NCBI GenBank assembly: GCA_964016885.1
Contig: OZ024745.1
Coordinates: 126,604,001-126,668,000 of the forward strand
Source of the DNA: Eledone cirrhosa
Taxonomy: Eukaryota
DNA length: 64,000 nucleotides
Reading direction: 5' to 3'
In this document: one piece after another, positions 1 to 64,000 of the stretch
Layout: the number at the start of each line of letters is the position of its first letter
How positions within the stretch are numbered: the first letter of the stretch is position 1
The notes under the pieces: model-generated
Database searches by the model: none
Seen by the model: the letters and a program-made list of their open reading frames with translations, nothing else
What the model was told of the DNA's origin: nothing
Program-made: the position numbers and the translations under genes

Positions 1-75
<75 letters not shown>

Positions 76-493
76 GAATGAGAGGAGGGGTTGTGTGGTT
101 ACTGATAACGGGTGTTAGAAGGTAAGAAGACATAAACAAGAGGTGGTGGACAGTCTCCTTTCGTCAGTAGTTAGTTACGGATCACGGATATTTCGGCGCA
201 TTATTAACTATACATCTATCCGTAGCGCGCCCATACCCTTTTATCTATCAAAGGCCATGAGGGAGAGAATGAAAAGAAGAAAGAGAGAAGAAAAAGGGGG
301 GAAAAGGAAAAAAAAACATACCGATAGAAGGGAGAAGACGGGACAATGGTACATGTAAGCAAGTAACCGAGAGAATGGAGATCAAGTTTAAAAAAAGCCG
401 TTGGGTTTAAGCCAGGGGTCATAATAATGCAGCTAGGTATTCCACGTCTGTTCTCAGTGAAAGCGCAGCAAAAAGAGAGAAAGACAACGTCAA

Positions 494-763
494 GTTATTG
501 TAAGTTCACCCAGGTAGGCACTCGATGTTTAGGTTCAAGTCAATGACGCGGTATAGAGTTAAACAGAGTGTAATATAATAATACAAGGATGATTTGTTAA
601 GCCTTCATTACGTTTAGTGATGCGCGTTTCACTATTGATCAGCTCAGGATTCGGTCTGTACCGATTTGGCCCGAATTTTGATTCCAGAATCGGGTCAGAT
701 CGATACAGATCAATAGCAAAACGCGCATCAATAAACGTAATGAAGGCTTAACAAATCGTCTTT

Positions 764-775
<12 letters not shown>
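494..775. mobile_element. Fold-back element (arms 575-640 / 708-773, one-sided tail 494-574) with the 3' half of an HHR; putative Penelope pLTR derivative
   Basis: Arms are reverse complements (ATAATAATACAAGGATGATTTGTTAAGCCTTCATTACG / CGTAATGAAGGCTTAACAAATCGTCTTTGTATTATTAT); homologous to 4140-4390; ends in (ATT)n(TA)n. Confidence 0.7.
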
Positions 776-842
<67 letters not shown>

Positions 843-850
<8 letters not shown>

Positions 851-1005
851 GGAGAATGTCTGTCTGTCTTTCTGTCTGTCAGCTCACTAAAACTCGAGAA
901 CCACCCAACCGATTGTTTTCAAACTTTACACATGTAATACTTATGGTCCTGTGAGTGTTTTGAGAAAAGAAAATTTCAAATTTTCAATGCCCTACGGACC
1001 CAGAA
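843..1005 (+). mobile_element. Non-autonomous Helitron/Helentron-like 5' fragment
   Basis: TATAAAACGGAGAATGTCTGTCTGTC...AACTCGAGAACC...CAACCGATT...TTCAAACTT layout with (GTCT)n, typical of DINE/HINE-like elements; judged by resemblance only. Confidence 0.45.
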
Positions 1006-1359
1006 GGAATACCGCTAAGCATTTTTTCTATCCCACGTTCTAACAACTCTGCTAACTCGCTGCCTTAAAGGTTTCATAGCTTTGATTTGTGAAATGATTA
1101 ACTTTAATATATTCAAATGATGTTGTCTTTAGACTGAAGCTTTAGCCAGATATGCGACAAATGTTGAACTGGATAACGTATCATATCATACGAAACTTTC
1201 CAATTCAGTAAAGTAATGCAGTGTAGAAATAATGTATTGTTCAAAACCACCGTAGAAATTCTACATCGGATATAAGCTCATGACTAATGGAATAGCAGTT
1301 TTAAAACTTATCTACTCAGCTATTTTATTTCTAATTTCATTACATTATATCTACATTTG

Positions 1360-1494
1360 TTACGTCTCTTTACGATCTGAGTTCAAATCCCGCCAAGATT
1401 AACTTTGCCTTTCATCCTTACGAGGTCGATAAAATAAAGTACCAGTAATGTACTGGGTAATTGCTGGCCTTGTGCCGAAAGTAGAAACAATTAT
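1360..1494 (+). mobile_element. tRNA-derived SINE family A, 5'-truncated
   Basis: B-box GAGTTCAAATCCC, core GCCTTTCATCCTTACGAGGTCGATAAAATAAAGTACCAG, 3' end GGCCTTGTGCC..AGTAGAAACAATT. Confidence 0.85.
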
Positions 1495-1744
1495 ATGTAC
1501 ATTTGTAATGATATCATGAAATAATTCTTTTACTTTTGATGAATTGAAATATATGAATCTCGGTACATTTGTATTTAGATATTTAACGACCACTCACCAT
1601 GAATATATGATATTCTTACTAGAGATGTGGAATATATGATATTCTTACTAGAGATGTGAAATGGAAGAGAAATGAAGTATACTAACTGGAATTCAGTAAT
1701 CTTACGCTTTAATAATTATAGAAAAAGGAAAGCAATACAGAATA

Positions 1745-2095
1745 CAGAGTTCACCAAGAGCAAACACAGAGGAACCAAACTCTCACTGTCATCACCTCCA
1801 TATCTCTCGCCCTCCATATCTCTCATTATTATGAACAAATGGGGTCCCACGCGCTGGCCGCCCTACGGCCCCGGCGGACAGAAAAGAGAAGGCGTTTCCC
1901 GGAGGATGGTGATAGAGAAGCACTGGAAGAGCCATTCTAGCTCGCGAGGCTCACACTTGCGGCTAGCCAGCTCAGCACCTGTGGTGGTGAGTAGGGAGGT
2001 AGTCCTAGAGCTAAGGACACCAGAGGTCTCCAGTGCTAGGGCCTCGACTGCAAACCTGTTGGAGAACGACCGATATTTGGAGAGTTTACCCTTCT
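1745..2095 (-). mobile_element. 3' end of CRE-like (restriction-like endonuclease) non-LTR retrotransposon
   Basis: Minus frame reads KGKLSKYRSFSNRFAVEALALETSGVLS...EPRELEWLFQCFSITILR, then GNA after a frameshift; matches the K..KY...ET.G...QR.S..I.RGNA RLE C-terminus; second copy at 13605-13812. Confidence 0.7.
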
Positions 2096-2704
2096 AACTA
2101 TCAGTTAATGTTTCGCCGTTTTTGTGCTGGGCATGATACTGTTTATCTAGCAGCTTGGAATAGAACCTTTGTCAGAACTTCTTTTTCAGTGTTTTGCAAT
2201 GCACTAGCATTTGCTCAAAACACTGCATAAATATCCTGTGATTCGTGAAAGAGAAAAAGTAACCAACTAATCGTTATTTACAACCTAGTTATTTCCTCTA
2301 TAATTTGTCGTTTTATTGCACACTTCCTTTTCCAAATAGATTCTAATCTTATAAACTAATTAATTTCTCCAAACGACTTTCAAGATATTTTTTTCATTTT
2401 TTTTTTTTCTTGTTTTGGTTTGTTTCATTTTTGAAATACTCCTTAATTGCTTGGAATTATTTTTCGACCTGATCATTACCATTAGAAAACGAATCATTTA
2501 CTCGAAAGTTACGCAAAGCTGTCAGGTGTTCTGCATTCAGCTTATTTAATTCTATAAAGTTCTATAAATTTACCTTGATTAGACTTAATTATTTTCAGTT
2601 TCTGGTTGAAAGTCAACAGTAAATAGAGAAAACATTCACAGAAATAACATATTTTAACTTCTTGAACACGTTTCTCAATAAAACATTTGAAAATCAGTTG
2701 TTGG

Positions 2705-2760
<56 letters not shown>

Positions 2761-2764
<4 letters not shown>

Positions 2765-2925
2765 ATACTTGGGGAGGGTCATATTTGTGTAATAATATTG
2801 CCAGAATTAATAACAGAACACATTCACTGTTTGGTTGGTTTTCGCTTCTGTGTCTTTTATATCGGTTAATTTAATTTATTCGGTCCTCAATGTTGCCATT
2901 GACTGACCAACGGTCAAAAATACAG
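2761..2925 (-). mobile_element. Single arm of the MTLPK fold-back family next to (TA)n
   Basis: Near-identical to 46651-46806. Confidence 0.8.
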
Positions 2926-3139
2926 ATACAATATAGACACAAATACATATATATAGTCTATCAAAAGTTCTTTCGTTGCACATCTGCAACATCGTCAGTG
3001 GTGCTATTATGTTTCCTCCCGTTGCATTGTATGCCTACGCCATCTTTATTTAGTCTGTTTATTTATTTATTTATTTATTTTTTGTCTTCTCTGCGCATGC
3101 GTTTGCGTGTGTGTATAGTGTTTTGTTTGATATATATAT

Positions 3140-3172
<33 letters not shown>

Positions 3173-3215
3173 CATAAACACACACAAACACACACCCACT
3201 CACACACATATATAC

Positions 3216-3272
<57 letters not shown>

Positions 3273-3277
<5 letters not shown>

Positions 3278-3420
3278 GGTAAACAGAAATAACAACACAA
3301 TTGGTACAGTATATGGAAGGAATATATTAGGTTAACGCTTGATATAGCAGGAAGAGGGTCTTAACGTTTTGGACGCTAGTCTTTCGTCAGAAGAAAGAAT
3401 GAGAAATAAGATAGATTGAA
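3273..3420 (-). mobile_element. Penelope-like pLTR fragment with degenerate minimal HHR
   Basis: Minus: TCTT CTGACGA aagactagcgtcc AAAA CG TT AAGA (GAAA mutated); homologous to about 12945-13100, 48412-48530 and 62975-63100, all abutting microsatellites. Confidence 0.55.
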
Positions 3421-3571
3421 GGGAAGGGCGTGGTGGAATTGGAAAAAAATGTCTTAAGATATGTATATATATATATATATGTTGGGGTGGTGGGGGGGTG
3501 GGGGGGTATATATATATGTATATATATTAATTTAAAATATTACCAAAAATAGACATTCGTGTGATCAAGTA

Positions 3572-3638
3572 TATTTTATTATACATATTTCAGAGGTACT
3601 GAGCTATCTTCAACAGTACGTCCTCATCAGATAAAATA
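3572..3638 (-). ncRNA. Type I hammerhead ribozyme motif
   Basis: Minus: TATTTTAT CTGATGA ggacGTACTG..CAGTACctct GAAA tatgta TA ATAAAATA; 8-bp stem I. Confidence 0.7.
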
Positions 3639-3784
3639 AGATGATGCATGACATACCCTGACTTAGTAGATGGTTAAGATTCAGTCATGGTAGTGAATAA
3701 GATATGACAAAACTCAATATTTATATATTCCAATCTATTGTAAAACTCATTCTTTGATTTATTCATTGAACCTTGTTTAACCTT

Positions 3785-3857
<73 letters not shown>

Positions 3858-3865
3858 ATATGTAT

Positions 3866-4118
3866 CGTCATCATCATCATCATCTTCATGATTTTACTTC
3901 CGTTTTTCCCTGCTTGCAAGGGTTGGACCGGTCCTATTCAGCACAGCATCTCTCCACTTGTCACGGTCCTTCATCATCTCCACCGTGAGCTTCAGCGATC
4001 TGAGGTCTGCTCTGACCACGTCCGCCCATGTTTTTCGTGGTCTACCTCTAATGCGTCTTCCTTCTACTGGGATTTCTTGGCACTTCTTTACCCAGCGGCC
4101 ATCCTCCATGCGCATCAC
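3866..4118 (-). mobile_element. RTE-clade LINE 3' end with (GAT)n tail
   Basis: ORF RMEDGRWVKKC...EGRRIRGRPRKTW...DRDKWR, the RTE C-terminal motif, followed by (GAT)n. Confidence 0.85.
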
Positions 4119-4290
4119 ATGTATATATATATATATCCAGAGAGTGTAACTTGAATTTACTGTAGGTTCACCCGGGTAAGCACTCGATGTTTAGGTTCAC
4201 TTCAGTGTCGAGGTGTAGAGCTAGACAGAGTGTAGTATAGTGGAAGGATAACAAGGACGATTGGTTACTCCTTCATTACATTTATTGGTT

Positions 4291-4375
4291 GGTGACGCGC
4301 GTTTCGCAACTGATCAGCTCAAGGTTCCATCTGTATCGATCTTACCCGACTCTGTAATCTGCGGCTCGTCGGACC
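4291..4375 (-). ncRNA. HHR motif with long stem II, inside element 4140-4390
   Basis: Minus: GGT CCGACGA gccgcagatta...tgatcagttgc GAAA CGCGCG TC ACC; U4C core variant, palindromic stem III. Confidence 0.6.
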
Positions 4376-4426
4376 CCTTGTAATGCTAGTAGAAAAAAAA
4401 AATATATATATATATAAATATATATT

Positions 4427-4541
<115 letters not shown>

Positions 4542-4894
4542 TATATATAAATGAACATGTTTGGGTTCAAACTTCACAAGCAATAAATAGAGAATTTATT
4601 CAGAGTTAGAAACTAAGCTAATTAAAAATTGGTCTGTTATTTTCTGTTTTACAGTGATACAATTGAATGCTTCAAAGAGAAAGGAATATAGGTTTCCCTA
4701 TATTAATGGGGACGAGAATTTGAATTGGAGTAACATGTATGACTTCGTTGATTCTAGCACTTACTTATGGATAATGATTTGTTTAACCTTCAACTACATG
4801 GCCAAAAAATTTAAAGGGAAAACATTTAATCAAATCGATGGAATACTCAATCGTATATTACTGGTATTTATTCAAAATACTAGTAAAATACAAA

Positions 4895-5203
4895 ATCAAA
4901 ACGACAGATCCACAAGAGCCAGCGAAGTAGCTTCTACGTGGTCGCTTGACCAGTTAGTTCACTCTGATCGATCATCAAGATCTCAGACCTCATTCGCTTG
5001 CCGAGTGGGGTGGACCTCGACAAATCAATGTTTCCATTGATATTTCTATTGCTGATACAATCCAACGGTCGCAACTGCTGCCAGAATGAGCAACGTGAAA
5101 ATAAAGTGTCTTGCTCAATGACACAACGCATCACGCGATCCAAGAATTGAACTCACAACCTCATGATTGCTAATCCAACTCTCTAACCACTAAGCCACGC
5201 GCC
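4895..5203 (-). mobile_element. tRNA-derived CORE-like SINE family B
   Basis: Minus: GGCGCGTGGCTTAGTGGTTAG (A box), GAGTTCAATTC (B box), TTGAGCAAGACACTTTATTTTCACG core; related copies at 8600-8720, 14645-14846, 22885-23085. Confidence 0.8.
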
Positions 5204-5294
5204 TGTTAGTCATAGTAGCTAAACAGTTTCATATCAAATCACACTGTCTTGATAAATTGGATAATTACACTTAATTCGGCCTCTTGCATTCCAT

Positions 5295-5545
5295 CACTCG
5301 TGTACACGGCTCCCAGATACTTGAACCTCTCCAGCTGCTTCAGAGAAACTCCACTCACATATAGAGTGTACTTCACAGGCTTCAATTGCATGTCGGGGGC
5401 CACCTTCCGATGAGTTAAATAATACTATGTCGTCTGCAAATCCCAGCCGACTGATCCTACACTCGCCAATCCTGATACCACATTCAACCCGACTGCGCAC
5501 GTTAATCCTGTTCATGAAAATAACGAACAGGCGAAGTGATAGTTT
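5295..5545 (-). mobile_element. RTE-clade reverse transcriptase fragment
   Basis: LSLRLFVIFMNRI...ISRLGFADDIVL carries the RT catalytic F/YADD motif. Confidence 0.8.
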
Positions 5546-5856
5546 GACCATTCCGGAATCTGATACCCACATAGAATAGTTTCGATTTAGCACCATTTTT
5601 ACGAACACAAATGCTTGGGCATAAAAAAATATATAATATTTGACGGTAATAGACACAAGTATTCGTATATCAAGCAGGGAATTAGCAGCAATCGTTAGGG
5701 ACTTTGGATTGAAAATGTCGTGGTATTTGTTTCGGTTCACTGCGTTCTGAATTCAAATCCCGCCAAAGTGAACTTTGCTTTTCACCCTTTCGAGGTCGAT
5801 AAATATAGTACTAATCCAGTATTGGTATAGATTAATCCTCTATATATATTTCTTAC

Positions 5857-5930
<74 letters not shown>

Positions 5931-7031
5931 TCTCTCTCTCTTTCTCTCACTCTTTCTCTCTCCTTGTCAGGGCGAAACCAGCTATACTCCAACCAGGAAA
6001 GGGATAGTCTCTCTCAGGTTTAAAATGCCCAAGACACTCCGTGTATCGGAACAGCGTTCCCAGTACTTCATCAGGATTTAAGTGACTTTTACTTTATTCC
6101 TATATCAGCTTTTGAATCAGAGATTCATACACGCTATGTGTGTTCCATTGTGTTTATAACAGTGAGAAGAAAATACCACATTTATTGAATATTCTATGCA
6201 TAGCTTATCCAAAAGTGAGGGAACTTTAACCCTCATCAACTTAAAGTTGCATAGCTCGAAGTTAAGCCTCAACTTTATAGATTTTCCTGGCTAGGGGAGA
6301 ACGTTTATCATACAGAAATTTTAAAAGAGTTGTTCTAACAGATAATAGCTCTATATCTCCATCTAATTAGTGCGAAATTTATGTTCGAAATATTTTCTAA
6401 TTTTAATGAACATGACATTACATATTTTAATGGAAGTACAACCGACCTTAGCATTTTTAGATGGGACGAAAACAGAATTTATAAGAGGTGACATAAAGAA
6501 CCTATCCTTTGACAACTAATAGCTGTCAAATGTCATGACAAAAAAAAACAATAATAAATAAATGAACAGCCTCGAGAATATAACAAAATTATCTTTTTAA
6601 AATTAACATAATTACAGTTTATTATTTTCTGCTTTCTCTTAAAGCGTAAATATGTAATTCGAACCGTAACGTTTACACCATACGAACATTTAGTAATATA
6701 CAGAATGTTATTTATACGTTAATAAAGTTTCGACCTATTTTTTTAACCATGGTTTAAATGAAGTCTATGCAAATCCACTATCAGATTTCTTTTACTCTGA
6801 AAGCAACTGAATTACTATAGTATTTCAGCTAGTTTCTGTCAAGAGACGTATTGGATTAACATGTTGAATAATAGGGGTCAATGATATTCTGAACTAACAT
6901 ATATACTCGTATACAGAAATAAATCCACACACACACACACATTATATTTATCTCTCTCCCTCTCACTCTCTTCCTTTTCTTTTCTTTTCTTCCCACCTTC
7001 TCTCCTTCCCACCTACTCTCTCTCTTTCCCC

Positions 7032-7064
<33 letters not shown>

Positions 7065-7068
7065 TGTA

Positions 7069-7126
<58 letters not shown>

Positions 7127-7130
<4 letters not shown>

Positions 7131-7183
7131 GAAATTTGCCGAGGTTAAAGCTGAAACCGATAGAGCTCGCGGTCGGATTTCTT
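7127..7183 (+). ncRNA. Degenerate HHR between (GT)n and (TA)n
   Basis: GAAGAAAT TTGCCGA ggttaaagct GAAA CCG atagagctcg CGG TC GGATTTCTTC; first core box mutated. Confidence 0.4.
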
Positions 7184-7184
7184 C

Positions 7185-7260
<76 letters not shown>

Positions 7261-7530
7261 CAGTAAAATTAGGATAATTGACAACTGAAAACAAGACGGA
7301 ACGAAGAACAAATTATTTAAAGGTCTTCAGACGTTGAGATGGACTTGAGAAGTTTCAATCCGAAAGCTTCCTTTCTAGAACTGAATAGGCAGAGATTTTA
7401 GGGGGTCCAATTAAAAATGCCTCGGTGGACTGTGCTCTTTGCTCAAATCCCATAAATGTCAAAAGGTTAATTTTGCCTTTCATCCTTTCAGAGTCGATAA
7501 ATAAATAATCATTCTAATACGGGGTTGAAT

Positions 7531-7830
7531 CTTCTTCTTCTTCTTCTTCTTCTTACGAGAGTCTTGAAGCGGCAGAGTCCTCCAGTCCGTCTTCCAGAGG
7601 GTCCTTCCAGAAGCATCCATCACCAAATGATCAAGATGGATCAGATCAACGAATGAGACCAGCCAAGCTTATGGATGTTATTCTTGATTGTGGTTTACCT
7701 CTTGATTTCCTGCCAGTTGGCTTTGTCAGGTATAATCCATCCACTGTCACTGGTTAATTTATATTTCTTTCAAACAATGAGCTAGTTCTTAAGATGTGGT
7801 GGTAACATCGTCCAAGACATGCCATATTTC
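7531..7830 (-). mobile_element. Degenerate RTE LINE 3' end with (AAG)n tail
   Basis: Minus reads KPTGRKSRGKP..; (CTT)n on plus; related fragment at 53410-53790. Confidence 0.6.
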
Positions 7831-8747
7831 TGATATATGTGTGTATATTTCTAAGGACGAATAAGAAAATTATCTGCAAATAATTGCATCTATTAGTAGA
7901 AATAATTCATTCAAATTCTTGTTCATTTGTAATGGTAAAGATATTTAGAAGTGTACGAGTGAAGAAGATTACAGGAAATTAATAGAAAGCTAATTTCTAT
8001 TTTTCGGCAGTAACCTTTGTACATAGAGATCAATATTCAACATCATATGTTCTTAATCCATAATTTTTGTCGGAAAAAAAATTTTCGTTTAGTTTTCTCT
8101 TCATATTTCTTCCATCGCCGTCTTTTCTGGCACGTATGTCTTTATGTCTTTAGGACTTTTCTAGATCTATAATACAATCTGATGGTGAGAGATAAGAAAT
8201 TATCAGAGATAATTAAAGTCGTTATTATTCGACACAAGATCTGATACCTGTATTTGTTTTCCTATATTATTACAGCCCAAAATATGACAAATTTTAACTC
8301 ACATATTAATAATTCCTTTCAAATATTAGAGGTTATAATTAATTAGTAGCACCGAACCACAACTTCTTGGTGGTATCCACCAATAGTTAATTAGCCATAT
8401 TAACTTCTACAAATAAAAGGAATAGTAGTTGTAATGTTCATGCATTACTACATATGTATATATAATGAACCTCTCCTCTTATCTCCTCTACAACGTCAGA
8501 TACTCCTTCTTTCTCACAAGATAACATGTCTGGTTCTAAGTACCCAGAATCTCTTCACTGTCCATGTGTTCCGTCTATTACAAAAATTAAATATTACACT
8601 TTATTTCACGTTGCTCCTTCTACCTGGAGTTGCGACCGATAGACAGTATTAGCAATTGGAAAGACCAATGGAAACATTGTTCCCTCGGTCCGATTTCACG
8701 AAAGTCGATCGACTGTCGATATATATACGTTTTTCTGTGCGACACTT

Positions 8748-8831
<84 letters not shown>

Positions 8832-8836
<5 letters not shown>

Positions 8837-9003
8837 ATGCTTTGGGAGGGTCATGTTGCCAATAAGAAACACACGCACCAGTTGCTTTCACTTCAATTTA
8901 TTATAAATTTATTATAAATTAAATTTATAAATTTAGGAATAACAATATCGGTCTCAACACACGTTTTCAGATAAAGAATCTTGGTAAACAAATTCAGAAA
9001 CGA
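8832..9003. mobile_element. Internally deleted member of the MTLPK fold-back family between two (TA)n tracts
   Basis: Left part matches 47378-47450; right part matches the tail at 47835-47897. Confidence 0.75.
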
Positions 9004-9070
9004 TATATATATATATATATATATATAATAAATAAATTAGACAATTATCAAAGTTGTGTTCAAATCATTT

Positions 9071-9120
9071 AATAGCTGACAGTCGTTTCTTCCAAACTCT
9101 CGTTTAGTCATCGGAGCATT
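9071..9120 (-). ncRNA. Type I HHR motif
   Basis: Minus: AATGCT CCGATGA CTAAAC gaga GTTTGG aa GAAA cgactg TC AGCTATT; about 45 nt from (TA)n. Confidence 0.6.
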
Positions 9121-9888
9121 ATCAATGTTTGTACATATAATTAACCTCCTATTCAACTGAACAATAATATAGATACATATATATTGATGTTGTGAGCAAC
9201 AGTTTCGTACAGGGTGGAATGGATGTGACATATATTTTACGAGAATTGTACAATAATTGTACAAAAATTCAAATTAAAATTAAAAGCACAGAGTGGAATA
9301 CATGCAACAGATAAAACAAGAGAATAGTCCAATAATTAAAGAGGCATTGAGAAATGAGTTTTGCGAAAGGAAGAGTACATTAACAATACATATGCAGGCG
9401 TGTGGAGAGTGTAACTGCGTTAGTCATATACATGAGAAGGAAACAAGCAAAGTTATTATGCATATATAGATAAGTAAATACTGCACTTTAAACAAATATG
9501 TTAATGCATTAAAATCTATGGTGGATATAGTATGTTGATAGTGTTTGAATTTGTGTGTTGAGAAACATAAAGTTTTTGCAGTCTTTTCCATTACATATGT
9601 TGAATTAAATTTAGTTAATGTTTATATTGAATGTTTTAACTTAGTTAGAGCAATGGATTGTAAATTAGTCTTATTGTATTCATATTCATGGACTATAGTT
9701 GATCGACCGGTAAATTTTCCCATCGTTAATTTCCGGAAGTGAATAAGGGGAGCTAATGCGTAAGGGGAGGTAACTAGCTAATTAAATTCAATTCATTTAA
9801 GGATTACATAAAGGGATTGACTGACTATATATAAAAGAAATAGGATTTCACTTCAAGCATAGCTTTATACAATATGTATAAATATTTC

Positions 9889-9943
<55 letters not shown>

Positions 9944-10483
9944 AAGAAACAGGGGTTATATATACAGAGAGGCGGGGGATATAGATAGAGAGATGAAGAG
10001 AGAGAAAGAAGAAAGAAGACAACATAAAATAATCAGTATGGGGAGATGGTTTAAACGACAGAACTCTGGGAAGGCAGTTGATGTTAGGAGTGAAATAAAC
10101 AAAATACAAAATACAAAGACAGTAAGAATGACTGCAAAGAAGTGCGATATAAAAAAGAAAGACACTCCATTATAAAACATAGAAAAAAATGAAGAAATTA
10201 TCTTAATAATAAAATACAAGAAATGGCAACGTGGAACAAAAATGAAGAGAAAACGAAAGTACATTAAAGATAGTAGAAAGTTAATGCGAATAAAAAGTAG
10301 TGAGGTGAATCGAACTGGTGTAATAAATATTATTGCCGGCTGGAGACTCTTTGATAAATGAATAATGGGCAACTGAAGCATAGAGATTGGGGAATAAAGT
10401 TCTACACTGCACTGAAAGACAGGACTGTCAATCTCTTGATCTGTGATGATTCAGTATTAAATCTCGTTTGAAGAGATATTGCA

Positions 10484-10632
10484 TATAACTAACTATTGGT
10501 GGGGGAGGGGAAGGGGAAGGGGTTCATATAACTAACTATTGGTGGGGGAGGGGGAGGGGGTTCATATAACTAACTATTGGTGGGGGAGAAAAAGGGCAAG
10601 GAAGGGGGAAGGGAGTTCATATAACTAACTAT
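10484..10632. repeat. Short degenerate tandem repeat, about 4 units starting CATATAACTAACTATTGGTGGGGGAG
   Basis: Direct repeats with G-rich variable linkers. Confidence 0.8.
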
Positions 10633-10778
10633 ATTTTGAAACACTGGCGAAAGCGGAAATATTCCGATCGATCGTTCGATATAACATCACTGTCATATTT
10701 ATGTTCTCAACAAAGATGTATAAATACACTGATCGATACTTTAGCGTCTCTAGCTACTTATCTATCTCTTTGATTCAT

Positions 10779-10880
<102 letters not shown>

Positions 10881-11169
10881 AGGAGGGGGGGGGTGAGTAT
10901 ACACAGGCACACGTGCGCCCACACATGTGTGTGTACGTTTATGAATGTATGTACATACAAACATATATATATATATAACAAACTAAACAAAATAAACTCA
11001 TAATAAGAAACAGAATGACAATTCATCGCCAATTCTTCGTCCAAGTGAGTTTGTTTCCTGATGATTTCGAAGCTCGTGAATTTATCCTTGATCGGATATT
11101 TCCAAAAGCGAATGAAAACCCATGGGGTACAAACGTAATTTTGGTATGTTTATATACATTTTTTCTTCT

Positions 11170-11425
11170 AACTTTGATTTTATACCTAATTGTGTATAGT
11201 TGATGATATATTTAATCGATTTCTACGTGCTATTGAAATGCTGGGTAAATATTCTATAACTGTTGATCCCGAATAGATGGCTGTCGTTTATTTATCTATT
11301 TTTTCTTCATAGGTGCCTTTTAATCTTATAGCCTGGTTTAATTAGTTTTTTTGTGTGCTTGATTATGCTGATTGGGAGAGGAGATGGTGTATATATTTTA
11401 TCAAATGATTCTATGGACATACTTT

Positions 11426-11430
<5 letters not shown>
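11170..11430 (-). repeat. Dispersed repeat with coding-like minus strand; second copy at 14890-15140
   Basis: Both share TTGAAATG(C/T)TGGGTAAATATTCTATA...CTTATAGCCTGGT...ATTATGCTGATTGGGAG and end at (TA)n. Confidence 0.65.
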
Positions 11431-11467
<37 letters not shown>

Positions 11468-12076
11468 TTGTATTGTGTTTTTAATGGCTGAAAATAACTC
11501 TGCCTCGCTGTAATTGACACACACACGCATACATATATATATGTGTGTGTGTATGTGTTTGTGTGTGCATGTGTGTGTATGTGTGTATGTGTGTGTATGT
11601 GTGTGTGTATACATATATTATCTTTGCCGCGCGGTATAATTATTTATAATTGGCTTACTAATGTTCAGTGCTTTTAAAATGCCCGCACAGTATATGAATA
11701 AATGTTTTCAATCTGTTTAATGATGTCTTTCTAAATTTCATCACTTTATTTTTTATATTGCAAATATGACACCAAGCTGTGAGAAATTATTTACAAAATT
11801 CCGCATAACACGCCTGAAGTGCACGTGACTTCAACAATAAAAATATTGCTGAATTTACTTGCAGGAATTTAGATAGAGAACCTCCAAATGTGAACGAATT
11901 TTAATCCCACCCTTATACCCTGTACTCATTATACGCTTATACCCTGTACTCATTATACGCTTCTCTATCTCCCTGTATAGTTTAATGTTCAAGGCTACCT
12001 TAAATGAAATCATTTTACACCATCAAATCTAATCAGGAATTAGTGAATTAATGAAGTAATTTGATAATTTATACAA

Positions 12077-12150
<74 letters not shown>

Positions 12151-13604
12151 ATCTATCTATCTAACTCCCTCTCTCTTTCTCTTTCTCTCTTTCATATTCT
12201 TTCATATATACATATATATATATTTATCTATATATTTATGTATATATATATATACATGAAAGGATATATGAAAGGGAGGGAAAGAATATATATATATATA
12301 TATAAAATATCTATATGCGTGTGTAATTTATACAAGCATATATTTATTTTTTTATTTTCAATTGAGTTCTTAAACACGTTGGATTGATAATGTTTTCAAA
12401 AAAACTAATTAACCCGCGTGTATATTATTATTATTTTTTTCCTCATTTCGTGGATCGTGGGTTGTCTCCCCTTCCCGCTTCGTGTCGCTATGATACTTCC
12501 TCAGTCAAAAACTGCTGGAATTTCAAATTTGGCGGTCATTCGAGGTGAGAGAGCGACTTTACGGACATGATTTTTGACAGCGGTAAGAAATTGTTTTCTT
12601 ATATCAATGTTTAATGGGCTTCCACTGATGATTTATAAATGCCCACCTAAATATACTCTTACATGAATATATATTAGGCTTCTACATAAACTGGAAACAT
12701 TCTCCCAAACTTGTAGAAAACTTATAATGAAACAATTGTTTGGAAAGAGAGATATACTTTAACTTTAATTATATCTCATAAAATAATACAACTGGTTTTT
12801 CCACATTATACATATTGTTAGCACCCCAAACACTTAAATTGGGTTTATATTTTAATATAACCTAATGTTTGTTGAGTGAGATGGTTACCAGTCAGAGTTT
12901 AGCTTTAAACTATCTCTGTTATTGTATTAAATATATATATATATGCGAAAGGTCAACGGGAAAAACATATACAATACAATGATGATATATATTAGTTTAA
13001 CGCCTAAAATAGTAGGAATGGAGTCTTAACGTTTCAGACGTTGGCACTTCATCGGAGATGGAATAGGAGATAGAAGAAGAAATAGAAGGATAGACGCGAG
13101 TAAGAAAAAGAAGAAACGTACGTTAAATATGATTTTACAAGAGGAAATCGTGTGTGTTTAATTAGCTAATTTCAATCAGTGCGGGTCAGAATGTGACTTC
13201 GAAATATGAGAGTTTTAACAAGGGAGATAATATTGTATACGCTGAGTTTTGTGCTTGTGTGTATGTGTGTGAATGTGCACATGTGTGTGTACATGTGTTT
13301 ATGTGTGTGTGTTTCTCTATATAAAGCCGTAAGAGAATGATGTCAGATGCTGGCGTGGCTACTGGAAGTTTTAGAATGTGAGTATACGTGCCACGTGACA
13401 TGTCCAACGTTGAGAGTAACAGAGGATGATCGGTTGGGTATGTGTGTTGGCGTACATGCGTGTGTATGTGTATATTCACATGCACATATGATTTATCTGT
13501 TATGTATACACATACAAGCTCAGATATAGCTAGAGACGTTCCATAGGTGAACAGAAAAAAGAATGCGGTGCTCCATCAATGCGCCATACATGAGTTGAAT
13601 ACAC

Positions 13605-13812
13605 ACAGGTGTGAGACTTGCGAGCTGGAATGGCTCTTCTAGCACGTCTCCCTCACCATCTTCTGAGGAAATGCCTGTATTCTGTCCGACGGAGCCGCGC
13701 TGCGGCCAGCGCGAGGTTCCTATTTGCTCATAATAGTGAGTGATAGGAGAGAGCGGAGAGACGGAAGCAGAGACTGCGGGAGTTTGGTTCCTTTGTGTTC
13801 GGACCTGGTGTA
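13605..13812 (+). mobile_element. CRE-like RLE LINE 3' end, second copy
   Basis: CETCELEWLF*HVSLTIF*GNA; reverse-complement homolog of 1745-1960; ends in TA-rich repeat. Confidence 0.65.
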
Positions 13813-13889
13813 TATGTATATATTTATTTACCGCACCATATGCATATATATATATATATACTTTATTATTATTGATCTCCCCCTAAGGT

Positions 13890-14236
13890 AGAGATAAAAT
13901 TTTGGCCGTTTGGACTACTGCTATTTCTAGTGGCAGGACATTGACCTGTCCACCCTGCCTTTTGTCTTTGCACACGGCACCAGACGGAATTATTTCTTTC
14001 ATCATCCGCTCTCATTTGGGAATGGTTTTGTATGACGTCACTTTGTGATTTGAACTCGGGAATTTTACATTCTCCGAGGGAGAAGAGCCTTCTGAAGAAT
14101 GCTCCCTTCTCAATGGAAATCCGCTTGGATTTTCCGTTTATTCTGGAGCATGAAACCGCGGTAAAGGCACATATAGTAAGTACAGCACATTTTTTTTAAT
14201 TTATTTTTAAACTTTTTCTCTATTTGCTACACCTTG

Positions 14237-14240
<4 letters not shown>
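13890..14240 (+). mobile_element. About 350-bp HHR-bearing non-autonomous element (retrozyme-like), copy 1
   Basis: Colinear with 17127-17479 from GAGATAAAATTT to ACCTTGATT, then (TA)n. Confidence 0.8.
14087..14168 (+). ncRNA. Type I hammerhead ribozyme, canonical core
   Basis: GCCTT CTGAAGA ATGCTCC..GGAGCAT GAAA CCGCGG TA AAGGC; perfect stems I and II, palindromic stem III, GUA site. Confidence 0.85.
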
Positions 14241-14291
<51 letters not shown>

Positions 14292-14295
<4 letters not shown>

Positions 14296-14465
14296 ATTCG
14301 GGACCTCGCCGGCTGAGCTCCAGCCGTTTCGACAGATAGATCCGAAAATCGCATCTAGGTGTCGAAACGGGCGGAGCTCAGCCGTCGGTGTCCTGAATCT
14401 TTTCATAATACCCACTCTACTACCCCAAGTATCGAGTACTCTGGTGCGTTATGGTCCTCATGGCA
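14292..14465. mobile_element. Fold-back element with the 3' half of an HHR; relatives at 22386-22540 and 26937-27003
   Basis: Arms 14292-14333 / 14360-14402; GAAA CGGgcgGAGCTCagCCG TC; shared tail GGACCATAACGCACCAGAGTACTC. Confidence 0.65.
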
Positions 14466-15143
14466 TTTTATCGCACCTGTTTTGACACACACACACACAC
14501 ACACACACACACATTACACATACACACATGCATCTCTGAATCAGCAAAGAAATATGGAACAACAATAACAGTTAAAAAATTTCTCGATTGCTTTTTTCTA
14601 TTTTAACTCACTATTCTGCCGAAGAAATGCTTATATACATAGGAACGATCGACTTTCGTCAAATCGGACCGAGGGAACAATGTTTCCGTTGGACTTTCCA
14701 ATTGTTAATACTATCTATCGGTCGCAACTCCAGGTAGAAGAAGCAACGTGAAATAAAGTGTCTTGCTCAAGGACATAACGCATCACCTGGTCCAGGAATC
14801 GAACGATTGCGAATCCAATTCCCTAACCACTCAGCCACACGCCTCCTAAAACACTGTCCTGGTATGTATATAAGCATTTCTAACATTAATTTTTACCTAA
14901 TTATGTATGGTTGACCGTGTATTTAATTAATTTCCACGTGCTGTTGAAATGTTGGGTAAATATTCTATAGTGGTTGTATACGAAGATGCCACAGTAGCGT
15001 ATTTATTTACTGTTTCTTCATAGATGCCTTTTATTCTTATAGCCTGGTCTAATTGATTTTTTGTGTGGTTAATTATGCTGATTGGGAGTAGAGATGATGT
15101 ATATATATTATCAAATAATTCTCTGGACATGCTTTACTCTATA

Positions 15144-15191
<48 letters not shown>

Positions 15192-15508
15192 TCGTGTGTA
15201 GGAGGTTTATTATTTTTATCTATTATCTTCCAACGGCTTTTTAATTTCTCTGTGAGACAATATATTTTTTTTTCTTAGTTGTAAAGGCCATCTCTCTCTC
15301 TCTATCACCCATCTCTCCCCCTCTCTCACCCTTCCTTCTTATACTCCTTCCCCACCATTCTTTGCTCTCATCTCTTCCTCTTCCTTACCTTTTCTAACCC
15401 CCCCTCACTTTCTCCCAATCTCATACATCAATCTTAATTTATTTTTCATATGTTGATTTAAAACTTCACTATTCACAAGTGTTTTTTAAGCTTCATATCA
15501 TGTCTCCC

Positions 15509-15579
15509 TATTTTATCTGATGAGAACGCAGATATCATCCCATGATGATATTTGTTTTTGAAATGCGCATAATATAATA
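15509..15579 (+). ncRNA. Type I HHR motif
   Basis: TATTTTAT CTGATGA gaacGCAGATATCATC ccat GATGATATTTGTtttt GAAA TGCGCA TA ATATAATA. Confidence 0.75.
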
Positions 15580-15609
15580 CTTGAAACTCTTTTAACCATC
15601 TTTTGATCT

Positions 15610-15647
<38 letters not shown>

Positions 15648-15654
15648 TGTATAA

Positions 15655-15845
15655 ATTGAGTTAGGAACTCAAAATAGTCTCTTACAACAAAATAGCTCTA
15701 AGAAAGAGATATTTCTGAGCCGTATATTATAATAGAATATAAAAGAAAAACTAACACAGATATATAGATATATGTGTTCAAATCGTAAGGGACCAGATTC
15801 GTTAGATATCTGTGTTCGTTTTTCTTTTATATTCTATTATAATAT
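15655..15845. repeat. Fold-back element between (TA)n tracts (arms about 15724-15764 / 15805-15845)
   Basis: ATATTATAATAGAATATAAAAGAAAAACTAACACAGATAT and its near-perfect reverse complement; no HHR core seen. Confidence 0.75.
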
Positions 15846-15898
15846 ATATATACATATATATACATGATATATATATGTATATATATATACATAATATA

Positions 15899-15937
<39 letters not shown>

Positions 15938-15938
15938 T

Positions 15939-15980
<42 letters not shown>

Positions 15981-15982
15981 TA

Positions 15983-16015
<33 letters not shown>

Positions 16016-16016
16016 T

Positions 16017-16048
<32 letters not shown>

Positions 16049-16052
16049 TGTA

Positions 16053-16108
<56 letters not shown>

Positions 16109-16147
16109 CCCTTTGCCTCCTTATCTGCCCCCCTCTCTCCCTATAAA

Positions 16148-16184
<37 letters not shown>

Positions 16185-16622
16185 AGAGAGGGGGACAGAT
16201 AAGGAGGCAAGGGGTGGCAGAGGCGGGGGGGGGGGGCTAGAATAAAAGTGACAGACAAATATTTAAAAAACATGTTTTTGTTAAATCTCGAAAACAACTC
16301 CACCTTCTCCCTCTTAATACCATCTTTTTTTCTACAGGCAGTTCGCCCTTTCACTCATTTCTACCCCCACCTTCTCCTACTACCCCCCCCCCCCCCACAC
16401 ACACCTATTGATTGCTCAACCGACTTATTATCCAACCAAAATCTCATGTCTGTTATAATTCATATCATCTTAGCCAATATATATTCATGCTGGGTTTATT
16501 ACAAGTTAATATATATTTATGCCAAATTAAAATGGGATACTTTTTATGTATACATACATGCATGAATCTACATCTGCATGTTTGTGTGTACTTATGTTGA
16601 ACACACACACACACACACACAT

Positions 16623-16700
<78 letters not shown>

Positions 16701-16759
16701 GTGTATGCCACCTCCTCTCTTGCTTTTTGTGTCCCGCTCCTCTCTCTCTCTTTCTCTCA

Positions 16760-16791
<32 letters not shown>

Positions 16792-16809
16792 GTGTGTGTG
16801 TGTGTGTTA

Positions 16810-17100
16810 TGTATTTCCGTAGAAAAGTTAAAGGAAAGAAGAGTGCTCTATGTATAGTACAGAGCTATCTAATTATATAATAAACAACACAATATAATTA
16901 TTCCATTACCCAAGGTTTCACGAAGTTAGACGATTCTAACAGAAACCTCTAGTTCGTTCATCAGAAGGAATCTTTATTTGGATGTAAGATATGAAGTTAA
17001 AATCTGTTGAACGAATTCAGACGCTTCTGTTAGAATCGTCTAACCTCGTGAAACCTTGGGTAATGGAATACTTCTATTGTGTTGTTTATTACATAATTAT
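16810..17100. mobile_element. Head-to-head fold-back element with two HHRs (16901-16970 minus; 17004-17068 plus)
   Basis: Minus: TTCCTT CTGATGA ACGAA..TTCGT GAAA CCTTGGG TA ATGGAA; the plus copy has CTGTTGA; flanked by microsatellites. Confidence 0.8.
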
Positions 17101-17126
17101 ATATATGTATATATATATATATATGT

Positions 17127-17601
<475 letters not shown>

Positions 17602-17673
17602 TTAATTATATATATATAATTATATATATATATGTATATATATATATAATTATATATATGTATATATAATTAT

Positions 17674-17736
<63 letters not shown>

Positions 17737-17849
17737 ATTATTTCTATATATAATTATATATATATATAATTATATATATATATATATAATATATATATAT
17801 ATATAATTATATATATATATAATATATATATACATATATATATAATTAT

Positions 17850-17955
<106 letters not shown>

Positions 17956-17971
17956 AATATATATATATATA

Positions 17972-18575
17972 CCATTTATGTTATGTTGTTTACCAATGGA
18001 TAGAACTGATGATTCCCACTAGTAAATCATGATGCAATAAATTAAAGCACTCGCCGTTATACAGATCATCCATCGTAGGTGTGTTATCCCGTAGCTGGTG
18101 CAGGAACGGAGTTAAATATTTATTAAAAAGAACAGACAGAATGCCTTCCTGGAAACTTTCTTTAACATTTCAAATCCGCGAACACTCTATATATATTTCA
18201 ATGGTCCAGTTTCGTCATCCGATCACGACATAGACGATTTCATCAGGTGTAGATTGCAGAATTGGTTATATAAAATAACAGGGATACGGCGATCAAAAAC
18301 AGAGAATAGAAAATAGAGGCTATATTTGGTTCGAAGATGACTTGCCGTTACAATAACACCGAATTGGCAATCAATCCTCGAATCAAATATATCCTATATT
18401 TTCTATTCTCTGTTTGTGTTCGCGTAGCTCTGTTGTCTTATATAACTAATTCTGCAATCAACACCTGATGAAATCATTTAAGTCTTGCATCATGTTCAGA
18501 TGATGAAACTGGGCCATTGAAATATATATAGTGTTTTTGCGGATATAAAATTTTAAAGAAAGTTTCCAGGCCGAC
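17972..18575. mobile_element. Fold-back element with about 200-bp arms (18148-18347 / 18366-18570) and two divergent HHRs
   Basis: Plus 18461-18534: ACAC CTGATGA AAT..ATT GAAA TATATA TA GTGT; mirror copy on minus at 18182-18250; one-sided tail runs to (TA)n. Confidence 0.75.
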
Positions 18576-18675
18576 CTTCTGTTGTTTTACGTACATACAT
18601 ACATACATACATACATACATACATACATACATACATACATACATACATACATACATACATACATACATACATACA

Positions 18676-19177
18676 CGTCATCGCGGTACTATCTACCTAT
18701 GAGGTATGATGTAGTGGCCAAAACACTGTACAAAGCTATCAGTAGAAAAGATAGCCCCGATAATAAACACATTAAAAGCTACAGCAATGTGGAAGACATC
18801 CATGTACATAATATGAAAGAATACTGGTGGAATGTTTCAGTAAAAACCCGATATTATGATATAGGACAGGGAAAAGAAGGCGTGCACAGTAGTGGAAGTT
18901 AGCAGATGCCAATATAATATCAAAGATTAGCGAAAAGGAGAATATTTATGAAGAACTTATGAGAAATCTGCAGATACTCCACCCTGATTACACCTTCAGA
19001 TGTATGCCTGTGATTATTGGGGCACTGGGGTATGTTAGTAACTGCCTCAATACAAATCTTGAGAAGCTGGGCTTCACAGAAGCAGAAAGAACACGACTAA
19101 TTAGGAAATTACAAGTACAATTCATTAATGGTACAGTAAAAATATGTAAAACATTCCAAAAATTCTGCATCAAATAA
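18676..19177 (+). mobile_element. R4/Dong-clade non-LTR retrotransposon 3' fragment (RLE domain)
   Basis: [11 protein letters not shown] (RHD-like), YWWNVSVKT, then across frameshifts PDI..VVEVS, EKENIY..L, PVIIGALG; begins directly after (TACA)n. Confidence 0.8.
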
Positions 19178-19726
19178 CTGCATATACACTTGTACAGATA
19201 CAAAGCATATGCACCTGTACATATACAACTCAAAAGATACACATCCATACCTGCACACACATGCATGCATGCATGCATGCAGACATGCAGACATATCTAT
19301 CTCGGTAATGGTGTGTAAATTCCAATGAGAGAGTCTTGTAACTATGTTAGAAACCGACTCTCTATTGGCAAACATTTGTGAAATTATAAAACCAGAATAA
19401 CATACATACATGCATGCATGCATGCATACATTTTATCGTGACATAGCATTAGGAAGGTTGTCATATCTTCAAACTCTTTGTTTTACAATATTTTACGGAT
19501 GCATACTCTTCTTGTCATCAACCTCTTTACAGAATTCTGGCACTCTCGGCTCTCTGAGTTCAAATCCCATCGAGGTCAACTTTGTTTTTAATCCTTTCGA
19601 GGTCGATAAAAAAAAAAGTCCCATTCCAGTACGTGTGTTTACTTCCAGACGAAATTTAGCTTAAGCTGGGACTACTTGTGCCAAACATTCAGCGCTGACT
19701 ATCTTAAATGTTTTATTAAAATAGAA

Positions 19727-20048
19727 GGCACTCCGTCGGTTATGACGACGTGTGTTCCACTTGATCCTATCAACGGAACAGCTTGCCCGTGAAATTAACG
19801 TGGAAGTGGGTGAGTATTCCACAGACATGTGTATCCCTAACGTAATTCTCAGGGAGATTCAACGAGACAGAGAATATGACATGGCTGGCCATTCGAATTA
19901 CAGGTATAACTCATTTCTACAGCTGAGTGGACTGGAGCAATGTGAAATAAAGTGTTTTGTTCAAGGACACAAGGTGACGCCGGGTACCGAACTCACGAAC
20001 TTACGATTGAGAGCCGACTGCCCTCTTAACCACAGAGCCACGCACCTT
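19727..20048 (-). mobile_element. CORE-like SINE, subfamily B2; also 42828-43145 and 51217-51495
   Basis: tRNA-like head plus shared body GAAATTAACGTG...CAGGGAGATTCA...GTGGACTGGA in three copies. Confidence 0.8.
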
Positions 20049-20821
20049 CGCGGTTTATTGACAAATAAATACACTACCAACTGTCATTACAAAATTAACA
20101 AAACAAGACAAAAAAAAGTAACTTATATGAGAAAAACAGAAACTCTAATTCCACCTTATCTGTCATATATGAATAATATTTTGAGGATTATTCGAGAACA
20201 ACATTATTATTACACAAATATCGAAGTCAACGACCTCATAATGCGCAACAAACTTTTTTCTGTCAAGCTACGTGAGAGTATATATATATATATTTACATG
20301 TTGCTACCACTCCAGCATTTCTCTGATTGACAACGAGTCATTTACTGATAAACAGCCTTCAAACTGTAACACACAGAGACGCCGTTGCTTTTATTAACAT
20401 TTACTAATGCTACTGCAATAGTTACTATTTCTCTGAACTTGAAATGTATATATCAGCTCGGTACACTTGTTACATCTGCTTCTCCAGTTCTCATCTATTA
20501 AAACCGATGCAGTCTATCGACCTACTTGTAATAACATTGAAATTACTCTCAAACGATACACTGTCTTAACATCACCACATAACCCTTAGATATCTTCTGT
20601 AGAAACCCGTCTGTAACAAACATTTGAGCCTGGTTCCCAGTTTGAGGATAATTTCCTCTCTTCCTCCTAACGGTCACGAAACCCATGAAAAAATTGATGT
20701 TCGTTTGCCTCCGTCTTAAAACTAAACCACTAAAAAGAGACACATAGTTCTTCTCAGTCAGGAGATTGACCTTAGTCTAAACTACAACGACTCTCATCTG
20801 CATTATGTTACAGTAGACAAA

Positions 20822-21041
20822 GGCGTCGGATTGGCAGTATCGGTAGAGCGCCGGACATTATGCATTGTGGCATAGTTATGACCCTTTCCCTTCTGAGTTC
20901 AAATCCCGCCGATTCCTCTGAGGTTAACTTTGCCTTTTAAACTTTTGGCGCCGATAAAATAAAGCACCAGTAATGCATTGGGGTTGATTTAATCGACTTT
21001 CCCATCCCCCCAAATTGCTGGCCTTGTGCCTATAGTAGAAA
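20822..21041 (+). mobile_element. Full-length SINE family A with TSD
   Basis: A and B boxes; flanking direct repeat CATTATGTTA(C/T)AGTAGACA; more copies at 21185-21716. Confidence 0.85.
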
Positions 21042-21996
21042 TCATTATGTTATAGTAGACAGTTCTCCAAAACTGAAAATCCTTGGAATTTTTCCCAGGC
21101 AAAACTGGTCCAGTATCGACAGATGCTGAAACTGGTCATCAACTACATAGAACTCGTCACTCTAATTAATAAATAGGTATTGATGTCTAATTTAGGCAAA
21201 AGGCCAGTAATATTGATGGACAGTGGTAGCTGATTAGATCAACCTCAGTACTTGACTTGTACTTTGTTTTATCGACACCGAAAGTTTACTTCAGCGAGAT
21301 TTGCACTCAGAACTCAAAGAGCGTGAACCATCAACAAATAATGGTTTCTGATTTAGGCACAAGGCCAACAATTTTGGGAGACAGAAAAGTCGATGAAATC
21401 CACCTCAGAACTTTATTATACTGGTACTTTATTTTATCGACCCCGAAAGGTTAAAAGGCAAAGCTAATATTCGGAGGAATTTGAACTCAGAACGTAAAGG
21501 GTGGTAACTTTATGCCGCGAAGCATGGTGTCCGACACTCTAACCGATACTGTCAACTCACCGCCCTAACATGAACAAATAATGCAGCAAAGATGGTCTGA
21601 GTACAAATCCCGCCGAGGTTAACTTTGCTTTTCATCCTTACGAGGTCGATAAAATAAAGTACCAGTAATGCACTGGAATAATTGTTGGCCTTGTGCCAAA
21701 AGTAGAAATAATTATTACAATCAAATTAATCTTCAAAAGCAAATAATTAACACTCACAAATTTCTACCATGATTAAATAAATCTACTTAGGTACACAAGC
21801 AGAAAATCATAAATAAAAATTTGCAGTAACAAACACAGAAATCAAATTTTAACAAATTATATAACAACCAATTAACATAAAGCGGAAATTACTCGTGTGT
21901 ATGTCAGGAGAGAGAAAGAGAGAGGGTAATAAGCAGCCATACCTGCTTAAAATATCTACATGTACGCACACGAACACACACACTTAAATATATATA

Positions 21997-22339
21997 CAGT
22001 TGTCCCCCGTTATTCGCAGGGATTACGTTCCTAGTGCATCTGCAAAGAGTGAAAACCGCGAATACTAGAGGTGGTCCATAAAAATGCCTATAAACGTCAA
22101 AATATTACGTAAAACATAATAAAAAAGAGGGAATGTCTTATGTGAAGGGGCGTCCAATAGGCCGGCAAATACGGCGTATTGTTATTAAAATATATATTGC
22201 CACGAAAAAAGCCATTAAAAAAATCGCGAAAGATATTTACGATTCTGCGAATATGCAGTGGTTTCCACGACCAATTATTAATTAGGTGCTAAGGAAATTT
22301 CCGCGAATAACAAGGACCATGAATGCCGAGGGTACACTG
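21997..22339. mobile_element. Tigger/pogo-like MITE
   Basis: TA-CAGTTGTCCCCCG...GAGGGTACACTG-TA; homologs at 41990-42350 and partial 52148-52350. Confidence 0.8.
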
Positions 22340-22341
22340 TA

Positions 22342-22378
<37 letters not shown>

Positions 22379-22548
22379 TATATAATGAAGGAAGTGTGGT
22401 AAGGAACCAGGTGGACCATAACGCACCAGAGTACTCGATACTTTGGGTAGTAGAGTGGGTAATGGGAAAAAGTTCAGGAATAGTCCAGAAATAGCCGTCG
22501 AAACGGCCTGAGCTCTGCCGTCGGGGTCCTGAACCTTTTTTCTCTCTC

Positions 22549-22621
<73 letters not shown>

Positions 22622-23193
22622 ATAATCGTTTATCTTTCTGATTAACGTATGTGTGCACACTGAGCAATGAGTTTGTATTTCAAAAGTGCCGCCCCCATAA
22701 AAGTGTCACACCGGGGCGGACTGCCTCTCCCCCTCCCCTCTAGCTACGCTACAGATTAAACCCCATCCACACCCACGCCACAAGAAAAAGTTGGTTGGAG
22801 TTTCGAGCAAAGTATGAACCATAAATAATGAATCCATCTAAAATTTATTCTGCAAATTTAATGTAAAAGTATTCAAGAGTTCAGTGAAGACACGTGGTTT
22901 ATATTTAGAGAATTGGATTCGCAATCGTGAAGTTACGAGTTTGACTCCTGGACCGGGTGATGCGTTATGTCCTTCAGCAAGACACTTTATTTCACGTTAC
23001 TCCTTCTGCCAGGAGTTGCTTCTGGTAGATAATTTCAGTAATGAAAAGACCAATGGAAACATTGTTTCCTTCGTTCAATCTGATGTGTTCTCCACCACTT
23101 GGTAAGCTAATGGGACCTATGATCTTGTTGATTGTTAAAACAAAAAGATCAAGAGTTTTCTAAAGTTTAGAGTGTTATTGTGATTGTCTAAAA

Positions 23194-24039
23194 CAGGCAT
23201 GCCAGACATGCGGCCCACGAGCCGCATGTGGCCCTTTACAAGCACACCTGCGGCCCGCACAAAGGTTTTTACAGCACGAGCATGTTTTATCTTCGTAAAA
23301 TTAGTTGTAATGTGCGCAATTAGTTGTAGTGTGTGGTCCTCAGACAACACATATGTGACCCATGTGGCCCTCAGACAACACATATGTGACCCATGTGGCC
23401 CTCAGACAACACATATGTGACCCATGTGAACCTCAGACAACACATATGTGACCCATGTGGCCCTCAGACAACACATATGTGACCCATGTGGCCCTCAGAC
23501 AACACATATGTGACCCATGTGAACCTCAGACAACACATATGTGACCCATGTGAACCTCAGATAACACATATGTGACCCATGTGACCCTCAGACAACACAT
23601 ATGTGACCCATGTGGTCCTCAGACAACACATATGTGACCTATGTGACCCTCAGACAACACATATGTGACCCATGTGGCCCTCAGACAACACATATGTGAC
23701 CCATGTGGCCCTCAGACAACACATATGTGACCCATGTGGCCCTCAGACAACACATATGTGACCCATGTGACCCTCAGACAACACATATGTGACCCATGTG
23801 GCCCTCAACAACACATATGTGACCCATGTGACCCTCGGACAACACATATGTGACCCATGTGAACCTCAGACAACACATATGTGACCCATGTGACCCTCAG
23901 ACAACACATATGTGACCCATGTGAACCTCAGACAACACATATGTGACCCTCAGACAACACATATGTGACCCATGTGGCCCTCAGACAACACATATGTGAC
24001 CCATGTGGCCTTTGGGGGTCTCTCAATTTGACATGTCTG
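23194..24039. mobile_element. hAT (Charlie-like) MITE containing a minisatellite
   Basis: Termini CAGGCATGCCAGA / TTGACATGTCTG with subterminal GCGGCCC motifs; TSD not clear. Confidence 0.65.
23333..24010. repeat. 31-bp minisatellite, about 22 units
   Basis: Unit CCTCAGACAACACATATGTGACCCATGTGGC; no unique spacers. Confidence 0.95.
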
Positions 24040-25072
24040 GCCCCTAAATTCAACGATGAAGTTGTTGTTAACTGATGAGCCTGTTCATTCTTTATTGGAT
24101 AAACATACATTCAACGCAGTAAAAAATGCTATGATTACTCTACTCTTTTTACAGTCTCGCGTTTACACAAACGATTATTTCTTTACTTGATAATGTTACC
24201 AAATATTTAAGCAGTAGTAACCTTGAAATGTTAAAGATCTCAGCTTAAAATTTTAAAATAATAAAATAACTAAACAAATGAATAAATAAATGAATTATAT
24301 AAATAAAACACTTGATATAAATTCTAAAAATGAACTCTGTAAGTCAGATGGTAATATGTAACTGAAAATGTTTCAGTTTCAGTTTAAATGTCAGTCTAGG
24401 AATCTTCATTGTTAATGACATTTTCGTCTATTTTAGGGAATAAAAAATATAAATAAATATAAAAATACACATATGCATGACACTTGATAACGTTGCTATA
24501 TGCAAAGCAATAACCTTGAAATCTAAGGGTTTTCGCGGCCCAACCACTGAAAATAGACAATATAAATTTAGTAAAGACAATTTGTAAGTAGCACGTTGAA
24601 AATATTTAAGAGTTTTCTCAATTGCGATATGTGAATTTGTAGATTTAGCAGAAATTGCAAACTAAATGTCTAACGTTCTTTCTGTCTCTAGGGACTTTAG
24701 CAAATTGTAAGCTATTAAATTTCAGTCCTCTATTCTCATAGCCAGATCTGTCAACGACCAAAACATATCAGGCATTGAATAACGTTAATAAACAAAGAAG
24801 ACTTTGTAGGCTTCGAACGTATCATATACCATTTAACTATATTTTTTATCAAGAATTGGTCGTATAGAACCCCCTCTATAATCTTGTGGAGAGATTATCC
24901 AGAAATTACATGGGACACATTGTTCTAATTTAAAAACTATCAGTCTGAAAGAGAGAACATTTTCAAGCTAGTCTTTAAAAATCTTCCAAGATTGGTGATG
25001 CCATATACTATCAAGGACCTACCAACTATAAACAAGATCTTCCAATCTATGGAGGTTACAAATGATTCAACA

Positions 25073-25316
25073 ACAGATCAAGTTTCCCACCACTCTACAC
25101 CAGATCAAACCTCCCACCACTCTACACCAGATCAAACCTCCGACCACTCTACACCAGATCAAACCTCCCACCACTCTACACCAGATCAAACCTCCCACCA
25201 CTCTACACCAGATCAAGCCTCCCACCACACTACACTAGATCAAACCTCCCACCACTCTACACCAGATAAAGTTCCCCATCACTCTTTACCAGATCAAACC
25301 TCCCACCACTCTACAC
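25073..25316. repeat. 27-bp minisatellite, about 9 units
   Basis: Unit CCAGATCAAACCTCCCACCACTCTACA. Confidence 0.95.
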
Positions 25317-25696
25317 TACTCACCGAATTACAAACACAGAAAAATCGGCCACTTAAGGTTACATAATTTCATATTTTCGTATCCACACAATACAACTTTG
25401 TATGTGGTGGTTGTCACAACAACCTTTACGCCAACGACCCTTCAAACAATACAAGTTATGTATAATTCTTCTGTCAACTATTTTTACATATGTTCAAAAT
25501 TTTTCCTTTCATAAGCTTCCAAATATGTTTCATTGTACTAATTTCAATGAAATCCGCTTCTATATTGTAAATGAGATTACATTCATTTACCAAACTTGCA
25601 GCTGGTTTAAGCGATAAGCTGTTTACCAACCTAGTCGTTAGATTAGGGTTGAATACCGGGACTTAAACGACCGCTTCCTTTTCGCGCTGGTCGCCG

Positions 25697-25906
25697 TTTA
25701 TATTTGATATATATATTATCCTTATCGAGCCCTCTTTGGGCTCGATAAGGATAAATATATATCAAATATATAAGAACCGTAGAGAAAATATTTATTAAAA
25801 TAATAGATTAAAGTTTAAGCAAAGAATCGCTGTTTAAGCAAAGATCCCGTTAAGGGTGAAAGCAGCGATTCTTTGCTTAAACTTTAATCTGTTATTTTAA
25901 TAAATA
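25697..25906. repeat. Two adjacent near-perfect hairpins (25697-25772; 25789-25906)
   Basis: TATCCTTATCGAGCCC/GGGCTCGATAAGGATA and AAAGTTTAAGCAAAGAATCGCTG/CAGCGATTCTTTGCTTAAACTTT. Confidence 0.85.
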
Positions 25907-25907
25907 A

Positions 25908-25944
<37 letters not shown>

Positions 25945-26727
25945 CGAGTGTGTGCATGCGTGTGTGTGTGAGTACATGTGTGCGCGCATGCATGTTTGCG
26001 TACGTGTGTGGAGGGCGCGTGGATGGGTGTACGTAAAAGGGAGGAGTGCGAGTGTGTTTTGTGTGTCGAAATTTGACTCATTATTCTTTGGTGGATTGGC
26101 AGTATCTGTAGAGAGTCGGACACCATGTTTTGAAGCATAGAGTTACGTCCCTTTATGATCTGAGTTCAAATCCCTCCGAGGTTAACTTTGCCTTTCATCC
26201 TTACGGGGTCGATAAAATAAAGTACCAGTAATGTACTGGGTAATTGCTGGCCTTGTGCCTAACATAGAAACAATTATTCTTTACACATTGCCTTGCCTTG
26301 CCCACCGTGTTCCTGTTTTCTTTGGGAAATCTGTTGTGTAGTTGATCACAAAATTGAGGCCAAACTGTTAAACAATGCCGATTTTCACGAATCTGCTTTG
26401 CATGAGTTTCGCTGCTTTTGAATAACACAGGCATGTTCCTTTTCTAACGCTTTTTTAAAAAATAGTATATCAATTAAACCTCAATACAAGTTATGTTTCA
26501 TTTTTCAGTAGTCTATTTTTATGTGTATTCAAAATGTTTTCTTTTATAAACTTCTAAATATGTTCCATTGCATTGAATTCAATGATATTTGCTTCTATAT
26601 TGTAAATATAGTTTTCCCCACCAAACTCGATGTTGGTTCAAACAAACTTGCAGGCGATCTTGGCATATGACTGGTAATGTGTTGTTTTTGTTTTGTTTCC
26701 GTTTTAATCATAATAAAGTACAAAGTC

Positions 26728-26809
<82 letters not shown>

Positions 26810-27114
26810 CGTGCGTGCGTGCGCGTGTATTAAAGTAATTACCAAATACGTTTTTACATTAAATATTGATTTACGAACGTTTCGTCCCCTTACTAAGACT
26901 TTACAAAATCAGTTATATATATATATATATATATAACGAAAGAAGTGTGGTAAGGAACCAGATGGACCATAACGCACCAGAGTACTCAATACTTAGGGTA
27001 GTAGTTAACGGAAATCTTGGTTAACGGAATGTTGAGATAATTCTTCTAAACATCTACATGCACACTTACATTTTTTGGCGGCTTATCAAAGAGCTGGAGT
27101 TCTTTCAACCCAGC

Positions 27115-27510
27115 TGTTTCAATATATTGCCTTTATTCTTGATGCGACGGATGGGACCTTTGGCACTTGAAAATGGCGTTCTGTTCGTGGGCTGGTCCGG
27201 CTGTCAATGTCAAAGTTTGCTGCTACCCCTTCCAGAATATTCCATAAGTGTGTCACTGCGTATCTCTCCCGTCTTCGCTCCAGGGAGTAAAGCTTTAGTT
27301 CTTCCAGCCTCTCCCAGAAGCTCATCTCTTTCATTGAGGCAATGCTCTTGGTGTAGCTTCGTTGGATTCTTTCAAGTTCTGTGGTTAGTTTGTCACGGTG
27401 GGGCAACCACAGCTGAGAGCAATAGTCCAGTCGGCTGCGGTCGAAAGCCATCCTGAGGACCAACATGGTTTCCGGATCCATTGTTCTGAAAGTCCTCAGA
27501 ATCCACAAAC
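27115..27510 (-). mobile_element. CR1-group LINE C-terminal fragment
   Basis: WILRTF...RSRLDYCSQLWLP...LERIQR...WERLEELKLYSLERRRER. Confidence 0.85.
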
Positions 27511-27643
27511 AAACAAACCGAGCATTATAATAAATGTTCGGTAAATCGAAACGTGCATATATATATGTGTGCATGTATGTATATATATATACATACTACT
27601 GTACGTCTGTATACATATATGTATGTGCGTATACATACATACT

Positions 27644-27697
<54 letters not shown>

Positions 27698-27701
<4 letters not shown>

Positions 27702-28010
27702 AGTTGTAATTAATTTGTTGGAAGCCCGACAAACATAAATGTTTATAACTGATTTAGAGCACTCAACATGTTACTGGAGTAAATATTCAATGATATTAAA
27801 TAAATGGAAACCATATTTATGAAACCATATTTATTTTATTATATATATTTTAAGGGATAAGGTATGATTTTCATGGGTACGTCTCTATTTATAAAACAAA
27901 CTTTGTATTTTATCTGATGAAAACGTACCAATGTTGTCTTGGTTGCCCTTGAAATATATATAATAATATAAATATGGTTTTATAAATATAGTTTCCATTT
28001 ATTTAATATC

Positions 28011-28020
<10 letters not shown>
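27698..28020. mobile_element. Fold-back element (arms 27784-27856 / 27946-28019) with HHR at 27906-27970 (+)
   Basis: TATTTTAT CTGATGA aaacgtACCAA..TTGGTtgccctt GAAA TATATA TA ATAATATA; (TA)n on both sides. Confidence 0.7.
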
Positions 28021-28069
<49 letters not shown>

Positions 28070-28125
28070 ACGTGTGCATACTTACACACAGACATACACA
28101 CACACACATACATATATATATATGA

Positions 28126-28185
<60 letters not shown>

Positions 28186-28187
<2 letters not shown>

Positions 28188-28460
28188 AGGTACGTGGCCT
28201 AGTGGTAAGGGTGTTGGACTTACGATCATAATGTCATAGGTTCGATTCCTGGGTTGTGTGTTGTGTTCTTGAGCAAAACACTTCATTTCACGTTGCTCCA
28301 GTATACTTACCTGAAAATGAGTACCAGCAATAGCTGGAGGTTTAACCCTGCGATGGACTGGCGTCCTGTTCAGAGGAAAGTCTTGTACTCTCAGTTGCTT
28401 CACACCATGAAGCCTGGATAAGCACCGGCCAAATGTGCCTTCTGGCCTAAGACAGACTTT
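28186..28460 (+). mobile_element. tRNA-derived CORE-like SINE
   Basis: GTGGCCTAGTGGTAAGG A box, GGTTCGATTCC B box, TTGAGCAAAACACTT core. Confidence 0.8.
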
Positions 28461-28744
28461 AAAATGAATTGTTAAAATGAATTTTAATTAAATCAAAATT
28501 ATGGGTGTCATGCCAGAAAGACATGCGCCATATCACCCGCAAAATAAGCTCTAAGATTCTAACGAATAGGTCCGAGTATTTTATAATAACTAGAAATTGA
28601 TTAACATATAAATAAACATGAATAATCACAGGAGATAATTTTTACAAGTGTGTAAGTACACATAGCTAGGTAGGTAACTAAATAAAGTTAACCAGAACTT
28701 CAAAAATACACACTTGTAAAAATACACACTAATCAATTTCTAGT

Positions 28745-28803
<59 letters not shown>

Positions 28804-29193
28804 ACGAAAACTTGTTGACGAAGTAAATTCCACTGTTCTATCTTCCAAAAAACCAATAACTTGCAGGCCCCTGCAGAAACCTAGGGGAGATATTGTATGT
28901 TATATGTTATATATATTATGTATTATATGTGATGTGCTATATATAGTATCAACGCGATGGTCCAGGTTTGTCATATTTTCCTGAGTTCAGTTTTTTTCGT
29001 CGCTTTGGTCACTGCGGCTCGTCTATCGGTCGCTGTCTTCAATTTGCAAAGCTGTCTAAATGTAATGTTATTACTCTAAGGTAAAATACCTTATTGAGTG
29101 CTTAGCCGCACACCCCGATTGCATTCGTTAGCTTAGCTGCTGCCAGAGCTTCGTTTATGTTGTACTAAATTTTGTATATATATATATATTTAT

Positions 29194-29596
29194 ATGTATG
29201 GGTCTGAGACTTGGACACTGACCAAGAAACTCACTCAGATGGTGGATGGGTGCTACACGAGAATGTTGAGGATGGCTCTGAACATTAATCAGTATACACT
29301 GAGGATGAAAAACTCAGAGCTGTATGGGAGCATCCCAAAAGTCAGCTCAAAAGTGACACAGAGGAGACTGAGGTTAGCTGGACATGCTCACCGACATCCA
29401 GAGTTGACATTGCACTCAGTGCTCCTTTGGGAGCCCCTACATGGACACACTAGAAGTGGAAGACCAAGGTTAACGTATGTTGATGCCCTAAGGACAGACA
29501 CTGGTCTGTTGGAGACGCAGGACATGGCAGCGATAATGAGGGACAGAGACCGCTGAAGAGAACTCGTCCATGGATCTCGGGAATTTTACCCGCCTT

Positions 29597-29597
<1 letters not shown>
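29194..29597 (+). mobile_element. RTE-clade LINE 3' fragment inserted in (TA)n
   Basis: YGSETWTL...RMLR...RRLRLAGH...GRPRLTY; open frame of 120 aa. Confidence 0.9.
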
Positions 29598-29643
<46 letters not shown>

Positions 29644-30066
29644 ACATTACAGCTCGCTACTATATCGCTCTATAATGGATAATCGAATTTAAAGTCCGTT
29701 AGAGGTTCTTGGCACTACCATTGTTACTATCGCTTTCCTCTAGCCATGGGGCTTGGAGACATGAACCGAATGCTACCATTCTAGTATGCATCGATGTGGA
29801 CTGCTATTTCTAATAACCATCTTTTCACCTCTTAATAATTTGTGTGTGATACACTTTGGCTGACATCTTTTGACGGGAACGAAAAGATTGGTTTTCTAGT
29901 CTCCCGCCTCCACGTAAAATGTGTAAATTGGTGGCTGGTCGAGAGATAGAATCGTATTGGGTACCAGCTGCTAGTCGCTTTACCGTGTCGGTTGTCACAA
30001 ACAGTCATGACCGGCATGGGCTGGGGTTTGGATTCTGTCGATTGATTGGTTATTGATTAGGCGATA

Positions 30067-30177
30067 CCCGCTGATGAAGCCGCATAAGCCGATTGTGCAT
30101 TGTTGCATAATATATGCAGACGGATGGTGCAGTGCATCTTACTACTGCATTAAGTGCGACCGAAACTCGAGTCCGGG
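30067..30177 (+). ncRNA. Type I HHR with an 84-nt stem II domain, inside a 690-bp TA-flanked segment (29641-30328)
   Basis: CCCG CTGATGA agcCGCAT...GTGCGacc GAAA CTCGAG TC CGGG; GUC site. Confidence 0.75.
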
Positions 30178-30938
30178 AACTATTATAGGCACCCGTTTTA
30201 CGTGTGTTGTATTGAAGCGAATAGCTATGTGTATACTCTGGGAATATATCTTACATTGCCCATGGGGTATGTTGAGATACAACCGCTCCTGGCATTGATA
30301 AATATGCTGGGTCCGTCAACTCCTTATCATATATATATATACACAGGTGCGTTTGTGAGTAAGTAATGACACACAAGAGACAGTTGATTTTGTGTGTGCA
30401 AAACAGTACATTTCAAAACGCATGCATCAGTGATATGATGCATGCGTTGTTGACGCGTATTTTGCCGGCGTGCATTTTACAGAGACACATGTGTGTATGT
30501 GCATGCACGGTCATGGGTGTATGCTCATGCGCCAATCTATGTGAATGTGCGCCTGCGTGTGTGTGTATATGTGTATGTATACGCGTTTATGCCCATAATA
30601 CCGCTCGGCTTGTCGTTTGCTAATAACTAATACTAATACAATAATATCTCCCCCACCGCTAATCCCACCATCCCCCGTTTATTGACGTGACTTACACCTC
30701 ACTCTTACTCAATCACTCCCCCTTTTACTATATTGTCCAGGCACAATTTGCTGCGATTTCATTGGTTGATAACTGGGTAAAGCAGCTTGTTTGTAACTTT
30801 ATGTAAATTCCTTTCTCACCTCACTTATCCGTATTTTCTATTGTTGTCAACTCTGAGCTTTTTCTTCAGTGTATTCTTATCTCCCTTCTCTCTCTCTCTC
30901 TCTCCCTCTCTCTCAATAGCCCCCCTCTCTCTCTGTAT

Positions 30939-30972
<34 letters not shown>

Positions 30973-31001
30973 CAATATGTATAACTTTATATATATATTT
31001 A

Positions 31002-31067
<66 letters not shown>

Positions 31068-31148
31068 TATATAAATGAATACATATACATATATGTGTGT
31101 GTAAGCACACGTGTGTGTGTGTGTAAGCACACGTGTGTGTGTGTATAA

Positions 31149-31188
<40 letters not shown>

Positions 31189-31204
31189 TATATATATACA
31201 TATA

Positions 31205-31267
<63 letters not shown>

Positions 31268-31412
31268 CTACACATGCCATGAACTACGAGGAACTTTTCA
31301 AAGCATTGTACTAATATTACAATTAAAAATGAGTTAATGAAATATAACGGTATTTTGTTTCATTTCATCAAATACATTGTCTCGCTTTCTAAGTCATTAT
31401 TTATAACTGTAT

Positions 31413-31597
31413 GGCGGTGGATTGGCAGTATCGGTAGAGGGTCGGACGCCATGCTTTCCAGCATAGTTACGTCCCTTTACGATCTGAGTTCAAATCCCGC
31501 CGAGGTTGACTTTGCCTTTCATCCTTACGGGGTCGATAAAATAAAGTACCAGTAATGCACTGGGTAATTGCTGGCCTTGTGCCTAAAGTAGAAACAA
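31413..31597 (+). mobile_element. Full-length SINE family A with TSD
   Basis: Flanking TTATTTATAACTGTATG repeats; similar copies at 26090-26280, 32041-32140, 33394-33787 (two in tandem), 36820-37008, 41185-41390, 44680-44840, 54277-54460. Confidence 0.9.
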
Positions 31598-31802
31598 TTA
31601 TTTATAACTGTATGTGTGCGTATATATATATATATATATATATATAATGAATATGTATATATCTATGTATAAATGTATACATGTATATATGAATATATGT
31701 ATATATGTATGTGTGTGTGTCTGTGTGTGTGTATAAATATGTTTTATATATATATAGATATATATATATATGTATATCAAATAGATTGTCTGGCTTTCTA
31801 AG

Positions 31803-31880
<78 letters not shown>

Positions 31881-32439
31881 AAGGTTCAATGAATAAATCA
31901 TTCTCCTTTGATATTCTATTTTTTGTCGGAGAGGAGACCTGCTTTCCATGATTATTCTGAAGCAATTGGCGAAGCCATGATAGAAAGTGTTTTCTGTATT
32001 ACTGAGCTTCTGAGAAAATATGATCGTTTATTATTTGAACATTAACTTTGCCTTTCTTCCTTACGGGGTCGATAAAATAAAGTACCAGTAATGCACTGGG
32101 TAATTGCTGGCCTTGTGCCAAAAAGTAGAAACAATTATTTGAACATATTACAGGTGTAGTCATTGCACAGGGCAATCCTTCAAGTATACTGTATTTATTT
32201 ATATAGGGACCTGTAGCTATCTGATGGATTAGTTGGGGTACAGTAACGTGTCTTTGCATTAAAACCTGGTGGAACCCATTTCTGAACACAGCTGATTTCT
32301 TCCAGGGAAGGAGATATGGGATGAGAAAGTGTTATAGAGGAATAATCGGCACCAGTACTAAACTGGTACTCTTTTTGCCGACTTTGTAAGGATTTGAACC
32401 CACAGCACAAAATGCCAGAACGAATTGCCTCTGCTAATT

Positions 32440-33300
32440 TGCCATATTTCAAGTACACTTCCTATTGAATAATATTTGGAATAAGTATATTGAAACCTGT
32501 GGATTGTTTGTACAAAAGAACATTATTGAGGAAATAGCAAAGTGTGAATTTGAAAAGTATTTCTTATTGTTATTGATGGCACGCTTTGTTATCTTAGAAG
32601 AAAAAAACCCATCATTCATAATCAGATATGTGGAGAGGAAGACATTAGTTTTTCAATTGGAGAAAGCTGTATTGCATTATCTGAAGGATCCAGGAGAACA
32701 TGTGAAGAAATTGTTAGATTCACAGAAATAACTGAAAAAGATGCCGAAAATTAATACGTTCTTCAAAATAATTGGTTTTGTTGTCAATAAGCTTTAACGT
32801 CACTTTAGTGCAATCGGGAAATTTTGTGGAGTATTCAGTTTTTTTTTTGTTTTTTGTTTTTTGTTTTTTTTTAGTAATTTAATCAGTTTGGTGAAAATGA
32901 TTTGTCAGAAAAAGTTAATCAGTTTCAGTTGTAATACTCATATTTCAAGTAACATTCAGAGGAGAGTACTTGTTAAAAGATTTTTTGGTGTGAATTCCAA
33001 ATTCGATGCTGCATTACTAAAGACATTTTAAAGTGAAATATTGCAATTGTTGTTGAACCATGTTTTTCTAAATCTTCTCATCACGTTGAGCTTTTTCTGT
33101 GTCATTACCAACAACAGAAGCCTTCAATGGGAGAAGCTTGAGTGTCTAGAAACCATCTAAGTCGTACATTCGGTCCACAATCATAAAAGATTCAATGGCT
33201 TAGTACCTTCCAACATCAACAGTGACAAGACAAGTTGCTTGATTTTTCTAGTGTAATTAATGAATTTGCCCAAAGAAAGTCACAGAAAGTTAACTCATGT
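32440..33300 (+). pseudogene. Degraded hAT (ZMYM1-like) transposase
   Basis: YIETCG..VQKNIIEEI...YF...SFIIRYV and a decayed C-terminal RFNGL..NINSD segment resembling the hAT dimerization domain. Confidence 0.55.
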
Positions 33301-33984
33301 GCAATGAAGAATTTAAATCACTATAATAATGTGATTGTATTAAATGTTTATTATTATTATAGATGTAAACATTTATTATTATAGATCGTAAAAGGGCGTT
33401 GGATTGGCAGTATCGGTAGAGCGTCGGACGCTATGCTTTGCAGCATAGAGTCACACCCTTTTATGATCTGAGTTCAAATCCCGTCGGGGTTAGTTTTGCC
33501 TTTCATCCTTACGGGATTGATAAAATAAAGGAGCAGTAATGCACTGGAGTCGATTTAATTGACTTTCCCCTCCCCAAAAACTGTTGGCCTTGTGCGGTGG
33601 ATTGGCACTATCGGTAGAGGATCGGGCGCCATGCTTTACGGAATAGAGTTACGTCCCTTTACAACCTGAGTTCAAATTCCGCCGAGGTTAACTTTGCCTT
33701 TCATCCTTACGGGGTCGATAAAATAAAGTACCAGTAACGTACTGGGATACTTGCTGGCCTTGTACCTAAAGTAGAAACAATTATTATAGATATAAAGTTT
33801 ATGTTCATATTGCCAGGATTGACATCCATTTCACAATGTTTATAAACAGTAGTCGCCACTCACAAAATGTTTGTTCTTGTAAACATAAATTAAAATTGAT
33901 AATGGTAACAACGGATCATAGTTTGGGGTTTTTATGTTGACAGAAATTCACACAAAGGCGTGTGTGGCTTCGTTCTATATAGAG

Positions 33985-34350
33985 ATACTGCTTACATTAT
34001 TGTTGTTTTAACACAATTTATGCAGTCGGATGCTCTTCCAATCTTTTATACGATTTCTATCGCCTTAATACATATGTAATTTGTATTGACTCTAATCTTG
34101 ACCATTTCACGCTATTTCACCCAATCGATCAGCTCCTATTTCAGCTCTTCAATCAGTTCTTCTTCCAAGTTCGAAAATGCTGCAAGTTCCTCCCTTCTTC
34201 GACTTTGATTGAAGTTTAGATTTGTTTTGCGCCTGAATCGGACATTGAACTCAGAACACCAAAAATGACAAACAACTGTTAGATTTCTCTCTGCATAATG
34301 ACTGGCTTCAATTTCACTGCATGTGAGTACAATGTTCGCCATGATAAAAA
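33985..34350 (-). pseudogene. Degraded pogo/Tigger-like transposase N-terminus
   Basis: HYAERN...EFNVRFRRK...FSNLEEELI, then ELIDWVK...ICIKAIEI, resembling a CENP-B-type HTH. Confidence 0.5.
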
Positions 34351-34373
34351 TTGACAACTCCTTTAGTATGTAA

Positions 34374-34927
34374 CTAGCTAGCCCCGTGCCATCAAAAATA
34401 AACGACTAATTGTAATATCTATACATGATATAAAAAATAGATGTTGGTTGGTTGGTTCTTTCGCGCTCACTCACACGAGTGATACAAACGCACAGCTGTG
34501 ACGAATCTTCGAACGCTGGACATCTATAGATTCTCAACCCCACCTTCCTTAGTCATCACATATATGTATGTGTATTGGACACCCCTTCCGTCCTCAGTCG
34601 ACATAATTACCCCTTCCTTCCTCAGTCGACGTAATCACCCCTGCCTCCCTAAGTCGACATAATTACCCCTTCCTTCCTCAGTCGACGTAATCACCCCTTC
34701 CTTCCTCAGTCGACGTTATCACCCCTTCCTTCCTCAGTCGACATAATTACCCCTTCCTTCCTCAGTCGACGTAATCACCCCTTCCTTCCTCAGTCGACGT
34801 ACTCACCTCTTCCTTCCTCAGTCGACGTACTCACCCCTTCCTTCCTAAGTCGACATAATCACCCCTTCCTTCCTTAGTCATCTCTAATGTGCGACGGACA
34901 AATACACACAGCTATTATATTAGTAGA
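34374..34927 (-). mobile_element. Non-autonomous Helitron with internal 28-bp minisatellite (34581-34880)
   Basis: Minus starts TCTACTAATATAATAG and ends GCACGGGGCTAGCTAG|T; unit CCCCTTCCTTCCTCAGTCGACGTAATCA, about 10 copies. Confidence 0.7.
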
Positions 34928-35563
34928 AAAACTCGTATTCATATAATAAAAGTGCTTCTACTTACTTTCCTTAGTGAACAATAAATACTTTGATCTTTTC
35001 TGACAACACGACTATGTGTGCATCGCTGTATAAACTGATTAGTATACCTGAGTATAAAACTTATTTAAGTACATTTTTATTGTTATTACCAAAATAAGTA
35101 TTATTACCAAAATGAAATTGCTTTTCTAGCAAAAACTGATCACGTGATTTCCATGATGTTGACCTTACAACAGGTGCACTTTTACGGCCAACTCGGGTAA
35201 AATTCAAAAGCTGCTTTCAAACTTGTATCTGTTTCGTTTAGGGTACATGAAGTTTTCAATGACGAGAGGGTTTAGTTAATAATAACGTAAACATGATTTC
35301 ATTCGGTATTTTATTCAGCAATTATAATAAATCTGACGAAACATTTCTATTTCTGTCGCGATATAACCCGCAGCTACGATTGAAATGATATGAAATACAA
35401 GTCAGGATTTTATATACGAATGATGTTTCATTGTCCATAATTAGGGTGCGCATTATTGGCAGAATCGGTAGAGCGTCGAACAACATGCTTAGTGGCATAG
35501 AGTTACGGCCCTTTATGTTCTGAGTTCAAATCTCGCCGAGGTTAGCTTTGCCTTTCATCCTCA

Positions 35564-36031
35564 CTTTTGAGTGCTACTGGTAGCATGTAACCCAGTGCAA
35601 CCTGTCGCATGGTCGGGTCGTCGGCGACTAAACCGGCAACCCCATCAAGTTTACTTGGTGATGAGGGTGATTTAGGACACCATGCAGGACAAAAAACAAA
35701 ACCTGACAAAAGGCAGAAGAACTCATACGAATCAACTAAAGAAAAAAAAATCCTGCCAAATCAATGGGTGGCAGTAGTTCCAGCTGCACGCATGGAAATA
35801 TTGGTGTAGTGGTTCTGAGAACAATGCGGCTTTGCAGATGATCAATGGAAATTGACCAGGGAAAGGCGCTCGAATTAGAACAGAACTATTGACCTTCAGG
35901 AGAAGCAGCGACCCCTGATTATATTCAGCAACCGAAACAAATATGAAGTACACCAAATCCAATGCTCCTAGGGGTGGCCCTGGTTCTTCTTATTTGCGAG
36001 TGTAAACTCGGCCAGATTAGATTAGATTAGA
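35564..36031 (+). mobile_element. Retroposon nested in a family A SINE, with 10-bp TSD and (GATTA)n tail
   Basis: TTCATCCTCA at 35554-35563 and 36032-36041; host SINE resumes afterwards. Confidence 0.85.
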
Positions 36032-37034
36032 TTCATCCTCATGGGATCGATAAAATAAAGTAACAGTGATGCACTGGGGTAGATTTAACCGAGTTTCCCC
36101 ATCCCCACAAAATTGCTGGCCTTGTGCTTAAATCAGAAATTCTTATGTACGAATACGTATTGTAGTGTTTCGTAATTGTCGATAAAATTGCTTACAATTG
36201 CCTTTTTTAATATAAATTACTCTAATTCATTTATTCTGTTCTGTTCTAGTTCTATTATTCTGTTCTGTTGTGATGTTCGTATACAAATGCTATGGCAAGA
36301 AGATCTACAATCTCTTGTTTATGCTCATTCACAAACTGTACACTGCAAATGATAGACAACTCGAAACACTATTACAAGGCGGTACATATGTTTACAAGAT
36401 AAACGGATATGAAACTTAGATTAGAAAATGCTAAGGCAATGTTGAAGGGAGGAAAATTAATTGAAGACGTTAATAGATTGCTAGATAAAGAAGAAATTAG
36501 ATCAAACACAGACATATAAATACTTAATAATCAATTAAGTAGACAGTGGACAACACCCACAATTGAAATAAATGATCTCGAATCATCATTATAGAAGCAT
36601 TAGCTTAATACGTAAAACAGAACTAAATGCAAGAATATTTAACTGTCTGAGTAATAAACTAGTTATAATCATTATTGGAAACTAAACAAACAAGCAAGAC
36701 TATATAGAACAAGAAAAATGACTGCACTTAGAATACACCGCCCAACACAAGAAGTAGGTGCCATATGCAACTAGAAAAGTATCACAAAATATCCACTACA
36801 GGAGTACAAAAACAAAATAATTGTTTCTACTTTGGCACAAGGCCAGCAATTATCCCAGTGCATTACTGGTACTTTATTTTATTGACCCCGTAAGGATGAA
36901 AGGTAAGGTTAACCTCGGTAGGATTTGAACTCATAACATAAAGGGCCATAACTCTATGCTGCAAAGTATAGTGTCTGACGCTCTACCGATACGCCAATCC
37001 ACTGCCCTACAAAAAGAAAATAATAATAATAATA

Positions 37035-37515
37035 ATGAAGTATAATGAAGAATTAATACAAATTGCTACGAAACATACAAACATGAAAATATTTTCTGTC
37101 TTCAGGGAAGCCAACAAGCACAAAAGAGGAGCTGAACTGATATATATAAGGAAAATGAAGAAATTTGAGACAACAGCAGATGTGGTAAAAGGTCAAAGTC
37201 TAAGCTGGACACGGATCTCCAGAATGCCATGATAAATCGAAGTCATAAAAAGCCCTCACTTAGACAATACCTAAAATGGCTGAACAAGCAGGAAATATAC
37301 TAGCAAAAGTCACAACACGGGCTAAGAAGTGCAACACTCAAAATGGAGACTGAAGAATTCTTAATAGCAGCAAAAGATCTCAGCTTCCACACCAGAAACT
37401 GCCAAAAGCGGTGAAGTAGATTACATTAAGTAACTGCAGAATATGTTGGGGGGGGGGGGGGGGCAATTGACCATATTGTCTCTGACCATGCAGTCTTAGC
37501 CTTGAAAGACTACTG
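37035..37515 (+). mobile_element. Degraded R4/Dong-clade LINE fragment (zinc-knuckle region)
   Basis: LKMETEEFLIAAKDLSFHTRN...CRIC...IDHIVS...LALKDY; probably extends upstream to about 36280. Confidence 0.7.
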
Positions 37516-38681
37516 GTACTTTATTTTATCGACCCCGTAAGGATGAATGGTTAACCTCGGCGGTATTTGAACTCAGAACACAAAGAGCCGTAACTGGATG
37601 CTGCAAATCATTCTGTTCGACACACTAACGATTCTGACAATAAGAATAATTATCAGCAATACCTCGTAATTCAGAATCCGGGCAAAATAATGATTATTAT
37701 AAAACCTAATAAAAATACCACCACAGAAGCACCGCGGACCCATCAATCTCCAATGCACACTCCACAGAAAAAAAAAAAAAAAAAAAAAAAATTGAAAAAG
37801 CTTGTCTTCGACATCGCAAACTAACGCATAATCTTCTATAAGTCTCAAAATGTTTTCAACATGCACCTAATCACACCACTACACAAATCTTGAACAAAGA
37901 ACACGCGACGGCTTCAATAACAAAATAACTAATACCATTCTAACCGCAATCAGCATCAGCACAACCTATTTCCAGCAGCTTACTCATAATCAAAATCCTC
38001 AAAATTTAATTAAAGAATAACACCAAACGCTTGTTGGTGAATTGTCACTTGGGTCGCTAAGTCTACGTGATATGTAACAACAAATCTGAATTCTGTAGGT
38101 TCTGGAACGGAGTGGCACGTGATTTCATATATTTTTTTGTTTTCAACTTCTACTTACGCAAATTCTCCCGCACACGTCATCAGCATATTACAAGAGGGTG
38201 TTGTAGTTTGCTTAAAACATTATGGAAGGTGTATAAAATAGTGTGTGTATGTTTTTTCAGAGGGAAATAGCAATGGAAATAGGACATTAAATGTTAAAAT
38301 AACGATAACAAAAATGTCAACAGAAGAACAAGATAAAGTTTCCTGCTCAAATTTAAGTTTCTTTAATTCTTCTTTTGACGAAGAGATTTTATCCCGAATA
38401 TTAATAACTAATTTAACACCTCCAACAACTTTGGTATAGTTATCTTTAGCATTGAATGTCCTAATTGCATTGCTGTAGCTTTCTGGAAAAAAATACACTA
38501 TTTTCTATGTCGCAACAAATTATAAAGAACTCGAAACAGCCATTTTTACTAGCCACAAGCTTCATAAAGACAACTCCACAAATCGTATGCACAATGAAAT
38601 AAAAATATATGAAATGAACACATGCTAGGATCACAATTTATTGCGGCGACAGCCTGCTAGTTCTATTCCATTCTATTGAGC

Positions 38682-39020
38682 CAGAGGTTCTCAAAGCGAG
38701 CGCTACCGCTCTTCGGGAGGGGGAGGGGAGCGTTGATAATGTCCAGGGAGAGCAGGGACCTAAGGGGGTTGTAGAGATGATATAATAGTATATTAAATAT
38801 CAAATGATACATATTATATATAAATATAGTAAAATAAAAATATATAATATTTATTTATACATAGTATATATTATATTTATTACACATAAATTAACGATTT
38901 TATATATTATATATTATTTACAATTTGCGTGTAGGTGGGTCTCTCTGGAAATAGGGGTGGAGTGCTGGGGGTATTAAGTGGCCGTGAGGAAGGGAGGCAC
39001 AAAAGGTTTGAGAACCTCTG
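38682..39020. mobile_element. hAT-type MITE
   Basis: 14-bp TIR CAGAGGTTCTCAAA / TTTGAGAACCTCTG; imperfect 8-bp flanks TATTGAGC / TGATAAGC. Confidence 0.8.
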
Positions 39021-39570
39021 TGATAAGCTATTCTCGATCCGCTGCTGAATGTGCTGTTGTCGGCTTATCTATATTGGTTTTAAGCCTATCTGTCCACACT
39101 TACCAATTATAAGTTAGACTTGGTGCTTCGGTGATCGGGGGATTAGTCTTGCCCATTGACACTGAGGTGGGATTTGAATTCAGGACAAAAATAGTTGGAA
39201 CAAATACCAAAAGACATCACACTCTTGCCATTCCACTGCTCTGGATTAGCACTTTATTTATCGGCCCCGAAAGTGTGAAAGGCAAAGTTGACACTGGGAG
39301 GCGCACCATCTGAAACGTGCGCTTAAGAGAAGCATGATCGCTCTCCACCTGGGTTCACTTTTCTTGATTTTCCCGTGGAAACCATTAACCCCTAGAGACA
39401 AATAATAATCGACTGGACAACATATGACAAACAACAAACCTAGAGAATTCTACAATAAATTATTGTATCTTGGAGTGTTCAGTATGAATCGCATTCAATT
39501 TGAAGGAGGTATATCTACAGTGCTGGATCTCTGGATCGTATTCAGCAATTCTACAGACTAACTATATAAT

Positions 39571-39760
39571 TGTTTCTATTTTTTTGGCACAAGGCCAGCA
39601 ATTACCCCAGTGCATTACTGCTGCTTTCTTTTATCGATCCCGTAAGGATGAAAGGCAAAGTTAACCTCGGCGGGATTTGAACTCAGATCATAAAGGGCCG
39701 TAACTCTTTGCTGCAAAGCATGGGGTCCGACTCTCTACCGATACTGCCAATCCTTCGCCC
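39571..39760 (-). mobile_element. Full-length SINE family A with 19-bp TSD
   Basis: TACAGACTAACTATATAAT at 39552-39570 and 39761-39779. Confidence 0.9.
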
Positions 39761-41599
39761 TACAGACTAACTATATAATATGAGTCTGTTTGAGCAGCTC
39801 CTCCAGGACTTCACATTAATAGATATTACACTAACGGTAACAAACATTGTCAACATCGCCAACACCAAAACCAACACATCCCCCTACAACCACCGCCCAA
39901 ACCTACCATCTAATAGAGCGTCTTTACGCAGTAGATTGACCTGCTAGAAATAGTAGTCAAGCCCTTTTAAATTACTTCTTACAATCTTTAAAAAGGTTAC
40001 TTTAGGTGATGGGGTATTCTAAGTGCAAAGATAGGATTTTAAAAGCTCCAGTGGTTTAGATCTTAGGTCTAATATATCATGGCCCCCGACGTATGGCTAA
40101 ACACCTCTAACAACACCTACTAGCATTACCAACATTTATCCAAACCAACTTGGATGCCTCTATGTGGTTGCTCAGTTGGCTAGAACAAGCACACACATTT
40201 CCCACACTTCCTACCCTACTGTTTAAACAAAAAAATAATACGTTTGCACATTGTAATTCTGTGTTCCCTGTTCACAGAAAAAAGATGAGATAGTCCCAGC
40301 TGGAATGTCAACGAGATGGTACAAACTTTTGACCTTCCAGAAGACCGATCCTAATAGTCTTTAACAAAGGATGATCAAGCGGACTTTGGAACAAAACAAA
40401 TATAAAAAGAGTTGAGAGAACAAAACTATAAAACAGAAATAAACGAAAAAAGAAAAACAACCAGCCATAGAAAAAATCAATTTAGTGTACTGCATATGGT
40501 GCAATCTATTATGATTACATATGACTAACAAATAAACAGATGTTAGGAAGTATACCACAAATATATTTATTGCAACATTATATAAATAAACTGAGGATGC
40601 ATTGTAACTTTCAATGCATGTATGTGTACGTGTCTGTGAGATGAATCTTGTTATGAATAGATATGATGTCATGTGCTATAAATAAAATGCCACACATATC
40701 ACTCATACAGAGCAATCAACAAAATGAAATGGGTTTTAGTCTTTAGATTTCGTTTCTTATTCAATGGGAAAGTCTTAGAGAAGAGTTATGTTCCCTCTTA
40801 GAGAAGAGTTATGCTCAAGGCAAGCCGAGATAGAATCCCTGTTTCGATCTTCAGTTGAAGATTTTTTCATTCACTAATACTTTCAAATTTATTACGGGTG
40901 TCACAAAATTGCACACCTCTACCTCTATAGATCTGGGCTTAGCACTTATTTCGTATATCAGTGAATGTTGTTGTTTCTGTTTAGCCTTAACTCAACCTTG
41001 ATCGAGCATACTTATGATCAAAGGTATCCGTTGCCCAAATTAATGCTACCACCAAGCCCTTGGGTACCGATACCTCCTATCCATCTTCTTCATGTACCAC
41101 ACTCAACAATGGACCAATGCTTATATTTACTTTGCTATTTTCTTCTGGAATAACCAGGTGATGAAACAAAGTCAAAATATTGATTTCTAGTACAAGGCCA
41201 GAAATTTGAAGAAGTGGAAAGTCGATTATATTCACCTCAGTATTTGACTGGTTCTTTATTTTATCGACCTCAGAAGGATGAAGGGCTAAGTTGACCTTGG
41301 TGGGATTTAAACTCAGAACATACAGAGCCGAAACAAATACTGCAAAGCATTTTGTTCGACGCTCTAACGGTTCTGCCTATCCACCGCCCTGATGAATAAA
41401 TAAATAATTCTTTCTTTCTAACATTGGCAAAAGGCCTGCAATTTCGTGAAAGGGCAAAGTTGATTATATCGACCCCAGTATTAGGTGGCCTCTGAGACTG
41501 TTGATAGAAGTGGAAACTATCCTCAAAGCTATCCCGAAGACACGCAACAGAACGGACATCGCTAAAAACCAGACGATGATATTAAACTGAGTGAGGAAT

Positions 41600-41980
41600 A
41601 AAATCTACCTCCAAAGATTAAGTTTATTACCCGAGAATTAATTTTATCGCCCAAACATTAAGTCTATCGCACAAGAACTAAGTCTTCCACCCTGAAATTA
41701 ATTTGATCACCTAAGAATTAAGTAACAATTAACTTTATCACCCAAATATTGAGTCTACCACAAAAAAAAAATTAAGTCTACCACCCAAGAATTAAGCATA
41801 CCCCACCAGAATTATGTCTGTTACCTAAGAATTATATCTACCATTCAAAAATTACATCTCAATCCAAAGATCGAATCTACCATCCACGGATTAAGCTTAC
41901 TGCCTAAGGATTAAATCTACCACCTAAGGATTAAAGCTATCATTTAAATTATGTCTGTCACCAGTTCAAGAATTAACTAC
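41600..41980. repeat. Degenerate minisatellite, unit about 20 bp
   Basis: Recurrent AAGAATTAAGTCTACCACCC-like units. Confidence 0.8.
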
Positions 41981-43467
41981 AATGGTATACATTTGTCCCC
42001 AGTTATTCGCGGGGGTTACGTTCCTAGAACACCCGCGAAGGGTGAAAAACCGTGGTCCATAAAAATGCCTATAAACGTCAAAATATAACTTAAAATATAA
42101 TTTTTTTTTAAATGAGCGTCTTATGCGAAGGGGCGTCCAATAGGCCGGCAAATACAGTATATTGTTATGAATAATTTAGCGTTAAAAAAATATATATTGT
42201 CATGAAAAAAGACCCCCCCCCCCATGTCAAAAAAATCGCGGAAAATATTTACGATTCCGCGAATATGCGGTGATTTCCACGAAAAATTATAGTTTAGGTC
42301 AAAGCAAAATTCCGCGAATAACTGGGACCGCGAATGCTGGTGGTACGCTGTATATATATGTTTCATGGACACACCTCACACTAAGCCAACTAAAATATTC
42401 CTTCTTGTCATCAGAATCGATTAAATACAAATATTTACCTTACTTTCCCATGAATTCTGTGAAAGATCGAAAATCGAAAAATATAAAAAATAGTATTCAA
42501 ATATTGTTGGGAAAACTGAACTCTCTTTTACCAATCTTGCTATCGATTGTTTCAGTTAACATGAACTGAATACAGCTAACAAAAGCTAACTAAAGTACTA
42601 ACAAAATATAGATTTCTTTACTGACTCTGACAAATATTAATTTGTTTGTTGAACCAAACATTGAACTCATGCAATCCAATCTTACTTTAGAGTCTACAGC
42701 AAGATAGAATTGATGAATGCAATAGGAAACAATAGTCTGCAGTGTAGACTATGGTTTCCTATTGCATTCATCAAGTCCGCATGAAGTGTCGAATTTATTA
42801 CGAAATGTGGACTTAAAATTAACCGGTACATCGTCGGTTACGATGACGAGTGTTCCAGTTGATACAATCAACGGAACAGTCTGCTGGTGAAATTAACGTG
42901 CAAATGGCTGAGAATTCTACAGACACGTGTACCCATTACGTAGTTCTCAGGGAGATTCAGTGTGACACAGAACATGACAAGGCTGGTCCTTTGAATTACA
43001 GGTGTATATCATCTTTGCCAGCTAAGTGGACTGGAATAAGGTGAAATAAATTGTCTTGCTCGAGGACACAACGCGCCACCGAGAATCGAACTCACGACTT
43101 TATGGTCATGAGCCGAATACTCTAACCAATAAGCCACGCGCCTTCACTAAAGTTGACTACACACTTGTTAATTTGACAATACTTCCGTTGTTTGGAACAA
43201 TCAACTTTTATCACCATGTGATATCTGCTTAGGCCAAGTTGAACTTTGTCTTTAAAAGTTAATTGTTTTCTCCACGGATGCCACCATGTTTTGGGACGTT
43301 GATAAAAATATGAACAAGTTGTTGCCTGGAAACAACAGTATGGTCTCGGCTAGAAAGCCTTGTGAGGCTATCGACAAGAATTATAGAAAAAAAACCCAGG
43401 AAAGTGTTAAAAAGCAACAAAAGTGAACCTAGCCGGATTTAAACTGAACAAACAAGAGAAACTGAAG

Positions 43468-43502
<35 letters not shown>

Positions 43503-45399
43503 CTCTCTCTGTCCTTTGTGCCAAGTAGCATCTGTAATGAAGGGATCAAATTTAAAAAGCAAAAACAAGAAACGAACATTTCTGTTGGGTGAGACCGGCA
43601 TTCTTTCCACTGTTCTCTTGCAGAAATTATGTCAGCTTTATCGAGTTGCCCACATAGAGACTTTAGCAGTCTGACACAACTAATATGTATTTCAAGTAAC
43701 GTAATAAATGTTGCTTAAAAGCTCAAGGCCATTTCAAGAAATAGAAACTGTTTTTAAGTAAAAACACAAAACAAAACAAAACAAAACAACGAAAAACAAT
43801 CTACTCTGTTCTGTTACTCAATCAACTAATAAACATTCTCTTCCTTCACAAACACATTCACTTATCTTTACCCTTCTTCTCCTGTTACACTTCTCTTTAC
43901 ATTTCTTCCTCTAACTTCACCCTTTTTTTTTTTTTTTGTTATTTCATCCTTTTATACCTTACTTTCTTTTGTTGCCGCCCTCCACTTCTCGTTAACATAC
44001 TCTCATCTACTCTATCTCTCCCCTCTCTGCGTTTTCCTGTGTTTCCCAGTCTCCTTCTGCGACTTAATTTATCTTTATTTTTCACCCCGTCTGAATAGCT
44101 ATAATAATTCTTAGTTAAAAGGGTACAATAGAAGAGTTATTGGAGGAAAAACATTTCTCTTAGAATCATAAACATTTTACCCTATTCTTTAGAAGAACAA
44201 AGAGTGTGAGCAGCCGAGTTGATAGGATAGCGGACAACCAGGGGTTCGTATTCTGCCCACGGCACTGCATTGAGTTTGTAGTTAATACACTTAACTTACA
44301 ACTAAATAACCACAGGGTAAAAATAGTCAACTCACGAAATAGTAGCCGTTCTGTTGATTTGATACGTGTTTCATTAGCTTACAGTGTCTAGTTCAACTTG
44401 GGTTCTAGCAATTCTCCTTACAACAGTCACCTCGTGGGGGGGCTAGTTTAATGCCAGACGACCCAACTTTACATACAAAGTCCCATAAAAGAATACTACT
44501 CCCACATTTCGGACGGTACTGCTGCTATACTCACTAGACGTAAGGTAAATGGCTCATAACTCTTGATAGAGTCATAGGGGAGCCGTATTGACAAACAACC
44601 ATGTCTTCGGCATTTTTAATCTGACAGAGCCCATCCTTCCCCGGGTCGGAACACAATTAATGAAATGGAGACAGAGCAAGAATCGACCCCAGTACCAGAT
44701 TGTCACATTATTTATCGACTTCGAAACGATGAAAGACATAGATAACAGCGACGGGATTTGAACTCAGAGAGCAGAGACCCGGAATAAATACCGAGGCGGT
44801 TTTAATTCGACGCTCTAACGATTCTGCCAATACTCTGCCTTACTTAGCAGACAACACCTACCCACACCGATAAAAGGTCACCCAACAATTTGGCATAAAG
44901 GAGCTCACCAATAAATACGTCTGATTCATTTGAAGATAAATCACTAATATTATCTTGTGTTTCTTTTTCATTTCGAATGTCGTCGCATGTAAAATCTTCA
45001 AAGTCGGTATTCGCTACTTTGGGAAGCCATGTTGATACGCTAAAAATCTGTTATACTTTCAACGTTAAAAAACACGTGTTATTTCAAGTTGTTTCACTAT
45101 ATTAAGAGTTAATTTTCGCGCTTAAAGGCTTTATCTCGCAGTAATCTCGAATTGATGAAATTTCGATGACGTTAATGTTTATTTTATAAATAAAACATGG
45201 TTTGGAGTATATATCGCAACGGTGAAATAATGGAAAGCTAACAGATTATTAGTTTCAATTATCATAAAAAATAGTAGTTTGACGGCCCAAATTTCAGTAC
45301 GACCTATCTCCGAGTCAATGGCAAAGAGCCTATTTGTTAAATGAAAAGTGGGTATGCGACCTATCTGCCGGGGCGAACTATGCGCGAGTATATACGGTA

Positions 45400-45630
45400 C
45401 ACACATTCCCCCATTCCACAGATGTGTTGTCCCCTTTTTCTACTGGAACTATATTAGCCTTTACTTCTCGGAAGTAGCTGGCTTTGTGCCACCTCTATCC
45501 ATACCCTCACGCCTCGTTCGTACCACCTCCTACTCATCGTCCATATTTGATCTTTGTTACTCCTAGTCTTACACCAACCACTTCTTCCTTCTTCCCCAGA
45601 ATATATTCCCTCTGGAATTTCCACCCTTAC
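45400..45630 (+). mobile_element. CR1/Jockey-group LINE 3' fragment
   Basis: HRCVV..FY..Y...SEVAGFVPP, then RPY...SSFFPRIYSLWN in the next frame. Confidence 0.6.
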
Positions 45631-45723
45631 AACTATTCAATAGAGATATTAGTCTCGTGGGTCTGGATGGTCGGAAAGAAACTACGAAAGTTATGGACAC
45701 AACAGCAACTACTGATACCCCAC

Positions 45724-45845
45724 ACTACTACTACTACTACTACTACCACCACTGCTGCTGCTGCTACTACTACTACTACTACCACTACTGCTGCTGATGC
45801 TACTACTACTACTACCACCACCGCTACCACTACCACTACTATTAC

Positions 45846-45881
<36 letters not shown>

Positions 45882-46041
45882 CACCATTACTACTACTGCT
45901 GCCGCCGCCACCACCACCACCACCACCACCACCACCACCACCACTACTACTACTGCTACTACTACTACTACTACTACTACTGCTGCCGCCACCACCACTG
46001 CTACCACCACCACCACTACTACTACTACTACTACTGCTACC

Positions 46042-46073
<32 letters not shown>

Positions 46074-46099
46074 AACTACTGCTACCACCACTACTACTA

Positions 46100-46131
<32 letters not shown>

Positions 46132-46138
46132 GCTGCTG

Positions 46139-46169
<31 letters not shown>

Positions 46170-46172
46170 CAC
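45724..46172. repeat. Compound trinucleotide repeat (ACT/ACC/GCT)n
   Basis: Direct reading. Confidence 0.95.
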
Positions 46173-46382
46173 CCAACCACGACTAGTTTTATAGACTTTG
46201 TTTTCTAGTAGTCAACAAACATTTAGTAATTTATAAATAAATATTTACTATTGAAAGTCTTCCAGCGTGGTGTTAGGTGCTGTAATATCAGACTTCCGCC
46301 GAGTCTATCAAGAAATACGTCAGAAAGAAGGGATTAATGATATTTGAGAATTGATTAAACACACACACACACTCATCCATCA

Positions 46383-46435
<53 letters not shown>

Positions 46436-46598
46436 ACTGGAAGGTAATATCCGTAGTGGTAGAGCACTCAGTCCATGGGACGAGTTAGGTAGAAGTGGTT
46501 ACACAACAGTTAGTTCCCCATACCGAGAACAATTATCTGAGGATCTAATAAGGTGAAACAATTGTTCTCGGTATGGTAAACTAACTGTTGTGTTACCA

Positions 46599-46601
<3 letters not shown>
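46436..46601. mobile_element. Fold-back element (arms about 46493-46534 / 46560-46601) with HHR core at 46537-46566
   Basis: CTGAGGA tctaataaggt GAAA CAATTG TT; stem I 5' strand lost at the inversion junction; between (GA)n and (TA)n. Confidence 0.65.
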
Positions 46602-46650
<49 letters not shown>

Positions 46651-46654
<4 letters not shown>

Positions 46655-47020
46655 TACTTGGGGAGGGTCATATTTGTGTAATATTGCCAGAATTAATAAC
46701 CGAACACACTCACTGTTTGGTTGGTTTTCGCTTCTCGCTTCTGTGTCTTTTATATCGGTAATCTAATATACTCGGTCCTCAATGTTGCCATTGACTGACC
46801 GGCGGTCAAAAATAATACCGCCGGTCAGTCAATGGCAACATTGAGGACCGAGTATATTAGATTACCGATATAAAAGACACAGAAGCGAAAACCAACCAAA
46901 CAGTGAGTGAGTTCTGTTATTAATTCTGGCAATATTACACAAATATGACCCTCCCCAAGTATAACAATATTTGTTTCGACACACGATTTCATATAAAAAT
47001 CCTCGCAAAACTAATTCATA
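46651..47020. mobile_element. Near-perfect fold-back element (arms 46651-46806 / 46817-46965) with coding-like tail
   Basis: Arms nearly identical apart from a 7-nt duplication; ATG at 46945 reads MTLPKYNNICFDTRFHIKILAKLIH. Confidence 0.85.
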
Positions 47021-47194
47021 TATATATATATGAAGTATTTCCATATGAAAGGTAAAGGAAAAGAGAGTGCTCTATATAGGATACAGAGCTTTTTAGTTAT
47101 GTATACATTATGGCCGATATTTTATTTCAGCCTCGCTTTCAATTGTCCTAGACTCTGTTTTGAAATCCATATCTCACTTCCATTTTAAATAAAA

Positions 47195-47267
47195 TTTCAT
47201 TCAGACGATTGAAGTCAGACGACTGTGCCAGGGGCGTCTGTCTTCGTGAAACCTTTGGTAAATGAAA
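47195..47267 (+). ncRNA. Type I HHR motif, family of 16810-17100
   Basis: TTTCATT CAGACGA tTGAAGtCAGACG..CGTCTGtCTTCGt GAAA CC ttt GG TA AATGAAA; perfect 7-bp stem I, U4A variant. Confidence 0.7.
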
Positions 47268-47377
47268 TAATTATCTTATGTTGTTTATTACATAACTATA
47301 TATATATATATATGTGTGTGTGTGTGCGTGTGTGTGTGTGTGTGTTGTGTGTGTGTGTGTGTGTGTGTGTATTTTAT

Positions 47378-47900
47378 TATACTTTGGGAGGGTCATACTG
47401 CCAATAAAAACACACGCACCTGTTGGTTTTCACTTCAATGTATTATAAATATCCGGTTGGTTGGTTGGTTCAATAACTGGAAGATTGTTTATATATTGTC
47501 AAAGCTCTTTCGTTACACATTCTGTGACCTCCTCAGTGACTGGGTTTTTATTTTGTGTCTCTCATTTGTTCTGTCCCACACCATCTGGTTTTTGTGTATG
47601 TTGTCAACATACAACACACAAAAACCAGATGGTGTGGGACAGAACAAAAGAGAGACACAAAATAAAAACCCAGTCACTGAGGAGGTCACAGAATGTGTAA
47701 CAAAAGAGCTTTGACAATATATAAACAATCTTCCAGTTATTGAACCAACCAACCAACCGGATATTTATAATAAATTGAAGTGAAAACCAACAGGTGCGTG
47801 TGTTTTTATTGGCAGCATGACCCTCCCAAAGTTTAACAATATTGGTTTCAACGGATGTTTTCAGATAAGAAATCTTGCAAAACAAATTAGAAAACGAAGT
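47378..47900. mobile_element. Near-perfect fold-back element with about 220-bp arms and coding-like tail
   Basis: Arms about 47378-47603 / 47605-47832; ATG at 47817 reads [27 protein letters not shown]. Confidence 0.85.
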
Positions 47901-47901
47901 T

Positions 47902-47942
<41 letters not shown>

Positions 47943-47963
47943 ATATATATATGTATATATGTG

Positions 47964-48021
<58 letters not shown>

Positions 48022-48060
48022 TATGTATATGTATATATATATACATATATATATATATAT

Positions 48061-48101
<41 letters not shown>

Positions 48102-48156
48102 TATATATATATATACACACACATATATATATATATACACACATATATATATATAT

Positions 48157-48197
<41 letters not shown>

Positions 48198-48214
48198 TAT
48201 ATATATATACACAC

Positions 48215-48245
<31 letters not shown>

Positions 48246-48298
48246 TATATATATATATATACACATATATATATATATATATACACATATATATATAT

Positions 48299-48373
<75 letters not shown>

Positions 48374-48533
48374 GAGGTTATATTTAATTTGTTGGGATTC
48401 AATATATATATACTTCAAAGAAACAACAAATAGAACTACAAAAAGTCTTAGTTTCACGCTTTATCTAAAAAAAGGGGGAAAAGAAAGTTTGACGTGTCGA
48501 GCTTTAGCCCTTCTTCAGGAGGGAGTACAAAAA

Positions 48534-48609
<76 letters not shown>

Positions 48610-51600
48610 AGAGAAAGAAATCGAAAATGCAACTGGAGTCTTTTTAAGAATATTTATTTGTTTCCTTTACCGGTTTCACAGTTCTTATGCTTTTCAAAAG
48701 TAGAATTGAGATGGAGGATTTGTGGTTCTTCTCGCATTGGTTGGTGTTCGAATGTTACTTCTGTTTTATGTGGAAAAAAGTGGGTAGAATTGGTAAGTTT
48801 TAAAAAAAAAAGTAATTTGGTTGATTGATGTTGCTTGTATAGGGTTGTAGACAATGTGGGTTTTCAACAGTAGGTTATATTTTGCATGCCTCTAAATATC
48901 CATCCTTAAATCCTTCTCCTCCTCACCATTTTGTTTTTCATTTCAGAGCATACAGCACGAACTTCATGTGATCCCGTAAAATGCACTCCGTTTGTTATCT
49001 CAACAATTTCTTTGTTCCTTTTCTTTCTCTCTACGACAAATGTTCTTTCACTACTCACCAGCCTTCCGATCATCGATCTCTGATCGTGAGAATTAGGTGA
49101 GCATTTCGACCTCCACGAAGCTGCAACTCGTGGTGTGATTGGTAAAATTGTGTAAACAACATTCGGGATTTGTTGTTGGTTCTTTAACAGTCTGCGGTTC
49201 TCTCTTATCCTGTATTTTTCCAGTTCAAGAGTAAACGTTCTTCCCAGAAGTCTCTTACTATTACACGTATAGGGGGGGGCCGGGCTCTCTCCTCTGCATC
49301 GCTAGTATCTTTACTTTTGTTTACAACTCATAAAGGGGAGCAGCAGCGGCGTGCAGAGCTCTGGCGATGCCCGGAGCAAATCTTGATTGTGTGACCCAAA
49401 GACTCAAGTATAAGGCCTAATATACTGAGAAATATTATGAGAAAGGAAAACATTTTAAATATATAAACACAGATGAAACATGAAATAAACGCTTTATTCG
49501 ATTTTAATATAAATCAATCAAATTTATTGAGTTCTTTTCTGTAAGTCTGTTAGTTTAAGTCTTACATGAAGCTAAACAACAACAAATACTTCTAACTTGC
49601 TTGGATATGTCTTGTCAAAGAGTAGATGTTTCGGGTGACTGCTTTTAATTTTAATAATTTCTAAACTACAAAATACATTTCTAAGCAACATTTCTTTAAA
49701 ATGGATTTTAAAAGTAACACAAGATATAGAAATTAATTTGTCAATTCACTATATTATAACAGAAATATCGAAGAGAATTTTAAACCGGCTTCTGTGTATA
49801 TCTGTGCATTAATGCTAATAAAATTTAATAACCAAACAAAAGCAATCAAAACGAAAAATAACAGTTTCTCAACATATTGTTGCAAAACGTGGTCCCCCCA
49901 GCTACAACATGGCTCCAACAGCCCAAAGCCAGCAGCTGGAAAGCTGCAAGCCTGCCCAGCTAGCCAACTTGCTAAAAAGGGAAGAAATAGGTGCACCAGG
50001 CTGGATGTTTTGTATAATATTGTTCTTCACCGTCTGGATTCACGCCGGCGTTTCACATCTCCAACTTTACCCTGACTATCTTTACCACGCTGCCAATCTC
50101 ACACCAACTCCCTACATTGGCAACTCCACCGGTTTAAATGGTCTACCTCCAGTAAAACGCACAAAAACCCGTGCAGCAGGCTTCATATAAATCACGTGAT
50201 CCATTGTTCATTTTCCTCGTTTTCTTTTGTAGATCTGGGAAGCAGTGTTTCGAATTCAAGTGATACTATTTGCAACAAATTATTCACTTTACAATCTCCT
50301 TCGTAACAATATGTATCTTTTCACAAAAAAAAAAAATAATAAATAAATTAAAAAATCACAGGTGAAATTACCTGTTTTATATAACTATGTGTGCTGAAGT
50401 CGTATAGATGAAGTCGTAGGGTCGCCACCATGACATACAGTATGTTTTGGCTATTGTAAACCTTGCAGAGTTCATCTCCTTTCCAGGTCTGAATACAGCT
50501 GATTTCTTGCAAAGAAGAAGGACTGAGAAAAAAATATAGAGGAAAATCGACCTTGATTGCCTCTTCTTTTATCGGTTATGAAAAGATGAAAGGCGAAGTT
50601 AACCTCGGTAAGATTTGGACTGGGATCACAAAAAGCCTGAACGAATACCCGAAGTATTTTATCACACATTCTAGTAACTCTATTAATTTGCCACCTACTC
50701 TAAGACGTCAAGCTTAACTTATTTATATGAATTGTGAATTCTTGCTTCGGGTGATTTTCTGTTAGTATGTGTAGTGTACATATTGATATTATACCCAGGT
50801 ATATACATCAAATAAAATCGTAATTGACAATATATAATACATAGAAATTGAACGAAGAATGCGTTACACTGTCTTATTTAATCAGTAACGTAATCCATGA
50901 TACATTAAAAAAGATGATATTATATATAAAGTGCATTAGGAGAAAATTAGTGACAGAAAATTAGTATGTTTATTTAAGCGATGGCCAACCGGAAGTGTTG
51001 ACATTTCAGAAATTTTAAAGAAGTGAATCTTTAAATAAACAAAATATATTTAATCAACAGCCACGAAATTTAGTAAATAAATCATGTAATATTCATTCAT
51101 TATTTATTCAAAGTAATGCAACTTATTTTACTAATGGGATAAAGAATTATAAACCGTACGCAGTCCCGTGCTCCTTACTTTATTATAGTTTAGATTCATG
51201 GTAAATATGCTAACTGACACTCCGTCGATTAGGCCGAGGAGCATTCCAGTTGAAGCGATCAGTGGGACAACCTGCTCATGAAATTAACGTGCAAGTGTCT
51301 GAGCATTCCACAGACACGCTTTTCCTTAGGGAGATTCAACGTGACACAGAATGTGAAAAGGCTACCCCTTCGTATTACAGATACAATTCATTTTTGCCAA
51401 TTAAATGGACTGGAATAAGGTGAAATATAGTGTCTTGCAGGGAATCGAACTTAGAACCTTGCGGTCGTAAACCGAATAACCTAACCACTAAGCTACTTCT
51501 ATCATACTCATCAGTGATCTTCAATTCTTCGCTGCGAGTATATGTGTATTAACACTAATAGAATTTAATAATCAAAGAAAAGCAAATAAACGAAAGGTAA

Positions 51601-51628
51601 AACAGTTTCTCAACTTAAGCATCAATTC

Positions 51629-51661
<33 letters not shown>

Positions 51662-52364
51662 AGCAAGAATTCACAGGAATCTTCATTCACAAAAAAAAAC
51701 TTACAATAAATGCTTTAAGCAAAGGGACATAACTTATAATTTTAAGTAAGCTTGACTAATTTAATATAAATCAAAAGTTATTTCCCTTTAAAAATTATTT
51801 TTGAGAAAAGAATACATTTTTAAATATTTGGCTTATAGGAATAGGCTGTATCTTTAGCCCTGGATCTCTGTGTGTGAGGGGGTATTCTTCTGGAAAAACT
51901 GCAAAGCATATACGGAGAAGGAATACCATTTTAAGTTGACACAATATTAGTGGCGGGACGGACTTGGATGAAAGTAGCAGGAGAACATCTATTCAACTCT
52001 CTAACGATTCTATCCATCCATCATGTCATGAATTTGTACTAAATACGAATATGGTCCTGATATATAAGGGACATAACTCTATTATAACAAGCTCAATTGA
52101 GTAGTTTTCCTTGGATTATCAATCTATTAAAGTGGACAAATATATAGTATTCGCGGGGTATAAAATGAAGAAATATATGGTATTCGCGGGGTATAAAAAT
52201 GGAGAAATAAATGGTATTCGCGGGGTTACGTTGCTAGAAGAATGAAAAATCGCGAAAGATATTTGCGATTCCGCGAATATGCGGTGGTTTCCACGAACAA
52301 TTATTAGTTATGTTCTAAGGAAAATTCCACGAATATCCGGGGGTACACTGTGTATATGTACAGG

Positions 52365-53175
52365 GTGCAACAGTTGGAACCTGGAACATTACAACCCTTA
52401 CAGGAAAGGCGCAGGAACTAGTAGAGTAAGCTAGATGCTACCAGCTAGATATAGTCGGGGTTTTCTCAAAGTTTCGTGGCTCTGATACTGGAGGATGGAA
52501 ACTCCACTGTTTAGGTGTGGCGCCAGAAATGACTGCATAGGTGGAAATGGAGATACTCACAAGTCTCCGGCTGTCAAAATGTGTTATGGACTGGAGACCA
52601 TTAGGAGGGACAGAGATCAATAATTGATTTTGATCTCTTTGATTCTGTGCTGGATGTTCGTGTTAAGAGAGGGGCTGAGCTGTCAACTGATCACCATCTA
52701 GTTATCTGTAACTTGAGACTACCTGAAGTCAAAGAAGCCCATAAAACTGGCAGTTCCAGGGCATCCTACAGGATAAAGTGGCAAGCATTGGTGGATAAGG
52801 AAGTCAGGACCAGGTATGGAGATACTATTTCATCCAAATTCAGGGAACTCTGTGAGCAAACTTAGGATATTGAGATGGAGTGGAGATTGTTCAGCACAGA
52901 AGTTTCTGCTTCAGCTGTTAAATGTTATGGGCGAAAGAGGCTTGGTGTGGTGCCGGATGGCAGGAGTATTCTATGCTTCAGTCAAGATGTCAACGGTGCC
53001 ATCCGACCAAAGAATGAAGCTTACAAAACTTTGTTTAGAAATAAGTCCTCCTTCTTGCACTTGTGGTACAAACAGGCGTTCAAAGCTAAGACATGGTAGA
53101 ACTTTGCGGTTAAGCTGAAATCTGACTTCAGATCAGCAAATAATGTATTCTAGCAGACCATCCTCCGACTTTGTA
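52365..53175 (+). mobile_element. RTE-clade (Expander/Rex3-like) endonuclease-region relic
   Basis: TWNITTL...LDIVG...RSIIDF...VLDVRVKRGAELSTDHHLV APE motifs with stops and deletions. Confidence 0.85.
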
Positions 53176-54099
53176 ATAAGGTTTGGTTTGGGGTCAGGGT
53201 TAGGGTCAGGGTTATATATATATGTGTGTGTATAATTAAATTTCACTGTATTTTTGACTAAATAAAATAGTCTAATAACAGGGTGTATAAGCTCACTGAA
53301 AAAGAAAAAATAGACATTGCTGCCAAATTCTTTAACTAAATCAACTGTTTTTGTTAAAATATACAATGGAGAAATATGTGGTTTGTTGCTGTAGACAACA
53401 GAATTGTCATTTTCTTCTGCTTCTCCCACTTACTCCTGAGAGGGTTGTGGGAGCAAAGTTCTCAAACAGGCATTCCTGACGGTCTTATCAGAAGCAACTG
53501 TCTCCAAATAATCCCCAAGCGAGACCAACCGAGCATATGGATGTTATCCAACCATCTTGCTCTTGGTTTACTCCTGGGTCTGCTGCCAGATGGCTTTGCC
53601 TATAAAATGTCATGTGATTCTTTCCTTAGACATTCTATCCACTTGTTCATGGAACTAGAAGTCTGATCTCTCGATGCAGAGAAGTCGTAATTCTAGCTGA
53701 AGAAATTTCCTATTTGTGCTACATACCCTATTGAATAATATTACTCCAAAGATGCTTCAGAGAAACCCTATTTCAGCTGCTTGTATTCATGATTATATTC
53801 TTTATTCAAGATTCATTATCTAATTAATGAGTATTATGTTTGCATGCAGTGCTAAGCTGAAAACATATAATGGAAAAACTTCATGTAAAAGTGAAGAAGT
53901 GTTAATACAAAAATATGGGAAAAGCTGAACTTCTGAGTTTACAGAAAGCAGCCAGAAACTACTTTACCTTGAATCTTTCTTACCAAATCTGGCATGTAAT
54001 GAGGTTGGTAGTCAAATAAAACTGAAAGAAAATCATAGGTGACTAAAGAAAGCAAGTTACTACAGCAACAACAACAAATATTCAAGTTAATGAAGGTGG

Positions 54100-54280
54100 G
54101 GGTGGGGGTATCTACATGATCACTCTACCTGCTAGAAATAGCAGCCAAATCTTTCTCATATCACACACTAAAAAAGGAAGAACTAGTTTTAAAAAATGAT
54201 GGGAAGATCATGGTGGAAATGTTTTTAATCATAGGCCTGTTTGATTAGGGTTGACCTGAGGCTAAACAACAACAACAATT
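54100..54280 (+). repeat. Dispersed repeat with (AAC)n tail; also about 39930-40115 and 40160-40390
   Basis: Shared ACCTGCTAGAAATAG(C/T)AG(C/T)CAA ... GGCTAAACA. Confidence 0.6.
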
Positions 54281-56322
54281 GTTTCTACTTTTGGCACAAG
54301 GCCAGCAATTACCCAGTGCATTACTGGTACTTTATTTTATCAACCCCGTAAGGATGAAAGGCAAAGTTAACCTCAACGGGATTTGAACTCAGACTATAAA
54401 GGGACGTAACTATGCTAGAAAGCATGGCGTCCAACCCTCAACTGATACTGCCAATTCACAACAACAACAATAATAACAACAATTATTTAAATATTCAGAT
54501 ATTCAATTTATTTTCCAGAATAAACAGATTAATCGACGCAATAACAATACTTCATAATTTTAACATTTAACATTTTTGACTAGGTTCATGAGAGTTTTTA
54601 CAAAATATTATCTGAACAACTTTTAAAAGTGTAAAACGAGACAAATACTAAGTTTTTTAGTATTTAGAACATGAGAATAATATATAATCCATGATGAGAG
54701 GAAGAAAAACAAATAAACATTGAATCTCGTTTTTTGTATTAGATACAGGCTGATATTACTTTGTTCTGCATCAAATAAAATAAAAATTGAGTTACAGCTA
54801 AGCCAGTAGAATACTGATTGAGCTGACCTATCTGTTAAACAGTTGATAGTTCATATGTTGTACACTGGAGCTGTAATGTTCTTGGGCAAGACCCCTAACC
54901 CTCAATGTCCCAGTCCATCTAGCTATACACATGTACCATGGGAAGGAGGAATAAAATGTTAGAATAACTGACGAGGACACTGTATAATTTGATGATTGTT
55001 TTGTTAGCTTACAATATCCAGCTCAAATCCTATGGATCTGAAATAGGAAACCACTCTTTTGTATTATTATTATTATTCATCTTATTTTATTTTTTACTAT
55101 ATAGTCATGGAAGGAAGAGCAGTGCCCATCACCATTTCAGGGGTCCTGACATTAGTGTGAGGGTGGAGGGGATCCTCAAACTGGAGACTTGGCTGAAATG
55201 CTTTCAACAGAGTGGATTCTACGAAGACTACCCAAGGATCAGGTGGTGGCATTAAATCTACTACCCAAGTAGAATGAAAAGAGCTAGAACAAACATGGTA
55301 AAGCATATTAATCTGATCATCTAACAATTCCTCCAATCTACTACACTGGACTGGAACTATAGTTTATCAACCCCAAAAGGATAAAAATCAAAGTTAACCT
55401 CAGTGGAATTTGAACTCAGAAAACAGAAACAAATGCCAGAAGTTATTTTGTTTTATTCTTGCTTTGAATTTTTACTGCTTTGAATTTTTACAAACACAAA
55501 CAGTTCCTCCAGAATCCAGTGAGATACGGGGCAATATTTAAATAAGTTTGCAGACAGTCTCAATTTTGTCTTAATAGTTGTATTAGTTGCACTCTTTTGA
55601 ATGGCAAGATTTGAACTCTTGATCAGTAGATAAAATGTCTAGCCTGTTAACCACTCAGTTGTTAAGCCACTTCATCATTTGTATAATGTTTTATGCTGTA
55701 TTATATTTGATATGTTGCACATGTGAAGCTTTCCTAATTAATTTCATGATCTATATCATCCTCATCATTAATCACATCCACATTATTTTACATATCGAAA
55801 TTCAGATATTATTGCTATGAAGTCAGTGCTTTAAAAAAAAAAAGAAAGTATAGGAATGGTTTCTCACTACCTTCTAATCTATGGATGAAATCTGAGATTT
55901 GTTAATTGCAAGCAGCAAGTGGTGACTTTCATGCCTTTCTCAAAGGATCAGTGATATAAATGGTTTCCAATCAAGAATCAAATCCAAGTCGCAGTTGTAG
56001 TTCAGTGAAAACTTACTGCCACTCCACAACTATCAGTACATCTGGCTTACAATAACAACAGTTAACGATCACAGCTTTGTTGATTAAGGTGTTGGCACAT
56101 GAATTTGTTATAAATACTTAATACAAGGCTCATTAACTAGAATATTATTTGCAATCAGTGTGTTGTGTTTATTTGGCTTTGCACTAATCAAATCAATATC
56201 ACTTTGGTACCAAGATCAATTATTCCAAGTCTTAAACTTTAGTGCAAGTCACTCAACTAAAGAAGAGAGATGTTCCTCATAACCATGGTAGGTAATGTAA
56301 TATTTTATAATAGATTTTAGAT

Positions 56323-56640
56323 TAGGGGCATGCAACAGGCGGCCCATGGGCCACAATCCGGCCCACCAGACCAGTCAGAGTGGCCCGCGATGACTGTTTT
56401 TAATTTTTAGCTTGTAGGCTTATTTAGAATTTTTTCGTAACCGTAATATAATTTTCTGTTAGTTGACCTATAATAAAGGGCTTCACTGATAGGGTTATGT
56501 GTGTTATAATTTCCCAGTTCGATGTTATGGAAAGAAGTTGTGGTGAATCTTTGGAATAGTGCTTAATAAATATTAATGGCCCTAATAGTTGTTCCAATGT
56601 TCAAAAGTGGCCCGCCAGTGGAATATGTTGCACACTCCTG
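56323..56640. mobile_element. hAT (Charlie-like) MITE
   Basis: Termini TAGGGGCATGCAACA / TGTTGCACACTCCTG; flanking TTTAGAT repeat; subterminal GGCCC motifs. Confidence 0.75.
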
Positions 56641-57136
56641 TTTAGATGAACTAAGTATTTAAGTAGCAGTTAAGAAAATGTTCTTATGTATAGCCCACTG
56701 TGAATCAACATACATAATAAAATATGCACTTTCTCTCAAATATATACTAATTTCAATTCTGTCAATAGACAAGATGTCAATACAGATGTCATGTGGCTAC
56801 ACTAATATGATATTGACATTATTATATCACAATACTGGTATTAGTGTGACTAGACAAATAATATCATATCTTTCTACTGATCTTACGTAGTTAAAAAGGA
56901 TAAGTATGTGCAGAGTAATGCGATAAATAGTGTAAATTACTCCACCTTTCATGATTATAAATATTTATCAATGGGAGATCAACCCTAATGCAATATTATA
57001 TGAATATACAATATTGGGAGATTCATTCATGGTTGTTAGACTATAGAGATACAAATTCATATTGATATCATAAGTAATGTATGTAATGTATCTTTAGGCA
57101 AGCTAATTAACTCGATAACATTTTGTCTAGCTCTAA

Positions 57137-57351
57137 CCCTTTAGCATTTAAACTGGCCATATCCGGTTAGAAATCTCTCACCTCTTTCTGTTCAAACTGG
57201 CTGTAACTGGCCACGCATACTGATGTTAAGGTATTGTTCTCAAAATAAATAATATCAAAATATCATAGATTTGATATTGTGTGAGATAATTATGTAAGAT
57301 AAATGTAAGAAAATATAATAACATATATAGAATAATGTAAATGCTAAAGGG
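57137..57351. mobile_element. MITE with CCC...GGG termini (piggyBac-like)
   Basis: TIR CCCTTTAGCATTTA / TAAATGCTAAAGGG; TTAA flanks degenerate. Confidence 0.65.
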
Positions 57352-58623
57352 TGCTGGCATATTATATAAATAAATAAATATTACATTAGGGCCTTCACAA
57401 CCAAAATTAGGGTTTTAAAAAGTTGCATAGCAGAACAATTATTAGCATTATCATAAATGGTTATACATCAACTATTTTACTATTTAATAAAAGGATTTAT
57501 GACTAAACCGAGTTTTTCTTCCTGAAAATATTCAAACATTCATATATAAGAAGTAAAAGGTTCAGATTTAAAAATAAAACATATGGATAAACAAAAAGTA
57601 GTTATAAGCAGAATTTTGTGGTATGTTTTAACACAGAAATTATTTCAACAATGATCAGCAGAAGAGAAACTCAAAAATAGAAAAAAAACGAAGAAAAAAA
57701 TTCTTGCATTTGTTATTTTTGAAATAAAACCATACTTTAATGGTACAATTTCATGGTTTGAACCATGAAAATAAAAGTATGGTTTATAAGGCACAATTCT
57801 TTTATTTCTCATTTTGCTTTATTTGTTTTTTTATTGTATATGTTTGTGTGTTTTTAAATGAACATTTTAATGTTTAAGGTGGTGAGTACTTTTCAGTAGC
57901 AAATAAACCCCTAAAAAACTGAGGTAAGAAGCCAATATAATTCATTTATATTTCTAATACTCTTGGGACAGATAAAAAATATTACGTCACATTTCAATAA
58001 AAAAAAAATATATAGAAAGCACCTTGTGCCAAGCTCAAATAAATATATACCTTTAATCACACTTAATAAAGCCATTATCATAAAAAAAGAGAATTAAAAT
58101 AACTTTTTTTTTTTTTGGTGTAGGGAGTGACAAGTACTATCTATAATAGTTCATAAATGATTATTTTTTAAAGGGAACAAAGTAAAGTTCTTTCAGCTAA
58201 GAATTGAAACCAGATTGATAACTCATTTGTCTATAAATCTAATTCCACACCACAGTACAGGCTAACTTTTTTTAATGTTCATCTGCCAGTAATAAATTGT
58301 GAATACTGGAAAATGATAATAATGTAAACAAGGGCATAGTTTAGTTAAATATATGGTATATCTTTAGATAAATGTATATTAAGTATATAAATGGTGCAGA
58401 AAGTATAAAACAAATAAAAAGAGAGAAGATTATAATCACTGCATCCTAACATGCACACCTAATACATTCATACACATTTATACTCTGCAGTACCACCTGT
58501 TACTAGGTAGCAGTCAACTTGTATCCCTTGTGTCAACACAGCTTCACTTTGGAATCACAATATCACAAGGAGTGCTGAATATGGCTTGTGCCTGCATTAA
58601 CTGCAATCAAACTAACACACACA

Positions 58624-58685
<62 letters not shown>

Positions 58686-58829
58686 GTTCAGTAAAAGTTG
58701 TTTTGGTAAAAACAGGAGTAAGCAGGAGAAAGCTCTCTACATTCGTAGTGTGTAGTTATGATGGAGATTTATGTAACATCAACATCTTTCTTAATGTTAT
58801 TCTTATATATATATTTAACAGGAGGGGAG

Positions 58830-59158
58830 TTGTGATGTCCATTCAGTTACACATCGGTATGGTATGGCAACCTCTCTAATATTGGAGATTTACATGATAA
58901 ATGCACCCAGTACATGCTGTAATGTGGTTGGTGATAGGGTAATCCAGCCATAAAAAGCTTGCCCAACAAAGGGTTAGGAGAACCCTTCAGTTGTGTCAAA
59001 GACATGACAACCTCTCCTGTGTACTTGGTAGAATGTGAGATGCAGATCCCTGGCTTGTCTGGGAGATCAGTAACCCTGCTTCAGTACTGATCTGGTCTAT
59101 GTAGACACATCCAACCCTTGCTAGCTGAGAAAGCAGACATTAAAACGATGATGATGAT
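58830..59158 (+). mobile_element. RTE-dependent SINE-like element with (GAT)n tail
   Basis: 3' end TCCAACCCTTGCTAGC..GAAAGCAGACATTAAAACGATGATGATGA matches the RTE tail at 3866-3930 (minus). Confidence 0.65.
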
Positions 59159-59381
59159 TTTATATATATATATGTGTGTGTGTGTGTGTGCATGAAAAGT
59201 AAATAGAAAAACAACACAGGAAAACAACACATTAGGCTTTAGTCCTTTGTTGGAAGATAGAATGAGAAATAAAAGAATAAATAGAAAGATAGATGAGGTT
59301 AAGAAGAGGAAGAAGTAGAAAAGCAAACTTTTGAGAAAAAGCACTGTAAAACTTTGCCAGGACAATACATACATACATATA

Positions 59382-60209
59382 TGAGGGTGCTTCCAAAAAT
59401 TCATGGAAAAAGTACATAACTAAAAATCTTATGCAGGGATTTTGATCTCAATGCAGCTGTACGTTCTTGTACTAATGTGTTATAACATGCTGTACTAACG
59501 TGTCATAACATGTTGTACTAACGTGTTATAACATGTTGTACTAACGTGTTATAACATGTTGTACTAACGTGTTATAACATGTTGTACTAACATGTTATAA
59601 CATGTTGTACTAACGTGTTATAACATCATGTACTAACGTGTTATAACATGTTGTACTAACGTGTTATAACATGTTGTACTAACGTGTTATAACATGTTGT
59701 ACTAATGTGTTATAACATGTTGTACTAACGTGTTATAACATGTTGTACTAACGTGTTACAACATGTTCTGATATGAACCATTAAATGCATGTTGCAATGT
59801 GGTGCCACCAGCCGGAAGCCAGCACCTGATTGAGCAACATGGCCTCCATCAAAACATCAAATTCATGGTGAAGCTAGGGTGGCAGAGCAGCCAAATCATT
59901 GACGCACTGGAGCAAGTTTATGGGGACAGTTCCCCAAAGAAATAGACAACCTAGAAATGGATAAGTCGTGTTAGAAGTGGAAGAGATGAGCTTGAAGATG
60001 ATCCTCAGTTGAAGATGTAAAAAAATAAGCTGCTTTGACTTACTTTAAATCACATGGCCCCCAGTTTGACACAGATGAGCTTAAGGACTGGTATCAATGC
60101 TTGCAGAAGTGTATTGACGTAGATGGGGTATAAGTAGAACAATAAACATCATAACTTAAACCGTTTTTTCCAACTGTCCTTTTTCCATGAACTTTTTGAA
60201 GCCCCCTCG
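59382..60209 (+). mobile_element. Hsmar2-like mariner internal-deletion derivative
   Basis: TIRs TGAGGGTGCTTCCAAAAATTCATGGAAAA / TTTTCCATGAACTTTTTGAAGCCCCCTCG with TA flanks; IKFMVKLGW...IIDALEQVYGDSSPK N-terminus and WYQCLQKCIDVDGV*VE C-terminus. Confidence 0.9.
59468..59768. repeat. 23-bp minisatellite, about 13 units, inside the mariner
   Basis: Unit AACATGTTGTACTAACGTGTTAT. Confidence 0.95.
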
Positions 60210-60232
60210 TATACACACACACATACACACAC

Positions 60233-60263
<31 letters not shown>

Positions 60264-61047
60264 TATATGATCGATCTCTCTCCCTCTCTCTTGCTACATG
60301 TACTAAGCCACCCACACAATGACATAATGAAAGTGCAAAAAAAAAAAAAAAGAGTGTACTCAAAAATATAAAGTAAATGAAAGCATGATTTGATAAATGC
60401 AATATGTTTAAATCATAATATATACTGTGCAAATGATATTAAATCAATAGAAATGGTGTAGAAGTGATTTGTAGCACATTGTGTATATACATGCACGTGG
60501 TTATAAGTGTGCATTTGTGTGTGTTTATGCATGTCTGTTTACATGTGCAGGTAATGCATTTCTGTAAATATATGATGCAAATACAGAAATTAACTTTGAT
60601 TGTTGATATGCTTCATATAACATTTTTAATTATCTTTTTGGCAAGTAACAGATAAATCAACAAACATAGAATTACTCAGTAAATATGTATGTGTATGTAT
60701 GTGTGTGTGTATGTGTGTGTATGTATGCGTGTGTGCATGTGTGTATATGTGTGTGTGTGCATGTGTATGTGTGTATGTATGGACTTGTAACTCCTGATTC
60801 CTGAGGGAGTTGTAAGGGAGCCATCACAAGATACAGCATATTAGGGGCATTTTAAACCAAGCAGAGCCCAACTCATCTCTATGTCTGAACACAGCAGATT
60901 TCTTCCAGAAGAGAGGGAGAGGGGGAGATAGTGGGGGGGGGGGTATGTGTATCAATAAATGTATATTTCATTTCATTCAAACTTCCACAAACACTATACT
61001 GTGCCTTTGGACAAGATATATTTGATTAATGGTTACAGTTTCCTGAC

Positions 61048-61572
61048 AGAGAGAGAGAGGGGGGTGGGCAGAGAGAGAGGGGGGGTGAGAGAGAGAGGGG
61101 GGTGAGAGAGAGAGGGGGGTGAGTGAGTGAGAGAGAAGCAGTGAGTGAGTGAGAGAGGCAGTGAGTGAGAGAGGGGGTGAGTGAGAGAGAGAGTGAGTGA
61201 GAGAGAGGTGGTGAGAGAGAGAGGTGGTGAGAGAGAGAAGTGGGGAGTGAGTGAGAGAGAGAGGTGGTGAGAGAGAGAGAGGTGGGGAGTGAGTGAGTGA
61301 GAGAGAGAGGTGGGGAGTGAGTGAGAGAGAGAGGTGGGGAGTGAGTGAGAGAGAGAGGTGGGGCGTGAGTGAGAGAGAGAGGTGGGGAGTGAGTGAGAGA
61401 GAAGCAGTGAGTGAGTGAGAGAGGCAGTGAGTGAGAGAGGCAGGGAGTGAGAGAGGCAGGGAGTGAGAGAGGCAGGGAGTGAGTGAGTGAGAGAGGCAGG
61501 GAGTGAGTGAGTGAGAGAGGCAGGGAGTGAGTGAGTGAGACAGGCAGGGAGTGAGTGAGTGAGTGAGAGAGA
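61048..61572. repeat. GA-rich compound tandem repeat
   Basis: GAGTGAGAGAGG(C/T)-type units; strongly purine-skewed. Confidence 0.9.
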
Positions 61573-63054
61573 AGTTCAACCTCAGCACTGACTTACTTTT
61601 TTCTGTTATCAACCTCAAAAGGATGATAGGATGAGAGGTAAAGTTGAACTCTGCAAGAGAGGTGGAACAAATACTGCAAAGCATTCTATCCAACATTCTA
61701 ATGCCTCTGTCAATTTGCCACCTATGTCAAATGGTATGCTTGCTGTATTTAACTTACACATATTTTGGTAAAGTGTACCACGAAAAAAAATAAAAATCAA
61801 TCAGTATCAAAATAAATATTGATACATTGAATATAATTTACATGATTAAATAAATGTATTTTAAGATAATTAAAGAGAAACAAATTTTAAAGTAGAAGAA
61901 ATTATGAGAATTTCAAGAAAAGAATCATATCAGTATACCATTATCTGTCAGGTAAACCTGATTTAAGCAAACATTGTATTATAACATAGAAAAGATATAT
62001 ATATATATAAATTTGAACGACTTCCATCCATTCGTCCATCACACAATGTGTGCGTGTGTATTTGTATGAATGTATGTGTGTGTAAAAGGAAGGAAGGAGA
62101 TGGTGAAAAAACTATAGCAAAACAGTGGCTGGTGTTCCATTTGCTATGCTGTGTGTAAGTGTATGTGTGTGTGTGCGAATATAAGCCTGTGAGTGCAAAT
62201 TTTTGTAAGTTTGTCTGTTTGCGCAATTATACTTATATACTTATACATATAAATATATGCATATGCACACATATACACATACGTGTCGGCTTGTTGAAAA
62301 AATCTTAGTATATAAAAAAGCAATAACAATAATATAAATAAATCTAAGAATAATACACTGACCATCATCATCACTACCACAATGATATAATGGATAATGT
62401 AGGAGAATGCTTTACACCTCATACCTATTTTTTTTTTAAGTGTTTAAATATAGAAGGGAGGATTCTGAAAAGCTGACCCACAACCTAGTTTTAATTCTCA
62501 GATGTAACCATTTTTGTCAACAGTCATAATTTTAATACTCCATTCCAGGGACATTTTAGCTGATGTAATTTCTGTTAATTTTTATTAGACAGTCATTTCT
62601 TTACAGTGGAAGGACATTGTTAGACTAATTATAACTAATCATGAGGAAAATCAGTTAATTATCTCCCTTAGAAACCCATGAAGCTAGATGTAACACCTGT
62701 CTAGTGGGTCCGGGTATGATTTTACATTCATTTAAATTATTGATGTATTGTTTTATTGATATTTTTTATCTGTTTGTCCCGAATCTTCTATTATCGATTT
62801 TTTATCGTATGGTTGATTGTAGACTTGTTCTATATGTGACGGTATTTTAACGATAGTTATAGCTCTGATTCATCTGAATTATTGAGCCCTCTGCCGCTCA
62901 TTTCGAATTTTGTTTATCGTGAACTCGTGCGCCGATTTTTCGATACTCGATCTTTCTAATATATATATATATATCTTAAAAAGTAAACAGAACAAAAAAA
63001 CAGAAAAACGCAGAGGCAGTACAAATGTTATTATTATTAGTTTCACGCTTGAGA

Positions 63055-63096
63055 GTGGGGGGACGACGTTTCGGGCATAAGTACTTCATCAGGAGA
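63055..63096 (-). ncRNA. Minimal HHR-like motif in a pLTR-like fragment
   Basis: Minus: CTGATGA agtacttatgccc GAAA CG TC; both core boxes intact but stems poor. Confidence 0.45.
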
Positions 63097-63424
63097 AAAG
63101 TGGGTAGGAAGAGAGTTCTGAGGGTGCGTGGGGGAGTGGTGGAAAGACATTTTTAAAAATGATTTTAAAAAGGGGGGAGGAGAAAAGGGAGGAACACATT
63201 TTTTTTAAATAAAAAGAAACAAATGGTGAAAGGCTGTGAGGCGTGTATAGGTGGTGGGTGGGGAGGGGAGAGAGAGAGGCGGGGGTCCGAGCGGGGAGGG
63301 CTGAAGATGGTGTGTGTGTGTGTATGTGAGAGTTGGGGGAAGAACAAGGTTCCATGATATATAAATAAATATATGAATGTGGTTGATGGCTGAGAAAAAA
63401 AGAGTACTTAATAACGGAGTTTTA

Positions 63425-63565
63425 ATATTCTTTTTATTGCAGCTAAATAGTGAGTCTTGTGGCTCTGGATTTTCGCCTGTTTATCATAGATCTGATGACC
63501 CTGTGATAAACAGGCAACACTCCACAATAACAAGAGTCATTATTTAGCCTCAATAAAATGAATAT
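63425..63565. mobile_element. Diverged fold-back element with a split HHR core
   Basis: Plus CTGATGA cCCTGT gataa ACAGGc AACA (63492-63519); the opposite arm keeps ACAGGC GAAA. Confidence 0.55.
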
Positions 63566-63685
63566 ATTTACATACACACACACTCAAGTGTTATCCTAGT
63601 AAGACTTTGTATTTTTGCGTCACTGTGTTTATTTTGTTTTATTTGCTCATATACATCTAAACACCACAAACATAAGTGAGTGTGA

Positions 63686-63725
<40 letters not shown>

Positions 63726-63755
63726 ACATATATATATATATAAATATATATCTAC

Positions 63756-63848
<93 letters not shown>

Positions 63849-63874
63849 TATATCTACATATATAAATATATATC

Positions 63875-63916
<42 letters not shown>

Positions 63917-63942
63917 TATATCTACATATATAAATATATATC

Positions 63943-63998
<56 letters not shown>

Positions 63999-64000
63999 TA

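What the first reader, a model, noticed from the sequence alone, without database searches (positions are those of the whole stretch)
46945..47900. Tails of three fold-back copies keep a conserved reading frame (MTLPK family)
The tails translate without stops or indels as MTLPKYNNICFDTRFHIKILAKLIH (46945), [27 protein letters not shown] (47817) and NNIGLNTRFQIKNLGKQIQKR (8941). Several differences are synonymous (CCC/CCA, ATT/ATC, CTC/CTT, AAA/AAG). The inverted arm stops near the same codon each time. Inference: this is the N-terminus of the autonomous parent's ORF, as expected when a pLTR tail runs into the ORF start, and so a handle for finding the mobilising enzyme.
Basis: partly seen in the sequence, partly recalled or inferred. 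Interest (0 to 1): 0.7.

Follow-up and report, generated by a model that had tools for sequence, protein, structure and literature searches.

The report
Penelope-like retroelement ends with coding tail
These short fold-back repeats sitting in TA microsatellites carry a hammerhead-ribozyme motif and a one-sided tail, so they are likely stubs of a very common Penelope-like retrotransposon whose tail likely holds the first ~24 codons of its protein; this layout is already described, and the parent gene was not found.

Summary
The three tails align without gaps over 54 nt, and the ATG-led frame is the only one of six open in all three. Support for coding constraint is modest: synonymous excess is significant only for copy A vs C (6 of 13 differences, P=0.013), not A-B or B-C. 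Copy C lacks the first six codons on its tail side, and a fourth copy (2760-2922) was missed. The class assignment rests on other evidence. Both arms of copy B carry a minimal type I hammerhead motif 140 nt upstream of the ATG, whose core and stem II are intact in most reads. Reads show a very abundant family ending at two points, 47842 and 47888, so the ~46-nt tail is optional. Copies are head-to-head and sit in dinucleotide microsatellites. That matches Penelope-like pLTR-plus-tail anatomy; in rotifer Pen2a, pLTR plus tail holds the first 22 aa of the ORF (PMC3846280). No continuation into RT or GIY-YIG was found, so 'ORF start' stays inferred (~0.7). Verdict: an ordinary, probably new family of a known retroelement class.

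The parts
46649..46806 (-). Copy A, inverted 5'-truncated arm; short 3' end abuts (TA)n
   Evidence: self-BLAST 46651-46965 at 92%; arm alignment
46807..46967 (+). Copy A, direct arm (pLTR part) with the ATG at 46945
46968..47022 (+). Copy A tail, unpaired, running into (TA)n; with the arm it gives a 25-codon open frame
47371..47606 (-). Copy B, inverted arm; carries the hammerhead core with an intact GAAA box (core starts at 47536 on the minus strand); abuts (TG)n
47607..47842 (+). Copy B, direct arm (pLTR part)
   Evidence: palindrome 47371-47842 at 95%
47673..47715 (+). Minimal type I hammerhead motif: 4-bp stem I, CUGANGA box at 47677, unpaired G, stem II, GAAA box (mutated in this arm), 1-bp stem III with a 4-nt loop
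   Evidence: descriptor scan, drawn structure; most read depth has the pairing letter at 47699 (96-99%) and the intact box at 47702 (87-93%); the free N7 position 47681 varies
47817..47897 (+). ATG-led open frame of 27 codons; inferred ORF start. Codons 1-9 lie in the arm, the rest in the tail
   Evidence: inference from PMC3846280 and PMC11167929
47843..47897 (+). Copy B tail; the main family end is 47888 (46 nt), and B and C run about 9 nt further
   Evidence: 1778 of 2522 molecules end at 47888 in run X11; loose ends there agree only 0.36
8832..9003 (.). Copy C: inverted arm (8832 to about 8915, minus strand), AT-rich junction, then a direct fragment from codon 7 through the tail (8941-9003, plus strand); (TA)n on both sides
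2760..2922 (-). Copy D: single 5'-truncated arm of the A subfamily, short end at (TA)n, no tail

Best explanation
These four TA/TG-microsatellite-bound repeats are likely 5'-truncated insertions of a hammerhead-bearing Penelope-like retrotransposon (PLE), and their one-sided tail is likely the first ~24 codons of the parent's single ORF, which was not found. Shown: head-to-head arms, an unpaired tail on one arm only, a minimal hammerhead motif 140 nt before an ATG in copy B, two fixed 3' ends about 46 nt apart, high abundance and microsatellite flanks. Inferred from the Poseidon PAc model (PMC11167929): the parent's GIY-YIG endonuclease would nick AT-rich DNA, and its RT would start cDNA at one of two sites inside the beginning of its own ORF. 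The outer start gives arm plus tail; the inner start gives the short end. Synthesis would stop early, after 60-290 nt. A second, inverted copy would be made from the same template in the same event, giving the fold-back. The frame would be conserved only because active parents were under selection; the copies themselves decay neutrally and encode nothing.
For: Hammerhead: the left arm of B is 1 of 3 window hits of a relaxed descriptor, against a mean of 0.13 hits in 30 Markov controls (the descriptor was written after I saw the motif). Reads carry the stem II pairing letter and the GAAA box in 87-99% of depth, and vary at the free N7 position. Its traits (short helix I, long helix II, unpaired base before helix II, pairs on opposite strands 100-700 bp apart) are those reported for PLE min-HHRs (PMC4209133, parts 1-2 of 4 read). 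Two ends: 47842 in contigs and 47888 in raw reads, 1778 of 2522 molecules. Abundance: 52,346 of 12,467,656 RAD reads laid. One template: both arms of B share letters at 47699 and 47708 that are the minority in reads. Coding: one frame of six is open in all three copies; A-C has 6 of 13 synonymous differences, P=0.013. All 11 indel rows in the read table lie at 47654-47805, upstream of the ATG, none at 47817-47888 (P about 0.04 if uniform). The A-B alignment is gapped up to the ATG and gap-free after it. B's four non-synonymous changes at 47833, 47853, 47854 and 47856 are private: 78-99% of depth has the other letter. Precedent: pLTR holds 12 aa and pLTR plus tail 22 aa of the ORF in Pen2a_Av (PMC3846280, passages).
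Against: No ORF continuation, RT or GIY-YIG was found. Among the 24 of 1172 loose-end rows shown, none is a common continuation past the tail. A-B and B-C show no synonymous excess. A neighbouring family's tail is equally gap-free without an open sense frame. Rfam found no hammerhead at gathering score or by E-value. The hammerhead is not seen in A, C or D, whose arms are shorter. The tail (46-55 nt) is longer than the usual 30-40 nt.
Confidence: 0.72

Rival explanations
1. It is a PLE pLTR plus tail, but the tail is non-coding (5' UTR or the 5' UTR intron that spans the pLTR boundary). It is conserved as an RNA or DNA recognition site, and the ATG frame is incidental.
For: Penelope and Chlamys-3 have a 5' UTR intron at this place (PMC8557442, passages). 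Splice-donor-like GTGAGT/GTGCGT hexamers lie upstream of the ATG in both subfamilies. Two of three pairs show no synonymous excess. The neighbouring family's tail is gap-free without an open sense frame.
Against: Indels between subfamilies stop at the ATG. Only this frame is open in all three copies. A-C synonymous excess P=0.013. No stable shared hairpin in the tails: folds of -4.6 to -8.4 kcal/mol that differ between copies.
Confidence: 0.17
2. A non-autonomous, retrozyme- or SINE-like family that consists only of the pLTR and tail, copied in trans by some PLE. The ORF stub is a relic, and no long parent of this family survives.
For: Very high abundance with no common continuation seen past the tail. 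No protein hit. Animal retrozymes are proposed to be pLTR derivatives of PLEs (bioRxiv 10.64898/2026.07.22.740005, part 1 of 5 read).
Against: Retrozymes are head-to-tail tandems, whereas these copies are head-to-head with variable 5' ends. Strong 5' truncation alone explains why long copies are rare. Only 24 of 1172 loose-end rows were shown. This reading partly overlaps the best explanation.
Confidence: 0.08
3. A MITE or other DNA transposon with long terminal inverted repeats that targets TA.
For: Long inverted repeats and TA flanks.
Against: The ends are asymmetric (tail on one side only). The arms meet at a variable centre with no spacer. Single-arm copies exist (D). A conserved hammerhead core lies inside the arm.
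Confidence: 0.03

Closest known systems
Canonical endonuclease-bearing Penelope-like elements (Penelope/Poseidon, Neptune, Nematis, Hydra); e.g. Pen2a_Av of Adineta vaga (PMC3846280)
   Same: Inverted 5'-truncated pLTR next to a direct one; optional tail on one end; pLTR plus tail covering the first ~22-24 codons; palindromic junction; hammerhead in the pLTR (PMC4209133)
   Different: No ORF body seen here; tail 46-55 nt rather than 31 nt; insertion in microsatellites hides any target duplication; very high rather than low copy number; clade not assignable
Poseidon PAc of Anolis carolinensis (PMC11167929)
   Same: The tail equals the stretch between two RT start sites inside the ORF; AT-rich targets; hammerhead near the ORF start
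   Different: In PAc the RT starts lie 111-118 nt into the ORF and the ORF begins inside the ribozyme. Here the ends lie 26 and 72 nt after the ATG, and the ribozyme core starts 140 nt upstream
Naiad PLEs (PMC8557442)
   Same: (TA)n targets, inverted truncated copies, tails, very high copy number in invertebrates
   Different: Naiads lack a canonical hammerhead, while this family has a full core. Three tail peptide motifs and five DNA motifs gave no relevant match in the paper's supplement
Non-LTR retrozymes (bioRxiv 10.64898/2026.07.22.740005)
   Same: Short, non-coding, type I hammerhead, PLE-related
   Different: Retrozymes are head-to-tail tandems; these copies are head-to-head, 5'-truncated and tailed

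Membership tests
Canonical EN+ Penelope-like element | Single ORF with telomerase-like RT and C-terminal GIY-YIG endonuclease | tested here: inconclusive
   No long copy in the window and no genome held; searches blank
Canonical EN+ Penelope-like element | pLTR with an adjacent inverted 5'-truncated copy (head-to-head) | tested here: met
   A 46651-46965 at 92%, B 47371-47842 at 95%, C partial
Canonical EN+ Penelope-like element | Optional 3' tail of about 30-40 nt at one end only | tested here: met
   Ends at 47842 and 47888 in reads and contigs; tail of 46-55 nt on one arm of A, B and C, absent in D; somewhat longer than typical
Canonical EN+ Penelope-like element | Type I (minimal) hammerhead motif in the pLTR | tested here: met
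   Copy B, both arms; core and stem II intact in 87-99% of read depth; not detected by Rfam; not seen in the shorter arms of A, C, D; cleavage untested
Canonical EN+ Penelope-like element | pLTR and tail overlap the first codons of the ORF | tested here: inconclusive
   ATG-led frame open in 3 of 3 tails; synonymous excess in 1 of 3 pairs; no continuation seen
Canonical EN+ Penelope-like element | Insertion into AT-rich or microsatellite DNA | tested here: met
   4 of 4 copies abut (TA)n or (TG)n
Canonical EN+ Penelope-like element | Target-site duplication | not testable with these tools
   Flanks are microsatellites
Naiad | Lack of a canonical hammerhead motif | tested here: not met
   Full core present in B
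Naiad | N-terminal GIY-YIG domain | not testable with these tools
   Only 24-27 codons available
MITE / TIR DNA transposon | Symmetric terminal inverted repeats at both ends around a spacer | tested here: not met
   One-sided tail, variable centre, single-arm copy D
Non-LTR retrozyme | Head-to-tail tandem units, each with a type I hammerhead | tested here: not met
   Arms are head-to-head; no tandem of the unit in the window

The most novel reading that the evidence does not exclude
The family now spreads as a short, ORF-less RNA that runs from about the hammerhead to the internal RT start: a head-to-head, microsatellite-homing PLE parasite, abundant enough to draw 0.4% of reads in one library. 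The shared 5' end of copies A and D would then be a genomic record of a fixed RNA-processing point, possibly ribozyme cleavage, which was not seen in Anolis RNA-seq reads (PMC11167929).
Probability: 0.12. Interest if true: 0.5.

Novelty: new member of a known kind. Interest (0 to 1): 0.2.

Why it matters
Little beyond annotation. A tail that runs into the ORF start is a described PLE trait. The family is very abundant, and its fold-back form invites mislabelling as a MITE or a miRNA hairpin: most of the 39 Rfam E-value hits over copy B are miRNA models. Thousands of copies with two sharp 3' ends would allow the internal RT-start model to be tested in another animal by counting alone. I could not check Repbase or Dfam, so the family may already be catalogued.

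Tried and rejected
No whole genome is held, so the proposed TBLASTN could not be run. Pfam on the 3 tail peptides: 0 families. Homologue search with the three-row tail alignment, 71-2000 aa: 12 candidates, none at E<=10. Same search with copy B's 40-aa frame, 22-70 aa: no candidate. ESM Atlas: best score 0.77, no lead. A word-free profile search against cluster representatives was not run, so distant relatives remain untested. Exact DNA motifs from the tail and the hammerhead: 0 matches in metagenome contigs, prokaryote genomes and viral contigs, as expected for animal DNA. Pfam on the longest 150 of 241 complexity-filtered window ORFs: no RT or GIY-YIG, only sub-threshold hits. This is a weak negative, since ORFs that look like LINE fragments to me (recalled motifs) were also missed. 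Rfam: nothing at gathering score; E-value mode gave mainly hairpin-driven miRNA models, rejected. My strict hammerhead scan missed B because of a stem II mismatch; the relaxed scan allowing one GAAA mismatch is not specific (6 hits vs mean 2.9). One search had copy C one codon out of register; its A-C and B-C rows were discarded and redone. No RNA holder listed. Earlier scan notes: nothing by place, sequence or words. Five literature searches listed no paper on this family by title or abstract start. The O. vulgaris repeat paper (PMC13282606; part 1 of 3 and passages read; its supplement was listed, not read) gives only class totals in what I read. The host species was not determined; cephalopod was only a guess from composition.

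Full report
Setting. The window is AT-rich (25-42% GC per 2 kb) and dense in microsatellites, as in a large animal genome. No whole genome is held, and the species was not determined.

Anatomy. A masked self-BLAST and a motif search (6 matches, 0 in 100 shuffles) give four copies. A is a 315-nt palindrome (46651-46965, 92%) plus a tail to about 47022. B is a 472-nt palindrome (47371-47842, 95%) plus a tail to 47897. C (8832-9003) has an inverted arm, an AT-rich junction and a direct fragment that starts at codon 7. All four abut (TA)n or (TG)n. A/D and B/C form two subfamilies. Their alignment has many gaps upstream of the ATG and none after it. The arms point outwards (head-to-head) and their inner, 5' ends vary, which is the pattern of 5'-truncated retrocopies.

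The frame. Over the 54 nt shared by A, B and C the copies are 76-83% identical without gaps, and the ATG-led frame is the only one of six that is open in all three. Synonymous differences are 3 of 12 for A-B (permutation P=0.51), 6 of 13 for A-C (P=0.013) and 3 of 9 for B-C (P=0.31) (one search had C out of register and its C rows were discarded). Reads explain part of the weak signal. Four non-synonymous letters of B (47833, 47853, 47854, 47856) are private to this copy, since 78-99% of depth in runs X1, X4 and X11 carries the other letter. Of the four listed sites within 47817-47887 that differ strongly between runs (47858, 47869, 47870, 47879), three are third codon positions; but only 40 of 161 variant rows were shown. 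All 11 indel rows lie at 47654-47805, none in 47817-47888 (P about 0.04 if uniform). Against this, a shuffled 69-nt stretch is stop-free 16-24% of the time. Also, a second fold-back family in the window has a 69-nt tail that is gap-free at 80% identity between two copies, with no sense frame open in both. Coding origin is therefore likely but not shown.

Two 3' ends. I laid 47612-47915 on four of the 13 runs listed. Contigs laid: 11,840 in X1, 10,404 in X4 and 10 in X8. In X11, 52,346 of 12,467,656 RAD reads were laid (0.42%, not a genome share). In X1 and X4, 158 and 139 loose ends begin at 47842 with ATAT. In X11, 1778 of 2522 molecules end at 47888, and the loose ends there agree only 0.36, so the flanks are mixed. 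The family thus has a short end 26 nt after the ATG and a long end 72 nt after it; B and C run about 9 nt further. No common continuation appears among the 24 of 1172 loose-end rows shown. A further pile of ends at 47765 in X11 (4746 of 14,249) is unexplained and may be a library effect or a related family.

Hammerhead. B's arms contain, 140 nt before the ATG, a 4-bp stem I, a CUGANGA box, one unpaired G, stem II, a GAAA box, a 1-bp stem III with a 4-nt loop, and a UH site. The left arm has the intact box; the right arm has one change. In reads, the stem II pairing letter at 47699 is present in 96-99% of depth and the intact box at 47702 in 87-93%, while the free N7 position (47681) varies. 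A relaxed descriptor, written after I saw the motif, gives 3 window hits against a mean of 0.13 in 30 controls. Rfam does not detect it. Cervera and de la Pena (PMC4209133; parts 1-2 of 4 read) report such minimal hammerheads in PLE pLTRs: short helix I, long helix II, an unpaired base before helix II, and pairs on opposite strands 100-700 bp apart. The loop-3 sequence here is not a clean palindrome, unlike their consensus. Cleavage is untested.

One template. B's two arms share the minority letters at 47699 and 47708, and A's arms differ by 3 substitutions and one 7-nt duplication. Both arms were therefore probably copied from one donor in one event; later conversion between arms cannot be excluded.

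Comparison with known elements. Craig et al. (PMC8557442; passages, Results part 1 of 4, two supplement searches) describe partial tandems, an adjacent inverted truncated copy, a 30-40 bp tail on one end and (TA)n targets, and note that Naiads lack canonical hammerheads. The A. vaga Penelope paper (PMC3846280; passages) states that the pLTR of Pen2a includes the first 12 aa of the ORF, and 22 aa with the tail. Frangieh et al. (PMC11167929; parts 1-2 of 4) show in vitro that the tail is the stretch between two RT start sites inside the ORF, and that AT-rich DNA is cut. The present family matches on layout, tail, hammerhead and target. The defining RT and GIY-YIG ORF could not be tested. So it works like, and probably is, a canonical PLE; it is not a Naiad, a MITE or a tandem retrozyme. 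The clade cannot be assigned.

Search for the parent. All searches were blank: Pfam, homologue searches, ESM Atlas, DNA motif scans and the Naiad/Hydra supplement. These collections are mostly prokaryotic or gene-call based and the query has fewer than 30 informative residues, so the blanks say little. A word-free profile search was not run, and Repbase and Dfam were not available. Earlier scan notes had nothing.

Mechanism. Shown: structure, ends, motif, abundance and flanks. Inferred by analogy with PAc: nicking of TA-rich DNA by the parent's endonuclease; cDNA initiation at either of two sites within the first 26-72 nt of the ORF; early termination; a second, inverted copy from the same template. 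The conserved frame would reflect past selection on active parents, not a function of these copies.

Verdict. A real feature, correctly read in outline, but a described property of PLEs: new member of a known kind, interest 0.2. Confidence that these are PLE ends is about 0.9; that the tail is the ORF start, about 0.7.

Noticed in passing
window 47035-47295 and 16811-17103: A second fold-back-plus-tail family, one copy lying between A and B. The 16.8 kb copy has a type I hammerhead core with a GUA site on the minus strand. Its 69-nt tail is pyrimidine-rich with a small inverted repeat and no sense frame open in both copies.
   Followed up: partly
window 46435-46600: A third fold-back (46494-46600) with a 59-nt tail, between (GA)n and the (TA)n that it shares with copy A; hammerhead-like core with a palindromic AATT loop. 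Four PLE-like stubs thus sit in a row between 46.4 and 47.9 kb.
   Followed up: partly
window 3528-3787 (minus strand, core at 3630): Microsatellite-bounded 260-nt element with an intact type I hammerhead (8-bp stem I): the only hit of the strict scan, against 1 hit in 20 shuffled windows in total; an ATG follows about 35 nt downstream, close to the element end.
   Followed up: partly
window 18131-18586: 456-nt fold-back at 79% with CTGATGA...GAAA boxes on both arms, next to a (TACA)n repeat.
   Followed up: no
window 584-764, 14293-14401, 25699-25770, 25797-25898, 42707-42777, 63425-63565: Further isolated fold-backs; four of these six have a microsatellite within 15 nt on one side. No hammerhead boxes found by the simple scan.
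   Followed up: no
window about 46811-46821 and 2912-2922: The inverted arm of A and the single arm of D stop at the same 5' point in element orientation; either a fixed RNA end or common descent.
   Followed up: partly
window 47765 (run X11): 4746 of 14,249 molecules leave the reference here with mixed loose ends, and depth falls about sevenfold; library effect or a related family that shares only the hammerhead half.
   Followed up: no
window 5294-5752 (-), 18549-18902 (+), 27119-27595 (-), 29137-29556 (+): Stop-to-stop frames that look like fragments of RTE, R4/Dong and CR1-type LINE proteins (recalled motifs; no Pfam hit).
   Followed up: no
window 23239-24054, 25040-25343, 34524-34915, 59419-59836: Minisatellite arrays with 31-, 27-, 28- and 23-nt units.
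   Followed up: no
window 35815 (+): Isolated hit of the relaxed hammerhead descriptor with no stem III; possibly chance.
   Followed up: no
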